DNA of 64,000 nt from positions 47,436,581 to 47,500,580 of the forward strand of contig NC_092388.1 of assembly GCF_030028105.1 (NCBI RefSeq), written 5' to 3'. Below are positions 1 to 64,000 of the stretch, in pieces. Within the stretch, counting starts at the first letter, position 1. Every line of letters starts with the position of its first letter. This stretch comes from Mobula birostris. Lineage: Eukaryota. A program made the translations under genes and the position numbers. The notes beneath the pieces are model-generated. The model had not been told where the DNA came from. It searched no databases and worked only from the letters and a program-made list of their open reading frames with translations.

Positions 1-135
1 AATTAATCAGAGTGCCAAGGTTACAGGGAGAAGGCAGGAGAATGATAACAAAACAGCCATGACGGAATGGTGAGGCAGACCCGATGGGCCAAATGGCCAA
101 ATTCTGCTCCTAGATCTTAAGGTCTTATGGTCTAA
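1..135 (+). mobile_element. CR1 LINE 3' tail fragment
   Basis: gggagaaggcaggagaat...gatgggccaaatggcc...tctgctcct...tcttatggtct resembles the CR1 3' end at 25580-25687. Confidence 0.7.
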
Positions 136-164
136 CTCTTAAAGAACAAAAACTAATCAAGAAA

Positions 165-886
165 ATAGTTGGGATCCCCTTTATTTATTTGGAATATTAT
201 ACCACTTAATTGGGACAGGAGACAGTTACCAAACAGTTTTTAACTAGCATCATTTGTATGTACTTCCATGGCCATTAGACACAAAACCATGATTCAATTA
301 GTTTTTAAATATAATCTTTTGTGTGTTCAAAATGCAGCGATTTTTGTCCCTGATAGTCAGTGATAAATAGCAGTAAAACAATTTGGGGCTTCTTTCTTCT
401 CTGCTTTTCCAAGCATTCAGTCTTGGAGATGCCAGAAAAGGCCGGGAGTGAAAGTTAAACAAGTTTACTACTTCAAGTTAGAAACAATGAGGAATTTGAA
501 GGTATCAGCAATTACTTTCAATGTTACAATTAAAATGAAGACTTGAAGGATGCAATCGTTGAAAACACTGTTTGAAGTCGGTCTGTTATCTGCACTAGGT
601 GTCTGCACTGATTTTGTTCATTTACATTGAAAAGAATGCAATCTGGATGAATTCTTCCATCAATAAGTATAAATGACTAACTCACAGTTTTATTGTACTG
701 CAACAGTGTTGGTCGTCTTCTAATTTGCTCTTGGTCGTCTTCTAATTTGCTCTGTATTTCATATTAAAAAAACAATTTTTATATCTTTTTAACTATTTCC
801 ATGAAACGAGCTAATTGGAGCCACCACATAATTGGGCCAAAATGTAACAAGTCCTGGTGTTTCCCAATTGACCAGAATCCACTGTA
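165..886 (+). mobile_element. Tc1/mariner Tigger(pogo)-like DNA transposon remnant
   Basis: Right end cccaattgaccagaatccactg-TA resembles a Tigger terminal repeat plus TA target; degenerate transposase C-terminus-like reading around 340-570 (LEMPEK, NNEEFEGI, DAIVE). Confidence 0.55.
709..752 (+). repeat. 22-bp tandem duplication
   Basis: ttggtcgtcttctaatttgctc occurs twice head-to-tail. Confidence 0.9.
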
Positions 887-1345
887 TATCATGAAATAAC
901 CATAGATGAAGGTGTAACTAATTCCTGTTTACCTGTTAATTAATGGAAAGAGAATCACAGCTTATGCATTTATAGCTTAACAGTGGAAAGACCACGCAAA
1001 TGAGCGCCCAAATGCTCTCATAGAAAGGAGAATGTATGAACCAATTATCATATTAATCAGTAAACATTTCATCTTAAACTGTCTGGTTAACTGTCCCACA
1101 ACGGTTGGTAGGAGTTTCATCACAAAAGTACCAGTTATATGCTTTGGGGTGTGAAAGCTGTTGCAGGAGCTATTAGAAATGCATTTTTTTTTCTCTGAGT
1201 AGGATTCTTTTTCTGTCTGTTGTCCTGTGCAACAATTTCTGGTCAATAATAAAGATGCTATGACAAAGCTAGATTTCTCAAAGTTTTCACCAGTCATTTC
1301 TCCAAGATATTTATTGGAGGTTTTCTTGAATTTTCTCAGGAGATT

Positions 1346-1437
1346 AAGTCAAGTCGCTTTTTATTGTCATTTCAACCATAAACTGCTGGTATGGTACACA
1401 GTAAAACGAAACAACGTTCCTCCAGGACCACGGTGCT
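1346..1437 (-). mobile_element. Rex1/Babar-type LINE 3' tail
   Basis: Reverse complement matches the tail at 22475-22573 (agcaccatggtcctgga...ccagcagttatggttgaaatgacaataaaa...gacttgactt). Confidence 0.75.
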
Positions 1438-2404
1438 GGAGATTATCTCCTCATCTCCCCTTTTGCACTACTTATTTAATCTATTAAATACTTAAATATT
1501 TCTTCTTGTAATTTATTACATTTCTATGTATTGCACTGTATTGCTGCTGCAAAACAACCAATTTCACAAGCTATATCAGTGATATTAAACTTGATACTAG
1601 TTCTGTTCCAAACATTCAAAATTTTCTATATTAAGTTGTTAAATCTGAATGACTTTTCCATCTTCTGTCTCCAACATTTAAGACTTCACCCTTTTGATAT
1701 TTAACTTCACCCCAAATGAAACATTGCAAGTAAATAAACGTGTGAAGGTGGTGTTGGATTAGGCTGTATAACTGTTAGTTTCTTGTAGTTTTATTGTCAT
1801 TATGCCTGCTTGTATTTTATATAACTACTTTTATACACATAACTTTTCAGTATGTTTCCTAGTGGTCACAGTATGTATATGCAATTGTTCAGTGTGTCCC
1901 CAAGTGGTTACAGTCCTTGATGATATTCTGGAAGCTTCTTGGGTACCGCATTATTTGAATAGGGGGTTATCTGATTAATTAACTCTTATCTACAAGTTTG
2001 AAAGGAATGCCTGTTCTCCAGGGTACAGGAAGTGCAGAGCATGTTGTCTCTCCATCTTTTCTTTTCCCTTTACTATCTTCTTTGTTTTAGACTCCTGTTC
2101 TCATAGTGCTTAATAAAACGACCACGAAGCAACAAGTTTTATGCCTTGGATCAAAAACATCAGGATCCAATATAGGGGAGACACTACTTTGTCACCAATT
2201 GGAAGAACATACTTGTACTATTTGGCACTAGCTTCTCTGCAACTAATATTTTGCCTGTTGTTATTATTTTTCAATCAATCCAAGAAAAACCCAGATGGAA
2301 AACAAAACTATAAATGCGGAAATCTGAAGCAAAAAATAGAAAAGTCTGGAGAGCTCATTCAGTTGAACAGCATCTGCGGAAAGCGAAGCAGGTGAACGTT
2401 TCCG

Positions 2405-3020
2405 CAGAGACACAAGAGATTGCAGACGCTGGAATCTGAAGCAACAGGCATTCTGATGGAAGAACTCAGCTCTTTGAGCAAAATATGTGGTGAGAAAGGA
2501 ATCCTGAATCAGGGTTTTGGTGTGAACCATCAGCAGTTCCTTTCCTTGCACAGATGCTTTCGACCTGCTGAGTCCCTCCAGTAAATTGTTTGCTGTGACC
2601 TTTCGTCAGAACGGAGGGAAGCATGGAGGAGTTGCGGTCTTTAATGCAGTGCTGTAGGAGGAGTGACATGTGAGACAAAATGTCATATGGAAATTAGTTA
2701 AGGCAGATCAGGTGATAAGAACTCTCTGTTATGGAGTTATTTTATAGAAATGAGGGGAGAGAAGGACGTAATGGGGAATGGCTTATCTAAAGCTGGGGAA
2801 TTCACTGTTTATCAAGAAGATGCAAAATGTCTATACTGGACATTAGATGACATCAGATTTATACTGTGCCTCATTTTAGCAGTGCACGAAGCCACAGACA
2901 GACAAGATGGAATAGGAGCTGGACTGAGAATTGAAGTGGCATGCAACAGGAAGCTGAGAATCACACTTGTAGACTGAGAGCCGGTGCTCCACAAAATGAT
3001 CACCCAATCTGCATCCTTTG
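2405..3020 (-). mobile_element. Penelope-like element remnant (inverted part with terminal sequence)
   Basis: Minus ORF 2876-3061 contains RLGDHFVEH...LPVACHFNS, similar to the GIY-YIG region at 19370-19720; terminal-type sequence at 2405-2595. Confidence 0.65.
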
Positions 3021-3240
3021 CAATTTCTCATCAGCTCCAAAGAGATCCCTCCAGCAGTCACTTCTTCCCTCTCCAGCCCTGTATTTTGCAGGGACCACTC
3101 ACTTCATGACTCCAGAGCCTGTTTTCCTATCCCCGCCAACCAGTCATTCCACAGGACCTTCCATGCAACTGGAGGAGAGTTAACACCTGTCCATTCACCT
3201 CTTCCCTTCCCACAATCCAGGGACCCAAATAAACATTCCA

Positions 3241-4120
3241 ACCATTGTTGGTTGAATCTCAGGTGATGACGAGAGGGCGTACAGGAGTGAGATATGCCAA
3301 CAAGTGGAGTGGTGCCACAGTAACAACCTGGCACTCAAAGTCAGTAAGACAAAAGAGCTGATTGTGGACTTCAGGAAGGGTAAGACGAAGAAACACATAC
3401 CAATCCTCATGGAGAGATCAGAAGTGGAGAGAGTGAGCAGTTTCAAGTTCCTGGGTGTCAAGATCTCTGAGGATCTAACCTGGTCCCAACATATCCATGC
3501 AGTTATAAAGAAGGCAAGACAGCCTTCTTTATTAGGGATTTGAAGAGATTTGGAATGTCAATAAATACACTCAAAAACTTCTATAATTGTACCATGAAGA
3601 GCATTCTGACAGGCTGCATCACTGTCTGGTATGGAAGGGCTACTGTACAGGACCAAAAGAAGCTGCAGAAGGTTGTAAATCTAGTCAGCTCCATCTGGGG
3701 TACCAGACTACAAAGTACCCAGGGCATCTTTAGGGAGTGGTGTCTCAGAAAGGCAGCGTCCATTATTAAGGATCTCCAGCACCCAGGGCATGCCCTTTTC
3801 TCACTGTTACCATCAGGTGGGAGATACAGAAGCCTGAAGGCCCACACTCAGCGATTCAGGAACAGCGTCTTCCCCTCTGCCATCCGATTCCTAAATGGAC
3901 ATTGAATCTTTGGACATTATTTCACTTTTTTAAAAATATACTGTATTTCTGTTTCTGCACTGTTTAAAATCTATTCAATGCATGTAATTGATTTACTTGT
4001 TTATTTATTATTATTATTTTTCTCTGCTAGATTATGTATTGCATTGAACTGCTGCTGCTGAGTTAACAAATTTCATGTCACGTGTCGATGATAATAAACC
4101 TGATTTTGATTCGGATTCAG
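3241..4120 (+). mobile_element. 5'-truncated Rex1/Babar LINE (RT C-terminal part)
   Basis: WCHSNNLALKVSKTKELIVDFRKG, FKFLGV, HPGHALFSLLPSGGRYRS; tail aataaacctgattttgattcggattc. Confidence 0.9.
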
Positions 4121-4430
4121 TTGTACTCCCTTCAATCCGCTCTGCTGGATTCAGTGTGACCTCCTTTAACTGCAGAAACCAGACACAGACTGGATGATCA
4201 CTTACTTTTCAAATCATAGGGGTAATCCTGAGCTTCCACGTTGCTTTAATTCTCCATCCCAGTTCCATTCAGATCTGTCTGTCTGCCTTTCTCCTCCTCC
4301 ACTGCCATAGTGAGGCCCAGTGTAAACTAGAAGACCAACTCCTTATCTTCTGTGTTGGCACTTTGAAACCTGCAGCAAAGAATATGTTTTCCACCTTCTA
4401 GTAAACTACTCTCTCACTGTTTCTCATCAT

Positions 4431-5863
4431 CATTCAACCTGAGCCTGAGGCTCTGGAGGGTTCCTGTACTGTGAAGGTGTCCTGCCTCGTCCCTGTGCCG
4501 AAGACGCCGCGCCCCAGCGGCCTCAATGATTACAGACCAGTGGCATTGACCTCCCACATCATGAAGACCCTGGAAAGACTTGTTCTGGAGCTGCGCCGGC
4601 CTATGGTCAGGCCACACTTAGATCCCCTCCAGTTCGCCTACCAGCCCTGATTAGGAGTTGAGGATGCCATCGTCTTCCTGCTGAACCGTGCCTACGCCCA
4701 CCTGGACAAGCCAGCGAGCACTGTGAGGGTCATGTTTTTTGACTTCTCCAGTGCATTCAACACCATCCGCCCTTCTCTACTGGGGGAGAAGCTGACAGCG
4801 ATGCAGGTGGATGCTTCCCTGGTATCATGGATTCTTGATTACCTGACTGGCAGACCACAGTACGTGTGCTTGCAACACTGTGTGTCTGACAGAGTGATCA
4901 GCAGCACTGGGGCTCCACAGGGGACTGTCTTGTCTCCCTTTCTCTTCACCATTTACACCCCAGGCTTCAACTACTGCACAGAGTCTTGTCATCTTCAGAA
5001 ATTTTCGGATGACTCTGCCATAGTTGGATGCATCAGCAAGGGAGATGAGGCTGAGTACAGGGCTACGTTAGGAAGCTTTGTCACATGGTGTGAGCAGAAT
5101 TATCTGCAGCTTAATGTGAAAAAGACTAAGGAGCTGGTGGTAGACCTGAGGAGAGCTAAGGTACAGGTGATCCCTGTTTCCATCCAGGGGGTCAATGTGG
5201 ACATGGTGGAGGATTACAAATACCTGGGGATACGAATTGACAATAAACTGGACTGGTCAAAGAACACTGAGGCTGTCTACAAGAAGGGTCAGAGCCGTCT
5301 CTATTTCCTGAGGAGACTGAGATCCTTTAACATCTGCTGGACAATGCTGAGGATACTCTACGAGTCTGTAGTGGCCAGTGCGATCATGTTTGCTGTTGTG
5401 TGCTGGGGCAGCAGGCTGAGGGTAGCAGACACCAACAGAATCAACAAATTCATTCGTAAGGCCGGTGACGTTGTGGGGATGGAACTGGACTCTCTCACGG
5501 TGGTGTCTGAAAAGAGGATGCTGTCCAAGTTGCATGCCATCTTGGTCAATGTCTCCCATCCACTACATAATGTACTGGGTGGGCACAGGAGTACATTCAG
5601 CCAGAGACTCACGGAGATGCAACACAGAGCGTCATAGGAAGTCATTCCTGCCTGTGGCCATCAAACTTTACAACTCCTCCCTTGGAAGGTCAGACATCCT
5701 GAGCCAATAGGCTGGTCCTGGACTTATTTCATAATTTACTGGCATAATTTACATATTACTATTTAACTATTTATGGTTCTATTACTATTTATTATTTATG
5801 GAGCAACTGTAACGAAAACCAATTTCCCCCGGGATTCATAAAGTATGACTATGACTATGACTA
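4431..5863 (+). mobile_element. 5'-truncated young Rex1/Babar LINE, RT ORF 4723-5637
   Basis: FFDFSSAFNTI, GAPQGTVLSPFLF, KFSDDS, YKYLG; (GACTAT)n tail; near-identical to 12080-13546. Confidence 0.95.
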
Positions 5864-6646
5864 TATTTGTCTCATTTCCATCACATTTCATTAAAAGGCT
5901 TTGCTATTAATCGGTATTCATGTTCCCTAACACTTGACCAGTTTCACCTAACGTTTTATGCTCTTTTGTCCTACGCCACACTCCTACCCTCAGCTCCGCT
6001 TTGAAAACTGCAAACCCACTACTCTTACCCAAGGTCGGACCTGTCTTGAAACATTGATTGATTTTTCTTTCCACAGATGCTGCTTGACTGCTTGAATTCA
6101 TACAGGATTTCCTATTTTTGTTTCAAAAAACTCAGGTCTTGTGTGTGACATTGGAAGGCTAATCCCTAGGTAACTGAATACAAACTAAATAGTTGCTCTC
6201 CTATAGAAAATTAAATGGGCCCTGGTCCAAAGCTTCATCCACTCACTCAGGTGGACAGTAAGGGCTTCATGCTGCTATTCAAATCATGATCTAGTCATTA
6301 ATTGCATTGCTGTTTGTGGGGCATTCTGCGGCACTATTTGGCTGCTTCGCATTACAGTAAAGATTTTACTTCAAAATTCCTTCATTGTTCGGTAAAATCA
6401 CATTTGAAACATCATGAGATTATTGAAGGTGTTGGACTATTTTCCCTTTGGTATGGAGAAAACATCATTAGATGCATTAAATTGTAAAATAAACTGGCTC
6501 ATCCTTTGCTGCTGCAGTGTGTTTATTTCAAAGTTCATAGTAATTTATTACTAAATTACATTTATGTCACCATCTACAATCCTAAGATTCATTTTCTTGT
6601 GGGCATACTCAATAAGTATATAAAATAATAACCATCAACATGAATC

Positions 6647-7486
6647 CTCAGATAGTGAAGCATTTCCTACCCAAATGCAGCAGGACCTGGACAATATCCA
6701 GGCTTGGGCTGACAAGTGGCAAGTAACGTTCGAGGCATGAAAGTGCAGGCAATGACCACCTCCAACAAGCGAGGCCTTTCACCATCATCCCTTGACATTC
6801 AGTGGCATCACCATCACTGAATCCCCTACTATTAACATCTTGGGGGGTTACCATTGACAGGAAACTGAACTGGTCTAGCCGTATAAACATTGTGGCTACC
6901 AGAGCAGGTCAAATGCTAGGAATCCTGCAGCGTGTAACTCACCTCCTGACTCCCCAAAGCTTGTCCACCATCTACAAGGCTCAGGTCAGGAGTGTAAGGA
7001 ATACTTGCCACTCGCCTGGTTCAGTGCAGCTCTATCAAATCTCAAGAAGCCGGACACCATCCAGTACAAGGCAGCCCAATTGATTAGCACCCCTTCCACA
7101 AGCATCCAATCCCTCCACCATCGACGAACAGTTGCAGGTGTGTGTACTATCTACAAGATGCAAAGGCAGCACCTTACAGACCCACAACCACTACATCTAG
7201 AAGGACGAGAACAGCAGATACCTGGGAACACACCACTTGGAGATCCCCCTCCAAATCACTCACCATCCTGATTTAGAAACATATCGCTGTTCCTTCAATG
7301 TCACTGGGTGAAAAATCATGGAATTCCCTCCCTAACAGCACTGTGGGTGTACCTACACCTCAGAGACTGCAGTGATTCAAGAAGGCAGCTCATCACCACC
7401 TTCTCAAGGGGAACTAGGGATGGACAGTAAATGCTGACTTAGCTGGTGACGCCCATTTCCTGTAAATGAATAAATATTAAAAAAAT
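6647..7486 (+). mobile_element. CR1-superfamily (L2/Crack-like) LINE 3' fragment
   Basis: QQDLDNIQAWADKWQVTF, GVTIDRKLNW, LSTIYKAQVRSV; A-rich end; imperfect target duplication aaca(t)gaatc. Confidence 0.8.
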
Positions 7487-7650
7487 AACAGAATCAGTGA
7501 AAGGCCACCCAATTTGGTATTCAACCAGAGTGCAGAAGACAAGAAAGAAATAATAATAAATAAATAAGCAATAAATATTGAGAATATGAGATAAGGGGTC
7601 CTTGAAAATGAGTCCATAGGTTATGGGAATATTTCAATGATGGGGCAAGT

Positions 7651-7923
7651 TGGCGGTGCTGGAGTTTTACCATCTGCGTGAGATGATGGGACCTTCAAGA
7701 GACTTTGAGACTTTTTACCGTGCCATGGTCTGTTCTTATCAAATTACAGTATTGCTTTGCACTGTTGTAACTATTTGTTATAATTATGTGGTTTTTGTTA
7801 GTTTTTAAGTCGGTTTGTCATGTGTTTTCGTGATATCATTCTGGAAAAACATTGTATCATTTCTTAATGCATGCATTACTAAATGACAATAAAAGAGGAA
7901 TTTGTGTCCTCATAATCTAATCT
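7651..7923 (+). mobile_element. 5'-truncated copy of the non-coding retroposon at 30845-31529
   Basis: gactttgagactttttaccgtgcc...aaatgacaataaaag...cataatctaatct matches 31298-31529; AAGT duplicated on both sides. Confidence 0.85.
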
Positions 7924-10021
7924 AAGTAAGGTTGAGTGAAGTTATCCCCTCTGGTTCAAGAGCCTGATGGTTGAGGGGTAATAACTGTTCCTAAACCTGC
8001 TGGTGTGAGTCCCAAGGCTTTTGTACCTTCTTCCTGATGGCAGCAGCAGGAAGAGAGCATGTCCTGGCTGGTAGGGGTCACTGATGATGGATGTTACTTT
8101 TCTGTGACAGTATTTCATGTAGATGTACTCATTGACTGGGATGGACTGGGCTGTATCCACTACTTTTTGAAGGATTTTCCATTCAAGGACATTGGTGCTT
8201 TCATACCAGGCTGTGGTGCAGCCAGTCAATATGCTCTCCACTACACATCTATAAAAGTTTTTCAAAGTTTTAGATGTCATGCGAAATCTCTGCAAACTCT
8301 TAAGGAAGTTGAAGCGTCGCCATGCTTTTTTTCATAATTACACATGTGCTGTGCCCAGGACAAGTTCTATGATGCAATAATAATGAGGAATTTAAAGTTG
8401 CTGACCCTGTCCACATCTCATCCTCTGATGAGGACTGGCTCATGGGCCTCAGTATTCCTTCTCCTGAAATCAATAATCAGCTCCTTGGTCTTGTTGAGTA
8501 GGAGTTTGTTGTTGTGGCACCATTCAACCAGTTCCAGTTTTCCTCCTATATGCTGATTCATCTCCACTGTTGATTCGGCCTATGACAGTGGGGTCATCAG
8601 CAAACTTGAATATGGAATTGGAGCTGTGCTTAACCACATAATCATAAGTGTAAAGCAAGTAGATCAGGGAACTAAGCACACAGCCTTGAGGTGCTCCTGT
8701 GCTGATGGACATCGTGGAGGAGGTGCTGTTTCCAATTCAAACTGACTGGGGTCTGCAAGTGAGGAAATTCAGGATCCAATTGCACAAGGAGAACAAGGTC
8801 AAGACATTGAGGCCAAGGTCTTGAAGCTTATTGATTAGTTTTAAGGGGATGATGGTATTGAATGTTGAGCTGCAGTCAATAAAGAGCATCCTGATGTATG
8901 CATCTTTGTTGTCCAGATGTTCCTGGGAGCGGAGCCAATGAGATGGCATCTACTATACATCTATTGCTCCATTAGGAATATTGGAACGGATCTATGTCAC
9001 TTCTCAGGCGGGAGTTGATATGTTTTATCATCAACCTCTCAAAACACTTAATTAGAGCGAATGTAAGTGCTACTGGGCAATAGTCATTGAGACAGGTCAT
9101 CACGCTGTTCTTGTGCATCGGTACAATAGAGGCCTGCTTGAAGCAGGTGGGTGCCACACACTGCCAAAGTGAGAGGTTAAAGATCTCAATGAACACTCCA
9201 GCCAGTTGATCAGCACAGGTCTTTAACACTTGGCCTGGCTCCCCATCTGGGCTGGATACTTTTTGTGGGTTCACCTTCCTGAAGGTAGCTCACACGTCAG
9301 CCTCAGAGACTAAAGTCAGAGCTTAATCGGGGGACGTGGGAGCTCGTGATGGTTCCTTCATGTTTTGATGGTCAAGGCGAGCACAAACGGTACTGAGCTC
9401 ATCTGGAAGCAAAGCCCTGCGGTCACCTGTTACTTGATTTAACTTTAAAAGAGGTTGTTCGGCCTTGGAACAACTGTCGAGCACCTGTTGTTGATTCAAG
9501 TTTAGTCTGGAAATGCCACTTTGCTGGTGATGTGGATTTCTGGAGATTGTATGTGGACCTCTTGTAGCTTTCTTGGTCATCAGACTTGAATGACTCTGAT
9601 CTGACTCTCAGCAGACTGCAGATCTCATGGTTCATCCAGGGCTTCTGATTGGGAAAGACTCTGAATGATTTTGTGGGGATACACTTGTCTACAACTGTTT
9701 TAATAAACTTTTTTATTATATTGTGTAGATTTCAAAGAGGAATATTCAAAGAGAGAATTCAAAATAACATTCTATTACACTACTTAAGCACACCAGATCT
9801 GAAATTGATGTAAAGTTTAAAAGATCTGCGCTCTTTGGAGTGGGAAAAGGTGATCACATCCATTCAGGGAAAGGGGGAGAAATGGCATTATTTTACTTTA
9901 AACAGAAAGGTTCTGTAGAAAGCAGATGGGCAATTTGGTAAAATCATGATGAAGTCAGCAGCATTTTTCCGTTGGTGGAAAGGTGAACGTAATGCCTTAG
10001 TTAAGATTTTACTGCTAATGT

Positions 10022-13000
10022 TGTAGGGTATTTTATTTAATGGCTTTCTACAGAAGCTGTGTGTTCTGCTGGGTTACCGTTAAAGATAAGGGGTTGTGAT
10101 GTACTTGCTTAGGAATTTCGTGTCATCCAGTCAGGAATGAGGAATTGGGAGAAGGTTGTAGAGAACGATAGGTGGAGAGGTTTTGTGACAGACACTGAGG
10201 TGGCTCGAGGTCTTTTTCGGTCAGAGATGGAGAGAAGCTCAAGAAAACCTGTTGTGGATTCGATCTACAGTTGCTCCGTAGTTTCTTACTTTTAAACTTC
10301 TTAACTTAGTTATTTGTTGTATTTTTTTTCTCATAGTAACATGTTGAAGTTGCACCCTCTCTAGCTGGTGGAGAGAGTTTTACTTGTTTTTTTAGCGCTG
10401 GAATTAGTTACATTCGGACATGTCTCATTAACGTGGCAGCAGGATGGCCTCATTGTTTATTCCAGGGACCAATTGACTGCGCTCATGCCCGCTGGTTTAG
10501 CGAACGGAGCAGCAGACATCCCGGCTGAAATCTGGAGGAAAACACACAGAGGAGGCAGAGGGGGATCAAAAAGGCGAGGGAAGAGGACCGGATCGAGACA
10601 CCAGAGGCTTATGGAGAAGAGAAGTTATAAGCCGTGTCTCCCCTCTCTTATCATGGGAAATGTGAGATCACTGGGGAATAAAATCGACGAACTGACTGCG
10701 CTTGTCAGGAGTCAGAGAACATTTTGGGAGAGCAGTGTCATGTGCTTCACTGAGACGTGGCTGCACGAGGACATACCCAATCAACTCGTTTCCATAGAGG
10801 GCTTCCAGACCATTTGAGCTGACTGGAATTGCACTGAGAGCGGTAAGCGTAAAGGTGGGGGGCTGGCGGTTCTGGTAAATAACAGATGGTGCAATCCTGG
10901 GCATATTACGATCAAGGAACGTGTCTGTAGCCTGGATATTGAACTTTTTGCTGTTGGACTCCGGCCATATTATTTGCCAAAGGAAATTTCGCATGCAATT
11001 ATGGTTGTTATGTACATCCCTCCCTCTGCCAACCCGATGTCGGCGTGTAACATCATTTACACTGTCATAGCCAGATTACAAACCCGAGTGCCCTCATTAC
11101 CATCTCGGGTGACTTCAACCATGGCTAGAACACTGCCCAACTTCATGCAGTATGTGAGCTGTACCACCAGAGGGGAGAGGACTCCGGATTTGATATATGC
11201 TAACGTTAAGGATGCATACAGCTCCTCTCCCCTCCCCCCACTGGGAAGGTCAGATCACAACCTGGTGCACCTAAAACCCCGCTATGTGCCTCTGGTGAAG
11301 AGTAAACCTGCTACCTCGAGGACAGTGAGGAAATGGTCGGAGGAGGCTTATGAGGCGCTCCAGGGTTGTTTTGAGGTGACAGACTGGCAGGCACTCTGTG
11401 AGCCACATGGAGAGGATATTGATGGGCTCACAGAATGCATCACTGATTACATCAACTTCTGTGTGGACTGCAATGTTCCGATAAGAACTGTCCTTTGTTA
11501 TTCAAATAACAAGCCATGGGTGACAAAGGACATTAAGGACATCCTGAATGCTAAAAAGAGGACCTTTAGAGATGGAAATAGGGAGGAGCTGAGGGCAATG
11601 CAGAGGGACCTGAAAGCCAGGATCAGAGAGGCTTAAGACAGGTACAGGAGGAAGCTTGAGTGGAAACTCCAGCCGAACAACATGAGAGAGGTCTGGAGTG
11701 GGATGAGGATTATCTCTGGGTTTCGGCAAACTAGCAACAGAGGAGCGGAAGGCAGTGTGGACAGGGCCAACGAACTTAACCTGTTCTTTAACAGATTTGA
11801 CATTGTGGCCCCTGCCCATCCCCCACATGAGCCATCTGTTGTCGGCCCCCAACCAACACATATTCCACTCTCCCCTCCTACCCCTCCTCACAGTCCCCCA
11901 CCCTGCTCTCATGACTATACCCCTTCCCCACACGAAACCACCACAGTGGGCATCACAGCTGAACAGTTGAGAAGACGGCTGAAACGTCTCAACCCAAGCA
12001 AGGCTGCAGGACCAGATGTTGTCAGTACCAGGGTGCTCAAAGCCTGTGCCCCTCAGCTATGTGGAGTACTTTGCCATGTATTCAACCTGGGCCTGAGGTT
12101 CCGGAGGGTGCCTGTGCTGTGGAAGTCGTCCTGCCTCGTCCCTGTGCCGAAGACACCGTGCCCCAGCGGCCTCAATGATTACAGACCGGTGGCATTGACC
12201 TCCCACATCATGAAGACCCTGGAGAGACTTGTTCTGGAGCTGCTCTGGCCTATGGTCAGGCCACACTTAGATCCCCTCCAGTTCGCCTACCAGCCCCGAC
12301 TAGAAGTTGAGGTTGCCATCGTCTACTTGCTGAACCGTGTCTACGTCCACCTGGACAAACCAGCGAGCACTGTGAGGGTCATGTTTTTTGACTTCTCCAG
12401 TGCGCTCAACACCATCCGCCCTGCTCTGCTGGGGGAGAAGCTGACAGCGATGCAGGTGGATGCTCCCCTGGTGTCATGGATTCTTGATTACCTGACTGGC
12501 AGACCACAGTACGTGTGCTTGCAACACTGTGTGTCAGACAGAGTGATCAGCAGCACTGGGGCTCCACAGGGGACTGTCTTGTCTCCCTTTCTCTTCACCA
12601 TTTACACCTCGGACTTCAACTACTGCACAGAGTCTTGTCATCTTCAGAAGTTTTCGGATGACTCTAGCATAGTTGGATGCATCAGCAAGGGAGATGAGGC
12701 TGAGTACAGGGCTACGGTAGGAAACTTTGTCACATGGTGTGAGCAGAATTATCTGCAGCTTAATGTGAAAAAGACTAAAGAGCTGGTGATAGACTGGAGG
12801 AGATCTAAGGTACCAGTGACCCCTGTTTCCATCCAGGGGGTCAATGTGGACATGGTGAAGGATTACAGATACCTGGGGATACGAATTGACAATAAACTGG
12901 ACTGGTCAAAGAACACTGAGGCTGTCTACAAGAAGGGTCAGAGCCGTCTCTATTTCCTGAGGAGACTGAGGTCCTTTAACATCTGCTGGACGATGCTGAG

Positions 13001-13963
13001 GATGTTCTACGAGTCTGTGGTGGCCAGTGCTATCATGTTTGCTGTTGTGTGCTGGGGCAGCAGGCTGAGGGTGGCAGACACCAACAGAATCAACAAACTC
13101 ATTCGTAAGGCCAGTGATGTTGTGGGGATGGAACTGAACTCTGTCACGGTGGTGTCTGAAAAGAGGATGCTGTCTAAGTTGCATGCCATCTTGGTCAACG
13201 TCCAATGTCTCCCATCCACTACATAATGTACTGGGTGGGCACAGGAGTACATTCAGCCAGAGACTCATTTCACCGAGATGCAACACAGAGCGTCATAGGA
13301 AGTCATTCCTGCCTGTGGCCATCAAACTTTACAACTCCTCCCTTGGAGGGTCAGACACCCTGAGCCAATAGGCTGGTCCTGGACTTATTTCATAATTTAC
13401 TGGCATAATTTACATATTACTATTTAACTATTTATGGTTCTATTACTATTTATTATTTATGGTGCAACTGTAACGAAAACCAATTTCTCCCAGGATCAAT
13501 AATGTATGACTATGACTATGACTATGACTAGGACTATGACTATGACCCAACGAGATACGTGATTCGATGGATTCCAAGAGGGGGAATCCTACTGATGATT
13601 GGCGAATAGGAGTTGGCGCCATGGGTACCAGCTTCTGGAAGATCTGAGCTGCAACCTATGCATATTTGACCATTTTAATTATGATGGGCCCTTTCGTTTT
13701 TTACTTTTTTTTAAATAATGGTTTGGTTAAGTTAACATTCATAGATATACTTTCTTTATAATTGTTTGCCGTGTACGGTCTGTTATTTCTTGCAAGCGGG
13801 TGATTGCATGGGGGCAGTAATTACAAAGTATTCACACAAATTTTGGTTTGGGTGGACAAGACATTCCAACCTCCCGGGTTTGGTGGGACCCAAGAGTCCG
13901 GTGGCTATTAGTGAGGGGCTAACAAACCGCATTTACAGCGATGCCCGTTAAAAAGGGGTTTCA
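10022..13963 (+). mobile_element. Probable solo LTR (10022-10265 and 13547-13963) split by a Rex LINE
   Basis: Starts TGTAGGG, ends GGGGTTTCA; non-coding halves flank the LINE; no clean target duplication seen. Confidence 0.45.
10266..13546 (+). mobile_element. Near full-length young Rex1/Babar LINE (APE endonuclease + RT), disrupted
   Basis: APE motifs MGNVRSL, CFTETWL, GRSDHNLV; RT motifs DYRPVALT, PQGTVLSP, KFSDDS; (GACTAT)n tail; ORF broken into 10368-10817, 10974-11636 and 11682-13226. Confidence 0.97.
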
Positions 13964-14559
13964 TGAAGAACACAAGTATGGCAAAAGAACCAATCATTTT
14001 GTTTTCAGCTTTTGAGAGAGAGTAATTCTGTCATAGGGGCTCAGTCAATCAATTCATCCAGTAGAATTCATTTAAGTTGTTCACCAACTAAGTCACAAGG
14101 CTCTATAGAGAATCTTTGCTCCTACACAGTCACATCAAGTGCACTTAATAATACCTGGTCTGTCCTTAAATAGCAGATTCTATCCAAAATTTACAGTTTG
14201 ATGTTACGAGGCTTTATTAATGGTTCTGTCAGAACATCAATCGCCAATGAGTCCACTAGCCACAAGTAATGAAGAGACAAATGTTAAAACCCACCTTACT
14301 CTGTATCATGTATTATTTGCAAAGAGAAATTAAATTAAAATGAACTAATTTTGAAGGTAAGAGCATTATTTTTTAATTCTGAAGTGAATCATATTAATTC
14401 CGAGCAATCAAAATGCATTTGCAGCATAGAATATCACTCCATAGAGCCTTTTGCCATTTATCAAGAGCCTTAATCCCTGTAAGAGACTGAATGAATTCAT
14501 CGTATGACTTACTCAAATTCATTGATAAGCCTCAGTGACTTGAATGTCCAGGCAGGCAT

Positions 14560-15090
14560 AGAGACGATGGGCTGCATGGCTTCTGCAGGAGTCAATTGGT
14601 AAGTCAACACCCTGTCTGGAGAATGTGCTGAGAAGATTCACAAAGATGTGCAAATGAGGTGCAAAGTTTCAGTAATTAGGAGATTGGATAGGCCATAGTT
14701 GCTCTTCTTGGGGGCAGAAGGAACTGAAGGGAGACTTCATGAAGGTTTACAAAATTATGAGAACCATTTACAGGATAGATAGTAAGCAACCTGTCCTGTG
14801 GTAGAAGTGTCTATAAGTCAGTGAAGTGGTGGTGGGACTAGGTCTAGGGTGAGGAGTAAGAAGTTTAGAAGGGATCGAAAGAAGAATATTTCACCCATAG
14901 TGTGGCTGAAATCTGGAGTGCACTGCCTGAGAAAGTGGGGGTGTCAGGGACATGTCTAAACAATCATTTGAATTGCCAAGGCATGGTAACTACAGACCAA
15001 GAGCTAGTAGATTGGATATTTACAGGTACTGGCTGGTCATAGGCGTAATGGGTCAAAGGGCCTGTTTCTTTGCTGTATCACTCTAAAAGA
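14560..15090 (+). mobile_element. Old CR1 LINE 3' fragment
   Basis: agaagattcacaaagatg, gaaggtttacaaaattatg, tail atgggtcaaagggcctgtttct. Confidence 0.7.
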
Positions 15091-15349
15091 CATTAGTGAA
15101 TGAAGTATGTTTTGTTTTATTCTGGAAATCTCATGGCCATTACTGTTGACATTAACATGGCAGTCTGGTATAGTTAATAATAAAAAATTATAAATTTCCC
15201 AACTACTGTACTGGGTTGTGAATTTACATCTCTGCATGTTTAGTCTAGTCCAATAACATAATCAGAAAATTATTGTTACTTTTACCTAAAATACCTTCAG
15301 ATGTTCCAGTGAAGGGAACAGGTCTATGTAAATAAATATTCGTTCTTTA

Positions 15350-16530
15350 ATATTGTTTTATCATGCTTTTAATGCAGATGCACCTCCTACCAGTGCAAAG
15401 GTCTCAGCGGAGACTGAGACTGAGACCAGGTCTGAGGAAAAGTCAACCGCCTGGAGTTCCCAAACCCCAGCTGTAAGTTCCCAGGCCACTCCGCAAGAGG
15501 TGGGGTCAATAGGAGAGGGGATGGGAGAGGGACCAACAGGGGAATGGCAGGTGGTGAAAAGGAAAAACATTCTGGAAGATTCCACCTCAGATTCAAAGGG
15601 CTGCCGAGAGTAAAAGTAATGGAGAACAGAGCAGTGCAACAGACAGAAGCCAGCTACCTCTCCTCGTTGGAGGATGAAACAAGTATGGAGAACCAACAAT
15701 GCAGGCAGAGGAAGCATTAAAATGGAAGAACAAAAAGGAGGGGAACCTACAGAAAATATAGGGGACGAAGAAATTCTGCCTGCCATCCCTCAGCTCCAGG
15801 AGACCAGGAGCAGCACAGACTCCAACACATGCTAGCTGATCGGGAGTTGTAAAGAAGTTACTGGGCTCCAGCTCCAGGAGACTGGCAGGGGCACAGCATC
15901 TAATGCATCCCAGCTCTGGGAGACTGAGAGCAGAATGATTTCTGGTGTAGGTTGACTCCAAGCGATGGAGGGTACGGAAAATTCTGAGCCAGAGATTGGA
16001 GCAAGAACAGAGACAAACCTCTCTCCAGTGACACCACCAGAGGATCATTCCCAATACCTGAACCCTAAAACAGTTCACCACAGCTGTAGGCATGCGGTCT
16101 CAGGCTGATTTTCAATGGATTGTATACAGTATGTGATTGCAGACCTCAAATAACTGTAAGTATGGAGATCAAACAGGCATCTTCAGATGTACTCAGTGTG
16201 AAGAGCAGTGTATAATGTGTCAAAACTTTGCAACACCTGACCAAGGTCAAGGTAGATGTGACTTTTCTACAGGAGTGTAGGCTTCCACACTGGCATAACC
16301 CTTGGGATTGTCTTGTGTTTGGGGATATGGAGAGGAATTGATAGCTGAGCATCTGGCCTGGGTATTCTGCTGTGGGAAGGTAACTTCTCTATCACTGTGG
16401 TCAAAGAGGTGTTGGGGAGTGCTTCTTTGTTGGTGATGTAAAGTCCCATAACACTCTGGTCCAGCTAATTAATGCGTATGCCTCTTTCGTGCTGAGCGAG
16501 CGGCTAACTGTCCTCCTGCAACTCACAGTT
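15350..16530 (+). mobile_element. L1-Tx1-like LINE remnant (ORF1 C-terminus and start of ORF2 endonuclease)
   Basis: GEWQVVKRK in ORF 15353-15613; from ~16230 HLTKVKVDVTFLQECRLPH, GLGILL, QLINAYA (APE-type motifs). Confidence 0.7.
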
Positions 16531-18980
16531 CTGTCTACAAGATGTGTCTGTCTACACAAGCACTTGAATTCCCTAGTCATAGAAGGCTATAGGACAAATA
16601 TAAGAAGATGGGACTAACACTGATGGGTCTCCTCTGGTCGACATGATGGGCTGAATGGCCTGTTTCCCTACTCTATGACTATGATTTTATATCTCAACAA
16701 TCAGAGCTATCTCTCTCGCTTGGCATTTCCAAAGTTTCTAGCAGTGAACAAATTGAAAATTAATTTCTGGGCTGTACGGTGAGCACCACAGGAAGAAAAA
16801 AAAGTAATTTTTTTAATTTTCTTGGACATTGTTCATTTAATAGCTTTTTATGTATTTGAGATGAGGTGGACATGATTGTTTGAGAAGGGTGGGTGGGATA
16901 ACTGATGGTGGATGAGTGGACGTTTCAGTGACGTAACCTGCCCTTGTGGAGTTGATATCCCAGCTGCCAATTTTACCTTATCCTTATGGGCTGCTCTTTC
17001 TATAGATGGTCAACTTTTTGAGTAAATCAGAGGCTACTGCTGCATTCAGTACTGTATTTGATATTTATATCAAGCTGACCCACGTACCTGAGGGCCTCCT
17101 TGCACACTAGGCAGCAAGACTACCTGAAGCCAACTCTACAAAGAGCGATGAACTGGACATTGTTTATCAGACAGGCTGCTATTATCTGTGACCAAGAGAG
17201 ACCATGACATGGTGCAGAATGTATGCCTGTGCAGTGAATCAAGATTACACTCTTAACACTCCTCTCTCCTTTCCTTGTTGATGAATATCCAAATAAACAA
17301 GATGCAAATAGCAGAAAGGTTGCTGCCACATCCTCCTATATCCCTTCATTTAATTTGTGTGTTCTGCTTAATATGCAGAAACTGATGCACATCAAAGATT
17401 ATGCATTCTGCACAGCTGTCTGGTACTACCACTGAGACAGCAAGTAGCTCTGACAGTGTCAATAAAGCCCTTCTTGGTGAGTTTGATCATTAGCAAAATG
17501 CAATGTCTTGTTAACAGACAGTGGCTCTGAAATCATTAACAGCGTGTGCTGGGTAAGATAGAATGCAATAGAATGGTTTGGCAATCTGAGCAATGTATTA
17601 CCTGACTTAAACAGCAAACAATAGGAGCTTGGGTTGATTTCTTCTGGACCAGAGTAACCTCGTCGCCAACCAACATTTGTAGCTCAAATAATTTAAGTAA
17701 TAAAATTTACTAAAATATTAGCATAATAATCATGATGAAGCTGTCAGACATATCAATATGGCATTGATGGTTAATTAAAAAGGATTGAAATGACAGGCTA
17801 TAGGAATGATAAGCTGCGAGGGTTATTAAAAACACTGAATAATTCAAAAGCAGTGTAATCAAGTGGTATTTGCAGCCGTTTCCACACAAGCAAAATGTCA
17901 CTTATTAACATCTTCATATGAGACATTGCATTCTTTTTACATAAATTGGAATTAAATAGTTTAGATGGAACTGCTAAACATTCAAAGGCACGAGTACTTT
18001 TTCCGTCAGGGATGAATAAGAAAACAAACCCAACTAATAAAGTGTAATTGTGACGGTTTTAGTTTCCATACTTTTCTTTAACAAAGCAAATACAAACCCC
18101 ATTGAGAAGTGTTTCATAGTAATTACACACCATTACACCTAAACTCTATATTTTTGCAATGCAGTGAAATATATTTCTGATGAATATTTAGGAACTTTTC
18201 TACTTTTCAAAATAATAATCTCATTCTCTTCAATAATTGTCACACCAGAAGTTGTGGTTTCCTGGTCCAAGCAGAGTATTTTGGGCACTATTCTTTGTAA
18301 TACTGAGGAAATGCTATATTGCCTAAGAAGCTACATTTCTCATGAAATAGTCATCGAGTTACATAGCATGGAAACGAATCCTTTAGCCAAAATTGTCCTT
18401 GCTGACCAAATGATAAACCTCAGGTCAAGTGGAACGGCTTTGGAGAAAGAGCATTGAATGTAAGAAACAGAAGTAGAATTAGGCCATTCATACTTACATT
18501 CCTGGTCCACCATTCAATAAAATACTGGCTAATCTTTACCCTCAGTCCTACTTTCCTGTACTAACATACGTGCCCTGATCTGCTTAATATCCAAAAAAAT
18601 CTATCAACATCTCTCTTGATTATACATAGTGACTGTGCCTCCTTAGCCCTCTTCGGTAAGGAATTCCAAAGATTCACTATGTTTTTTGCTGAAGAAGCTT
18701 AATCGCCAGGCCAGATAGACTGGAAAGACAATGTGTTAGAGACGAGAGCCGATTTTGCTCACTCTCCCATGACGTTCACTTGTCTTGCCATGGCCAGAGG
18801 TTATAAAGACTTCCTTGGCTGCTGTGCTCCATACCTGCTATAGTACTGCATTTGGATATGGTCCAAGTACGGAGAGAGAGACACTGAAGCAGGTTGATAG
18901 TTCACAGTCTTTAATGCAAACAGTCTTTAAGAGAACGGAAAACAATCAACGCTAGGCCAAACAGGGCTGTTAACTAAAAC

Positions 18981-19920
18981 AACACATATCAAAGTTGCTG
19001 GTGAACGCAGCAGGCCAGGCAGCATCTCTAGGAAGAGGTACAGTCGATGTTTCAGGCTGAGACCCTTCGTCAGGACTAACTGAAGGAAGAGCTTGTAAGA
19101 GATTTGAAAGTGGGAGGGGGAGGGGGAGATCCAAAATGATAGGAGAAGACAGGAGGGGGAGGGATGGAGCCAAGAGCTGGACAGGTAATAGGCAAAAGGG
19201 ATATGAGAGGATCATGGGACAGGAGGTCCGGGGAGAAAGACAAGACGGGGGGAACCAGAGGATGGGCAAGGGGTATAGTCAGAGGGACAGAGGGAGAAAA
19301 AGGAGAGTGAGTGAAAGAATGTGTGTATAAAAATAAATAACGGATGGGGTACGAAGGGGAGGTGGGGCATTAGCGGAAGTTAGAGAAGTCGATGTTCATT
19401 GCATCAGGTTGGAGGCTACCCAGACGGAATATAAGGTGTTGTTCCTCCAACCTGAGTGTGGCGTCATCTTTACAGTAGAGGAGGCCGTGGATAGACATGT
19501 CAGAGTGGGAATGGGATGTGGAATTAAAATGTGTGGCCACTGGGAGATCCTGCCTTCTCTGGCGGACAGAGCGTAGGTGTTCAGCAAAGCGGTCTCCCAG
19601 TCTGTGTCAGGTCTTGCCAATATATAGAAGGCCACATCAGGAGCACCGGACGCAGGATATCACCCCAGCCAACTCACAGGTGAAGTGTCGCTTCACCTGG
19701 AAGGACTGTCTGGGGCCCTGAATGGTGGTAAGGGAGGAAGTGTAAGGGCATGTGTAGCACTTGTTCCACTTACAAGGTTAAGTGCCAGGAGGGAGATCAG
19801 TGGGGAGGGATGGGGGGGACGAATGGACAAGGGAGTCGCATAGGGAGCGATCCCTGCGGAAAGCAGAGAGACGGGGGGAGGGAAAGATGTGCTTAGTGGT
19901 GGGATCCTCTTGGAGGTGGA
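18981..19920 (-). mobile_element. Penelope-like element 3' part: GIY-YIG endonuclease pseudo-ORF ending at 19370, plus terminal region
   Basis: Minus reading QGPRQSFQVKRHFTC...CGLLYIGKT*HRLGDRFAEHLRSV...LPVATHFNS...RLEEQHLIFRLGSLQP..MNIDFSNFR*. Confidence 0.92.
19041..19078 (-). ncRNA. Minimal type I hammerhead ribozyme motif in Penelope terminus
   Basis: Minus strand UAGUC-CUGACGA-A-GGG-UCUCAG-CCU-GAAA-CAUC-GACUG: stem I UAGUC/GACUG, CUGAnGA and GAAA core, stem II, NUH triplet AUC. Confidence 0.75.
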
Positions 19921-20215
19921 AAACTAAATGCCAACACTGTGACTGAAAGGAATTATCTAAATATAAAACGAATACTGCTAGTCTCCAGCGTCAGTTGACT
20001 CGATAGTCCACTTTCTCAGGCAAGGCCGAATCTAGGCAGGTAGCGTAACATTGCTGTGCTTTGCCTAAGTCTCAACAACACTGCAACGGAAAGAAGGGTT
20101 CAAGTACTACCAGATGAAACAATGATTAGCTGAACCGTGCATTTTCACAAGTGCAGTTGTCAAATCTGCTCCGCAGCCCCCTATGGGGGTGCATAAACCT
20201 GGCATGGTTGTGACA

Positions 20216-20460
20216 CGCTACTATGACGAACTGATACCAAGGTTTTAGGCTTACTCTGGACTGCTCTGGGTTTTCGGATTTGTATTTTTTCCTTTCCTCT
20301 GCACATCGGGGGTTGGTCTGTATTTTATCTTTTTTTAACTGTTTTTTTTGGGTTTCTTGCTTTTTGGCTGCCTGTAAGCAAACAAGTCTCAAGGTTATAT
20401 AACTTATATGTTCTTTGATAATAAATGCACTTTGAAACTTGAAACTTAATTTTGAACTTG
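20216..20460 (+). mobile_element. Non-coding retroposon with LINE-type tail; host of the solo LTR (5' part ~18715-18840)
   Basis: Ends ctttgataataaatgcactttgaaacttgaaact; no ORF. Confidence 0.5.
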
Positions 20461-21871
20461 CGTCTCCTGGTATCTGACACAAAGAGAAAAGAAACATCAT
20501 GCCTGCAATAGTCCTGTCAAGTCCTGTAAGTGTTTTCTATATTTCAGTGAGATCACCTGTTTATTCTTGTAATTTCTAGAGTTTTGGAATCTGGAGAAAA
20601 GCTGCTGCATTTGCTTCTTTATGAATATATGTTCCTTGGATACAGAGACTAGATTTGTACACAACATAGCAGGTGACATCATATTAGGGTCCTATATAGC
20701 TGCTGTAAGAGGTTTTATTTTTGTATTCATATTGTCTTGCAATATGGACTAACATATCAATTTTTTCCCCCAGTCACCTGTTTACTTGTAAGAACACCCA
20801 GTCCCTGTATGATTCAATCGTTCATCTTTTTACATTTCGTTACTGTTTTTCCACTTTGTTTACTAAATGAATGACTTTGTTTTTCTATATTATGTTCCCT
20901 CTGTCATGTCTCGGACCATTCACTTACCCTGTCTGTCCTTCCTGAAGCCTCTCATATCATCGACACAACCTGTTTCCACTGACACTGTATTGTCAGCAAA
21001 CTGAAATCTATCACCCTTTGTCCTGTAATCTAGATCATTGACACAGGCTTGAAGGCAGTTTCTACCTGTCTATTGTAAGACTCTCGAATGGACACTTACA
21101 TAGTAAAAATAAACTTTGATGTCTCAATCCTCATTCTGCCCCTTTCCCCTTATTTGTCTACCTGTACTGCACTTTATCTGTAACTGTGAAACGATATTCT
21201 GAATTCTGTTGTTACATTCCTTTTGTGCCATCTCAATGTGCTTAGGTATACAATGATTAGCCTGGATGGCATGCAAACAAAATTTTTTGCTTACCTCAGT
21301 AAATATTGCAATTACAAACCAATTAGAAATCAATTAAACAGTCGAGGCTCCAGTATTAGCGTCCCAATTGTTTGCTTCACAATGTAAAAATGGCATATTT
21401 ATTCCTTCCAGTTGTCTCTATAAATTGTCATTTTACATTAATTTCTGACCCCAATCCTATGTGCTCTAATTTTGTTTAATAACCTCCTGCATGACTCATC
21501 ACTGAAGTTCCAGCACAATGAATCTTGTCTGCTGAGCAGATCAGAGAGAGAGTTTGAGACCGTTCTTTGTGGAGTTTACACGCCAGTTTTAGAACATGAG
21601 CATGGCCTTTTGGGGCTTGTCTGCGGAGCAGGAGATTGCTTGGGTTCTTAGTAACTTGGCAAGGGCCAATAAAAAAGTGAGGTGTAAGTGGAGTGGGCCA
21701 GGGTTAATGTGGGAGGCTTAAATCAACAGGTTTCAGTGAGAACAGACAAAGGCTCTAAGTAAGTTTCTAGTAAGTTCTTTTATTACCCTTCTCTGTTTAC
21801 TAGTGCATTGAGACTGGATCCGAGGTTAGTAGTGTGTTCATTGTATGAGATGTGGGAATGCTGGGAGACCT

Positions 21872-22573
21872 GTGGTCCCTCAGCACCAGCTCCATAGCAA
21901 AGAAAGCCCAACAGCGTCTCTACTTTCTGCGAAGGCTGAGAAAAGTCCATCTCCCACCCCCCATCCTCACCACATGCTACAGAGTTTGTATTGAGAGCAT
22001 CCTGAGCAGCTGCATCACGGCCTGGTTCGGAAATTGTACCATCTCGGATCGCAAGACCCTGCAGCGGATAGTGAGGTCAGCTGAGAAGATCACCGGGGTC
22101 TCTCTTCCTGCCATCACAGACATTTACATCACATGCTGCATCCGCAAAGCAAACAGCATTATGAAGGACCCCACGCACCCCTCATACAAACTCTTCTCCC
22201 TCCTGCCATCTGGAAAAAGGCACCGAAGCATTTGGACTCTCCCGACCAGACTATGTAACAGTTTCTTCCCCCGAGCTATCAGACTCCTCAATACCCAGAG
22301 CCCAGACTGACACCAACCTACTGCCCTCTACTGTGCCTATTGTCTTGTTTATTATTTATTGTAATGCCTGCACTGCTTTGTGCACTTTATGCAGTCCTGG
22401 ATAGGACTGTAGCCTAATGTAGTTTTTGTGTTTTTTCTTACGTAGTTCAGTGTAGTTTTTGTATTGTTTCATGTAGCACCATGGTCCTGGAAAACATTGT
22501 CTCATTATTACTGTGTTCTGTACCAGCAGTTATGGTTGAAATGACAATAAAAAGTGACTTGACTTGACTTGAC
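21872..22573 (+). mobile_element. Rex1/Babar LINE 3' fragment inserted in CR1 ORF1
   Basis: KKAQQRLYFLRRLRK, HPSYKLFSLLPSGKR; (GACTT)n tail. Confidence 0.92.
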
Positions 22574-23544
22574 TTCCTGATAACAACACCTATATGAAGT
22601 GCTTTGAGCTGCAGCTCCTGATGGACTGTGTTATGGAACTGGAACTGCGGCTCATTGACCTTCAACTCTTATGGGAGTTTGAGGACGTGATAGATAGGAG
22701 CTTCAGGGAGATAGCCATCCCTAAGTTGCAGGAAGCAGGTACCTGGGTGACTGTCAGGACTGGGAAACCGAACAGACAGCCAACGCAGAGTACCCCATAG
22801 CTGTTCCTCTCAATAATAAGTGTACTGCTTTGGATACTGTTGGTGGGGACAACCTGTCAGGGGGAAACCACAGATACCGATCTCTGGCACTGAGTCTGAC
22901 TCTGTGACTCGGGGGGGGGGCGCGGAGAGAAGGAGTGCAGTTGTGATAGTGGATTCCATGGTTAGAGGAGCAGACAGGAGATTCTGTTGGCATGAAAGAG
23001 ACACCCAGATGGTTGCTGCTTCCCATGTGTCAGGGTCAGTATCTCTTGGATTGGGTCCATAGCGTTCTTAAGGGAGGTGGGTGAACAGCCAGAAGTCATG
23101 GTATTTATTGGTACCGACAACATAGGGGGGGAAAGGGAGGAGGTCCTGAAGAGAGAATATAGGGAGTTAGTTAGAAAGCTGAAAGGCAGGACGTCCAGGA
23201 TAGTACTCTCTGGATTTCTGCCTGTGCCATGTGCCAGTGAGGGTAAGAATAGATGATTTGGCAGATGAATGTGTAGCAGCCAGCATACGGGATATAAATT
23301 ATAATGAGAGATAGAAAAGGCATGTAAAGATGGCGATATTATGAGAGTCATAGGAGATTTCAATATGCAGATAGAATGGAAATGGTGCTGGATGCTGAGG
23401 GAGGGAATTTATAGAATGCCTAATAGGTGACTTTTTAGGGCAGCTGGTGATTGAGCCTACCAGGGAAAAGGCAATTCTGGATTAGGTATTGAGTAATGAA
23501 CCAGATTTGATTAGAGAACAAGCTAAAGGAACCCTTAAGAGGTA

Positions 23545-23862
23545 GTGATCTTTCTTTCATGGCCTTCTGTCATCTTCTATCAGACTTCTCCTTCTCCAAG
23601 TGTATCTCCTTCACCAATAAACTTCCCAGATCTTTACTTCATCCCTCTCCCTCCAGGTTTCATCTATCTCCTTGTGCTTCTCTCTCCCCTCCTCCCACCT
23701 TTCAAATCTATTCCTCAGCTATTTTTATCCAACCTGCCAAAGGGTCCCGGCCCAAAACTTTGACCGTACTCTTTTCCATAGGTGCTGCCTGGCCTGTTGA
23801 GATTCTCCACCATTTTGTGTGTGTTGCTTGGATTTCCAGCAGCTGCAGATTTTCTCTTGTTT
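23545..23862 (+). mobile_element. Penelope terminal fragment inserted in CR1 ORF2
   Basis: Pyrimidine-rich body, decayed hammerhead cctgccaaagggtcccggcccaaaac, end tttccagcagctgcagattttctcttgtt. Confidence 0.8.
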
Positions 23863-26800
23863 GTGATAATATGATAGAATTCACTCTGAGGTTTGAGAGG
23901 GAGAAGCTAAACTCTGATGTATCAGTAATAACAGTGGAGTAAAGGGAATTACAGAGGCATGAGAGAGGAGTGGGCCATATTTGATTGGAAAGGGACACGA
24001 GCAGGGTTGATGGCTGAACAGTAATGGCTGGAGTTTCTGGGAGCAATTCGAAAGGCACAGGACAGATACATCCCAAAGAAGAAGAAGCATTCTAAAGGGA
24101 GAATGAAAGGTCGGAAGGTTGATAGGCTACACCCCAGTGTTCTGAAAGAGGTAGCTAAAGAAATTATAGAGACATTAGTAATGCTCTTTTAAGAATCACT
24201 AGATTCCAGAACGGTTCCAGAACACTGGAGAAATGAAAATACAACTCCACTCTTTAAGAAGTGTGGGAGGCAGAAAAAAGGAAAATATTAGCCAGTTAGC
24301 CTGACTGTAGTGGATGGGAAGATATTGGAGTCCATTATTCACAATTAGATTTCAGGCTGCTTGGAAGCATATGATAAAATAGGCTAAAGTTAGCTTAGTT
24401 TCCTTTATGGATAATTTTGCCCTGACAAATATGCTGAAATTCTTTGATGAAATAAAAGGCAGGATAGACAAAGGAGAGTCAGAGGATGTTGTTTACTTGG
24501 ATTTTCAGAAGGACTTCGATACGGTGCTGCACATGAGGCTGCTTAACATGATAGAAGCCCGTGGTATTACAGGAAAGATGCATGGATAGAATTACAGCAT
24601 TGGATAGAAGATTGGCTGACTGGCAGGAAGGAAAGCATGGGAATAAGGGGGGCCTTTTCTGACTGACTGCCAGTGACGAGTGGTTTACTGCAGGGGTCAT
24701 TGTTGTGACCACTTCCTTTCAAATTATATGACAAGAATTTTGATGATAGAATCGATGGTTTTGTGGTCGTTTGCAGATGATATGAAGATAGGTGGAAGAA
24801 GATAATGTTGAAGAAATAGGGAGTCTGCAGATGGGCTTAGACAGATTAGGAGAATGGGCAAAGGAGTAGCAGATGGAATATAGTGTAGGGAAGTGTATGG
24901 TAATGTACTTTGGTAGAAGGAATAAATGTGTAGACTATTTTCTAAACGAGGAGAAAATTCAGCAATCAGAGGTACAACGGGACTTTGGAATCGTTGTATG
25001 GGATTCCCTAAAGGTTAACTTGCAGGTTGAGTTGGCGGTTAAGGAAGCCAAATGCAATGCTATCATTCATTTTGAGAGGACTAGAATAAAAAGCAAGGAT
25101 ATAATGGTGATGCTTTATGAGATATTGGTTGGACCACACTTATAGTAATGTGAGCAGTTTTGGACCTTATCTAAGAAAAGATATGTCGGCATTGGGGAGG
25201 TTTCAGAGGAGATTCACAAGAATGATTCCGGTAATGGAAGAATTATTGTATGAGGTGCTTTTGATGACTCTGGGCCCAAACCTGCTAGAGCTTAGAAGAA
25301 TAATGGGTGGATCTCATTGAAACCTATCAAATGTTGAAAAGCCTAGACAGAGTGGATGTGGAAAAAATGTTTCCTGTATTAGGGGAGTCGAAGACCAGAG
25401 GGCACAGCCTCAGAATTGTGGGCCGTCCATTTAGAACAGAGATGAAGAGGAATTTCTTTAGCCAGAGGTTGGAGAATCAGTAGAATTCATTGCCACAGAC
25501 AGCTGTGGAGGCCAAGTCATCGGGTATATTTAAAGAGGAGGTTGATAGGTTCTTGATTAGTCAGGGCATCAAAGGTTATGAGGAGAAGGCAGGAGAAGGG
25601 GGTTGACAGGGATAATAAATCAGTCATGATGGAATGGCTGAGCAGACTCAATGGGCCAAACGGCTTATAGTCTTATAGTATTATGGAACCTACTAGCTCA
25701 TTGTTATCTACTTTGCCTGGTACAGCCTCTGAAAACTCACATATTTGTCAATCAAGCACCCACTTTATAAACTCTCAGTGACTCTAGCCAATGCTATTAT
25801 TATTTTCTAAGTGTCCTGTGGCATCTTCCTTAAAGTCGAACCAAGCACTTGTTCCACTGTTGATTTCAGGTTAACTGACTGGTTGAATCTCCATTCTCCT
25901 TTCTCCTTTTCTTAAATCCCTCGTTTATATTTGTTGTCTTCCAGTTCATGGAAACTGTTCTACAATGCATGACTTTATGCAAAATATCAACTAGTGCACC
26001 TGTTATTTCTATTGCCATCTTGTTTTAAACCTTAGGAAGCAGAACATCATGCCATGGGGATTTATCAAATTTCAATCTCTTTAAAGTTCTCCAGTACTAT
26101 ATTTGTATGAATGCTAATTTCTTACAGCCTCTCATTCACTCTAAACTTGATCCTCTCTGTTGTTTCCAGGAAGTTTTTTTTCTCCAATGTTGGTCACTTT
26201 GCCACTATGTCTCTGGAATGACGAATCAATTTCACATATTTATTCTTTTATTCTTGCCAGAAGAATTTTGTGCAGAGGAATTTATTGCAATGCCTTGGTC
26301 AATCCTTGTGTATACAGCTGTTCATATAAGGAGCAGGGGTAACACCAATGTTATGTTAGTGTGTTCGGGTTAAGGGAACACAGTGTAGTAAAAGGAAGCA
26401 GAATAGCTGTCTAGGATTTTCTATCTGGAACAGTGTCTGGGAAGTTTCAATGAGGCTGTACATTATAGGATCTAATAAGAGGATGGGAGAGCCATTGAGA
26501 TAATATATACTCAAGGAGATTTGTCATAAGCTCTCTGGTGATGTTACAATTCACTTTGGTGAACTTCCAGGAGTGCCCTACCAACTTAACGCCCTAGAGG
26601 ACTTAGAAAAGAATTAAAGAGGAATGACATTGCAGCTATATAAGACGTGTGTCATAGTGTCACAGCAATTTGTTTCACAATTGATTGAATAGTGCCTGAA
26701 AATACCAATGTCATTATATATTCTCAAATGGATACAATGAGTGGTTGACAAGAGGTGCACTAAAGACAATGGCTCACTTTAAGTTTACTGTTGTCTATGT

Positions 26801-27165
26801 CCTAACACTGGCTTACAGAGGTGAAAGAACAAATTGCCCTATCCTGGTATAGCAGGAGATGGCTTGAGGGAAATCAGGAACATGAATTTAAAAAAAAAAG
26901 CTGCAAAAGTATTCCTTCTTGGAAAAAAGATATTCTTCAGGTAAAGGCCAGGGGAGTTAAACTAATTGATTTTTGTGCTTTCAGTTAGTTTGCATAAGTG
27001 CATCTGCGAAGATGCACTTAGTTGCAGCACAGTTTGACTATATTCATCAAAGTTATGCCCCGGGGCACAACATGCAGGTACACTTATATCTTGCAAAACA
27101 TAAACAGTTTTAGTGACATCATATGCCCCTCTTCAAAGGGCTAAGTCTGACATCAGGGTTACCAA

Positions 27166-27260
27166 TCTCTCTGTCTCTCTCTCCCTCTTTCTGTCTCTCT
27201 GTCTCTCTAACTCTCTCTGTCTCTCTCTCTCTCTCTCTTCCTCTCCTTCTCTCCCTCTCT
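27166..27260 (+). repeat. Imperfect (CT)n microsatellite
   Basis: Directly visible. Confidence 0.9.
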
Positions 27261-27818
27261 ACCCCTTCTACAATCAGACCAGTTAGTTTCTAACAACTAT
27301 TTATTTTTCTTACGTGTCTGTACACCTCACAGCACCTTGCTGCCAATGCCTGGTAACTACTCCACCCTGATACATTGATTAATCCCTGATTCTCTCGCTA
27401 TGGCCAGGCCACTGCCAACTGATTACTGGAACTAGCCTTTATGCAGCTGATTTGAGCGTACAATGTTTGTTCATTATTCCCTTATCTTCAATGATGATCA
27501 AATAGTGTCGAACAGTGACTTCCATTGGGTTGTAGCTCGGATTTCTTTTTTAATTGCTTTTTAGGTTTGTAAGGGTGGTTTTGGGACAGAGAGGGGAGTT
27601 AGGGTTTAGGGACAGGGATGTGGGGAATTAGAGATCAGGATAACCCTAAGTCTCTGCTCTTCATTTGAAGACCAGTGACATGGTCATGGGACATCTACGG
27701 TTGGATGTCAGTTTGACAGAGAGCGGACGAGGGTCTCCTAGGTCAGTGAAATATCGCCAGGTTCCAGAGTTGGGCAGAAGGATTGTGTTCTGTCGTTCCC
27801 CCTGGGTTCACAAGTTAA

Positions 27819-28492
27819 TAGAAACATAGAAACATAGAAAATAGGTGCAGGAGTAGGCCATTCGGCCCTTCGAGCCTGCACCGCCATTTATTATGATCAT
27901 GGCTGATCATCCAACTCAGAACCCTGCCCCAGCCTTCCCTCCATACCCCCTGATCCCCGTAGCCACAAGGGCCATATCTAACTCCCTCTTGAATATAGCC
28001 AATGAACTGGCCTCAACTGTTTCCTGTGGCAGAGAATTCCACAGATTCACCACTCTCTGTGTGAAGAAGTTTTTCCTAATCTCAGTCCTAAAAGGCTTCC
28101 CCCTTATCCTCAGACTGTGACCCCTCGTTCTGGACTTCCCCAACATCGGGAACAATCTTCCTGCATCTAGCCTGTCCAATCCCTTTAGGATTTTATACGT
28201 TTCAATCAGATCCCCCCCTCAATCTTCTAAATTCCAATGAGTACAAGTCTAGTTCATCCAGTCTTTCTCCATATGAAAGTCCTGCCATCCCAGGAATCAA
28301 TCTGGTGAACCTTCTTTGTACTCCCTCTATGGCAAGGATGTCTTTCCTCAGATTAGGGGACCAAAACTGCACACAATACTCCAGGTGTGGTCTCACCAAG
28401 GCCTTGTACAACTGCAGTAGTACCTCCCTGCTCCTGTACTCAAATCCTCTCGCTATAAATGCCAGCATACCATTCGCCTTTTTCACCGCCTG
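27819..28492 (-). mobile_element. Young 5'-truncated CR1 LINE
   Basis: LYKALVRPHLEYCVQFWSP, FFTQRVVNLWNSLP; (GAAACATA)n at the left end is the minus-strand tail. Confidence 0.95.
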
Positions 28493-29689
28493 CAGAATTT
28501 AAGGCCTTGTGTGTGGGGTCCTGTCATTGTCAAGACCAAAGTTCAATTGATTGGTGATCAGTTTGTTCTAGGATCAATGCCAAGTATGGCGGTCCAAGAG
28601 TTGAATTGGAAGTCCAGGTGTTGAGGCCTGTTGGCCAGAGTTGAGCCTGTGAATCTCTGTGAGTCTGCTAGGGAAGTCAAAGCCAAAGGCTGCAAGCTTG
28701 AGTCGGCTGGAGGCCTGTTCTAGGCGTAAAGAGCTGTTTGGTGGGAGGAAGGAATGGGGCTTCTCTTTGCTGCTGTTGATGTGTTGCTTGTTGTATTGCG
28801 TGTTGCTCTGCCAAGCATTATGGGTATGTCATGTTGGCACCCGAATGTTTGGTGACACTGGAGGCTGCCCTGTGCACACTGTTAGGTATGTTGGTTGCTA
28901 ATGCAAATGACAGATTTCACTGTATGTTTTGATGTACACACAACAAATAAATTTGAATCTTTGGCCTTTGACATCATTGGATTTCCCTGTGTTGAGCCCA
29001 CAGACACATTCTTTCATTGGCCCACCACAATCCATCACATCAATCCAACCAAAAAGACATCTATCAATTTCTATATAATTTGGTTGTGTAATAACACATT
29101 CTTCACAACTGTATACTTCAGATTTACTATTACTAGCAATTAATGGATGGAAGTTGTTCTTTGATTAGACCATTTAAGCAGCCTTGGATTTAAAAACTTT
29201 AAAATCTTGGAGTTTGGTAGGGTCTGGCCTAAGAGTTTAAGTTCCATCCTGTGCATTAACAGGAAGAAACATTCCCTGTGAATTGTATCTATGTGTTATG
29301 TATTTGAAGAGGAGGAAGCTATAACAGAAAGCTACTTTACACTTCTGATTTTCAGTAGCAATGTCCAAATATTGTTCATTCCAGGCAAACTTAAAATAAG
29401 TCAGCTGGATGATTAGGTAGACTCAGATGAGATTTATTTTAATCTCTGATGTGCTTGAAGGATAATATCCAACCTAACAAAGTATCTTGGGAGAACAGCT
29501 TTAGCTGTCCAGAAAATGAATATACCCTGTGTTCTCTAGTCACTGGGCAGTGTTAGTAGGGCCGAGGCTTGCTTTAGCAGGATCTTGCCAGCACAGATAA
29601 GCTGTTCTTGTGATGAGGAGGAAAATATTTAGAATTAAATAGTAGATGAACACACAGCTCTTTCTCCTTTTGAATTCAAACCACTTGGC

Positions 29690-30140
29690 ATGGTTACCTC
29701 TCCCCTAATTGTTCCTGTTGTCACCTTCCTTGTCAGATTAAGCTTTGCGTTCCTGATAATCACACTCTAATAACAGTCTTCACCTTAATCCTCTCAATTC
29801 TGGGCTCCATCTTCCATTTTTTTTGGTCTCCTCCATTTATTATCCATCCTCCTTCCTCTGTCTTCCAATTTCACCCCTGCCTTGTCTGGCTTGATCTGTC
29901 CACCATCTTTCATCACCCACCACCCGTAAATCTCTGGCCCCTTAATTATGAATCCATTCCTCCCCTTTATGCAATCTATTTCTTCTTCCCTCTCAGTCCT
30001 GTTACAGGGTTTAAACCTAAAACATTAGCAATTCCTCATCTTCCTCCCCACCACCAACAGATGCTGCTCGACCTGCTGAATTCTTCCAGCAGATTGCTGG
30101 TTGATGTAGATTCCAGCATCTGCGGTCTCTTGTATCTCTA
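29690..30140 (+). mobile_element. Old Penelope terminal fragment
   Basis: cagtcctgttacagggtttaaacctaaaac (decayed hammerhead), gatgctgctcgacctgctgaattcttccagca, attccagcatctgc. Confidence 0.7.
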
Positions 30141-30844
30141 TCCATGTATGGTTAGGGATTCATGTAATCAGACTGCTTACAGATTGGAGAAAAAAAATTA
30201 CTGCTCCTCACTGAAGCATTCCACAAGTTTATGTGTGGTACAGGAGAACATCATGCAGCCCATTGTGAATGAATTGGTTGATAGCGAATCCCACTCTACA
30301 GTACCAGCTCCATACCCTGCAGGTCACAACTGTTCATGTGCTCATCCAAATGCTTTTTAAATAAGATGCGAGTCCTGCCTCCACCTCCCCTTCACATAAT
30401 GAGTTCTATCATTTTTGGGTGTAAAGGATTTTCTTGCTGTGCTTAGGGAAATCAGCGCTTGTTATTTTGCATAGTCTCAGCTTCCCACAATTGTACACAC
30501 ATCAATTAAGTCTATGGTTTCCAAAGAAAACTATCCCAGCTCTCCAAGCCTTCCTCAGATCTAAAATCTTCCAGTTCTCTTCACATCCTGATGAACCAGC
30601 TTCGCACCTTCTCCTGTACAATCACATTTTTGCTGTGTTATAGTGACCAGAAGTGTTTAAGATTCTGAGATAATTTCCCTGCTCTTATATTCTTCACCTC
30701 GTGAAGAAGGAATGTCTGATTAATCACTTCATTGATTTGTCCATCTATCATTAAGTTCTGAGGATATAAATACCTTATTTGTTGAGGTAGTTTCACTGAA
30801 AATCAACATTAGAAGGTCTGACTTATCAATTCAATGGCATATCT

Positions 30845-31529
30845 GGGGGAGAAGATGGCAGCGCGACGGCAGCGTGCGCGTCCTCCCCGGTGATTGATGT
30901 CTGTAATCTGTCAAGTAGGGGACCGTGCACAATTTTGATTTGATGGAGACGGATGTGAGAGTACGGAGGAACATCCGGAACACTTCTGAAATGCCCGCTT
31001 TGCTGCTGCTGCTACTGTGTGGTAACCAGAATCTCTGGAGCAGAAGGCCCGGAATCCTCGGCTTTGCTTGTTTCAGCGGCTGGGGCTAGGTCGAAGGCGC
31101 TCGGCAGAGGATGGCACTCTGGAGGCTGTATCGGAGGGGCTGGTCGGAGGCTCGAAGTTTTCGGACGGAAGGACTCAGTGTCGGCTGTGGTCGGCTGCTT
31201 CCAAGGCATTGGCAGTTGACGGTGCCTGGAGGTTTATGGCAGGGAGTTTCTCCCTTTTGCCGCCTGCTATCGGGGACTCGGGTGTAGATCGACTCGGGGA
31301 CTTTGAGACTTTTTTTACCGTGCCCATGGTTTGTTGTTCATTAAATTATGGTATTGCTTTGCACTGCTGTAACTATATGTTTTAATTATGTAGTTCTGTC
31401 AGTGTTAGTCTTTGGTTTGTCCTGTTTTCTGTGATATCACTCCGGAGAAACATTGTATCATTTCTTAATGCATGTATGCATTTCTAAATGACAATAAAAG
31501 GGGACTGAGTGTTCTCATAATCTAATCTA
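30845..31529 (+). mobile_element. Non-coding retroposon with CpG-rich head and (AATCT)n tail
   Basis: Begins ggggga-gAAGATGGCagcg; ATATCT duplicated at 30839-30844 and 31530-31535; second copy at 7651-7923. Confidence 0.8.
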
Positions 31530-32319
31530 ATATCTGCCTGATTGAAAGATTAAAACTTGTGCTGAAGGCTGGAATGGCATTTCTGCCTGATGGATTATAA
31601 GCCATTTGTGTCTGATTGGAGGGAATGCAAGATGGATGGTTGGGGACTCAATAATGGTAATGCCATCAAAAGACACTCTAGATGTTGAAACCACCTTTGT
31701 TGGAAATGGTTGTAGCCTAGCACTTCTGTGGTGTGAATTATCTGGCCAGATCAGAATGTTTTGTAGATCTTTCTGCGTGGAGGCATGGAATGTTTCATTT
31801 GCTGAGGAGTCTTGAATGGAATTCTACAAGACAAGGACCTCCAGACCTTTCGGTATTGTCCTATTTACTGTACAGTCCCTTGCATGGCTGCATCTCTGAA
31901 AATATGTGACCTCACTCTTCTCTGGATTAAATTCCATCTGTGGCATTTTTTCTCAACTGATGAGACCATATCCACTTCCCTGGAGTTGGAGGTATTCCTT
32001 CTCACTGACTGCTGCTTGGCTATTTTTTAATATCTGCAAATTTCTTAACGGCAGTGCAGCAAGTGGGAAAATGTGCATGTTGGTTCTTTGGGCTTTGCCT
32101 TAAGTCAGATAGTTGTGTAAATATGAAGCTCATCGTGAACTGGAAGGGCATGAAAATGACAAAAGGTTAAAAACCTGAAATTCTCCACCTTAATAGGTGC
32201 TGAAGTATATCTGCTCTTCGTCACTTAAACCTCCTCCCTTTGGGCATAATTTGATGACCTCAAGATGATTACATGTCCTTAGCCCAATATAAACTGTTGT
32301 CAAATGCACCACCACAAAT

Positions 32320-32765
32320 AGGTAACTTCTGGTAATTTTTTCTTTATTCATCTTCTCTCTTTTTCCATTCTCCTATCTGGTCATCCTTTCACCACCTTCC
32401 TCTGATGCTCCTTCTCCTTTCCTTTCTTTCATGGTCTACTGTCCTCTCCTATCAGGTTTCTTATTCCTCAGTCCTTTGCCTCTTCCACCTATCACCTCCC
32501 AGCTTTTGACTTCATCCTCCTCTCCCGCTCACCCACCTTCTCTCTCTTCTGGTTCCACCTATTACCTTCCAGTCTGTACTCCTCTCCTTGCCCCACTTTC
32601 TTGGTCTGTCTTCATTTCCATTCCTTTCCAGTCCAGATGAGAGGTCTCGGCCCGAAATATTGACTGTTAGTTCCCCTCCACAGATACTGCTTGACTTACT
32701 GAGTTGTTCCAGCATTTTGTGTGTATACTCAAGATTTCCAGCATCTGCAGAATCTCTTGTGTTTA
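32320..32765 (+). mobile_element. Penelope terminal fragment with hammerhead-like motif at ~32629-32666
   Basis: cagtc-cagatga-gaggtctcggccc-gaaa-tatt-gactg, then the conserved tail ttccagcatctgcagaatctcttgtg. Confidence 0.85.
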
Positions 32766-35059
32766 TTATCAATCACCATGTTAGATAAGTCCAGTTGTTG
32801 GGGGCGGGGGGAGGGGCGTGTTTCGAGCAGAATTTGCTCATTATTTCATTCTTGGAAGGAGGTGGAGATGATGACTCTTTTAAACAAAATAGTTTGTATC
32901 TTTGTTCAAGTTGTGAGCTGCAGGGTCAGGAATATATCGAGATGAACTCTTACCCAAGAAGCTTAAAAAAAATGCCCCCACGTATTTGGTAGTGGGCTCA
33001 GATCTAACATAGACTGGGTTTCAGCTGGTTTTATATTCATTGTGGCCATATTATGATTGAGAAATTTGTCTGTCAATTTATACCTGGGTAGAGGAGAAAG
33101 AAATGTGTCTCATAAAAGTGGAATAAATGGTGTATGCAAACTTCAGAATTTAGAAGCCGGTCATTCTGCCTCATCATACCGTGAGTGCAGTCAGCTCTCT
33201 CTAGGTTGACATGTGTAGCTGTCTCTGAAGTAAAGAATCAGTATCTGTGCAGGCAAAAACAGCCCTAATCCATCTACGTAAATCAATGCAAATAGATTTG
33301 ATCCTTGCAGTATGAGCTGACTTTATATCACACAAAACATGTTTTCACTTTGACTTAGGGAAATAGATACGCTTGGGCCAAAAGTTCAATGTTCGCTTTG
33401 GTGCATTTCTTTAGTAGTTTCCTACGCCTGATGTTGACCTGAACAAACAGTCATGAAAGTACAACAGAATGAAATTTTGTTCACTGTTTTAAACCTGGCA
33501 TTTGCCGCCTTCTGCAGAGCTATGAGTTTCCACCTTTGTTCCCCATGCCACCGTCTCCTCCTAACCTTGCTGTGAGTTTGTGGAGTTCTCAACTTCAACA
33601 GTACTCCCCATTGGAAATGGGACTTCGCAGGGCACAGTTCCATTTGCTGTGCTGAACATCTTTCATCTTAATTACCAGTGCAGCGTGTCCCCAGCGAGCA
33701 GGCAAACCACTTGGTGTTGGTATCTCACTGTCAATGGTTCCATTGTCAATTCTCCACCTGCTTGGTAAATAGTAAATTGATCTCCAGAGTGGAGTCTTTA
33801 TGGATTTGATAATAAGAGGATGTTTCTCCTGGGATGAAGTCAGGAACTAAAAAGCAGAGTCTTTGAAAAAAGACAGAGGTGAGTGTTAGCGAGTAATGGC
33901 CTGGCATGGCATATTGCTGAGAAAGTGCTGAGACAATGTGGATAAGTTGGTTCAAAAGGCATTTTTAGCTAAATCACTAAACCAAGAAGAAACCTAAGCT
34001 ACTTTCACCCTCAATTACACATCAGCTACTAATTTCTTCCCTCAAAAGGTTGTGAATTTTTGGATTTTCTACTCCATTGGCTGTGGATGCTGAATCATCA
34101 GGCCAGATCACACCTGCTGTGGCAAGCAGATCTGGAGAGAAATGCTGGCATTTAGCCATTTGTAGCTAAGAACCTTCCAAACCTACTGAAAGTCTGATAC
34201 ATGCTGAGTGACAGATGTTGGTGCATCTGTTACTCCACTGCTGAGCTTCAGGAGGAAGCAACCTCTGTGATCCTGTGCCAGCAGGACATGGCATGGACAG
34301 TGTCAGAGTTCTCCTTCATTTCTGATCTGGCATCAAGGAGGTACATTAGATTAAGTCTTTCTTTACATACTTCACTCTTTCTTAATGTTCTATTGTATCT
34401 TCTTGCATTTTCATCAAATTTATTAGTTTTGTATTTTTTTAATGTTTTACATTTTAAAAGACTTGGTCCCAAGCCTTGTCTTTTCTTGATGGTTTCAGGG
34501 CATTCTGGGCAGTGCCTCACTGGCTGGTCACCTGTCTTTTGCTGTAGAAGTCTTGTTGTGCTTTGTTGCCTGACCTGTAGGTGAGGAGCCAGATTGCTGA
34601 GCCCCGGCATTGAACCAGACAAGTGCAAATAGTTGGGGTGGCTGGGTGGGGTGCTTCAGATGGCAGGTCAGTTGCCAGGTCAAATCCAGTTGGATCTGGT
34701 CTGGAAAAGAAGACAATGATGAAGTATAGAGGTTTCTTGTCCAAAAGCAGATTAAAATATTTTGGAGATTGGGCAGGGAAATGGAGTTCAGGCCAAAGAT
34801 TAGATCCAGTACTGAATGGCGAAGTAGGTTTGAGAACTTTATGGCCTACTCCTTCTATTCCTTAAATTATATCAGCGCTAAGAGGTTGACTTATGCTTGG
34901 AAATACCTCGTCATATTCCTGGAGAAGAATGAAAAAGTTTTATTGCATTTTAGCTTGGAAAAATCTGAACATTTTCATTTGCACGCTTTTAAATGAAACC
35001 AGCTTTATGGGATTGGTTTTTTATGGCTCTGTTTTCTGCACCTTTTTTGGTGTAAAGGC

Positions 35060-36600
35060 CAAAACGTAATGGCACAGGAATAGTCCCTTTGGCTTATAAT
35101 GATATGCTGAACTAATTAAACTAGTAATTAAATGCCTAACTGCACTAGTTCTTTCTGCCTATCAAAACCTATATCCCTCAATTTCACGTGCATATCTGAG
35201 AGATTCTTAAACACTTCTGTCAAATTTGCCTCTATTACCTCCCCTGGCAGAACATTCCAGGCATCAACCACTCTCTGTGTAAAAAGCTTGCTCCATATAT
35301 CTCCTTTGAAGCTAACCCTTCACACTTTAAATGCATGCCCTCTAGTATTACACTCTTTGGCTCTTGGTAAAAGATAATGGCTGTCTAATCTGTCAAGGCT
35401 GCTCATTATCTTAAACACTTCAAAAAGTAATCGATTCAGCATTCACCACTGCAGAGAAGACAGTCCTAATTTACATAGAACAGTAGAGCACTGGACAGTT
35501 TAGTCCATGATGTCATGCCTATCCTGATGTCAATATCTACTAAATGTCCCCTTGCTATTTATCATCCATATCTCTTCATCCCTTCATATTCCTATCTATC
35601 TACAAGTCTCTTAAACTCCACCAAACTGCCCAATACCACTATTACCCTTGGTAACCCATTCCATGAACCTATCACTCTCTGTGTTAAAAATTGCCCCTCC
35701 CTTTGCTTTTAAACTTTCATCCCTTTTGACTTTAAAAGCATGTCGTCTGGTATTTGACACTTCTACCCTAGGGAATATGGGTCTCTGACATTCTCAGGAG
35801 AAAAACCCAGGTTTATCCAAACTTTTTTATAGCTTATACCCTTGAATCCAAGCAGCATCCTATAGCCTTTCCACTGTCTAAGCACTCTTCATATGATGGA
35901 GCGAGCAGAACCACACACAATTCTTCAAATGCAGTGTAAAGTTTTCTATAGCTGCCCAATTACTTTCATACCTTTGAATAAAGTTCAAAGTTCAAAGGCC
36001 AAAGTGAATTTATTATCAAAGCACATATATGTTATTGTAAACTACTTTAGTATTCATTTTCCAAGCATGTACATATCTCTAAATGTATAAATAAATCCTA
36101 TCCCTAAGTGTCCTCTGCAATAGCTTTCCTACAACAAATGTGAGGCTAACTGGCCTATAATTACCTGGATTATCTTTATTTCCCTTCTTAAATAACATTT
36201 GCTACTCTCCAGACCTCTGGAACTTCACCAGAAAGATTGCCCAGCTTCTCATTGTAGCACATGTCCTCCTGGTAAACCTCATTTGCACCCTCTCCAAAGC
36301 CTACACATCCTTTCTGTAATAGGGTGACCAGAAATGAATGCAATACTCCATATGTGGCCGAAGCAAAAGTTTATAGAGCTGTGATATAATGTCCTAACTC
36401 TTGAACTCAGTGTCATGATTTATAAAACAGGCATGCCACATTTCTTTACCACCCTATCAACTTGTGCAGCAACTTTCAGGGAGCTATGGACTTGGACCTC
36501 AAGATCCTTCTGTACATCAACATTGTTAAGAGTCCTGCCATTAACTGCGGGCTGAGCCTTTACATTTGATTTGCCAAAGCTCAATAGCTCATACTTGCTC
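35060..36600 (-). mobile_element. Stack of old CR1 3' fragments
   Basis: Repeated attccaggcatcaaccactctctgtgtaaaa-type segments; gtgaccagaaatgaatgcaatactcca (reverse complement of an LEYC..FWSP motif). Confidence 0.7.
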
Positions 36601-36619
36601 TGAGCCCAAGTGTCTGAGT

Positions 36620-37330
36620 AGAGACACTAGTAAATGTAACACTTGTAATCTTTCAGAGTCTATTGGAAAATGTAACATCCATAGTTAAGAAAGGAGGAAT
36701 ACTGAAAGAAGGAAAGTTCAGGTCAGTTAACGCAACTTCAGCAATTGGGAAAGTGCTGGAACCTATTAAGGAAGTAGTAGTAAGAAAATTAGAAAATCAT
36801 AAGACAATCAGAGCCAATGTGGTTTTATTACATTTTTCCAGAGCTCATTGAGAATTCAACAAACAGGGTAGATGAAGGGGAACCACGAGAAGGATCGAAC
36901 CAGTATAATACGTATTTCCAGAAGATATTCTATACCGTGCTGAAACAGCACAATGAAAGAACTCATTGCATTGAAGGTAATATTTTACCACAGAGAGAAG
37001 ATTGGTTAATAAAAAAGAAAACAGAGAATTCAAATCAATGGATAATTTTTAGCCTGGAAAGCGATAACTAGTGGATCCACTGAGATCTCTGCTAGGGCTT
37101 TAAATATTTATGATCTATCTTAATAACAGATCAATTTGGGGTGTACTTAAGCCAAATAGCAAGATAAGTGGGAAAGTGAATGGGAAGGAAGATGCAAGGT
37201 GTCTACAAAGCAAGACAGATAAACTAAATTAAAAATAAAATAATAATAAATTAAGTTGAAATCAGTTATAGGTGGCAGTGAAGAGGCATACTGGAATGAG
37301 ATGGAAGCTTGACAAGATAAATACCAAAAG
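36620..37330 (+). mobile_element. Old CR1 ORF2 remnant
   Basis: NVTSIVKKGG..KFRSVNATSAIGKVLE; RVDEGEP..YFQKIF. Confidence 0.65.
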
Positions 37331-37369
37331 AATAGATTTCCTTATGTCTTTTTCCATATTTATTTGTGC

Positions 37370-37700
37370 CAAAGAAAGAAGCCATTGCGCCCATCAAGTC
37401 CACGCCATGTCTCAGGGTAATCTCATTAGTTTTTTTTCCAACTTATATATATCCCAATAACCTAATTTCTTTCAGGTGTCAATTAATTCCTCTAAACTCC
37501 CTTCCATCTATTTACACTAGGGGTAATTTACAGTGGTCAGTTAGCCAACCAATATATTTTTGGGATCTGGAAGGAGACTGGGGCCCCTGCGGAAACCACA
37601 CAGTTACAAGGAGAACGTGCACACTCCACACAGACGGTTCCCGGGGTCTGGATTGAACCAGGGTCACTAGAGCACTGGCTATTGCCTCACTGCACTGCCC
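37370..37700 (-). mobile_element. V-domain tRNA-derived SINE
   Basis: ggagaacgtgcacactccacacagac (V-domain core) followed by the box B complement ggattgaacc. Confidence 0.75.
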
Positions 37701-38119
37701 TTTATGGAGAATCTGGAACTAAAGGCATAGTTTTTAATAACAGTCACCAATTAAGCAACAGAGCAGGATAGACTGAATGCATTCATTCTAGGCAGAAGTA
37801 AGAGTTTTGTTCTATTGGGGAATCAAGAGTTTTGGGGGACAGGCAGCAAAGTGAAGCTGAGGTCAATGTCAGATCAACTATGATATTGTTGAATGGTAGT
37901 GTTGGGCTCAGGGCCACGTGGCATTCTCATGCTCCTGTTAATATGTTTTAATCTGTCCTAGCCCACTCCTAACTCATTGGCTGACACAGTAACACCGATA
38001 AACTCATCAGAACAACCTCTCTAACTCACTAATTATCCTTCAGGGAAGAAAATCTGCTCTCCTTACCCTGACGCACACCAATGTATTTGACTCTTAACTC
38101 CCACTGAAGTGTTTTATTT

Positions 38120-38395
38120 AATGAAATGGCATGGAGTAGGGCCTTCCAGCCCCTCGAGCCACATTGCCCCAACAACCCCACAACCCCAGTTAACCCTAAT
38201 CTAATTTACAATGGCCAATTAACCGAAGCAGTACGTCTTTGGACTGTGGGAGGAAACCGGAGCACCCGGAGAAAACCCACACATTCCACGAGGAGGACGT
38301 ACAGAGACTCCATACAGAACGACGCTGGAATTGAACTCTGAACTCACGAACACCCGGAGCTGTAATACTGTCGCGCTAACCGCCACGTTCCCATG
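38120..38395 (-). mobile_element. V-domain tRNA-derived SINE
   Basis: gtgggaggaaaccggagcacccggagaaaacccac; ggaattgaact; cgctaaccgccac (box A complement). Confidence 0.8.
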
Positions 38396-40519
38396 TGGTT
38401 ACATCTATTTTTTGTACATTTACTTCAATTTGCAAAATCAAACTATTCAGTTCCTATGATGACCCACAAGTGCTACCCTAACAGAGAAGCCTACATCCTG
38501 TTGAAGAAACTTAAAAGCAGATGCTTATTACGCTGAATTAACTGTGCCAAGTTTAATGGGAAATTAACATGTAAATGCAATGACTTTGTGAAACTCCATG
38601 GGATATTAAATGTCAGATGCCACTTTCTATAAACCAGTGGCAGAAGAGAGCACAACTCACGACACATTATCTTTTCCTCACTTGCATTTTGTTTGCACAC
38701 ATTTATCTGGCCTAGGGTGCATTTTTGTCACTTATAATGCACAACACATTTAGATTTTGCTTGTAATACCCAGAGAAGATGATGCAGAATGGTCATAGAA
38801 GCCATCAAAAAGATGGAATTAATGATGAGGCTGTTCTCATTTAGATAGGCTATTCTCAAATTGCCTGTACTTTATAAATTCATCTCCATCATTTGGTCTG
38901 AACATTAGCACATGATGGGATTCTGATTAGATCTTTGTTTGGATACACAGTTCATTAGTCTCCTCCTAGACCCTGAGGCTTTAACTGTTCTGGCTGTTTA
39001 GTAGATGTGTGAATGAAGAGGTGGTTTTAAATTTTGCAGATTTCTCTTTTACGTGAATATTATAGGAGGTAACCTTTGGTTTGAGTATAAGTGGTTGTTA
39101 AATGCGATACCTTATTTGTAAATTAAAGTTTTTATTGCAGTCAACCCTTTTGTGCATGAGAAGTTACCAAGAACAGACAGAGAAGTATAATTCCGAAGTC
39201 TAATTAATCATCAATCCCCTGTTCTTTCTGCATGGGATTGCAATCCTTTCCTTTTCAATAAAGTACACAATTGCCTACTGAGAATTACAATTGAATCTGT
39301 AGCCACTACTCCTTTATGCAGTATGTTCATGTGAAAAAAAGTGTCTTCCTCATCTCCTCTCTGAAACTTTTACCAATTATCTTAAATCTGTGCCCCTTAT
39401 ATATTGGTCCTTTTGGCTATGGGGCCAGTTTCTTCCTATTTGCTAGTTTTGAACACAATAAGTAAATTTCTGCCTAATCTTCTGTGCTCTATTAAGCCTT
39501 CTTTCCATAGAGTCCAAGAGTCATACAATATGGAAATCAGCCTTCAGCCTAACTGGTTTCTAGTGACCAAGACGCCCCATCCAAGCTGGTCCCATTTGCC
39601 AACATTTTGCCCAGGACCTTCTGACTTTTGAAGTCCAACACTCATTCGAAAGTTGTTGTTGTACCTGTCCCAACGACTTCCTCCTTGTGGTTATAGTTGC
39701 AATTAAAAAATCATGATAGTATATTGGTTAATGCTCTTAATGCAGACAATTGACAGAGTCTTGGTCTTTGGACATGACCGGAGTATATGGGGGGTAGGGG
39801 GCAAGGGCTTTTTGGATGAGATTGGGGCTTGCGATTTTTGGTGTATGGACATTGTAAATTGGGGTGGAGGGCTGAAGCAGTTGTAGCTGACCTGTCCACT
39901 CTCAGAAGGTGGTATCAGTTTTAAGGAAATTAAGAATCTACAGAGTAATGTATTTTTTTCATATTTACACTCAATTTAGCTGGACATCTTGAGACACCCA
40001 GGCAAAGTAAAAGGAAGTGATAAGGGCTGGATTTATCATCTAAGGATGAATGGAGTAAATATGTGGGCAAGTCTGAAGCTGGAGATGAGGAGCAAATGAG
40101 AGGGAGTGTCATTAATGATGTAACTGCAGCGTCAGCTACTCACATGACACGGTGACTTTATTAAAACAAATCTGTATTCATTACAACCAGTGAATCATGT
40201 CAGTTGTGGCATCTAGTCTTCCTTGCGAGTGATGTTAAGATGAAGCAGTTCTACAACCAGAAAACTGCCTGTTGTACCAATGTCATTGGTTTTCCCTCGA
40301 TCCATACCTTCCCATTCGTCTTCAGGCTTCTGATCCAGAGACTAAGATGGGAAAAGCAGGAATGTGGACCAATGCAAAGAAAATGCAAATCTATGAAAGA
40401 GAAGAAACTTCATTGCCTGATATTTTCTCTTATATCTAAGGCAAACTCATGGTGAAGTACACAGACCTTTTCCCACTGGTTCTATGTGAAGTAATTTAAA
40501 GTCCTTCAGTAGAGGTAGA

Positions 40520-41280
40520 GTTAGGATGTTTCATTCCCTGCTCTGACTCCAGGAATCCACTTGATTGATGCCCTCTGAGCTTTGGGAAGCAAGAGGGCTC
40601 CACCAGACAGCTTCTTCTGTGGCTGTTTACAGAAATGGGGACAAGAAGGTCAAGATTATATGTTGTCTACTTAATGGGGTGGAGTGCTGAGGAGTAATTT
40701 CCATATCCCCTTGTGCCATTCCTTAATCTTCTCAGGTCAGCTACACTTCCCTCCAACACTTTGATGCTGCAGAGCAAGTTGGTGCTGGTCACTGGGTCAC
40801 AGTAAAGGGTTAGGATTAAATAGTTCACCATCCAGTTCAATACACTAAACTTTCTGGTATGCATATTGTTCAGGTCCTGAATGATACCTTCATATTCACA
40901 TGCTGAGAAAGTTTGATGTTCTGGTTCCATTTACTGTGCTGCAAGCAGGTTCGGAAGGTACCTGAACAGTCTGCCAGCCCATTGCATGTTTTCTGATACT
41001 CCTTCCTGATTATCCTCTCAATTGACATCACCTCTACACATGCAGTGCAGCTAAGCAATGTTTCTGGGGAGAGGGGAAAAGGGCATGCTTTTCCTTTGAT
41101 AACGACTCTCAAATTTCTATCACCACAACTACCCTTGAAAACTTTTGAAGTGATATCACCTGCTATGTTGATTGAATTGGGAGAGACCTTGAGAGAGGCC
41201 AGTTATTGGATTTATCCTGTCATGGTAGAATTTTCACATCACTATGGACACAATAAATTTTACCCACTGCTGAGGTTACG
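40520..41280 (-). mobile_element. Old L1-Tx1-like LINE remnant
   Basis: Degenerate minus-strand ORF2-like pieces, e.g. SIERIIRKE. Confidence 0.4.
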
Positions 41281-42394
41281 TCCTCATTATTGATTGGAGA
41301 TGCAAGGGATTTCAGTTGCTGGAATCTGTATAATTCACAGATACAACTTGAGTTGCTGAGTTCTTCCAGTAACTTTTATGTAACTTCCAGTAACTTTTAT
41401 GCGTGTTGCTTGAAATTCCAGCATCTGCAGATTTCCTCGTGTTTGCATCTTCCAGTAGTTTGTTTCTTACTCCACATGCTTAGACAACATTCCCATGAAT
41501 TATATTTCATCAAAATATCAAGTAGATTGCTCAGCATCTCTTCATCTTCAATGGCCAGGGATGTCAAGATGCCACTGACCTCCTGGGCTTTGTCCTCTGC
41601 TTTGTGTGGCATGCAGATGCCCAATTCCATCCTTTGCATTTTGCACTCTTTTCTCTGATAGTTATAAGGTTCTCACTTGATAAGTAGAGTCTGTGTAGTC
41701 AGGGAGGGCATAAATAGTGTAAAGATTACATTGATTTGTAATGGTGGGTGGATAGATTGGGACATGGGGAAGTACATAGGAAAACAAGGAAGGCTCTGCT
41801 TAGCATTAGATTTCAAGACCAATGTAAGTGAACATGGTTGTCATGACAGAGTGAGGAATGAAATAAGTTGGGTGCATTTTCGGGTATAATGACCTTTTCT
41901 GACCTGTTTGGATTATTAAAGCACTTCCTGCAGGAAATCCGGAAATCCACAGGTATAGTATAGTGCCCCTGGTTCTGACCACTTGAGCTACTTTCAGCCG
42001 TGGCTTCTTTATGGCAGATTTATTTCACCCATGGCCAAGATTCTCTCTGTGGCTTCTGACTGATCTACATGAAAGGCACTATGCAAGTTGAGTTCAGTCT
42101 TTGACAGTGTTAAGTTCATTTTCAAATAGAATAGGAAGTTACAGTATGAGTGATCTCTATCAGCTGGTGGATGGAATTCATTGGAAATAGATTCATAATT
42201 CAATGAAAACTGGAAATAATGGGGGTTTTTAGCAGGCTAGCTAGCAATCAGGGCTAACATTTCAGGTCGGCTGAGTCCTTCCTGAACTTTCTGTTCTTAT
42301 TTTAACTTTCAGGTTTCTGTTGCTGCGGTTCATGCTATCACAGCCCATTATGTGGTTCTATCAAATCTCTTGATCTCTTGATAACCTACTCTGC

Positions 42395-42735
42395 TCATAG
42401 AACATAGAAGAGTAAAATAGGCCCTTTGGCCCACAAAGTTGGGTCAAACCAGCTAAAAAGTAAATCAAAAGAAGCCCCAAGCAATAATCCCTCCTACCTA
42501 CGCAGTGTCTATATTCCCTCTATCTTCTTTTAATCCATCTACCTATCTAACCATCTTTACAAAGCCTCAAACGTACTTGCCTCTACCGCCATTCCACGCA
42601 GCCACCATTCTCTGAGTAAAAACTTACCCCTCTGACTTCCTTTGAACCTACCCCCTCTCACCTTCAAGGCCCCTGGTATTAGACAAAGGGAAAGATACTC
42701 TCTGTCCACTCTATCTATTGTATGCCTCTCATATG
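42395..42735 (-). mobile_element. CR1 LINE 3' fragment
   Basis: LKVRGGRFKGSQRGKF; catagaacatagaa tail. Confidence 0.8.
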
Positions 42736-42840
42736 AGAAATGGAGTAACCATTTCTGAATGGACAATGAACCCATGGATACTACCCCACTATTTAAAAAA
42801 AAAATATATTTCATGTTGTATTTATGATATATTTTATTGT

Positions 42841-43148
42841 AGGCACGTGGCCAAGTGGTTAAGGCATTGGACTAGCAACCTGAAGGTCGTGAGTTCGAGC
42901 CCCAGCTGAGGCAACGTGTTGTGTCCTTGAGCAAGGCACTTAATCACACATTGCTCTGCAGCAACACTGGTGCCAAGCTGTATGGGTCCTAATGCCCTTC
43001 CCTTGGACAACACTGGTGTCGTGGAGAGGGGAGACTTGCAGCGTGGGCAACTGCCGGTCTTCCATACCACCTTGCCCAGGCCTGTGCCCTGGGGAGTGAA
43101 GACTTTCCAGGCGCAGATCCATGGTCTCGCAAGACTAACGGATGCCTT
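42841..43148 (+). mobile_element. tRNA-derived SINE with CORE-like middle and RTE-like tail
   Basis: Box A tggccaagtgg, box B gagttcgagcc, gtgtccttgagcaaggcactta, tail gatccatggtctcgcaagactaacggatgcct. Confidence 0.85.
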
Positions 43149-43552
43149 TATATTTATATATTATGTATTACTGCTGCAGATTTCACAACATATGTCAATG
43201 GTAATAAACTTGATTCTGAATCTCCAACATATAAATTAAAATAATAAAAAATGGTAAATGCTCAAATACTGAAATGGAAAATGATATCAATACACAACAA
43301 GTGGGGCCACATCTGTGAGAATCTTTCAGTTCTGACTGTGTCTTTGACCTGAAACTTTAATTCTATTTCTCTTCCAATGGATGCAGCCTGAGCTGCTGAG
43401 TACTTCCAGCAGGTCGTGTTTTTATTACAGCGATCTATAAAAAGCATTAAAATGCCTTGCTTTTGTAGAAGTTACATACTTCTAAAACCAGATCCTCTCT
43501 AACCAAACATTTTTTTTATTCTAATTGTTACTGTATGGACTATTTCAAAGAA

Positions 43553-43553
<1 letters not shown>

Positions 43554-43592
<39 letters not shown>
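43554..43592 (+). repeat. (TG)n microsatellite
   Basis: Directly visible. Confidence 0.95.
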
Positions 43593-43594
<2 letters not shown>

Positions 43595-45765
43595 CCTGGG
43601 GTTTATTCAAATTACAGAAGGCTCCAGACTACATCATTGTGTTATGCACTGAAATTAGATTAAGGCAGAATGAATTTTAATGCATGTAATGCAATTTTGT
43701 AAACTGGTCAAAATAATACCTATAAGTCCAATGGGGGCAATTGTAACGATAGTATAAGTAGTCAGTGTACAATGGATTATGAAGGAGCGGGGCCAAAATA
43801 ATGCAGCTTTTTCAGAACATGATCTGCTTAGTAGAATTGGCTGCAAAGGGTGCTGGCACACAGCTCTCCTGTATGATTCAGTCAATCTATTGTTGAGAGA
43901 AGGAATATATCTTATTTGGGACTTTCCTATGGGTCAGATATTGTATAAATAACAAGAAACTGGACCTAACCTGATTCTGTGCAGCATCCACTAATAACAT
44001 TACCAAAATTAGTCAGGTGCCTTGATTCCTGATTCCAGCCAAAAACGTCAACAGTAATGGTAACAGTAGTAAATATGAAAGAGCTTTTTCTCTTCTGTTA
44101 CTAGTTGGCAAAATTCTAAGCACTATCAATGAGATAGGGAGGTAAACTAGAAAACCTTGAGCACGAGTAATGAATGTTCTCTCCCTGGTCTCACTTTGAA
44201 TTCTTGCCAAAGTACAATTTGAATCTTAATTTCAAAGATAGTTGTCATTCACTGTTGGTTTCTGAGTCGTTTTATGCGTATTGATCAGCATATCAGCATC
44301 GCAGAGATGGTCTTGTATTCAGAGAACATTTAGCTTCCAGCCTCAGATTGAAATTAGAGTGATCAATGCGAAATAATGAAGCAAGAGGCAGGAAATGGAT
44401 TGATACATAGACGAGAGTGAAGATGAAAGTTTCAGTTCGTTGGTGGCATCTTGTCTTCAAAAGAAAATATCAGCTCTGCTAGTATTGTAAATGGATAGCA
44501 TATGGAAGAACCCACAAACTATCTTTGAGTGTCATTTTTACATGAATCACGAGAAGTAAGCAGTACACCTGTCTGCAAAACACAAAACCATAAAAAAGTG
44601 CACACCTGGCTAGCTATTTCATTACTGAACTGGTAGTTTTATTTTTACCTGCTAATAGAACGAATTGATTCAAATATTCATCCCAATGTGTAAACTGCAA
44701 AATCAGCTCTAGAAAACAATTCATTAATAAGGAAGACATTGTGTGAGATGCTATCACCCATATTTATCTATTTTTAAAGTTGCAATGTTTACTCCATGTC
44801 CTAATTTTATTTTTACTGCATTAGTATGTAACTCCAGTTCAGTTGTATAATGTATTTGATGTCTGCAACTGATTACCATTCAATAAAATGGATGCTCTTG
44901 AAACTGACATCTCACCACTTCGTTGAATTCATTGACAGTAATATCATTAGGTCTACAGTATATCTTGTTTTACTTACTGCAATGAATCTTAGTCAACTAG
45001 CCTAGTTTAAGTGAATGCTAATTAATTTAGACTACGTGTAACTTTATCTTATTGACTTATTAGATCAAATGTAAATATACATGTAATTCCTGAATTCTAT
45101 TGTTCTTTTTGAACCAATACTCACAGTGGCTACTTTTCTCACACCAAAACAGGGGATCTCCTATTGCCAAAGAACAGATCCTTCTCCCTGATCGGGACAT
45201 AGAGTCTTCTGTGCGATAGTTGGCCTCCCCAATGCTCCCGCTCGTTTGTTCCCTGCATTCTCACTGCTGTACTTCTAAAAAATTTGATCATTATTCTTTT
45301 CTCTTATAACGTTTGACCATCCCTTTATATTTATTGCTGATTCTGGCCATTTCACACTTATTATAGCCAGTTCAAGTCAGTCGCTGGGCTCAGGCCACTC
45401 CAGTTCATCTCCCATGTTGGAGCTTCTGCTTTATCAAAGAGTATCCCACAAAATAACTTCAAATTTAGTAATGATCTCTGATTATCAGTTTATTGGTAGA
45501 GCAATCATTACGTCTATTTTCAAGTACTTCAATCCAGAAAGAGTTAATTCTCATAATGGCAGTCTTCAATTCTTCCAGCACCTAGTGTGAGCTCAGACAT
45601 TTTTTTCTACTCATCCACTAGCCTGGACTTATTCCAAATAGCTGTTCTACAGATTTTTTATTTCTTCAGACCAACAGTGCTGATGTTTTAACAAGAGCGT
45701 GGCATAATGAAGGGCATCAATAAAAAATAAATATATAAAATATAATAAGTAAATAAATGAACAAG

Positions 45766-45915
45766 NNNNNNNNNNNNNNNNNNNNNNNNNNNNNNNNNNN
45801 NNNNNNNNNNNNNNNNNNNNNNNNNNNNNNNNNNNNNNNNNNNNNNNNNNNNNNNNNNNNNNNNNNNNNNNNNNNNNNNNNNNNNNNNNNNNNNNNNNNN
45901 NNNNNNNNNNNNNNN
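45766..45915. other. Assembly gap (150 N)
   Basis: Run of N. Confidence 1.
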
Positions 45916-47493
45916 AAGCATGGATAGAGGATTGGTTAACCAATAGAAGAAGGAAAAGAGTTGAGGTATATGGGTGTTTCTCGGATTGGCAGTCAGTGAT
46001 GAGTAGAGTGCTGCAGGGGTTGGCGCAGAGCCCGTAATTTGCAATTGTTCAATGATCTACTCTTCGGTAATAATGATCAGAGAGGCGCAGAGAGAATTTG
46101 TAATTAGCACAAGTACCTTTACTGTCTTAATGGAAGAGCTCATGAATTTACACAACTGGAGTCAAACTTTCATTCATGCTCCATTCTGCAGCCTGCTTAC
46201 CATGAAGTTTGTGCACCCTGTCTCTGCCTCCCAGAATCCTCTCAGAGACTGCAGAGTGTTGGAACATTCAAACCATCTCCAAACAGCGAAGCTGAAACAT
46301 TCAAGATGAAAGACAAACATAAAAGACGTATAAGAAAATGTCTACTGAAGGAGCATTGTACATAGGCGCCATCTTGTCTGGAAGTCCTGACAAAACCAGT
46401 TCACAAAATGGAGGATACAGAGCAGCTTCACAAAATGGCAGACCCCATTCTTCTGACCTCATAGCAAAACCAAAGACAATTGATTTGTCTACTTCCAGTG
46501 CCCTCGATTCATTTGAATTCACTGATTTGTAGACTATAGTTCTTTCTAGCTAACAATATACATTACAATTTGGATGAGGGGGCCGAGTGTAACTTATCTA
46601 AATTTGCTGATGACATTAAACTGATAGAAAAGCAAATTGTTCAGATGATGAGTAGAGTGTGTGGGGAGATATAAGAAGGTTAGGTGATTGGGCAATGATC
46701 TATCAGATGGAATACAACATTGGTAAATGCCAGGTCATCCACTTTGGAAGGAAAAGTAGAAAATCAGATTATTATTCAAATTGTGAAAGATTACAGGATG
46801 CTGTTGTGTGGAGACTTGGGAGTGCTAGTGAATGAATTGAAAAAGATTAATTTGCAAGTACAACAGATTATCAAGAAGGCAAACGGAATGTTGGCCTTCA
46901 TTGCTAGAGGGATTGAATTTATGAATGGAGAGGTTATGCGGCAACTGTACAGGGAACTGGTGAGGTTGTGCCTGGAGTACTGCATGCAGTTTTAGTCTCC
47001 TTGAGGAAAGATATACTGGCTTTGGAGGCGGTGCTGAGGAGGTTCATTAGGTTGATTCCAGAGATGAGGGGGTTAGCCTGTAAGGAGAGATTCAGTTGCC
47101 TGGGACTATACTCTTTCAAGTTCAGAAGAATGAGAGGGGATCTTATGGAAACATATAAAATTATAAAAGGTATAGATAAGAAAGAGGCAGGAATGTTGTT
47201 TCCACAGGTAGATGATATTAGGGGACAAAGCCCCAAGAATAGATGTAGGACAGAGATGAGGAGAAACTACCCTTTCCAGAGAGCAGTAAACCTGTGGAAC
47301 TCTCTGCCCAGGGAAGCAGTAGAAGCTACCTCATTAAAGATAGTTCAGGCACAGTTAAATGGGTTTTTGCATAGCAGGGAAAAAGAGTAATGGGAAAAAG
47401 ACAGATAGGTGAAGCTGACTCTATGGCTAGATCAGCAATGATCTTATTGAATAGCCAACGACTCCTGCTCCTATTTCTTATGTTTTTATGTTA
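45916..47493 (+). mobile_element. CR1 LINE RT-to-3' fragment interrupted at ~46045-46550
   Basis: WIEDWLTNRR, SKFADDIKL, KKANGMLAFIARG, LWNSLPREAVEA; CR1 tail. Confidence 0.9.
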
Positions 47494-47606
47494 TGTGAAT
47501 AATTCAAAGCAACTCCAGATAAAATGGAAGAAAGCAAGGGGTAGTGACTAAAATAAATGAAGTAAGGTTGAATATCTTCTCTTTAAACAGACCAATGGTG
47601 TCAAGG

Positions 47607-47718
47607 CAATACTCACAACATGCTGGAGGAACTCAGCAGGCCGGGCAGCATCCGTGGAAACGATCAGTCAATGTTTCGGGCCAGAACCCTCCGTCATCTG
47701 CAGGTTATTTTGTGCTTA
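47607..47718 (-). mobile_element. Very short Penelope terminal insertion with 14-bp target duplication
   Basis: caatggtgtcaagg at 47593-47606 and 47719-47732; inside, minus strand tgacggagggttctggcccgaaacattgactg. Confidence 0.85.
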
Positions 47719-48418
47719 CAATGGTGTCAAGGATAGTCAGCTCAGTCTCCAGTTCCATGGGTTTCTGAGGTGATCGAAAAATCCCTTGTGGCATCCATAG
47801 ACTTTGTCATAGATGGGACAAGTAATGCTTGAAACAGCAGGTGGGTGGCCTGTTTTGGAGGCGGTGTGCCCCTTCCACCATTTTTCAGTGACACCTGTGC
47901 CCTTCCATTCATGAGACTCAAAGTGTTCAGTGCCTTCTGGAATGTTCCTTCTCCATTCTGAGTGCTCATGGGCCAGAGATTACCATGAGGTGAGGAGAAT
48001 GTTATATTTTTTCAGGTAAAGTTTGGGAACATCCGTGAAACATTTCCTCCCGGAAATCTCTTGCTATTGATTCAGCTCAGAAAAAAAGGCCTATTTTGGG
48101 ATCTGGCTTATGACTATGGAACCCACACATCAGAATGTAATTACAATTTATTTAAAATGGAGGAGGAACATCCAGGAAGGTTCTGAAAATTCTCAGTATC
48201 TGGAATGGGAGGGCACAGGGCCTGTTCAAAAATAGTGGAAAGAGCAGATAATCTCGAAGCAACTCATCGTCCTGCCCTTTCAAATGTCCCTTCCCATCTA
48301 TTCAAATTCAAGTTCTGTTTATTGGCATTGAACTGTACACATGTATACCAGCAAACGAAACAATATTTCTCCGAACCAAGGTGCACAACACAGTACATAT
48401 AACTCGCATGCATAATAC

Positions 48419-48844
48419 TGTCACCGTGTTCAGATATGCCCCAAGTGCAGAGTGAGAGATACTGAAGCGGGTCGATAGTTCACAGACTTTAATGCGAACA
48501 GTGTTAAAGGGGAAATAAAACAATAAACACTAGGCCAAACAGGGTTGCTAACTAAAACTCTCAAATGGAAAAACGAAGCCTAAACTGCGGCTGAAAAGAA
48601 CGACTAAGACTAAAACGAATACCGCTAGTCTTCAGAGTCAGTTGACTCGACAGTCCAATTTCTCAGGCAAGACCGAACACAAACAGGCAGCGAAGCATTG
48701 CTGTGCTGTCCAAATCTCGACAAGCACTATGATGACAAGTATGGAGTTAAATACTATCACAATGAACTAATAATTAGCTGACATGTGTATATTCACAAGA
48801 GCAATTGCTGTATCTACTGCGCTGCTGAATCCATGGATGTGACA
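48419..48844 (-). mobile_element. Solo LTR, 426 bp, inserted in a minus-strand LINE tail
   Basis: TGTCAC...GTGACA inverted termini; flanks aatac/aatgc; ATTAAA on the minus strand; homologous to 18841-20215. Confidence 0.88.
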
Positions 48845-50599
48845 AATGCATAAAGTAATATTACCAGAAATAAATTAGTGAATAATAAATTGCCTATACC
48901 ATCCAAGTTAAAAAGTAAAAGGTATAACATGACTGGCGCTTCATATGTGATGAAAAGTATGTTGAGAACTGGGTGGTGGGAGGGATTGCAGTAGTCTTAT
49001 GGCCTGGGGGAAGAAGATGTTTCCATCCTCGCAGTAATCCTAATGCTACAGTAACCCCTGCCTGATTGTAGGGGGTCAAAGAGATGGTTAGACGATGTTG
49101 GCCTGGGTAAGGATCACTTACCTTGGCAATGGATTTGGAGGACTGATTGTATTTGGAGCCTGTATCTCCTCTTTCTAGTTCTCATATCCTCATGATTTAA
49201 TTATGGTAATGACACTAACTGTCAAAAGAAGATTGGACTCATTGGACATATGTCTGTTGTTTCACAGCTTAGATTACTCTCATTTCAATCTGATACAGGA
49301 ATCTAAATGTACTCTGTATGCAAAACCAACACTATTTGGTAATCATGTCAGGAACAAATTTGGGAATGGAGTTGGGATAGACAGCAGCTGTGCATTGTTT
49401 CATTGGTTTCTCTCTCAGTGTTCTGCTGAGACATAATCCTAGCTACAGACAGGAGGAAGGAGTGCCTGTCGAGACTGAAGACTAAAATGGAAGTAATGGA
49501 GCAAGTTAGCAGCAGGGGTACTATGCCATTTAGATTCTCTACAGGAACTATTTAGTGACCAGGTCAGGGGAGTACATCTGCACATTTGTATATATCGAGC
49601 TGTGCAAATGATCCCATCCGTGCACACTGGCCACCCCCCCCCCCCCCACAAGCCCACTCCCTCACCTTGTTCCTTTCACACACATCTTACGTGAACTTGT
49701 CCTTTTTCCCACATGCAAGTCATCAGAGATATGTTTGAATTCTTTTTACAGGGCAAGACAGTACAAAACATCTAGGAGGGGAAGTGGAATGGAAGGAGTT
49801 CTCCGTATGTCTGATAGTTGGCAACTACAGTGGAGAAGACGCTGCTATTCAGTGGAACTGTAACATCACTGACTGCTGGGGTTGACATAATTAGATAAAA
49901 GTTATATGGCATCAAGATATATTGACTTCGTTATAACAGCAAGCGTAACAAGCTTCATAATGATGACATGTTACATATTCTTACATTGTCAGGATTGATT
50001 TATCTCACAGGAGTCTTAGAGCATTTTGTGTCTGCTGAAGTCTGTGGATAAGTTCTTAAATTCCTAAAGTGGTTGTGTTTCCTGGAGCATTGTAAGTATT
50101 TATGTGGCTTTCTAGTTTATAAGAGAATTGATTGTGGCTATGGTTAAGAGTCCAAGGAGTTAATATGTCAACTCGTAATTTTATTCTGTCAATTTAGGAG
50201 TTTAAAATATAATAAGTTATTACATGGTGAGCTGAGCAAAACTGCCAGTGGAAAGGATGGATAGTTTTGCATAAAGTACTGTCAAAAGTAATTCCATCTA
50301 TGCATCTCAAAGAATAAAGAATCAAATATACTTCACAATTTCTGAAATCTTCCTATCTTATAAAACATGCATAAGCATTTCTTATCATCCCTTTTACTGA
50401 AATCCTTAAAAATATCAGAATTCTCTGGAAGCATAATTTTGAAAGGGTTGTAGGGTCACTTGAAGTAGTTTCATCAAATTCCTGTGAAATCCTTCTCCAG
50501 GTAAGGTGTCAATACCTATAGAAAGTTAAAGAACTAATAATTAATTATCTTTGTATCTTAGGCCTATTGACATCACGCTGAATGGGTTTACAGTAAGTA

Positions 50600-52995
50600 T
50601 GACAGAACGAGTATTGGGGATGCAGTGTTATATGTTTCACTGAGACATTGTTACATGAGCAAATCCCGGATTGCAACGCTACTGTGAATGGGCTTTCAAT
50701 GATACGAGCAGACAGAGTTAATCTACAGTGAGGTAGGAGGAGGGGAGGTGGGCTTGCTGTGCTTGTGAACAACAGATGGTGTAATCCCAGTCACATTTCT
50801 GTGAAAGAACAAATCTGCAGTCTAGACATCAAACTGCTTGCTGTGTTTGTGTCCGATTTACCTACTGCATGAGATTGCGTCCATTTTATCTGCAGCATGA
50901 GTTCAGCCATGCCATTTTTCTCATTATCTACATTCTGCCTTCCCAACACAGTCTGGATGCTGCATGTGCCATCAGACACACTGCCATGGCAATACTCCAG
51001 TCTCAACATCCCAATGCATTCATTGCGGTTTCGGGGAAAGTTCAACCATGTTCCTCCCTCAACAACCCTACCCACCTTCGATCAGTTTGTCAAGTGTCAT
51101 ACAAGAGAAATAAAACACTGGATCTCTCATATGCAAATGTTAAGGATGCATACAGCTTTGCAGCTCTCCCCCCAGTTAGAAGATCAGATCACAACCTGGC
51201 TCACCTCATGTCCTTATATAAGCCCGAAGTACAGCAACAGCTAGCTACCACTAAGATAGTAAAGAAATGGTCTCCAGAGGCCATTGAGGCCTTGAAGGGC
51301 TGCTTTGAGGTTACTGACTGGAATGTGCTTTGTGAACCTTATGGGGAGGACATTAACGGACTTACTGATTGCATCACAGGCTTCATCAACTTCTGCGTGG
51401 ACACTGTACTACCATCAAGGACTGTTCGCTGCTTCCCTAACAACAGACCATGAGTCGCCAGTGATCTAAACACTTTTCTCAACCACAAAAAGAGAGCTTT
51501 TAGATTGGGAGACAGGGAGGAATTGAATCATGTACAGAGGGAGCTAAAGGAGAAGATCCAGGTGGCAAAAGAGGAATACAGGAGAGAGCTGGAGAACAGC
51601 CTTGGACAGAATAGCACACAGGAGGTGTGGAGAGGCATGAAGAGCATCAATTAGCCTAGCTATAGAGCCTCAGAACACAGCCGTGAATGGGCCAATGAGT
51701 TAAACCAATTGTTCAATAGGTTTGACAATTGCTCTCCTGTTCACACACCCCTCAGCACACCAGTCCAGGTGCCGAGGCACCCAATGCTCCCTCAGCACCA
51801 ACACTTCCCTTCCTCCTTCCTCCCCCCTCCAGTTCAACACATGGATGAGCAATACAGGTTACCACTGTCTGCCTCCCCTCCTTGCCCTGCATCCAACCAC
51901 ACCTCCACATACCAACTGCCATTGTCCTGATCTTCACCTCCCCCAGCCCTCACCTTCCATCAACTCCCCAGTCGTCATGGACTCATCTTCACTACCGAAC
52001 AGGTGGGGAAAACTCAGACATGGCAAAGCATTGCGACGAGATGGTGTGAACCCCAAGGTCCTGAAGGAGTGTGCTGAACAGCTGTGTGGAGTTCTCCAGA
52101 GCATTTTCAATCTGAGTCTCAGCCTGGAAAGGGCCCTGACTGTGTGGGAAAACATCAAGTGTGGTCCCGGTACCTAAGAAGGGCCAACTAAAAATCTAGA
52201 ATGACTACCGACCAGTGGCCCTGACCTCAAACATCATGTAGACCCTAGAACACTGTTCCTGGCTCACCTCTGACCCCCTGATCAGATCAGCCCTCAGTCC
52301 CCTGCAGTTTGTCTACCAGGAGCACATTGGAATAGACAGTGCTGTCATCTACCTGCTGGACAGAGCCCACTCCCATTTGGATAAGCAGGGTAGCACTGTG
52401 AGGATCATGTTTTTGATTTCTCAAGAGCCTTAAGAAGAATCAGAGTCACCTCTGCTTCCTGAGGAGACTGAGGTACTTTGGAGTATGCTGACCTCTCCTT
52501 CACATATTCTAACAGTCTGTTGTCACCAGTACAATCTTCCATGCGGTGGTGTGCTGGGGCAATAGCATCAACGCGGGTGATGCCAACAGGCTCAATAAAC
52601 GGATTAGAAAGGCTGGCTCTGTTCTAGGACTCAAACTGGACACACTGCAGGCTGTGGTAGAACAAAGGGCCCTTTGGAAAACCCTGGTAATTCTGGAAAA
52701 TGTTTCTCCCCCTCTGCATGCCCACCTTGACTGAATAGAGAAACACTTTTAGTAATAGACTAAGACAACTGCGCTGTTCCAAAGAGCGCTATATGAGGTC
52801 ATTCTTACCCTCGGCCATTAGACACTATAATGAGTCAACCTATAGCCGGGGAATGATGACCCCTCCTATTAAAATGTTTGAGGTAATGTATTTCTAATTC
52901 TTTCTTACTTCTCTTCTAATATTTGTATATCTGTGCACTTGTAATGCTACTGTGACACCAGAATTTCCTCTGGGATCAATAAAGCATCAATTTAT
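50600..52995 (+). mobile_element. Degenerate Rex1/Babar LINE with internal RT deletion
   Basis: LDLSYANVKDAY, RSDHNL, EVTDWNVLCEPYGEDI; jumps from FDFSRA to KKNQSHLCFLRRLR at ~52430; tail ggatcaataaagcatc. Confidence 0.9.
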
Positions 52996-53740
52996 CTGTC
53001 TACGTGGAGTAATTCTCTGGTTCAGATAATCATTCAGTCATGAAGTCTTTTCCATATACAAAACCTAAGTTTGTCTATGTCTGTACCAGTGACTACTACC
53101 CTCATGTTTTCTCTTCTTCCCCACTATTGTGGCACAACAATTTAGTTAGACTGATGAGTATGGAGTCCACATAAATGTACTGGCTCCTCTTCCTTAAACT
53201 AGATCATTTAATGATCTTGAATGGGAGGAAGTGACAGACAGAAAATGTTTAGCTTGATGTAGCATTCTAAAATGAGGTGGGGTCAGCAGAACACAAAATG
53301 GGTTACAATAAACATAAAACATAAACATAGAACAATACATCTCTGTACAGATCCACTTTTTGATTGTAAACTGCAGTAGTGTATCAAAGTAATTTAGCAA
53401 TAAGGGAGAGTCAAAAACAGGAGAATAGTGAAAGGGCAGCCCAGCTTGACTAGAGATTGATGGCATCAAACCTGCTCTGAATCATAAAGCTGTGGCTTTA
53501 TTTCCCAATCAGAAACTAAAGAATAAAATCCTAGCTGATGCCCTGATGGAGTTAATCCATGCTACCATATCTCCCGATAGGTGGGTTTGGAAGAGAAGGG
53601 GATCGGATGTCCTGACAAAGATTTCATAAATCATTACTAAAATCCAGAATTCTGTTTGTGGAAATTTGCTCTGCATGAATTAGATCAAACACCATGGAAG
53701 TAAACACTTCAGCTGAGACTACCAGCTAACCATTTACACT

Positions 53741-54340
53741 GACACAAGAGATTCTGCAGATGCCGGAAAGCCACAGCAACAAACGCAAAATGCTGAAGCT
53801 GGAACCTTCATCACAAAAGGTGGGCTTTCTCGGTGGCCATCCATTGCTAATTGTCCTTCCCATTACCATTCTGACATGTTCCCATGCTCTCCTCTATGAC
53901 CACAATGAGGCTTCTCTCAGACTGGAGGAGCAACACCTCATATTCAATCTAGGTAGCCCCCAACCTGACAACACGAATATTAACTACTCTAACTTTCAGT
54001 TATTTCCCCCTCCTACGTCCTTCTCTCTTTTTCCATTCCCTATGCTGGTTCCTCTCTTACCCCTTTTCTTCTTATCACTCACCCATCACACCCTGCTGGT
54101 ACCTCTCTTCCTTCCCTTTCTCCCACTTCATTCTCCCTCCCCCTCCCACCTACCTTGTTCCTCACCTGCTCTCAGCTATCATTTACCAGCTTATACTCCT
54201 TCCTCTCCCTCCTACCTTATTATTCTGGCTTCTTCCCCCGTCCCTTCCAGTGCCAATGAAGGTTCTCTGCTTGAAATGGTGACTGTTTATTCCTCTTCAT
54301 AAATGCTGTCTGACCTGCTGAGTTCCTCCAGCATTTTGCG
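53741..54340 (+). mobile_element. Penelope-like 3' fragment with inverted terminal piece
   Basis: LRLEEQHLIFNLGSPQPD..INYSNFQ; terminal sequence in opposite orientations at 53741-53800 and 54300-54340. Confidence 0.8.
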
Positions 54341-54344
54341 ATTA

Positions 54345-54610
54345 TGACCCATTTTTGTTTCCCATTTACACTAATCCTGCATTATTCCCAATCTTATTCT
54401 CCTACTAACTCTCCCCACATCCTACTGCTGGCCTACATCTTCAGGACACTGTACGGTGGCCAGCTGAGATATAGAGAAAACCACGGCTCCTGAAAGAAGC
54501 TCATGTGGTCTCAGAGATGAGGTGCAAACTCCACCCAGACAGAGCCCGAGGTCAGGACTGAACTTATTGCGTTGATGCTGTGCCAATTAGGTGTGCCATT
54601 GTACTGGCTG
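54345..54610 (-). mobile_element. Old V-domain SINE
   Basis: gtgcaaactccacccagacagagcccgaggtcaggactgaac. Confidence 0.7.
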
Positions 54611-56155
54611 CCCCAACCTGTCACCGTCACGTTACCTGCGTTAAAAGTAATCAAATTTTAAAATATATATATCATTAGCTGCATGGTGCTTCAGGACAAT
54701 CTGAAGTCACAAAATACTGCTTGTCAACCACTCGTAATCCTATTTAAATGCAAGTCTTTTCACCAGTGAACTCAACATCTGCTGTAAATTTTCTCTGTCA
54801 CAGCGGCACTTGTTTGCAGCTGTGACTCTTAGCCACTCGTTTGTTTACGATATGAAACAGTGCCTGACACAATAATAATTCATAATGTTGTGAAGTGAAA
54901 AAAGCACCAGTAAAACCAGAAACAAGGATGGGTAGAGTGGGAGGGAATGTATAACTGGGGGTAGGTTGAGGAGCTTGATGGGAGAGACCTGGTAATATGG
55001 GAATATGAAGCAAAGGGAAGCCTTGCCCATTTATATTTCCAGCATATGCTTCTGGAAGGTGGAAACAAAGAGAAAGAAATCAATTTATTAAGATAAATGA
55101 GAACTGTGTCCTTCCGTCTGGAAATTCTGCCTCTACGTGTACCTAGTAAGGCACATGAGAAAACTGTCCTGATAACACTCTGAAATGAAGAACTACAAGC
55201 CTTGCGTCTTGTGACTAATTAGGAATTCAGGGATCTCAGAACTGTACTTAACCCGCGGTTACCAGACAAGGCAAGAGCAATTCTCTCTTTCATAGAATAA
55301 TTGAGGAAGCCGACTGCTTCCTAGATTTTCCAGATAATTAAACTCATAAAGTCTGTGTTTTTTTATCAACTGGCTTTCTGCCTCCAAACCAAAGATCACT
55401 CAATGCTGTTGCAAGCACATATTATAATAAATTATAGTAAACAGACTTTATAAAACACATATATAATTACAATGTTCTCTAATGAGGCCTGCACTTTATC
55501 AATCCCTTCAGGAAGTCTCATTATCCTCTATATTATTCTTCACAAAGAATTTCCTGAAGGTGACCTTTTTATAGCTGTAACCATGGTTACAGGCCTCTTA
55601 TCCACCAGCTAAATGACATATTCTTGTATGGCAAACGTTATTGGTTTAACAAAAAAAAATCACAACTTCTCTTGAGGTCTTGGCTGATTAAATATAAATT
55701 CAAAATAAAATTGCTTTAGAAATTCAAAGTATGTGTTGCTTACTGATTTGACAATCACCTGGTGCTGCTGACAATCACAGCGTATAAAAATACCTTGCAA
55801 AACTTTCAGAAGATGAAATCAATCCTCTTCAAGATCTCCCTGATAAAGGGAACATGTCATTTATCCAGCTGATTTATTCCATGAATGTTAATGCAAGTTC
55901 AATGATTATTTGATGCAAGTGAAAAGATTGCAACCTTTGGTTATTGGGATGGTGATTCATGTTCTAAATTCGTTGCCTTGTTCATATTGTGAATTTATTG
56001 CAAGTGTGAACCTTCACAGACGTCTTAGTGTGAGAATGTACCTGGAGATATCCCACTTACGCATCCCTGTGGTACTCCGATGTAGTGGCTTTGTCAAACT
56101 CATGTTCCTCCTGTTCTGTATTTAATAGTTCAGTAATATTTGAGTAATCTTGTAG

Positions 56156-56192
<37 letters not shown>

Positions 56193-56196
<4 letters not shown>

Positions 56197-56374
56197 CAGT
56201 TGTTAAGTCAAGTCTGACTCTCTGTGACCTCATGGACCATAGGGTCCATAGGGTTTTCATGGCCTTTCTTCCATGCAGATATTGCTGCTGCCCGGGCTGG
56301 GACCCGGCTGGGTTTGAACTCAGGACCATCTGCCTTGAAGACCAGTGCTGATGCCACTACACCACCAGCCAGCC
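56193..56374 (-). mobile_element. tRNA-derived SINE with RTE/BovB-type tail, inside the Gypsy 5' LTR
   Basis: Minus strand box A tggtgtagtgg, box B gagttcaaacc, tail ggtccatgaggtcacagagagtcagacttgacttaacaactgaac; flanked by (TA)n. Confidence 0.85.
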
Positions 56375-58030
56375 CATATATATAGGTTAATTAAGCATTC
56401 TTGTTGATTTAAATAATTCATTACAGATTATAAGTATAAATAAGTGAACTGCATAATCATGCTATCACATGATATGTGCGTGCCTCGCTTAAAGTAAACA
56501 CGAAGTTAGACTCACATTTCAGACTCCTATGTCTTTCTTTGAATTAATTTCATGTTTTCAAGTTACAATGCATAACACTGACGATGAGGTATTTTTAAAA
56601 CGAACTCGAGATGGCTACCGACTTGTTGAAGTGCAGCGAGGAACGGTCGAGTTAAAAAATGCAGCTCAGCACTAATTCTTTGGAAGGAAAGACACAATCA
56701 GTGAGCACCAGGTGTTAATAATCAGGAAAAAAGAACAAAAATAGCTGGCTACATCAGAAAGATTGACTTGTTTGATTACACAACAGATAACTGGATTTTA
56801 TATTCTGAATGGATTGAGCATTATTTTAAAGTCAATGAAATAGCCAATGAGAAACAAGTACCGATTTTGCTGAGTGCATCGGGTTTAAAGACATATAGTT
56901 TTCTTTGAAGTTTGACTGCTCCAAACAAATCAGCAGAAATGAGCTTTGCTGATATTGTGGAACTAATGCAGGATCATTTAGAACCAAAGCTATTGTTGAT
57001 TGCAGAATGCTTTAGATTTCATAGGTGGAATCAAAACGAAGGGGAGTCGATTTCAGCGTACATGGATGAATTGAAGAATGCCCAACCATTGCCAGTCGGT
57101 AATGGGCTTAATGATGTAATAAGAGATAGATTAGTTTACGAATTCTTACAAGAAAGTATTCAAAAGCGGCTCCTAACTGAAGCATAGCTCACATTTAAAA
57201 TAGCAGCTGAAATTGCCCTATCAATGGAAACAGCAGACAGAGACGCCATTGAGTTACAGTCAGGACTGAAAGGGAGCATGAACAAAATTGCTACGTCTAA
57301 ACAGAAACCTGCCTGGCTGAACAAATTGTGTTACCATTGTGGCAGGTGCTCGCATACACCAGACCAATGCAGGTCTAATGAAAAAATTTGCAGAAAATGC
57401 ACCAAAATACAACAGATACAAAGAGCATGTCAGGCAGACAGAAGTAAACGGACTGCACAGGGAAGACTAAAAGCTAAAAAGTCAAGTTGCAGTTTCAAAA
57501 AGAGAACTAATCTGCATGCTGTTGATTTAAAAAAATCTGATAATGGTGAGAGTGAAAAAGGACTGCGCATACTTGAGATTTACTATGTGAAAAATAACAA
57601 TAGACAAGCAGTATGGCACACACCAGGAGTGAATGGCAAATTAATTAAAATGGAATTAGCCACTGGTTCAGCTGATTCAGTCATTCCACAAAATGAGTTT
57701 GAATGGCATTTCAAAAATACCAAACTGAAGCTGGTAATTATCCAACTAAGAGCTCATACTGGAGAAAAGACAACTCTTTTGGGACTGACATTTGTAACAG
57801 TGAAACACAACAACCAATAAGCCACATTGAGCTTGTATGTGGTAAAAACAGGAGGACAAGGACCAACATTGTGGAGGTGTGACTGGCTTGATTGGAGATC
57901 TATCCACTATTTGCATGCCATATCCCCTAAAATAAAGTCAATGGAAAGCAAATTAAGAAAGGTACCGGATGATGCCACATCTGTCTCCATGCCAAACACC
58001 ATGAACCATTGCCCAACAGAAGACGAACAG

Positions 58031-58642
58031 GTGTTAGTGCCAACCTCTGTGCCTTTGGATGGAAAGCTTATTGGACCAAGCAGGACCAGGCTGCTGAGAG
58101 GAATCATGAAAGAGACGAAAGCAGTGATCTGACTACAACAGCTTTTTGTCAGCAGCATATCTGAGAAAGCAGCTGTTATGTTAATCAGGCAGTTACTTGC
58201 AAAATGAGGCCTGGTTTTAAGTTGGAAGAGAGTTCAATAAGCTTCAGGAAAGTTGCAAGCATTCGGCTTTTGTGAGTATAAAGAACCAAATCTACTCTGT
58301 ATGCATTAATATCATTGCATGAACTCCAAGTAATTGTTATAATTGTTATAAGTGCTGTGATTGTTATATGATTATATAAGTGGGAGACTAAAAGCTGCTT
58401 GTAAAAGCAGATGCAAAGACCAAAGCCCAGTTGAATGAACGGAAGACCAAAAAGAAAGGAGTCAATGGAGATATAAAAACAAAGGATTCGTCAGATGATT
58501 TTGTGGATGAGGAAACCAAGAGGAGAGATTAGATCGTAAAGGGAGCAATAGAAGGATTAATAATAGAATACTCCAGTGAACTAAATAGACTTTCCAAAGA
58601 TCAAGATGCACAAACTAGAAGAAGAAAAGGGAAGAAGAAAGG
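58031..58642 (+). pseudogene. RBM25: Processed fragment of RNA-binding motif protein 25 (N-terminal RRM region)
   Basis: With frameshifts reads VLVPT...TTT.FVSSISEKAAVMLIRQLLAK*GLVLSWKRVQ*ASGKLQAFGFCEYKEP.STLYALISLHELQVGD*KLLVKADAKTKAQLNE...DEETKRRD*IVKGAIEGLIIEYSSELN, matching the vertebrate RBM25 sequence as I recall it. Confidence 0.93.
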
Positions 58643-59570
58643 TGGCTACCATCATCAGAACCACTTACTGTGGACTCAGAGTCAACCACCATGGAGGATG
58701 CCCCAGACCCTGAGATTATTTCACAGTAATGTCTCACCTGACAAGCAGAGTGATCCCCCTTGTCAGCAAAGATGTTATCCCACAAGAGTAAGAAATCATC
58801 CACAGCAATTAAGGCCTGAATGGAACAATTTAAAATTTACTATCCTGCGTATGTCTGTATAGTAGTTATATTACATAGTATACAATGTATGTAGTCATAT
58901 ATATAGCTGTACTGTGTGTACAGACTCACATTTTCGATTCCTGTACCTTCCTTTCAATTAGTTTGAATGTTTTGAAGTTATAAAATGTAACACTCCCAAC
59001 CTTGAACACCCAATGTTCAAATGCTGACCATTCCATTTACCAAGAAAGTTCTCCTCCATGATCCTGACTGCAGTATACATACCACCAACGGCCGACTATA
59101 ATCGTGTGCTTCAGATACTGCATGATGCCATCACCAAACAAGAAACAGTCCACCTTGATGCATTTCAAATCATAGTCGGGGATTTCAATCAGGCATGTTT
59201 GAAGAAATCCCTGCCCGATTACCATCAGCATATAGCACCAGAGGTTCGATCACACTAGACCTCTGCTATACTCAGATAAGGAGTATCTACATTCTATGTC
59301 CAGATCGCATTTCAGCAAATCTGATCATTTGGCTGTCTGTCTCCTACCTGCATACAGGCAAAGGCTAAAGAGCAAGGCTCCAGACATTAGGACCACAAAG
59401 AGGTGGTTGCAAGAGACAGAGGAGCGACTATGGGATTGCTTTGAATCAGTGCACTGGGGTGTTCAAGACTCATCTGTAGATTTGAATGAATATACCACGA
59501 CTGTCATGGACTTTATAAAAACAGTCACAGATGAGCGTATCCCCACAAAATCATTCAGTCTTCCGCAACC

Positions 59571-60213
59571 ATTGGAACATTGGCCTTTATTAATCAAAGT
59601 ATTGATTATAAGAGCTGGAATGTTATGATGAGGTTGTATAAGGCATTGGTGAGGCCGAATCTGGAGTATTGTGTTCAGTTTTGGTCACCAAATTACAGGA
59701 AGGATATAAATAAGGTTGAAAGAGTGCAGAGAAGGTTTACAAGGATGTTGCTGGGACTTGAGAATCTCAGTTACGGAGAAAGGTTGAATAGGTTAGGACT
59801 TTATTCCCTGGAGTGTAGAAGAATGAGGGGAGATTTGATAGAGGTATATAAAATTATGATGGGTATAGATAGAGTGAATGCAAGCAGGCTTTTTCCACTG
59901 AGGCAAGGGGAGAAAAAAACCAGAGGACATGGGTTAAGGGTGAAGGGAGAAAAGTTTAAAGGGGACATTAGGGGAGGCTTCTTCACACAGAGAGTGGTGG
60001 GAATGTGGAATGAGCTGCCAGATGAGGTGGCAAATGTGGGTTCTTTTTTAACATTTAAGAATAAATTGGACAGATACATGGATGGGAGGCGTATGGAGGG
60101 ATATGGTCCATGTGCAGGTCAGTGGGACTAGGCAGAAAATGGTTTGGCACAGCCAAGAAGGGCCAAACGGCCTGTTTCTGTGATGTAGCTTTTCTATGGT
60201 TTCTATGGTTTCT
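59571..60213 (+). mobile_element. Young 5'-truncated CR1 LINE, ORF 59580-60131
   Basis: LYKALVRPNLEYCVQFWSP, RMRGDLIEVYKI; (TTTCTATGG)n tail; AACC duplicated on both sides. Confidence 0.95.
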
Positions 60214-60353
60214 AACCAGAGACCCTGGATGAACCATGAGATCCGCAATCTGCTGAGGGTCAGGTCAGAAGCGTTCAAGTCTGGTGACCAAACAAGTAAC
60301 AAGAAGTCCAAGTACGATCTCCAGAAAGCCAGCTCACGGACAAAGTGGCAATT

Positions 60354-61961
60354 AGAAACATAGAAACATCGAAAACCTACAACACAATACAGGCCCTTCA
60401 GCCTACAAAGCTGTGCCGAACGTGTCCTTACCTTAGAAATTACCTAGGGTTACTCAAAGCCTCTATTTTTCTAAGCTCCATGTACCTATCCAGGAGTCTC
60501 TTAAAAGACCCTTTTGTATCCACCTCCACCACCGTCGCCGGCAGCCCATTCCACACATTCACCAATCTCTGCGTAAAGAACTTACATCTGATATCTCCTT
60601 TGTAGCTACTTCCAAGCACCATAAAACTGTGCCCACTTGTGCTAGCCATTTCAGCCCTGGGAAAAAGCCTCTGATTATCTACATGATTAATGCCTCTCAT
60701 CATCTTGTACAACTCTATCGGGTGACTTCTCATCTTCCGTCGCTCCAAGGAGAAAAGGTCAAGTTCACTCAACCTATTCTCATAAGGCATGCTCCCCAAT
60801 CCAGGCAACATCCTTGTAAATCTCCTCTGTACCCTTTCTATGGTTTCCACATCCTTCCTGTAGTGAGGTGACCAGAACTGAGCACAGTACTTCAAGTGGG
60901 GTCTGACCAGGGTCCTATATAGCTGCAACATTACCTCTTGGCTCCTAAACTCAATCCACGATTGATGAAGGCCAATACACTGTATGCCTTCTTAACCACA
61001 GAGTCAACCTGTGCAGCAGCTCTGAGTGTCCTATGGACTCGGACCCCAAGATCCTTCTGACCCTCAATACTGCGAAGAGCCTTACCATTAATACTATATT
61101 CTGCCATCATATTTGACCTACCAAAATGAATCACCTCACACTTATCTGGATTGAACTCCATCTGCCACTTCTCAGCCCAGTTTTTCATCCTGTCAATGTC
61201 CTGCTGTAACCTCTGACAGCTCTCCACACTATCCACAACACCTCCAACCTTTGTATCTTCAGCAAATTTACTAACCCATCCATCCACTTCCTCCCTAGGT
61301 CATTTATAAAAATCACGAAGAGTAAGGGTCCCAGAACAGATCCCTGAGGCACACCACTGGTCACCGACCTCTGTGCAGAATATGACCAGTCTACAACCAC
61401 TCTTTGCCTTCTGTGGGCAAGCCAGTTCTGGATCCACAAAGCAATGTCCCCTTGGATTCCATGCCTCCTTACTTTCTCAATAAGCCTTGCATGGGGTACC
61501 TTATCAAGTGCCTTGCTGAAATCCATGTACACTTCATCTACTGCTCTACTTTCATCAATGTGTTTGGTCACATCCTCAAAAATTCAATCAGGCTCGTGAG
61601 GCACGACCTGCCTTTGACAAAGCCATGCTGACTATTCCTTATCATATTATGCCTCTCCAAGTGTTCATAAATCCTGCCTTTCAGGATCTTTTCCATCAAC
61701 TTACCAACCATTGAAGTAAGACTCACTGGTCTAAAATTTCCTGGGCTATCTCTACTCCTTTTCATGAATAAGGGAACAACATGTGCCACCCTCTAATCCT
61801 CCAGAACCTCTCCCATCCCCACTGATGACGCAAAGATCATCGCCAGTGGCTCAGCAGTCTCCTCCCTCACCTCCCACAGAAGCCTGGGGCTCATCTCATC
61901 CGGTCCCGGTGATTTATCGAGCTTGATGTTTTCCAAAAACTCCAGCACATCCTCTTCCTTT
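60354..61961 (-). mobile_element. 5'-truncated CR1 LINE (RT to tail)
   Basis: RPVSLTS, YMDFSKALDKVPH, GVPQGSVLGPLLF, KFAEDTK, LVRPHLKYC. Confidence 0.95.
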
Positions 61962-63406
61962 ATAAACGTGAATCAATGAAGGATGCTCGACCGTTGTGGC
62001 AGGGTTTGAATGCAATCACCTCTTACAAAGTGAAAACAAGTAACATAGGTGACGACAGGGCTTCACTCCATCAAAGCATGGAGAGATCATCATGAACTCG
62101 CACAGCACCCAGACCCTGTAGTTTCAGTCTCTGAAGCTGACTTGAGAGCATCGTTCGGAAGGTTGAACCCTTGGAAAGCATCCGGCCCAGGAGGGGTACT
62201 TGACCAGGTACTAAAGGCCTGTGCTGCAGTGTTCACTGAGATCTTTAACCTCTCACTTTGGCACTCTAAAGTACCCAACTGCTTCAAGCAGACTTCAGTT
62301 TTATTGGTGCCTAAGAAGAACGTCGCAACTTGGCTCAATAACTATTGTCCAGTAGCACTTACATCCACTGTGATAAGGTACTTTGTAAAGTTGGTAATGA
62401 AACTTCCTGCCTGAGAAGTGGCTTGGATCTGCTCCGATTTCCAACGGATCCACTCCACTGGCAGAAGAAGTCCACAGCAGATGCCATTTCATTGGCTCAC
62501 CACTCTACCCTGGAACATCTGGATAGCAAACATGCATACATCAGAATGCTCTGTATCGATTACGGCACGCCGTTCACTACTATCATCCCCTCAAAGCTAA
62601 TCAATAATCTCCAAGACTTTGGCCTCAATACCTCCTTGTGCAACTGGATCCTCGATTTCCTCACTTGCAGACCCCAGTCCGTTCGGATTGGCAACAACAC
62701 CTCCTTCACAATCTCCATCAGCACAAATGTACCACAAGGGTGTGTGCTTAGTCCCTGCTCTACTCTCTTTATACTCATGTCTGTGCGGCTCAGAGCTCCA
62801 ATTCCATATTACGTCTGCTGATGGCACCACTGTTCCTAGCTAAGTCAAAGGTGGTGATGAATCGACACATAGAAGTGAGATTGAAAACTGAGTGAACGAT
62901 GCCACAATGACAGTAACCTCTCACTCAACATCAACAAAACTAAAGAGCTGATTATTGACTAAAGTGGAGGAAACCGGAGATCCATGAGCCAGTTCACACC
63001 AGGAGATCAAAAGCGGAGAGGGTCAGTAACTTTAAATTGCTTGCTGTTATTATATCAGGGGGTCTGACTTAGGCCAGTACATTAGTGCTAACACTAAAAG
63101 GCGTGCCAGCGCCTCCTCTTTCTCCAAAGTTTGTGAGGATTTGGCATGCCATCTAAAACTTAGGCAAGCTTCTATGGATGCACAGGGGAAAGTATCCTTA
63201 CTGGGTGCACGGTGGCCTGGTATGGAAACACCAATGCCCAAGAACAGAAAACTCACAAAAACTGGTGGACATCATCCAGCCCATCACAGGCAAAGCCCTC
63301 CCCACCACCGAGCACCTCTACAAGGAGTGCTGCACAAGAAAACGGCAAGCCGTGCTACAGGTGTGTATGCTTTGTCAAATATTTAAAGGAAATGATGCAG
63401 ATAATA

Positions 63407-64000
63407 ACCAAATGATTTCACCGCTTTCCAAATGTGCTGTTATCACATCTTTGATAACTGACTCTAGCATTTTCCCCACCACCGATGTCAGCCTAACCAG
63501 TCTATAATTCCCCGGTTTCTCTCTCCCTCCTTTTTTTAAAAGTGGGGTTACATTAGCTACCCTCCAATCCTCAGGAACTAGTCCAGAATCTAAAGAGTTT
63601 TGAAAAATTATCCCTAATCCATCCACTATTTCTTGGGCTACTTCCTTAAGCACTCTGGGATGCAGGCCATCTGGCCCTGGGGATTTATCTGCCTTTAATC
63701 CCTTCAATTTACCTAACACCACTTCCCTACTAACATGTATTTCCCTCAGTTCCTCCATCTCACTGGACCCTCTGTCCCCTACTATTTCTGGAAGATTATT
63801 TATGTCCTCCTTAGTGAAGACAGACCCAAAGTAGTTATTCAATTGGTCTGCCATGTCCTTGTTCCCCATCATCAATTCACCTGTTTCTGACTGTGAGGGA
63901 CCTACATTTGTCTTAACCAATCTTTTTCTTTTCACATATCTATAAAAGCTTTTACAGTCAGTTTTTGTGTTCCCTGCCAGTTTTCTCTCATAATCTTTTT
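63407..64000 (-). mobile_element. CR1 ORF2 fragment running off the window
   Basis: KSPGPDGLHPRVLKE, VPEDWRVANVTPLLKKG, GNYRLVRLTSVVGK. Confidence 0.93.

Follow-up and report, generated by a model that had tools for sequence, protein, structure and literature searches.

A dead Gypsy LTR element at positions 56112-58992 of the analyzed window (64,000 nt of Mobula birostris contig NC_092388.1) retains an LTR, primer-binding site (PBS), gag, and protease, with spliced RBM25 mRNA in place of its reverse transcriptase (RT)/RNase H/integrase core. It is one of about 1,400 to 2,100 chimeric copies, all old and dead. In the reading we favor, at a probability of roughly 0.7, these copies form an old non-autonomous Gypsy family that originated by template-switch capture of a host mRNA, the RBM25 segment most likely being neutral filler.

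Structure of the window element

All features below lie on the forward strand unless indicated. The 5' LTR (56112..56577; TG...CA), ~245 bp when uninterrupted, is split by a TA run and an insertion (56194..56375, reverse strand) with TA runs on both sides. This later insertion is private to the window copy among the loci seen, 56160-56376 being a gap in all alignments; it is presumed to be SINE-like from its A/B-box-like motifs, and ARAGORN at a lowered threshold returned just two weak, overlapping calls on it. A degenerate PBS (56579..56589) occupies the same place after the LTR end as in other copies, and a search for PBS motifs did not name the primer tRNA. The gag remnant (56741..57560), recognized by tblastn to other copies, contains internal stops and a Cys/His zinc knuckle near 57332-57373 (CCHC-type); Pfam matched it to DUF7083 alone, at E 0.03. 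Gag lies in a single frame with the protease region, which extends with its linker to the RT start position (57561..57972) and has a degenerate active-site motif in the window copy.

The 5' crossover (57973..57982) consists of TGCCACA, 7 nt found both in pol and in the terminal part of RBM25 exon 3, followed by the final 3 nt of exon 3. Downstream are a 48-nt, in-frame RBM25 cassette exon (exon X, 57983..58030; host C1:154450900-154450947) with AG/GT borders, and spliced exons 4, 5, and 6 encoding the RRM (58031..58469), with 84-94% DNA identity to the host exons, stops, local shifts, and a 46-nt insertion (58332-58377) private to the window copy. Exon 7 continues to an internal deletion common to copies (58470..58611) that joins it, independently of splicing, to the start of exon 9 and a remnant of the 3' crossover (58612..58640; exon 9 part 20/20 nt identical); the window copy is the frequent short form. 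Next (58641..58883) come the C-terminal integrase tail, which matches that of L102, an RT-bearing relative, and the element's 3' untranslated stretch. The 3' end of the 3' LTR (58922..58992) closes the element, the polypurine tract (PPT) and first ~170 nt of that LTR having been lost. The sequence-only reading had placed the host segment at 58031-58642; its RRM part was right, but its start was not, since host DNA begins at 57973-57983 with the end of exon 3 and exon X. That reading's four stops (58205, 58238, 58389, and 58530) are all present, and a fifth, at 58130, falls inside a locally shifted stretch.

Flanking CTCC duplications had also been described, and an exact 4-bp repeat is present (56108..56111 and 58993..58996), but the 4-bp unit did not stand: among 15 other chimeric copies, the duplication is an exact 5 bp in six and 5 bp with at most one mismatch in 11, while 4 bp fits none. 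Given this 5-bp norm, which falls in the 4-6 bp range of the Ty3/Gypsy criterion, the CTCC of the window is probably what remains of a 5-mer after loss of one base.

Identity of the captured mRNA and its crossovers

Identification of the RRM peptide as RBM25 was borne out, the best matches being vertebrate RBM25 proteins at 80-86% amino acid identity (best 86%); among the 120 protein matches listed of 364, those named were all RBM25, or else unnamed RRM or hypothetical proteins. Alignment to the host locus agreed with the description of the fragment as intron-free and in sense orientation, with exon joints at the GT-AG borders of the host RBM25 gene. The captured span (~1.07 kb) touches nine exons: it opens in the last bases of exon 3, includes seven exons in full, and stops within exon 10. 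The exon X peptide also opens Heptranchias P0011; joints of the host locus into and out of exon X occur in sequence runs guessed to be RNA, and the 15 shown of 244 host-transcript joints included none linking exon 3 directly to X. As the sequence-only reading noted, the fragment has neither poly(A) nor its own target duplication, and it also lacks the mRNA 3' end.

One 5' junction is common to all copies seen, and the eight RT-type relatives part ways directly after TGCCACA. The three bases that precede exon X are ACT in 45/67 copies and GCA-like in RT-type copies. At the 3' crossover, exon 10 and the integrase tail share 10 nt, GGAGAAGAAA, in longer copies; this junction is common with the tail of L102, and the match rests on that one RT-type copy, whose integrase end is intact. 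Exact k-mers shared with the mRNA model occur at 165/1794 pol positions for 7-mers and at 5/1791 for 10-mers. The two crossover matches with the parent element support the proposed template-switch capture and are the mark of a double switch. The 5' crossover preserves the pol frame (one in three by chance), from which we infer that the founder held a Gag-protease-RBM25 fusion frame encoding a putative fusion protein.

Parent family and copy number

Copies of the family bear the hallmarks of Ty3/Gypsy elements: ~245-bp LTR pairs with TG...CA termini, a PBS, and a purine tract. In 8/30 loci picked by the protease region, the protease-linker DNA runs on into RT, and relatives bear the pol order protease-RT-RNase H-integrase (RVT_1 in L107). 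The L102 frame contains RNase H, then the integrase zinc domain, then the tail seen at 58641..58883; in this one copy, the PPT and LTR follow within ~300 nt of the tail, and env was not seen. Comparison of protease-linker DNA from 56 chimeric versus eight RT-type copies revealed zero diagnostic sites (distances 0.19, 0.15, and 0.16), and the LTR-LTR distance is ~0.17. Three RT-type copies (L100, L101, and L105) are deletions rejoining at the same tail site, so the family also bred short derivatives without host DNA.

The chimera had been proposed to be multicopy, single-copy junctions being named beforehand as the contrary outcome; genome counts placed the chimeric junction at 1,424 sites and the RT-type junction at 3,027 (controls, 0), making the chimera about one third of all family junctions counted. 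The chimeric-junction pattern recovers 46/67 known chimeric copies and 0/8 RT-type copies, so 1,424 is a lower bound. The target duplications of chimeric copies are all different, and the junctions are common to these independent insertions, which confirms them as real and excludes an assembly artefact. The short form, with the Arg-Glu repeat deleted and the RRM whole, accounts for 50/67 copies, excluding eight long copies also caught by the short-joint pattern. A proposal that the short form's deletion brought the integrase tail back into frame was rejected: the tail was in frame in only 11/44 measurable copies (57 given), a number that does not exceed chance.

A proposed route of capture and spread

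A Gypsy particle would have co-packaged an RBM25 mRNA of the exon 3-X-4 isoform. During minus-strand synthesis, the 10-nt match would have let RT jump from the integrase tail of the element RNA to the start of exon 10. It would then have copied ~1.07 kb of RBM25, finishing in the last bases of exon 3, where the 7-nt match would return it to the element at the RT start. The product would retain every cis signal (LTRs, PBS, PPT, the 5' 1.9 kb, and the 3' tail) and, with RT, RNase H, and integrase gone, would have been copied in trans by autonomous relatives. Over several rounds, the long form may have undergone a deletion between similar purine-rich stretches (exon 7; exon 8/9), followed by more trimming of the Arg-Glu repeat, to yield a short non-autonomous element packaged efficiently with RBM25 as passenger.

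Decay of the captured frame

The RBM25 part decays neutrally. The ratio of non-synonymous to synonymous changes (N/S) is ~1 for rare variants and 0.94 in the RRM core, five single copies gave N/S 0.72-1.4 with small counts, and heterozygosity is flat over codon positions. Of 150 copies scored, 17 have no stop and the best reach only 84% amino acid identity; no domesticated copy was found among these 150 of 5,639 candidates. A nonsense variant within the RRM is present in 7/37 long copies. Only five shared non-CpG changes were seen; each is non-synonymous and lies upstream of the RRM core. The captured frame is thus without sign of purifying selection, the test for selection during spread being low in power owing to short internal branches. 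Near-fixed differences between the family and today's host RBM25 comprise 16 synonymous and one non-synonymous, assignable to neither the host nor the element branch; faster synonymous change in the host gene after capture was not supported (16 seen versus 12.4 expected, P 0.19). No annotated junction-spanning fusion protein was found at 129-413 aa (nine candidates) or 584-2000 aa (five candidates), which is weak evidence because both queries were decayed. Overall, nothing indicated that the captured RBM25 piece had been of use.

Alternative explanations

An unlikely reading, though the strongest of the rivals considered here, accepts the same origin and holds that the RBM25 piece aided spread. 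Either a Gag-protease-RBM25 fusion, releasing the RRM instead of RT, or the RBM25 RNA itself would have improved how element RNA was exported, stabilized, spliced, or packaged, or would have blunted host silencing; in this last variant, silencing RBM25 sequence would also strike an essential gene. That the 5' crossover falls in frame at the RT start is consistent with such a role, as are the one-third share of counted junctions and the whole RRM in a frequent form from which the Arg-Glu repeat is gone, but template switching deletes repeat-rich DNA anyway, and RT-type deletions without host DNA multiplied too. The founder's frame runs on into the tail in 23/44 measurable short copies, at a nominal P of 0.007 that is overstated because copies share ancestry. 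None of the five shared changes falls in the RRM core, yet none is synonymous either, although selection on the protein would permit synonymous changes; the flat codon-position pattern and the RRM nonsense variants likewise argue against this reading. It is doubtful, and slightly more so, that the RBM25 piece was the cause of the family's success, with the RRM of a Gag-protease fusion acting on element RNA, or with the essential-gene sequence as a shield against piRNA silencing and small RNAs from the ~2,000 copies still pairing with RBM25 mRNA. If true, the family would exemplify a retrotransposon that stole an RNA-binding domain for its own use, on a scale about a hundredfold larger than that of the LTR captures described in the papers cited below.

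A LINE-made RBM25 retrocopy in a Gypsy copy that became a master element, after DNA deletions took the ends of the retrocopy and the pol core, is disfavored and improbable. LINE RTs are plentiful (4/13 window ORFs scanned) and deletions leave microhomology as well, but two deletions would be required, each ending on an mRNA-element match; poly(A), 3' exons, and an inner duplication occur in no copy, and all copies seen have the same 5' junction. The C-terminal half of RBM25 was also found at the host gene alone (protein search; four matches; 23/23 candidates scored); a PWI family search gave three matches at other places and missed the host RBM25 gene. Retrovirus-style transduction, in which an element in an RBM25 intron produced a read-through spliced from a pol donor to the exon X acceptor, is very improbable, although the long match in the window copy begins exactly where exon X does and two family LTR remnants lie 36-64 kb upstream of the first RBM25 coding exon. 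Those remnants are antisense, the intron before exon X contains no family DNA, and in 45/67 copies the three bases before exon X come from host exon 3 and not from the element; on this last ground a splice-donor origin of the 5' junction was rejected.

Discussion

After capturing coding mRNA of its host, an LTR element can grow into a major repeat family of a vertebrate rather than a handful of copies. In the present family, a single mRNA isoform of an essential splicing factor survives as ~2,000 dated fossils, and with it a cassette exon that is otherwise unannotated. From these copies, one can test directly whether captured cargo comes under selection as an element spreads, and whether the host gene is affected when the element is silenced. 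Repeat masking may hide RBM25 exons, and RBM25 read mapping and gene counts may be inflated in these genomes.

Acutely transforming retroviruses with v-onc carry spliced host sequence instead of replication genes, in frame behind gag, and are helper-dependent. The RBM25 family shares these traits and differs in having no env, no infection, and a captured frame without sign of selection; the likeness drawn by the sequence-only reading to an oncogene-transducing retrovirus thus holds for mechanism but not for selection on the captured frame.

Literature searches returned no paper joining RBM25 with retrocopies, or RBM25 with shark and transposable; RBM25 is mentioned in none of 20 further papers listed, and PMC3597677 contains neither RRM nor RBM25. 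Crocodilian ERVs (PMC4299795, which also mentions RSV, WEHV, and v-Kit in the part of its text considered) captured KIT-ligand and nectin3 mRNAs in nine and six copies, in the env region and with purifying selection reported. As described there, these too are host mRNAs in a vertebrate LTR lineage, with several copies in more than one species; in contrast, the RBM25 family is Gypsy, its pol core is replaced, and purifying selection was not found. For bat Helitrons (PMC4224331), the portion of the account used here gives gene-fragment classes of 28-5,505 copies, and spliced mRNA cases totaling 118 copies that LINE-1 inserted, leaving poly(A) and duplications. Host gene pieces are likewise amplified there by a vertebrate transposon, but by a rolling-circle DNA mechanism.

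The closest parallels are the LTR-mediated retroposition chimeras of Tan et al. 2016 (PMC5131818), which, as far as its running text reports, are young and few per gene (maize Bs1, 1-5 copies), with secondary rounds named for two fly cases; its tables could give additional copy numbers. As in those chimeras, a partial spliced mRNA lies between discontinuous halves of an LTR element, microsimilarity marks both switch points, poly(A) and a separate duplication are lacking, and the product was recopied as a non-autonomous element. Unlike the cases described there, the RBM25 family retains gag and protease in frame with the host piece and comprises at least 1,424 copies with one junction from an old event. 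The mechanism is thus already known, and the scale is unusual.

Structure of the element and origin of its RBM25 exons

The LTR element occupies 56112 to 58992 of the window (G000:C23:47436581-47500580, in an assembly of 4.0 Gb). A 5′ LTR (56112–56577) and a degenerate PBS are followed by gag and protease remnants that share one frame, with three stops in it, from 56741 to the junction, past which an RRM peptide continues the same frame. The stops at 58205, 58238, 58389, and 58530 noted in the sequence-only reading are present, and its assignment of this peptide to RBM25 was borne out: residues 36 to 88 match 364 proteins, the top ones 80 to 86% identical and those with names among the 120 listed being RBM25, while Pfam RRM_1 matched at E 0.008, below cut-off. 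A SINE-like insert with an A/B-box-like head lies on the minus strand in a TA run within the 5′ LTR (56194–56375). Elsewhere the window carries LINE-type RT frames on the plus strand (10365–13226, 4651–5637, 21849–22310, and 62342–62821), with an ALKBH8_N domain in three ORFs and an open frame of 529 aa (11637–13226) representing a younger LINE copy, and a 150-nt run of N (45766–45915) away from the LTR element.

The C-terminal half of RBM25 has a single locus, at C1:154.48–154.49 Mb (four matches, with 23 of 23 candidates scored). Host exons, found by mapping two RBM25 proteins onto C1:154340001–154500000 and numbered here with exon 2 as the first coding exon found, have AG/GT borders throughout and are 89 to 100% identical to a Heptranchias protein, which points to a cartilaginous fish as host. 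Window positions 57983 to 58641 correspond to five separate host exons (X, 4, 5, 6, and 7) at 84 to 94%, joined exactly at AG/GT borders, in agreement with the earlier description of a fragment without introns. That RBM25 sits within an LTR element was likewise correct, but the host DNA begins at 57973–57983, with the end of exon 3 ahead of exon X, rather than at 58031. Within exon 6 the window copy has a private 46-nt low-complexity insertion (58332–58377), 30 nt of which also match host intron sequence at C1:154476058, probably a repeat.

Exon X is an in-frame cassette exon of 48 nt (L120:6301–6348 of the host locus, G000:C1:154450900–154450947); among 117 database proteins carrying the RRM start, only the Heptranchias model P0011 has it, as its opening segment. 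Exon W, 30 nt and also in frame (L120:1425–1454, G000:C1:154446024–154446053), falls, like exon X, after the proline-rich start and ahead of the RRM. Contigs of four public runs, presumed RNA, were read on the host locus and supplied joints with GT..AG ends for both exons: exon 3 to W in four of four runs, W to X in two, W to exon 4 in three, and X to exon 4 in all four; a direct exon 3-to-X joint was not found among 15 of 244 joints listed. The W joints seen in host runs do not occur in the element, whose isoform skips exon W, and exon X is therefore genuinely an alternative exon in the host gene. Two antisense LTR remnants of the element family lie 36 to 64 kb upstream of the first coding exon (G000:C1:154378702–154378908 and 154406317–154406557, minus strand).

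Both crossovers fall on matching sequence

Chimeric copies, in which the protease linker leads into RBM25, and RT-type copies, in which it leads into RT, have the linker in common up to TGCCACA; RT follows in the latter and the final 3 nt of exon 3 plus exon X in the former (ACT in 45 of 67). Host exon 3 likewise ends in TGCCACA, in the same codon phase as the element, so the 5′ crossover is in frame. Long copies, which keep exon 8, continue through exons 8 and 9, extend ∼27 nt into exon 10, and rejoin the element at GGAGAAGAAA. Exon 10 shares this sequence with the integrase tail of L102, an RT-type copy in which RNase H and an integrase zinc domain precede the same tail as the window's; the 3′ crossover does not preserve the frame of the tail. 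Exact 7-mers common to the mRNA model and pol occur at 9% of pol positions tested and 10-mers at 0.3%. The RBM25 piece showed neither poly(A) nor an inner duplication. With matches at both crossovers, the proposal of capture by template switching during LTR reverse transcription is supported. The purine-rich integrase-tail site is a switching hot spot; three RT-type copies (L100, L101, and L105) have internal deletions rejoining at the site used in the RBM25 capture.

The chimera is multicopy

With the RBM25 stretch as query, the genome returned 2,910 candidates, and 40 scored gave 43 matches. Gag or protease DNA lay upstream in 29 of 29 other loci fetched, and tail or LTR downstream in 28. 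When 30 loci were chosen by protease-region DNA only, a pick biased towards likeness to the window copy, 22 (the window included) led into RBM25 and eight into RT. Junctions were counted genome-wide with 24-nt patterns (≤3 mismatches) differing at five places between the two types, yielding 1,424 chimeric (718 + 706) and 3,027 RT-type (1,466 + 1,561) sites, and none for reversed controls. Of the 67 known chimeric copies the chimeric pattern recovers 46, and of eight RT-type copies none, a recovery that implies about 2,100 chimeric copies in all; the RT pattern recovers seven of eight and none of 67. Both ends were available, with LTR ends judged by eye, in 16 of 32 chimeric loci checked, and L117, whose 5′ flank resembles a purine tract, was dropped. 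A 5-bp target duplication is exact in 6 of the remaining 15 and within one mismatch in 11, whereas 4 or 6 bp at that tolerance fits none, so the 4-bp CTCC suggested earlier is not the family norm. As the duplicated sequences all differ, the chimeric copies are independent insertions; the multicopy state raised earlier as a possibility is thus confirmed, and the junctions are not single-copy.

Among the first 67 copies, 50 carry a deletion from exon 7 to exon 9 (short form), 11 keep exon 8 (all out of the protein-picked set), and six are truncated. An exon-8 pattern, which undercounts through one built-in family-wide mismatch, has 153 genome sites, the host gene among them; 28 new loci of 3 kb each show the protease linker in 22, the exon 9–10 joint in 20, and the tail in 16. 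The deletion connects two similar purine-rich stretches, and the Arg-Glu repeat was then trimmed further. Three exon X changes seldom occur in long copies and are nested among the short ones, indicating several master generations. L103 (G000:C24:27780000–27789500), an RT-type copy with an exon 7 piece and the short joint at its 3′ end, is a later, secondary recombinant of the two types. Chimeric copies at G000:C35:35325508, C35:35427336, and C3561:17020 share one stop-free frame of 236 aa at 67 to 68% identity and are probably segmental duplicates or haplotigs.

Age of the capture

LTR-LTR K2P distances are 0.11 to 0.24 (median 0.17) in 11 measurable chimeric copies and 0.20 and 0.23 in two RT-type copies. 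Divergence is 0.174 between copies and 0.13 from the host, and chimeric and RT-type copies cannot be told apart by their protease linker. These observations agree in placing capture and spread within the main burst of the family, at a depth of about 0.085 substitutions per site. With the epaulette shark rate reported in PMC10587355 (7e-10 per generation), which may not hold for this lineage, the burst would date to ∼1e8 generations ago, and we claim only great age for it. Two other organisms differ from this genome in intron DNA by some 5 to 8%, less than the copies differ from each other, so the burst came before their split; diverged contigs with the X-to-exon-4 join occur in their runs too.

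Selection on the RBM25 piece

RBM25 is most likely passive filler (probability about 0.7). Rare variants set against the host frame have N/S ratios (non-synonymous to synonymous) of 0.98 to 1.14 by class and 0.94 in the RRM core, and heterozygosity in the RBM25 part is even across codon positions (9, 11, and 9 high-variation sites). Neutrality is also favored by a nonsense variant within the RRM in 7 of 37 long copies and by the finding of no copy above 84% amino acid identity among 150 scored. That an RBM25 fusion or RNA effect helped the element is unlikely. Two points speak weakly against neutrality: all five shared non-CpG changes fall outside the RRM core, on its upstream side, although none of them is synonymous, and the founder's frame into the tail is preserved in 23 of 44 short copies. 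Near-fixed differences from the present host comprise 16 synonymous and one non-synonymous, close to the 12.4 that the host branch by itself would be expected to contribute. Internal branches are short and give little power on selection during the spread. Gag-protease heterozygosity leans to third positions (39, 28, and 52; P 0.03), perhaps through CpG or through older diversity, shaped by selection, that was acquired from autonomous relatives.

Comparison with known gene captures

The element passes every structural test of LTR-capture chimeras, a known kind, and its layout is the one described by the double template-switch model of Tan et al. 2016 (PMC5131818), where further copying as a non-autonomous element is foreseen. 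In the open-access articles searched, no paper was found on RBM25 together with retrocopies or with transposable elements of sharks. Maize Bs1 is given 1 to 5 copies in PMC5131818; crocodilian ERVs are described with KIT-ligand in nine copies and nectin3 in six, under purifying selection (PMC4299795); and the available part of a plant review (PMC13317346) is without copy numbers. Bat Helitrons are described as carrying gene fragments at thousands of copies, their spliced mRNA cases totaling 118 and arising by another route (PMC4224331). Compared with the LTR captures cited here, the RBM25 chimera is roughly a hundredfold larger in scale.
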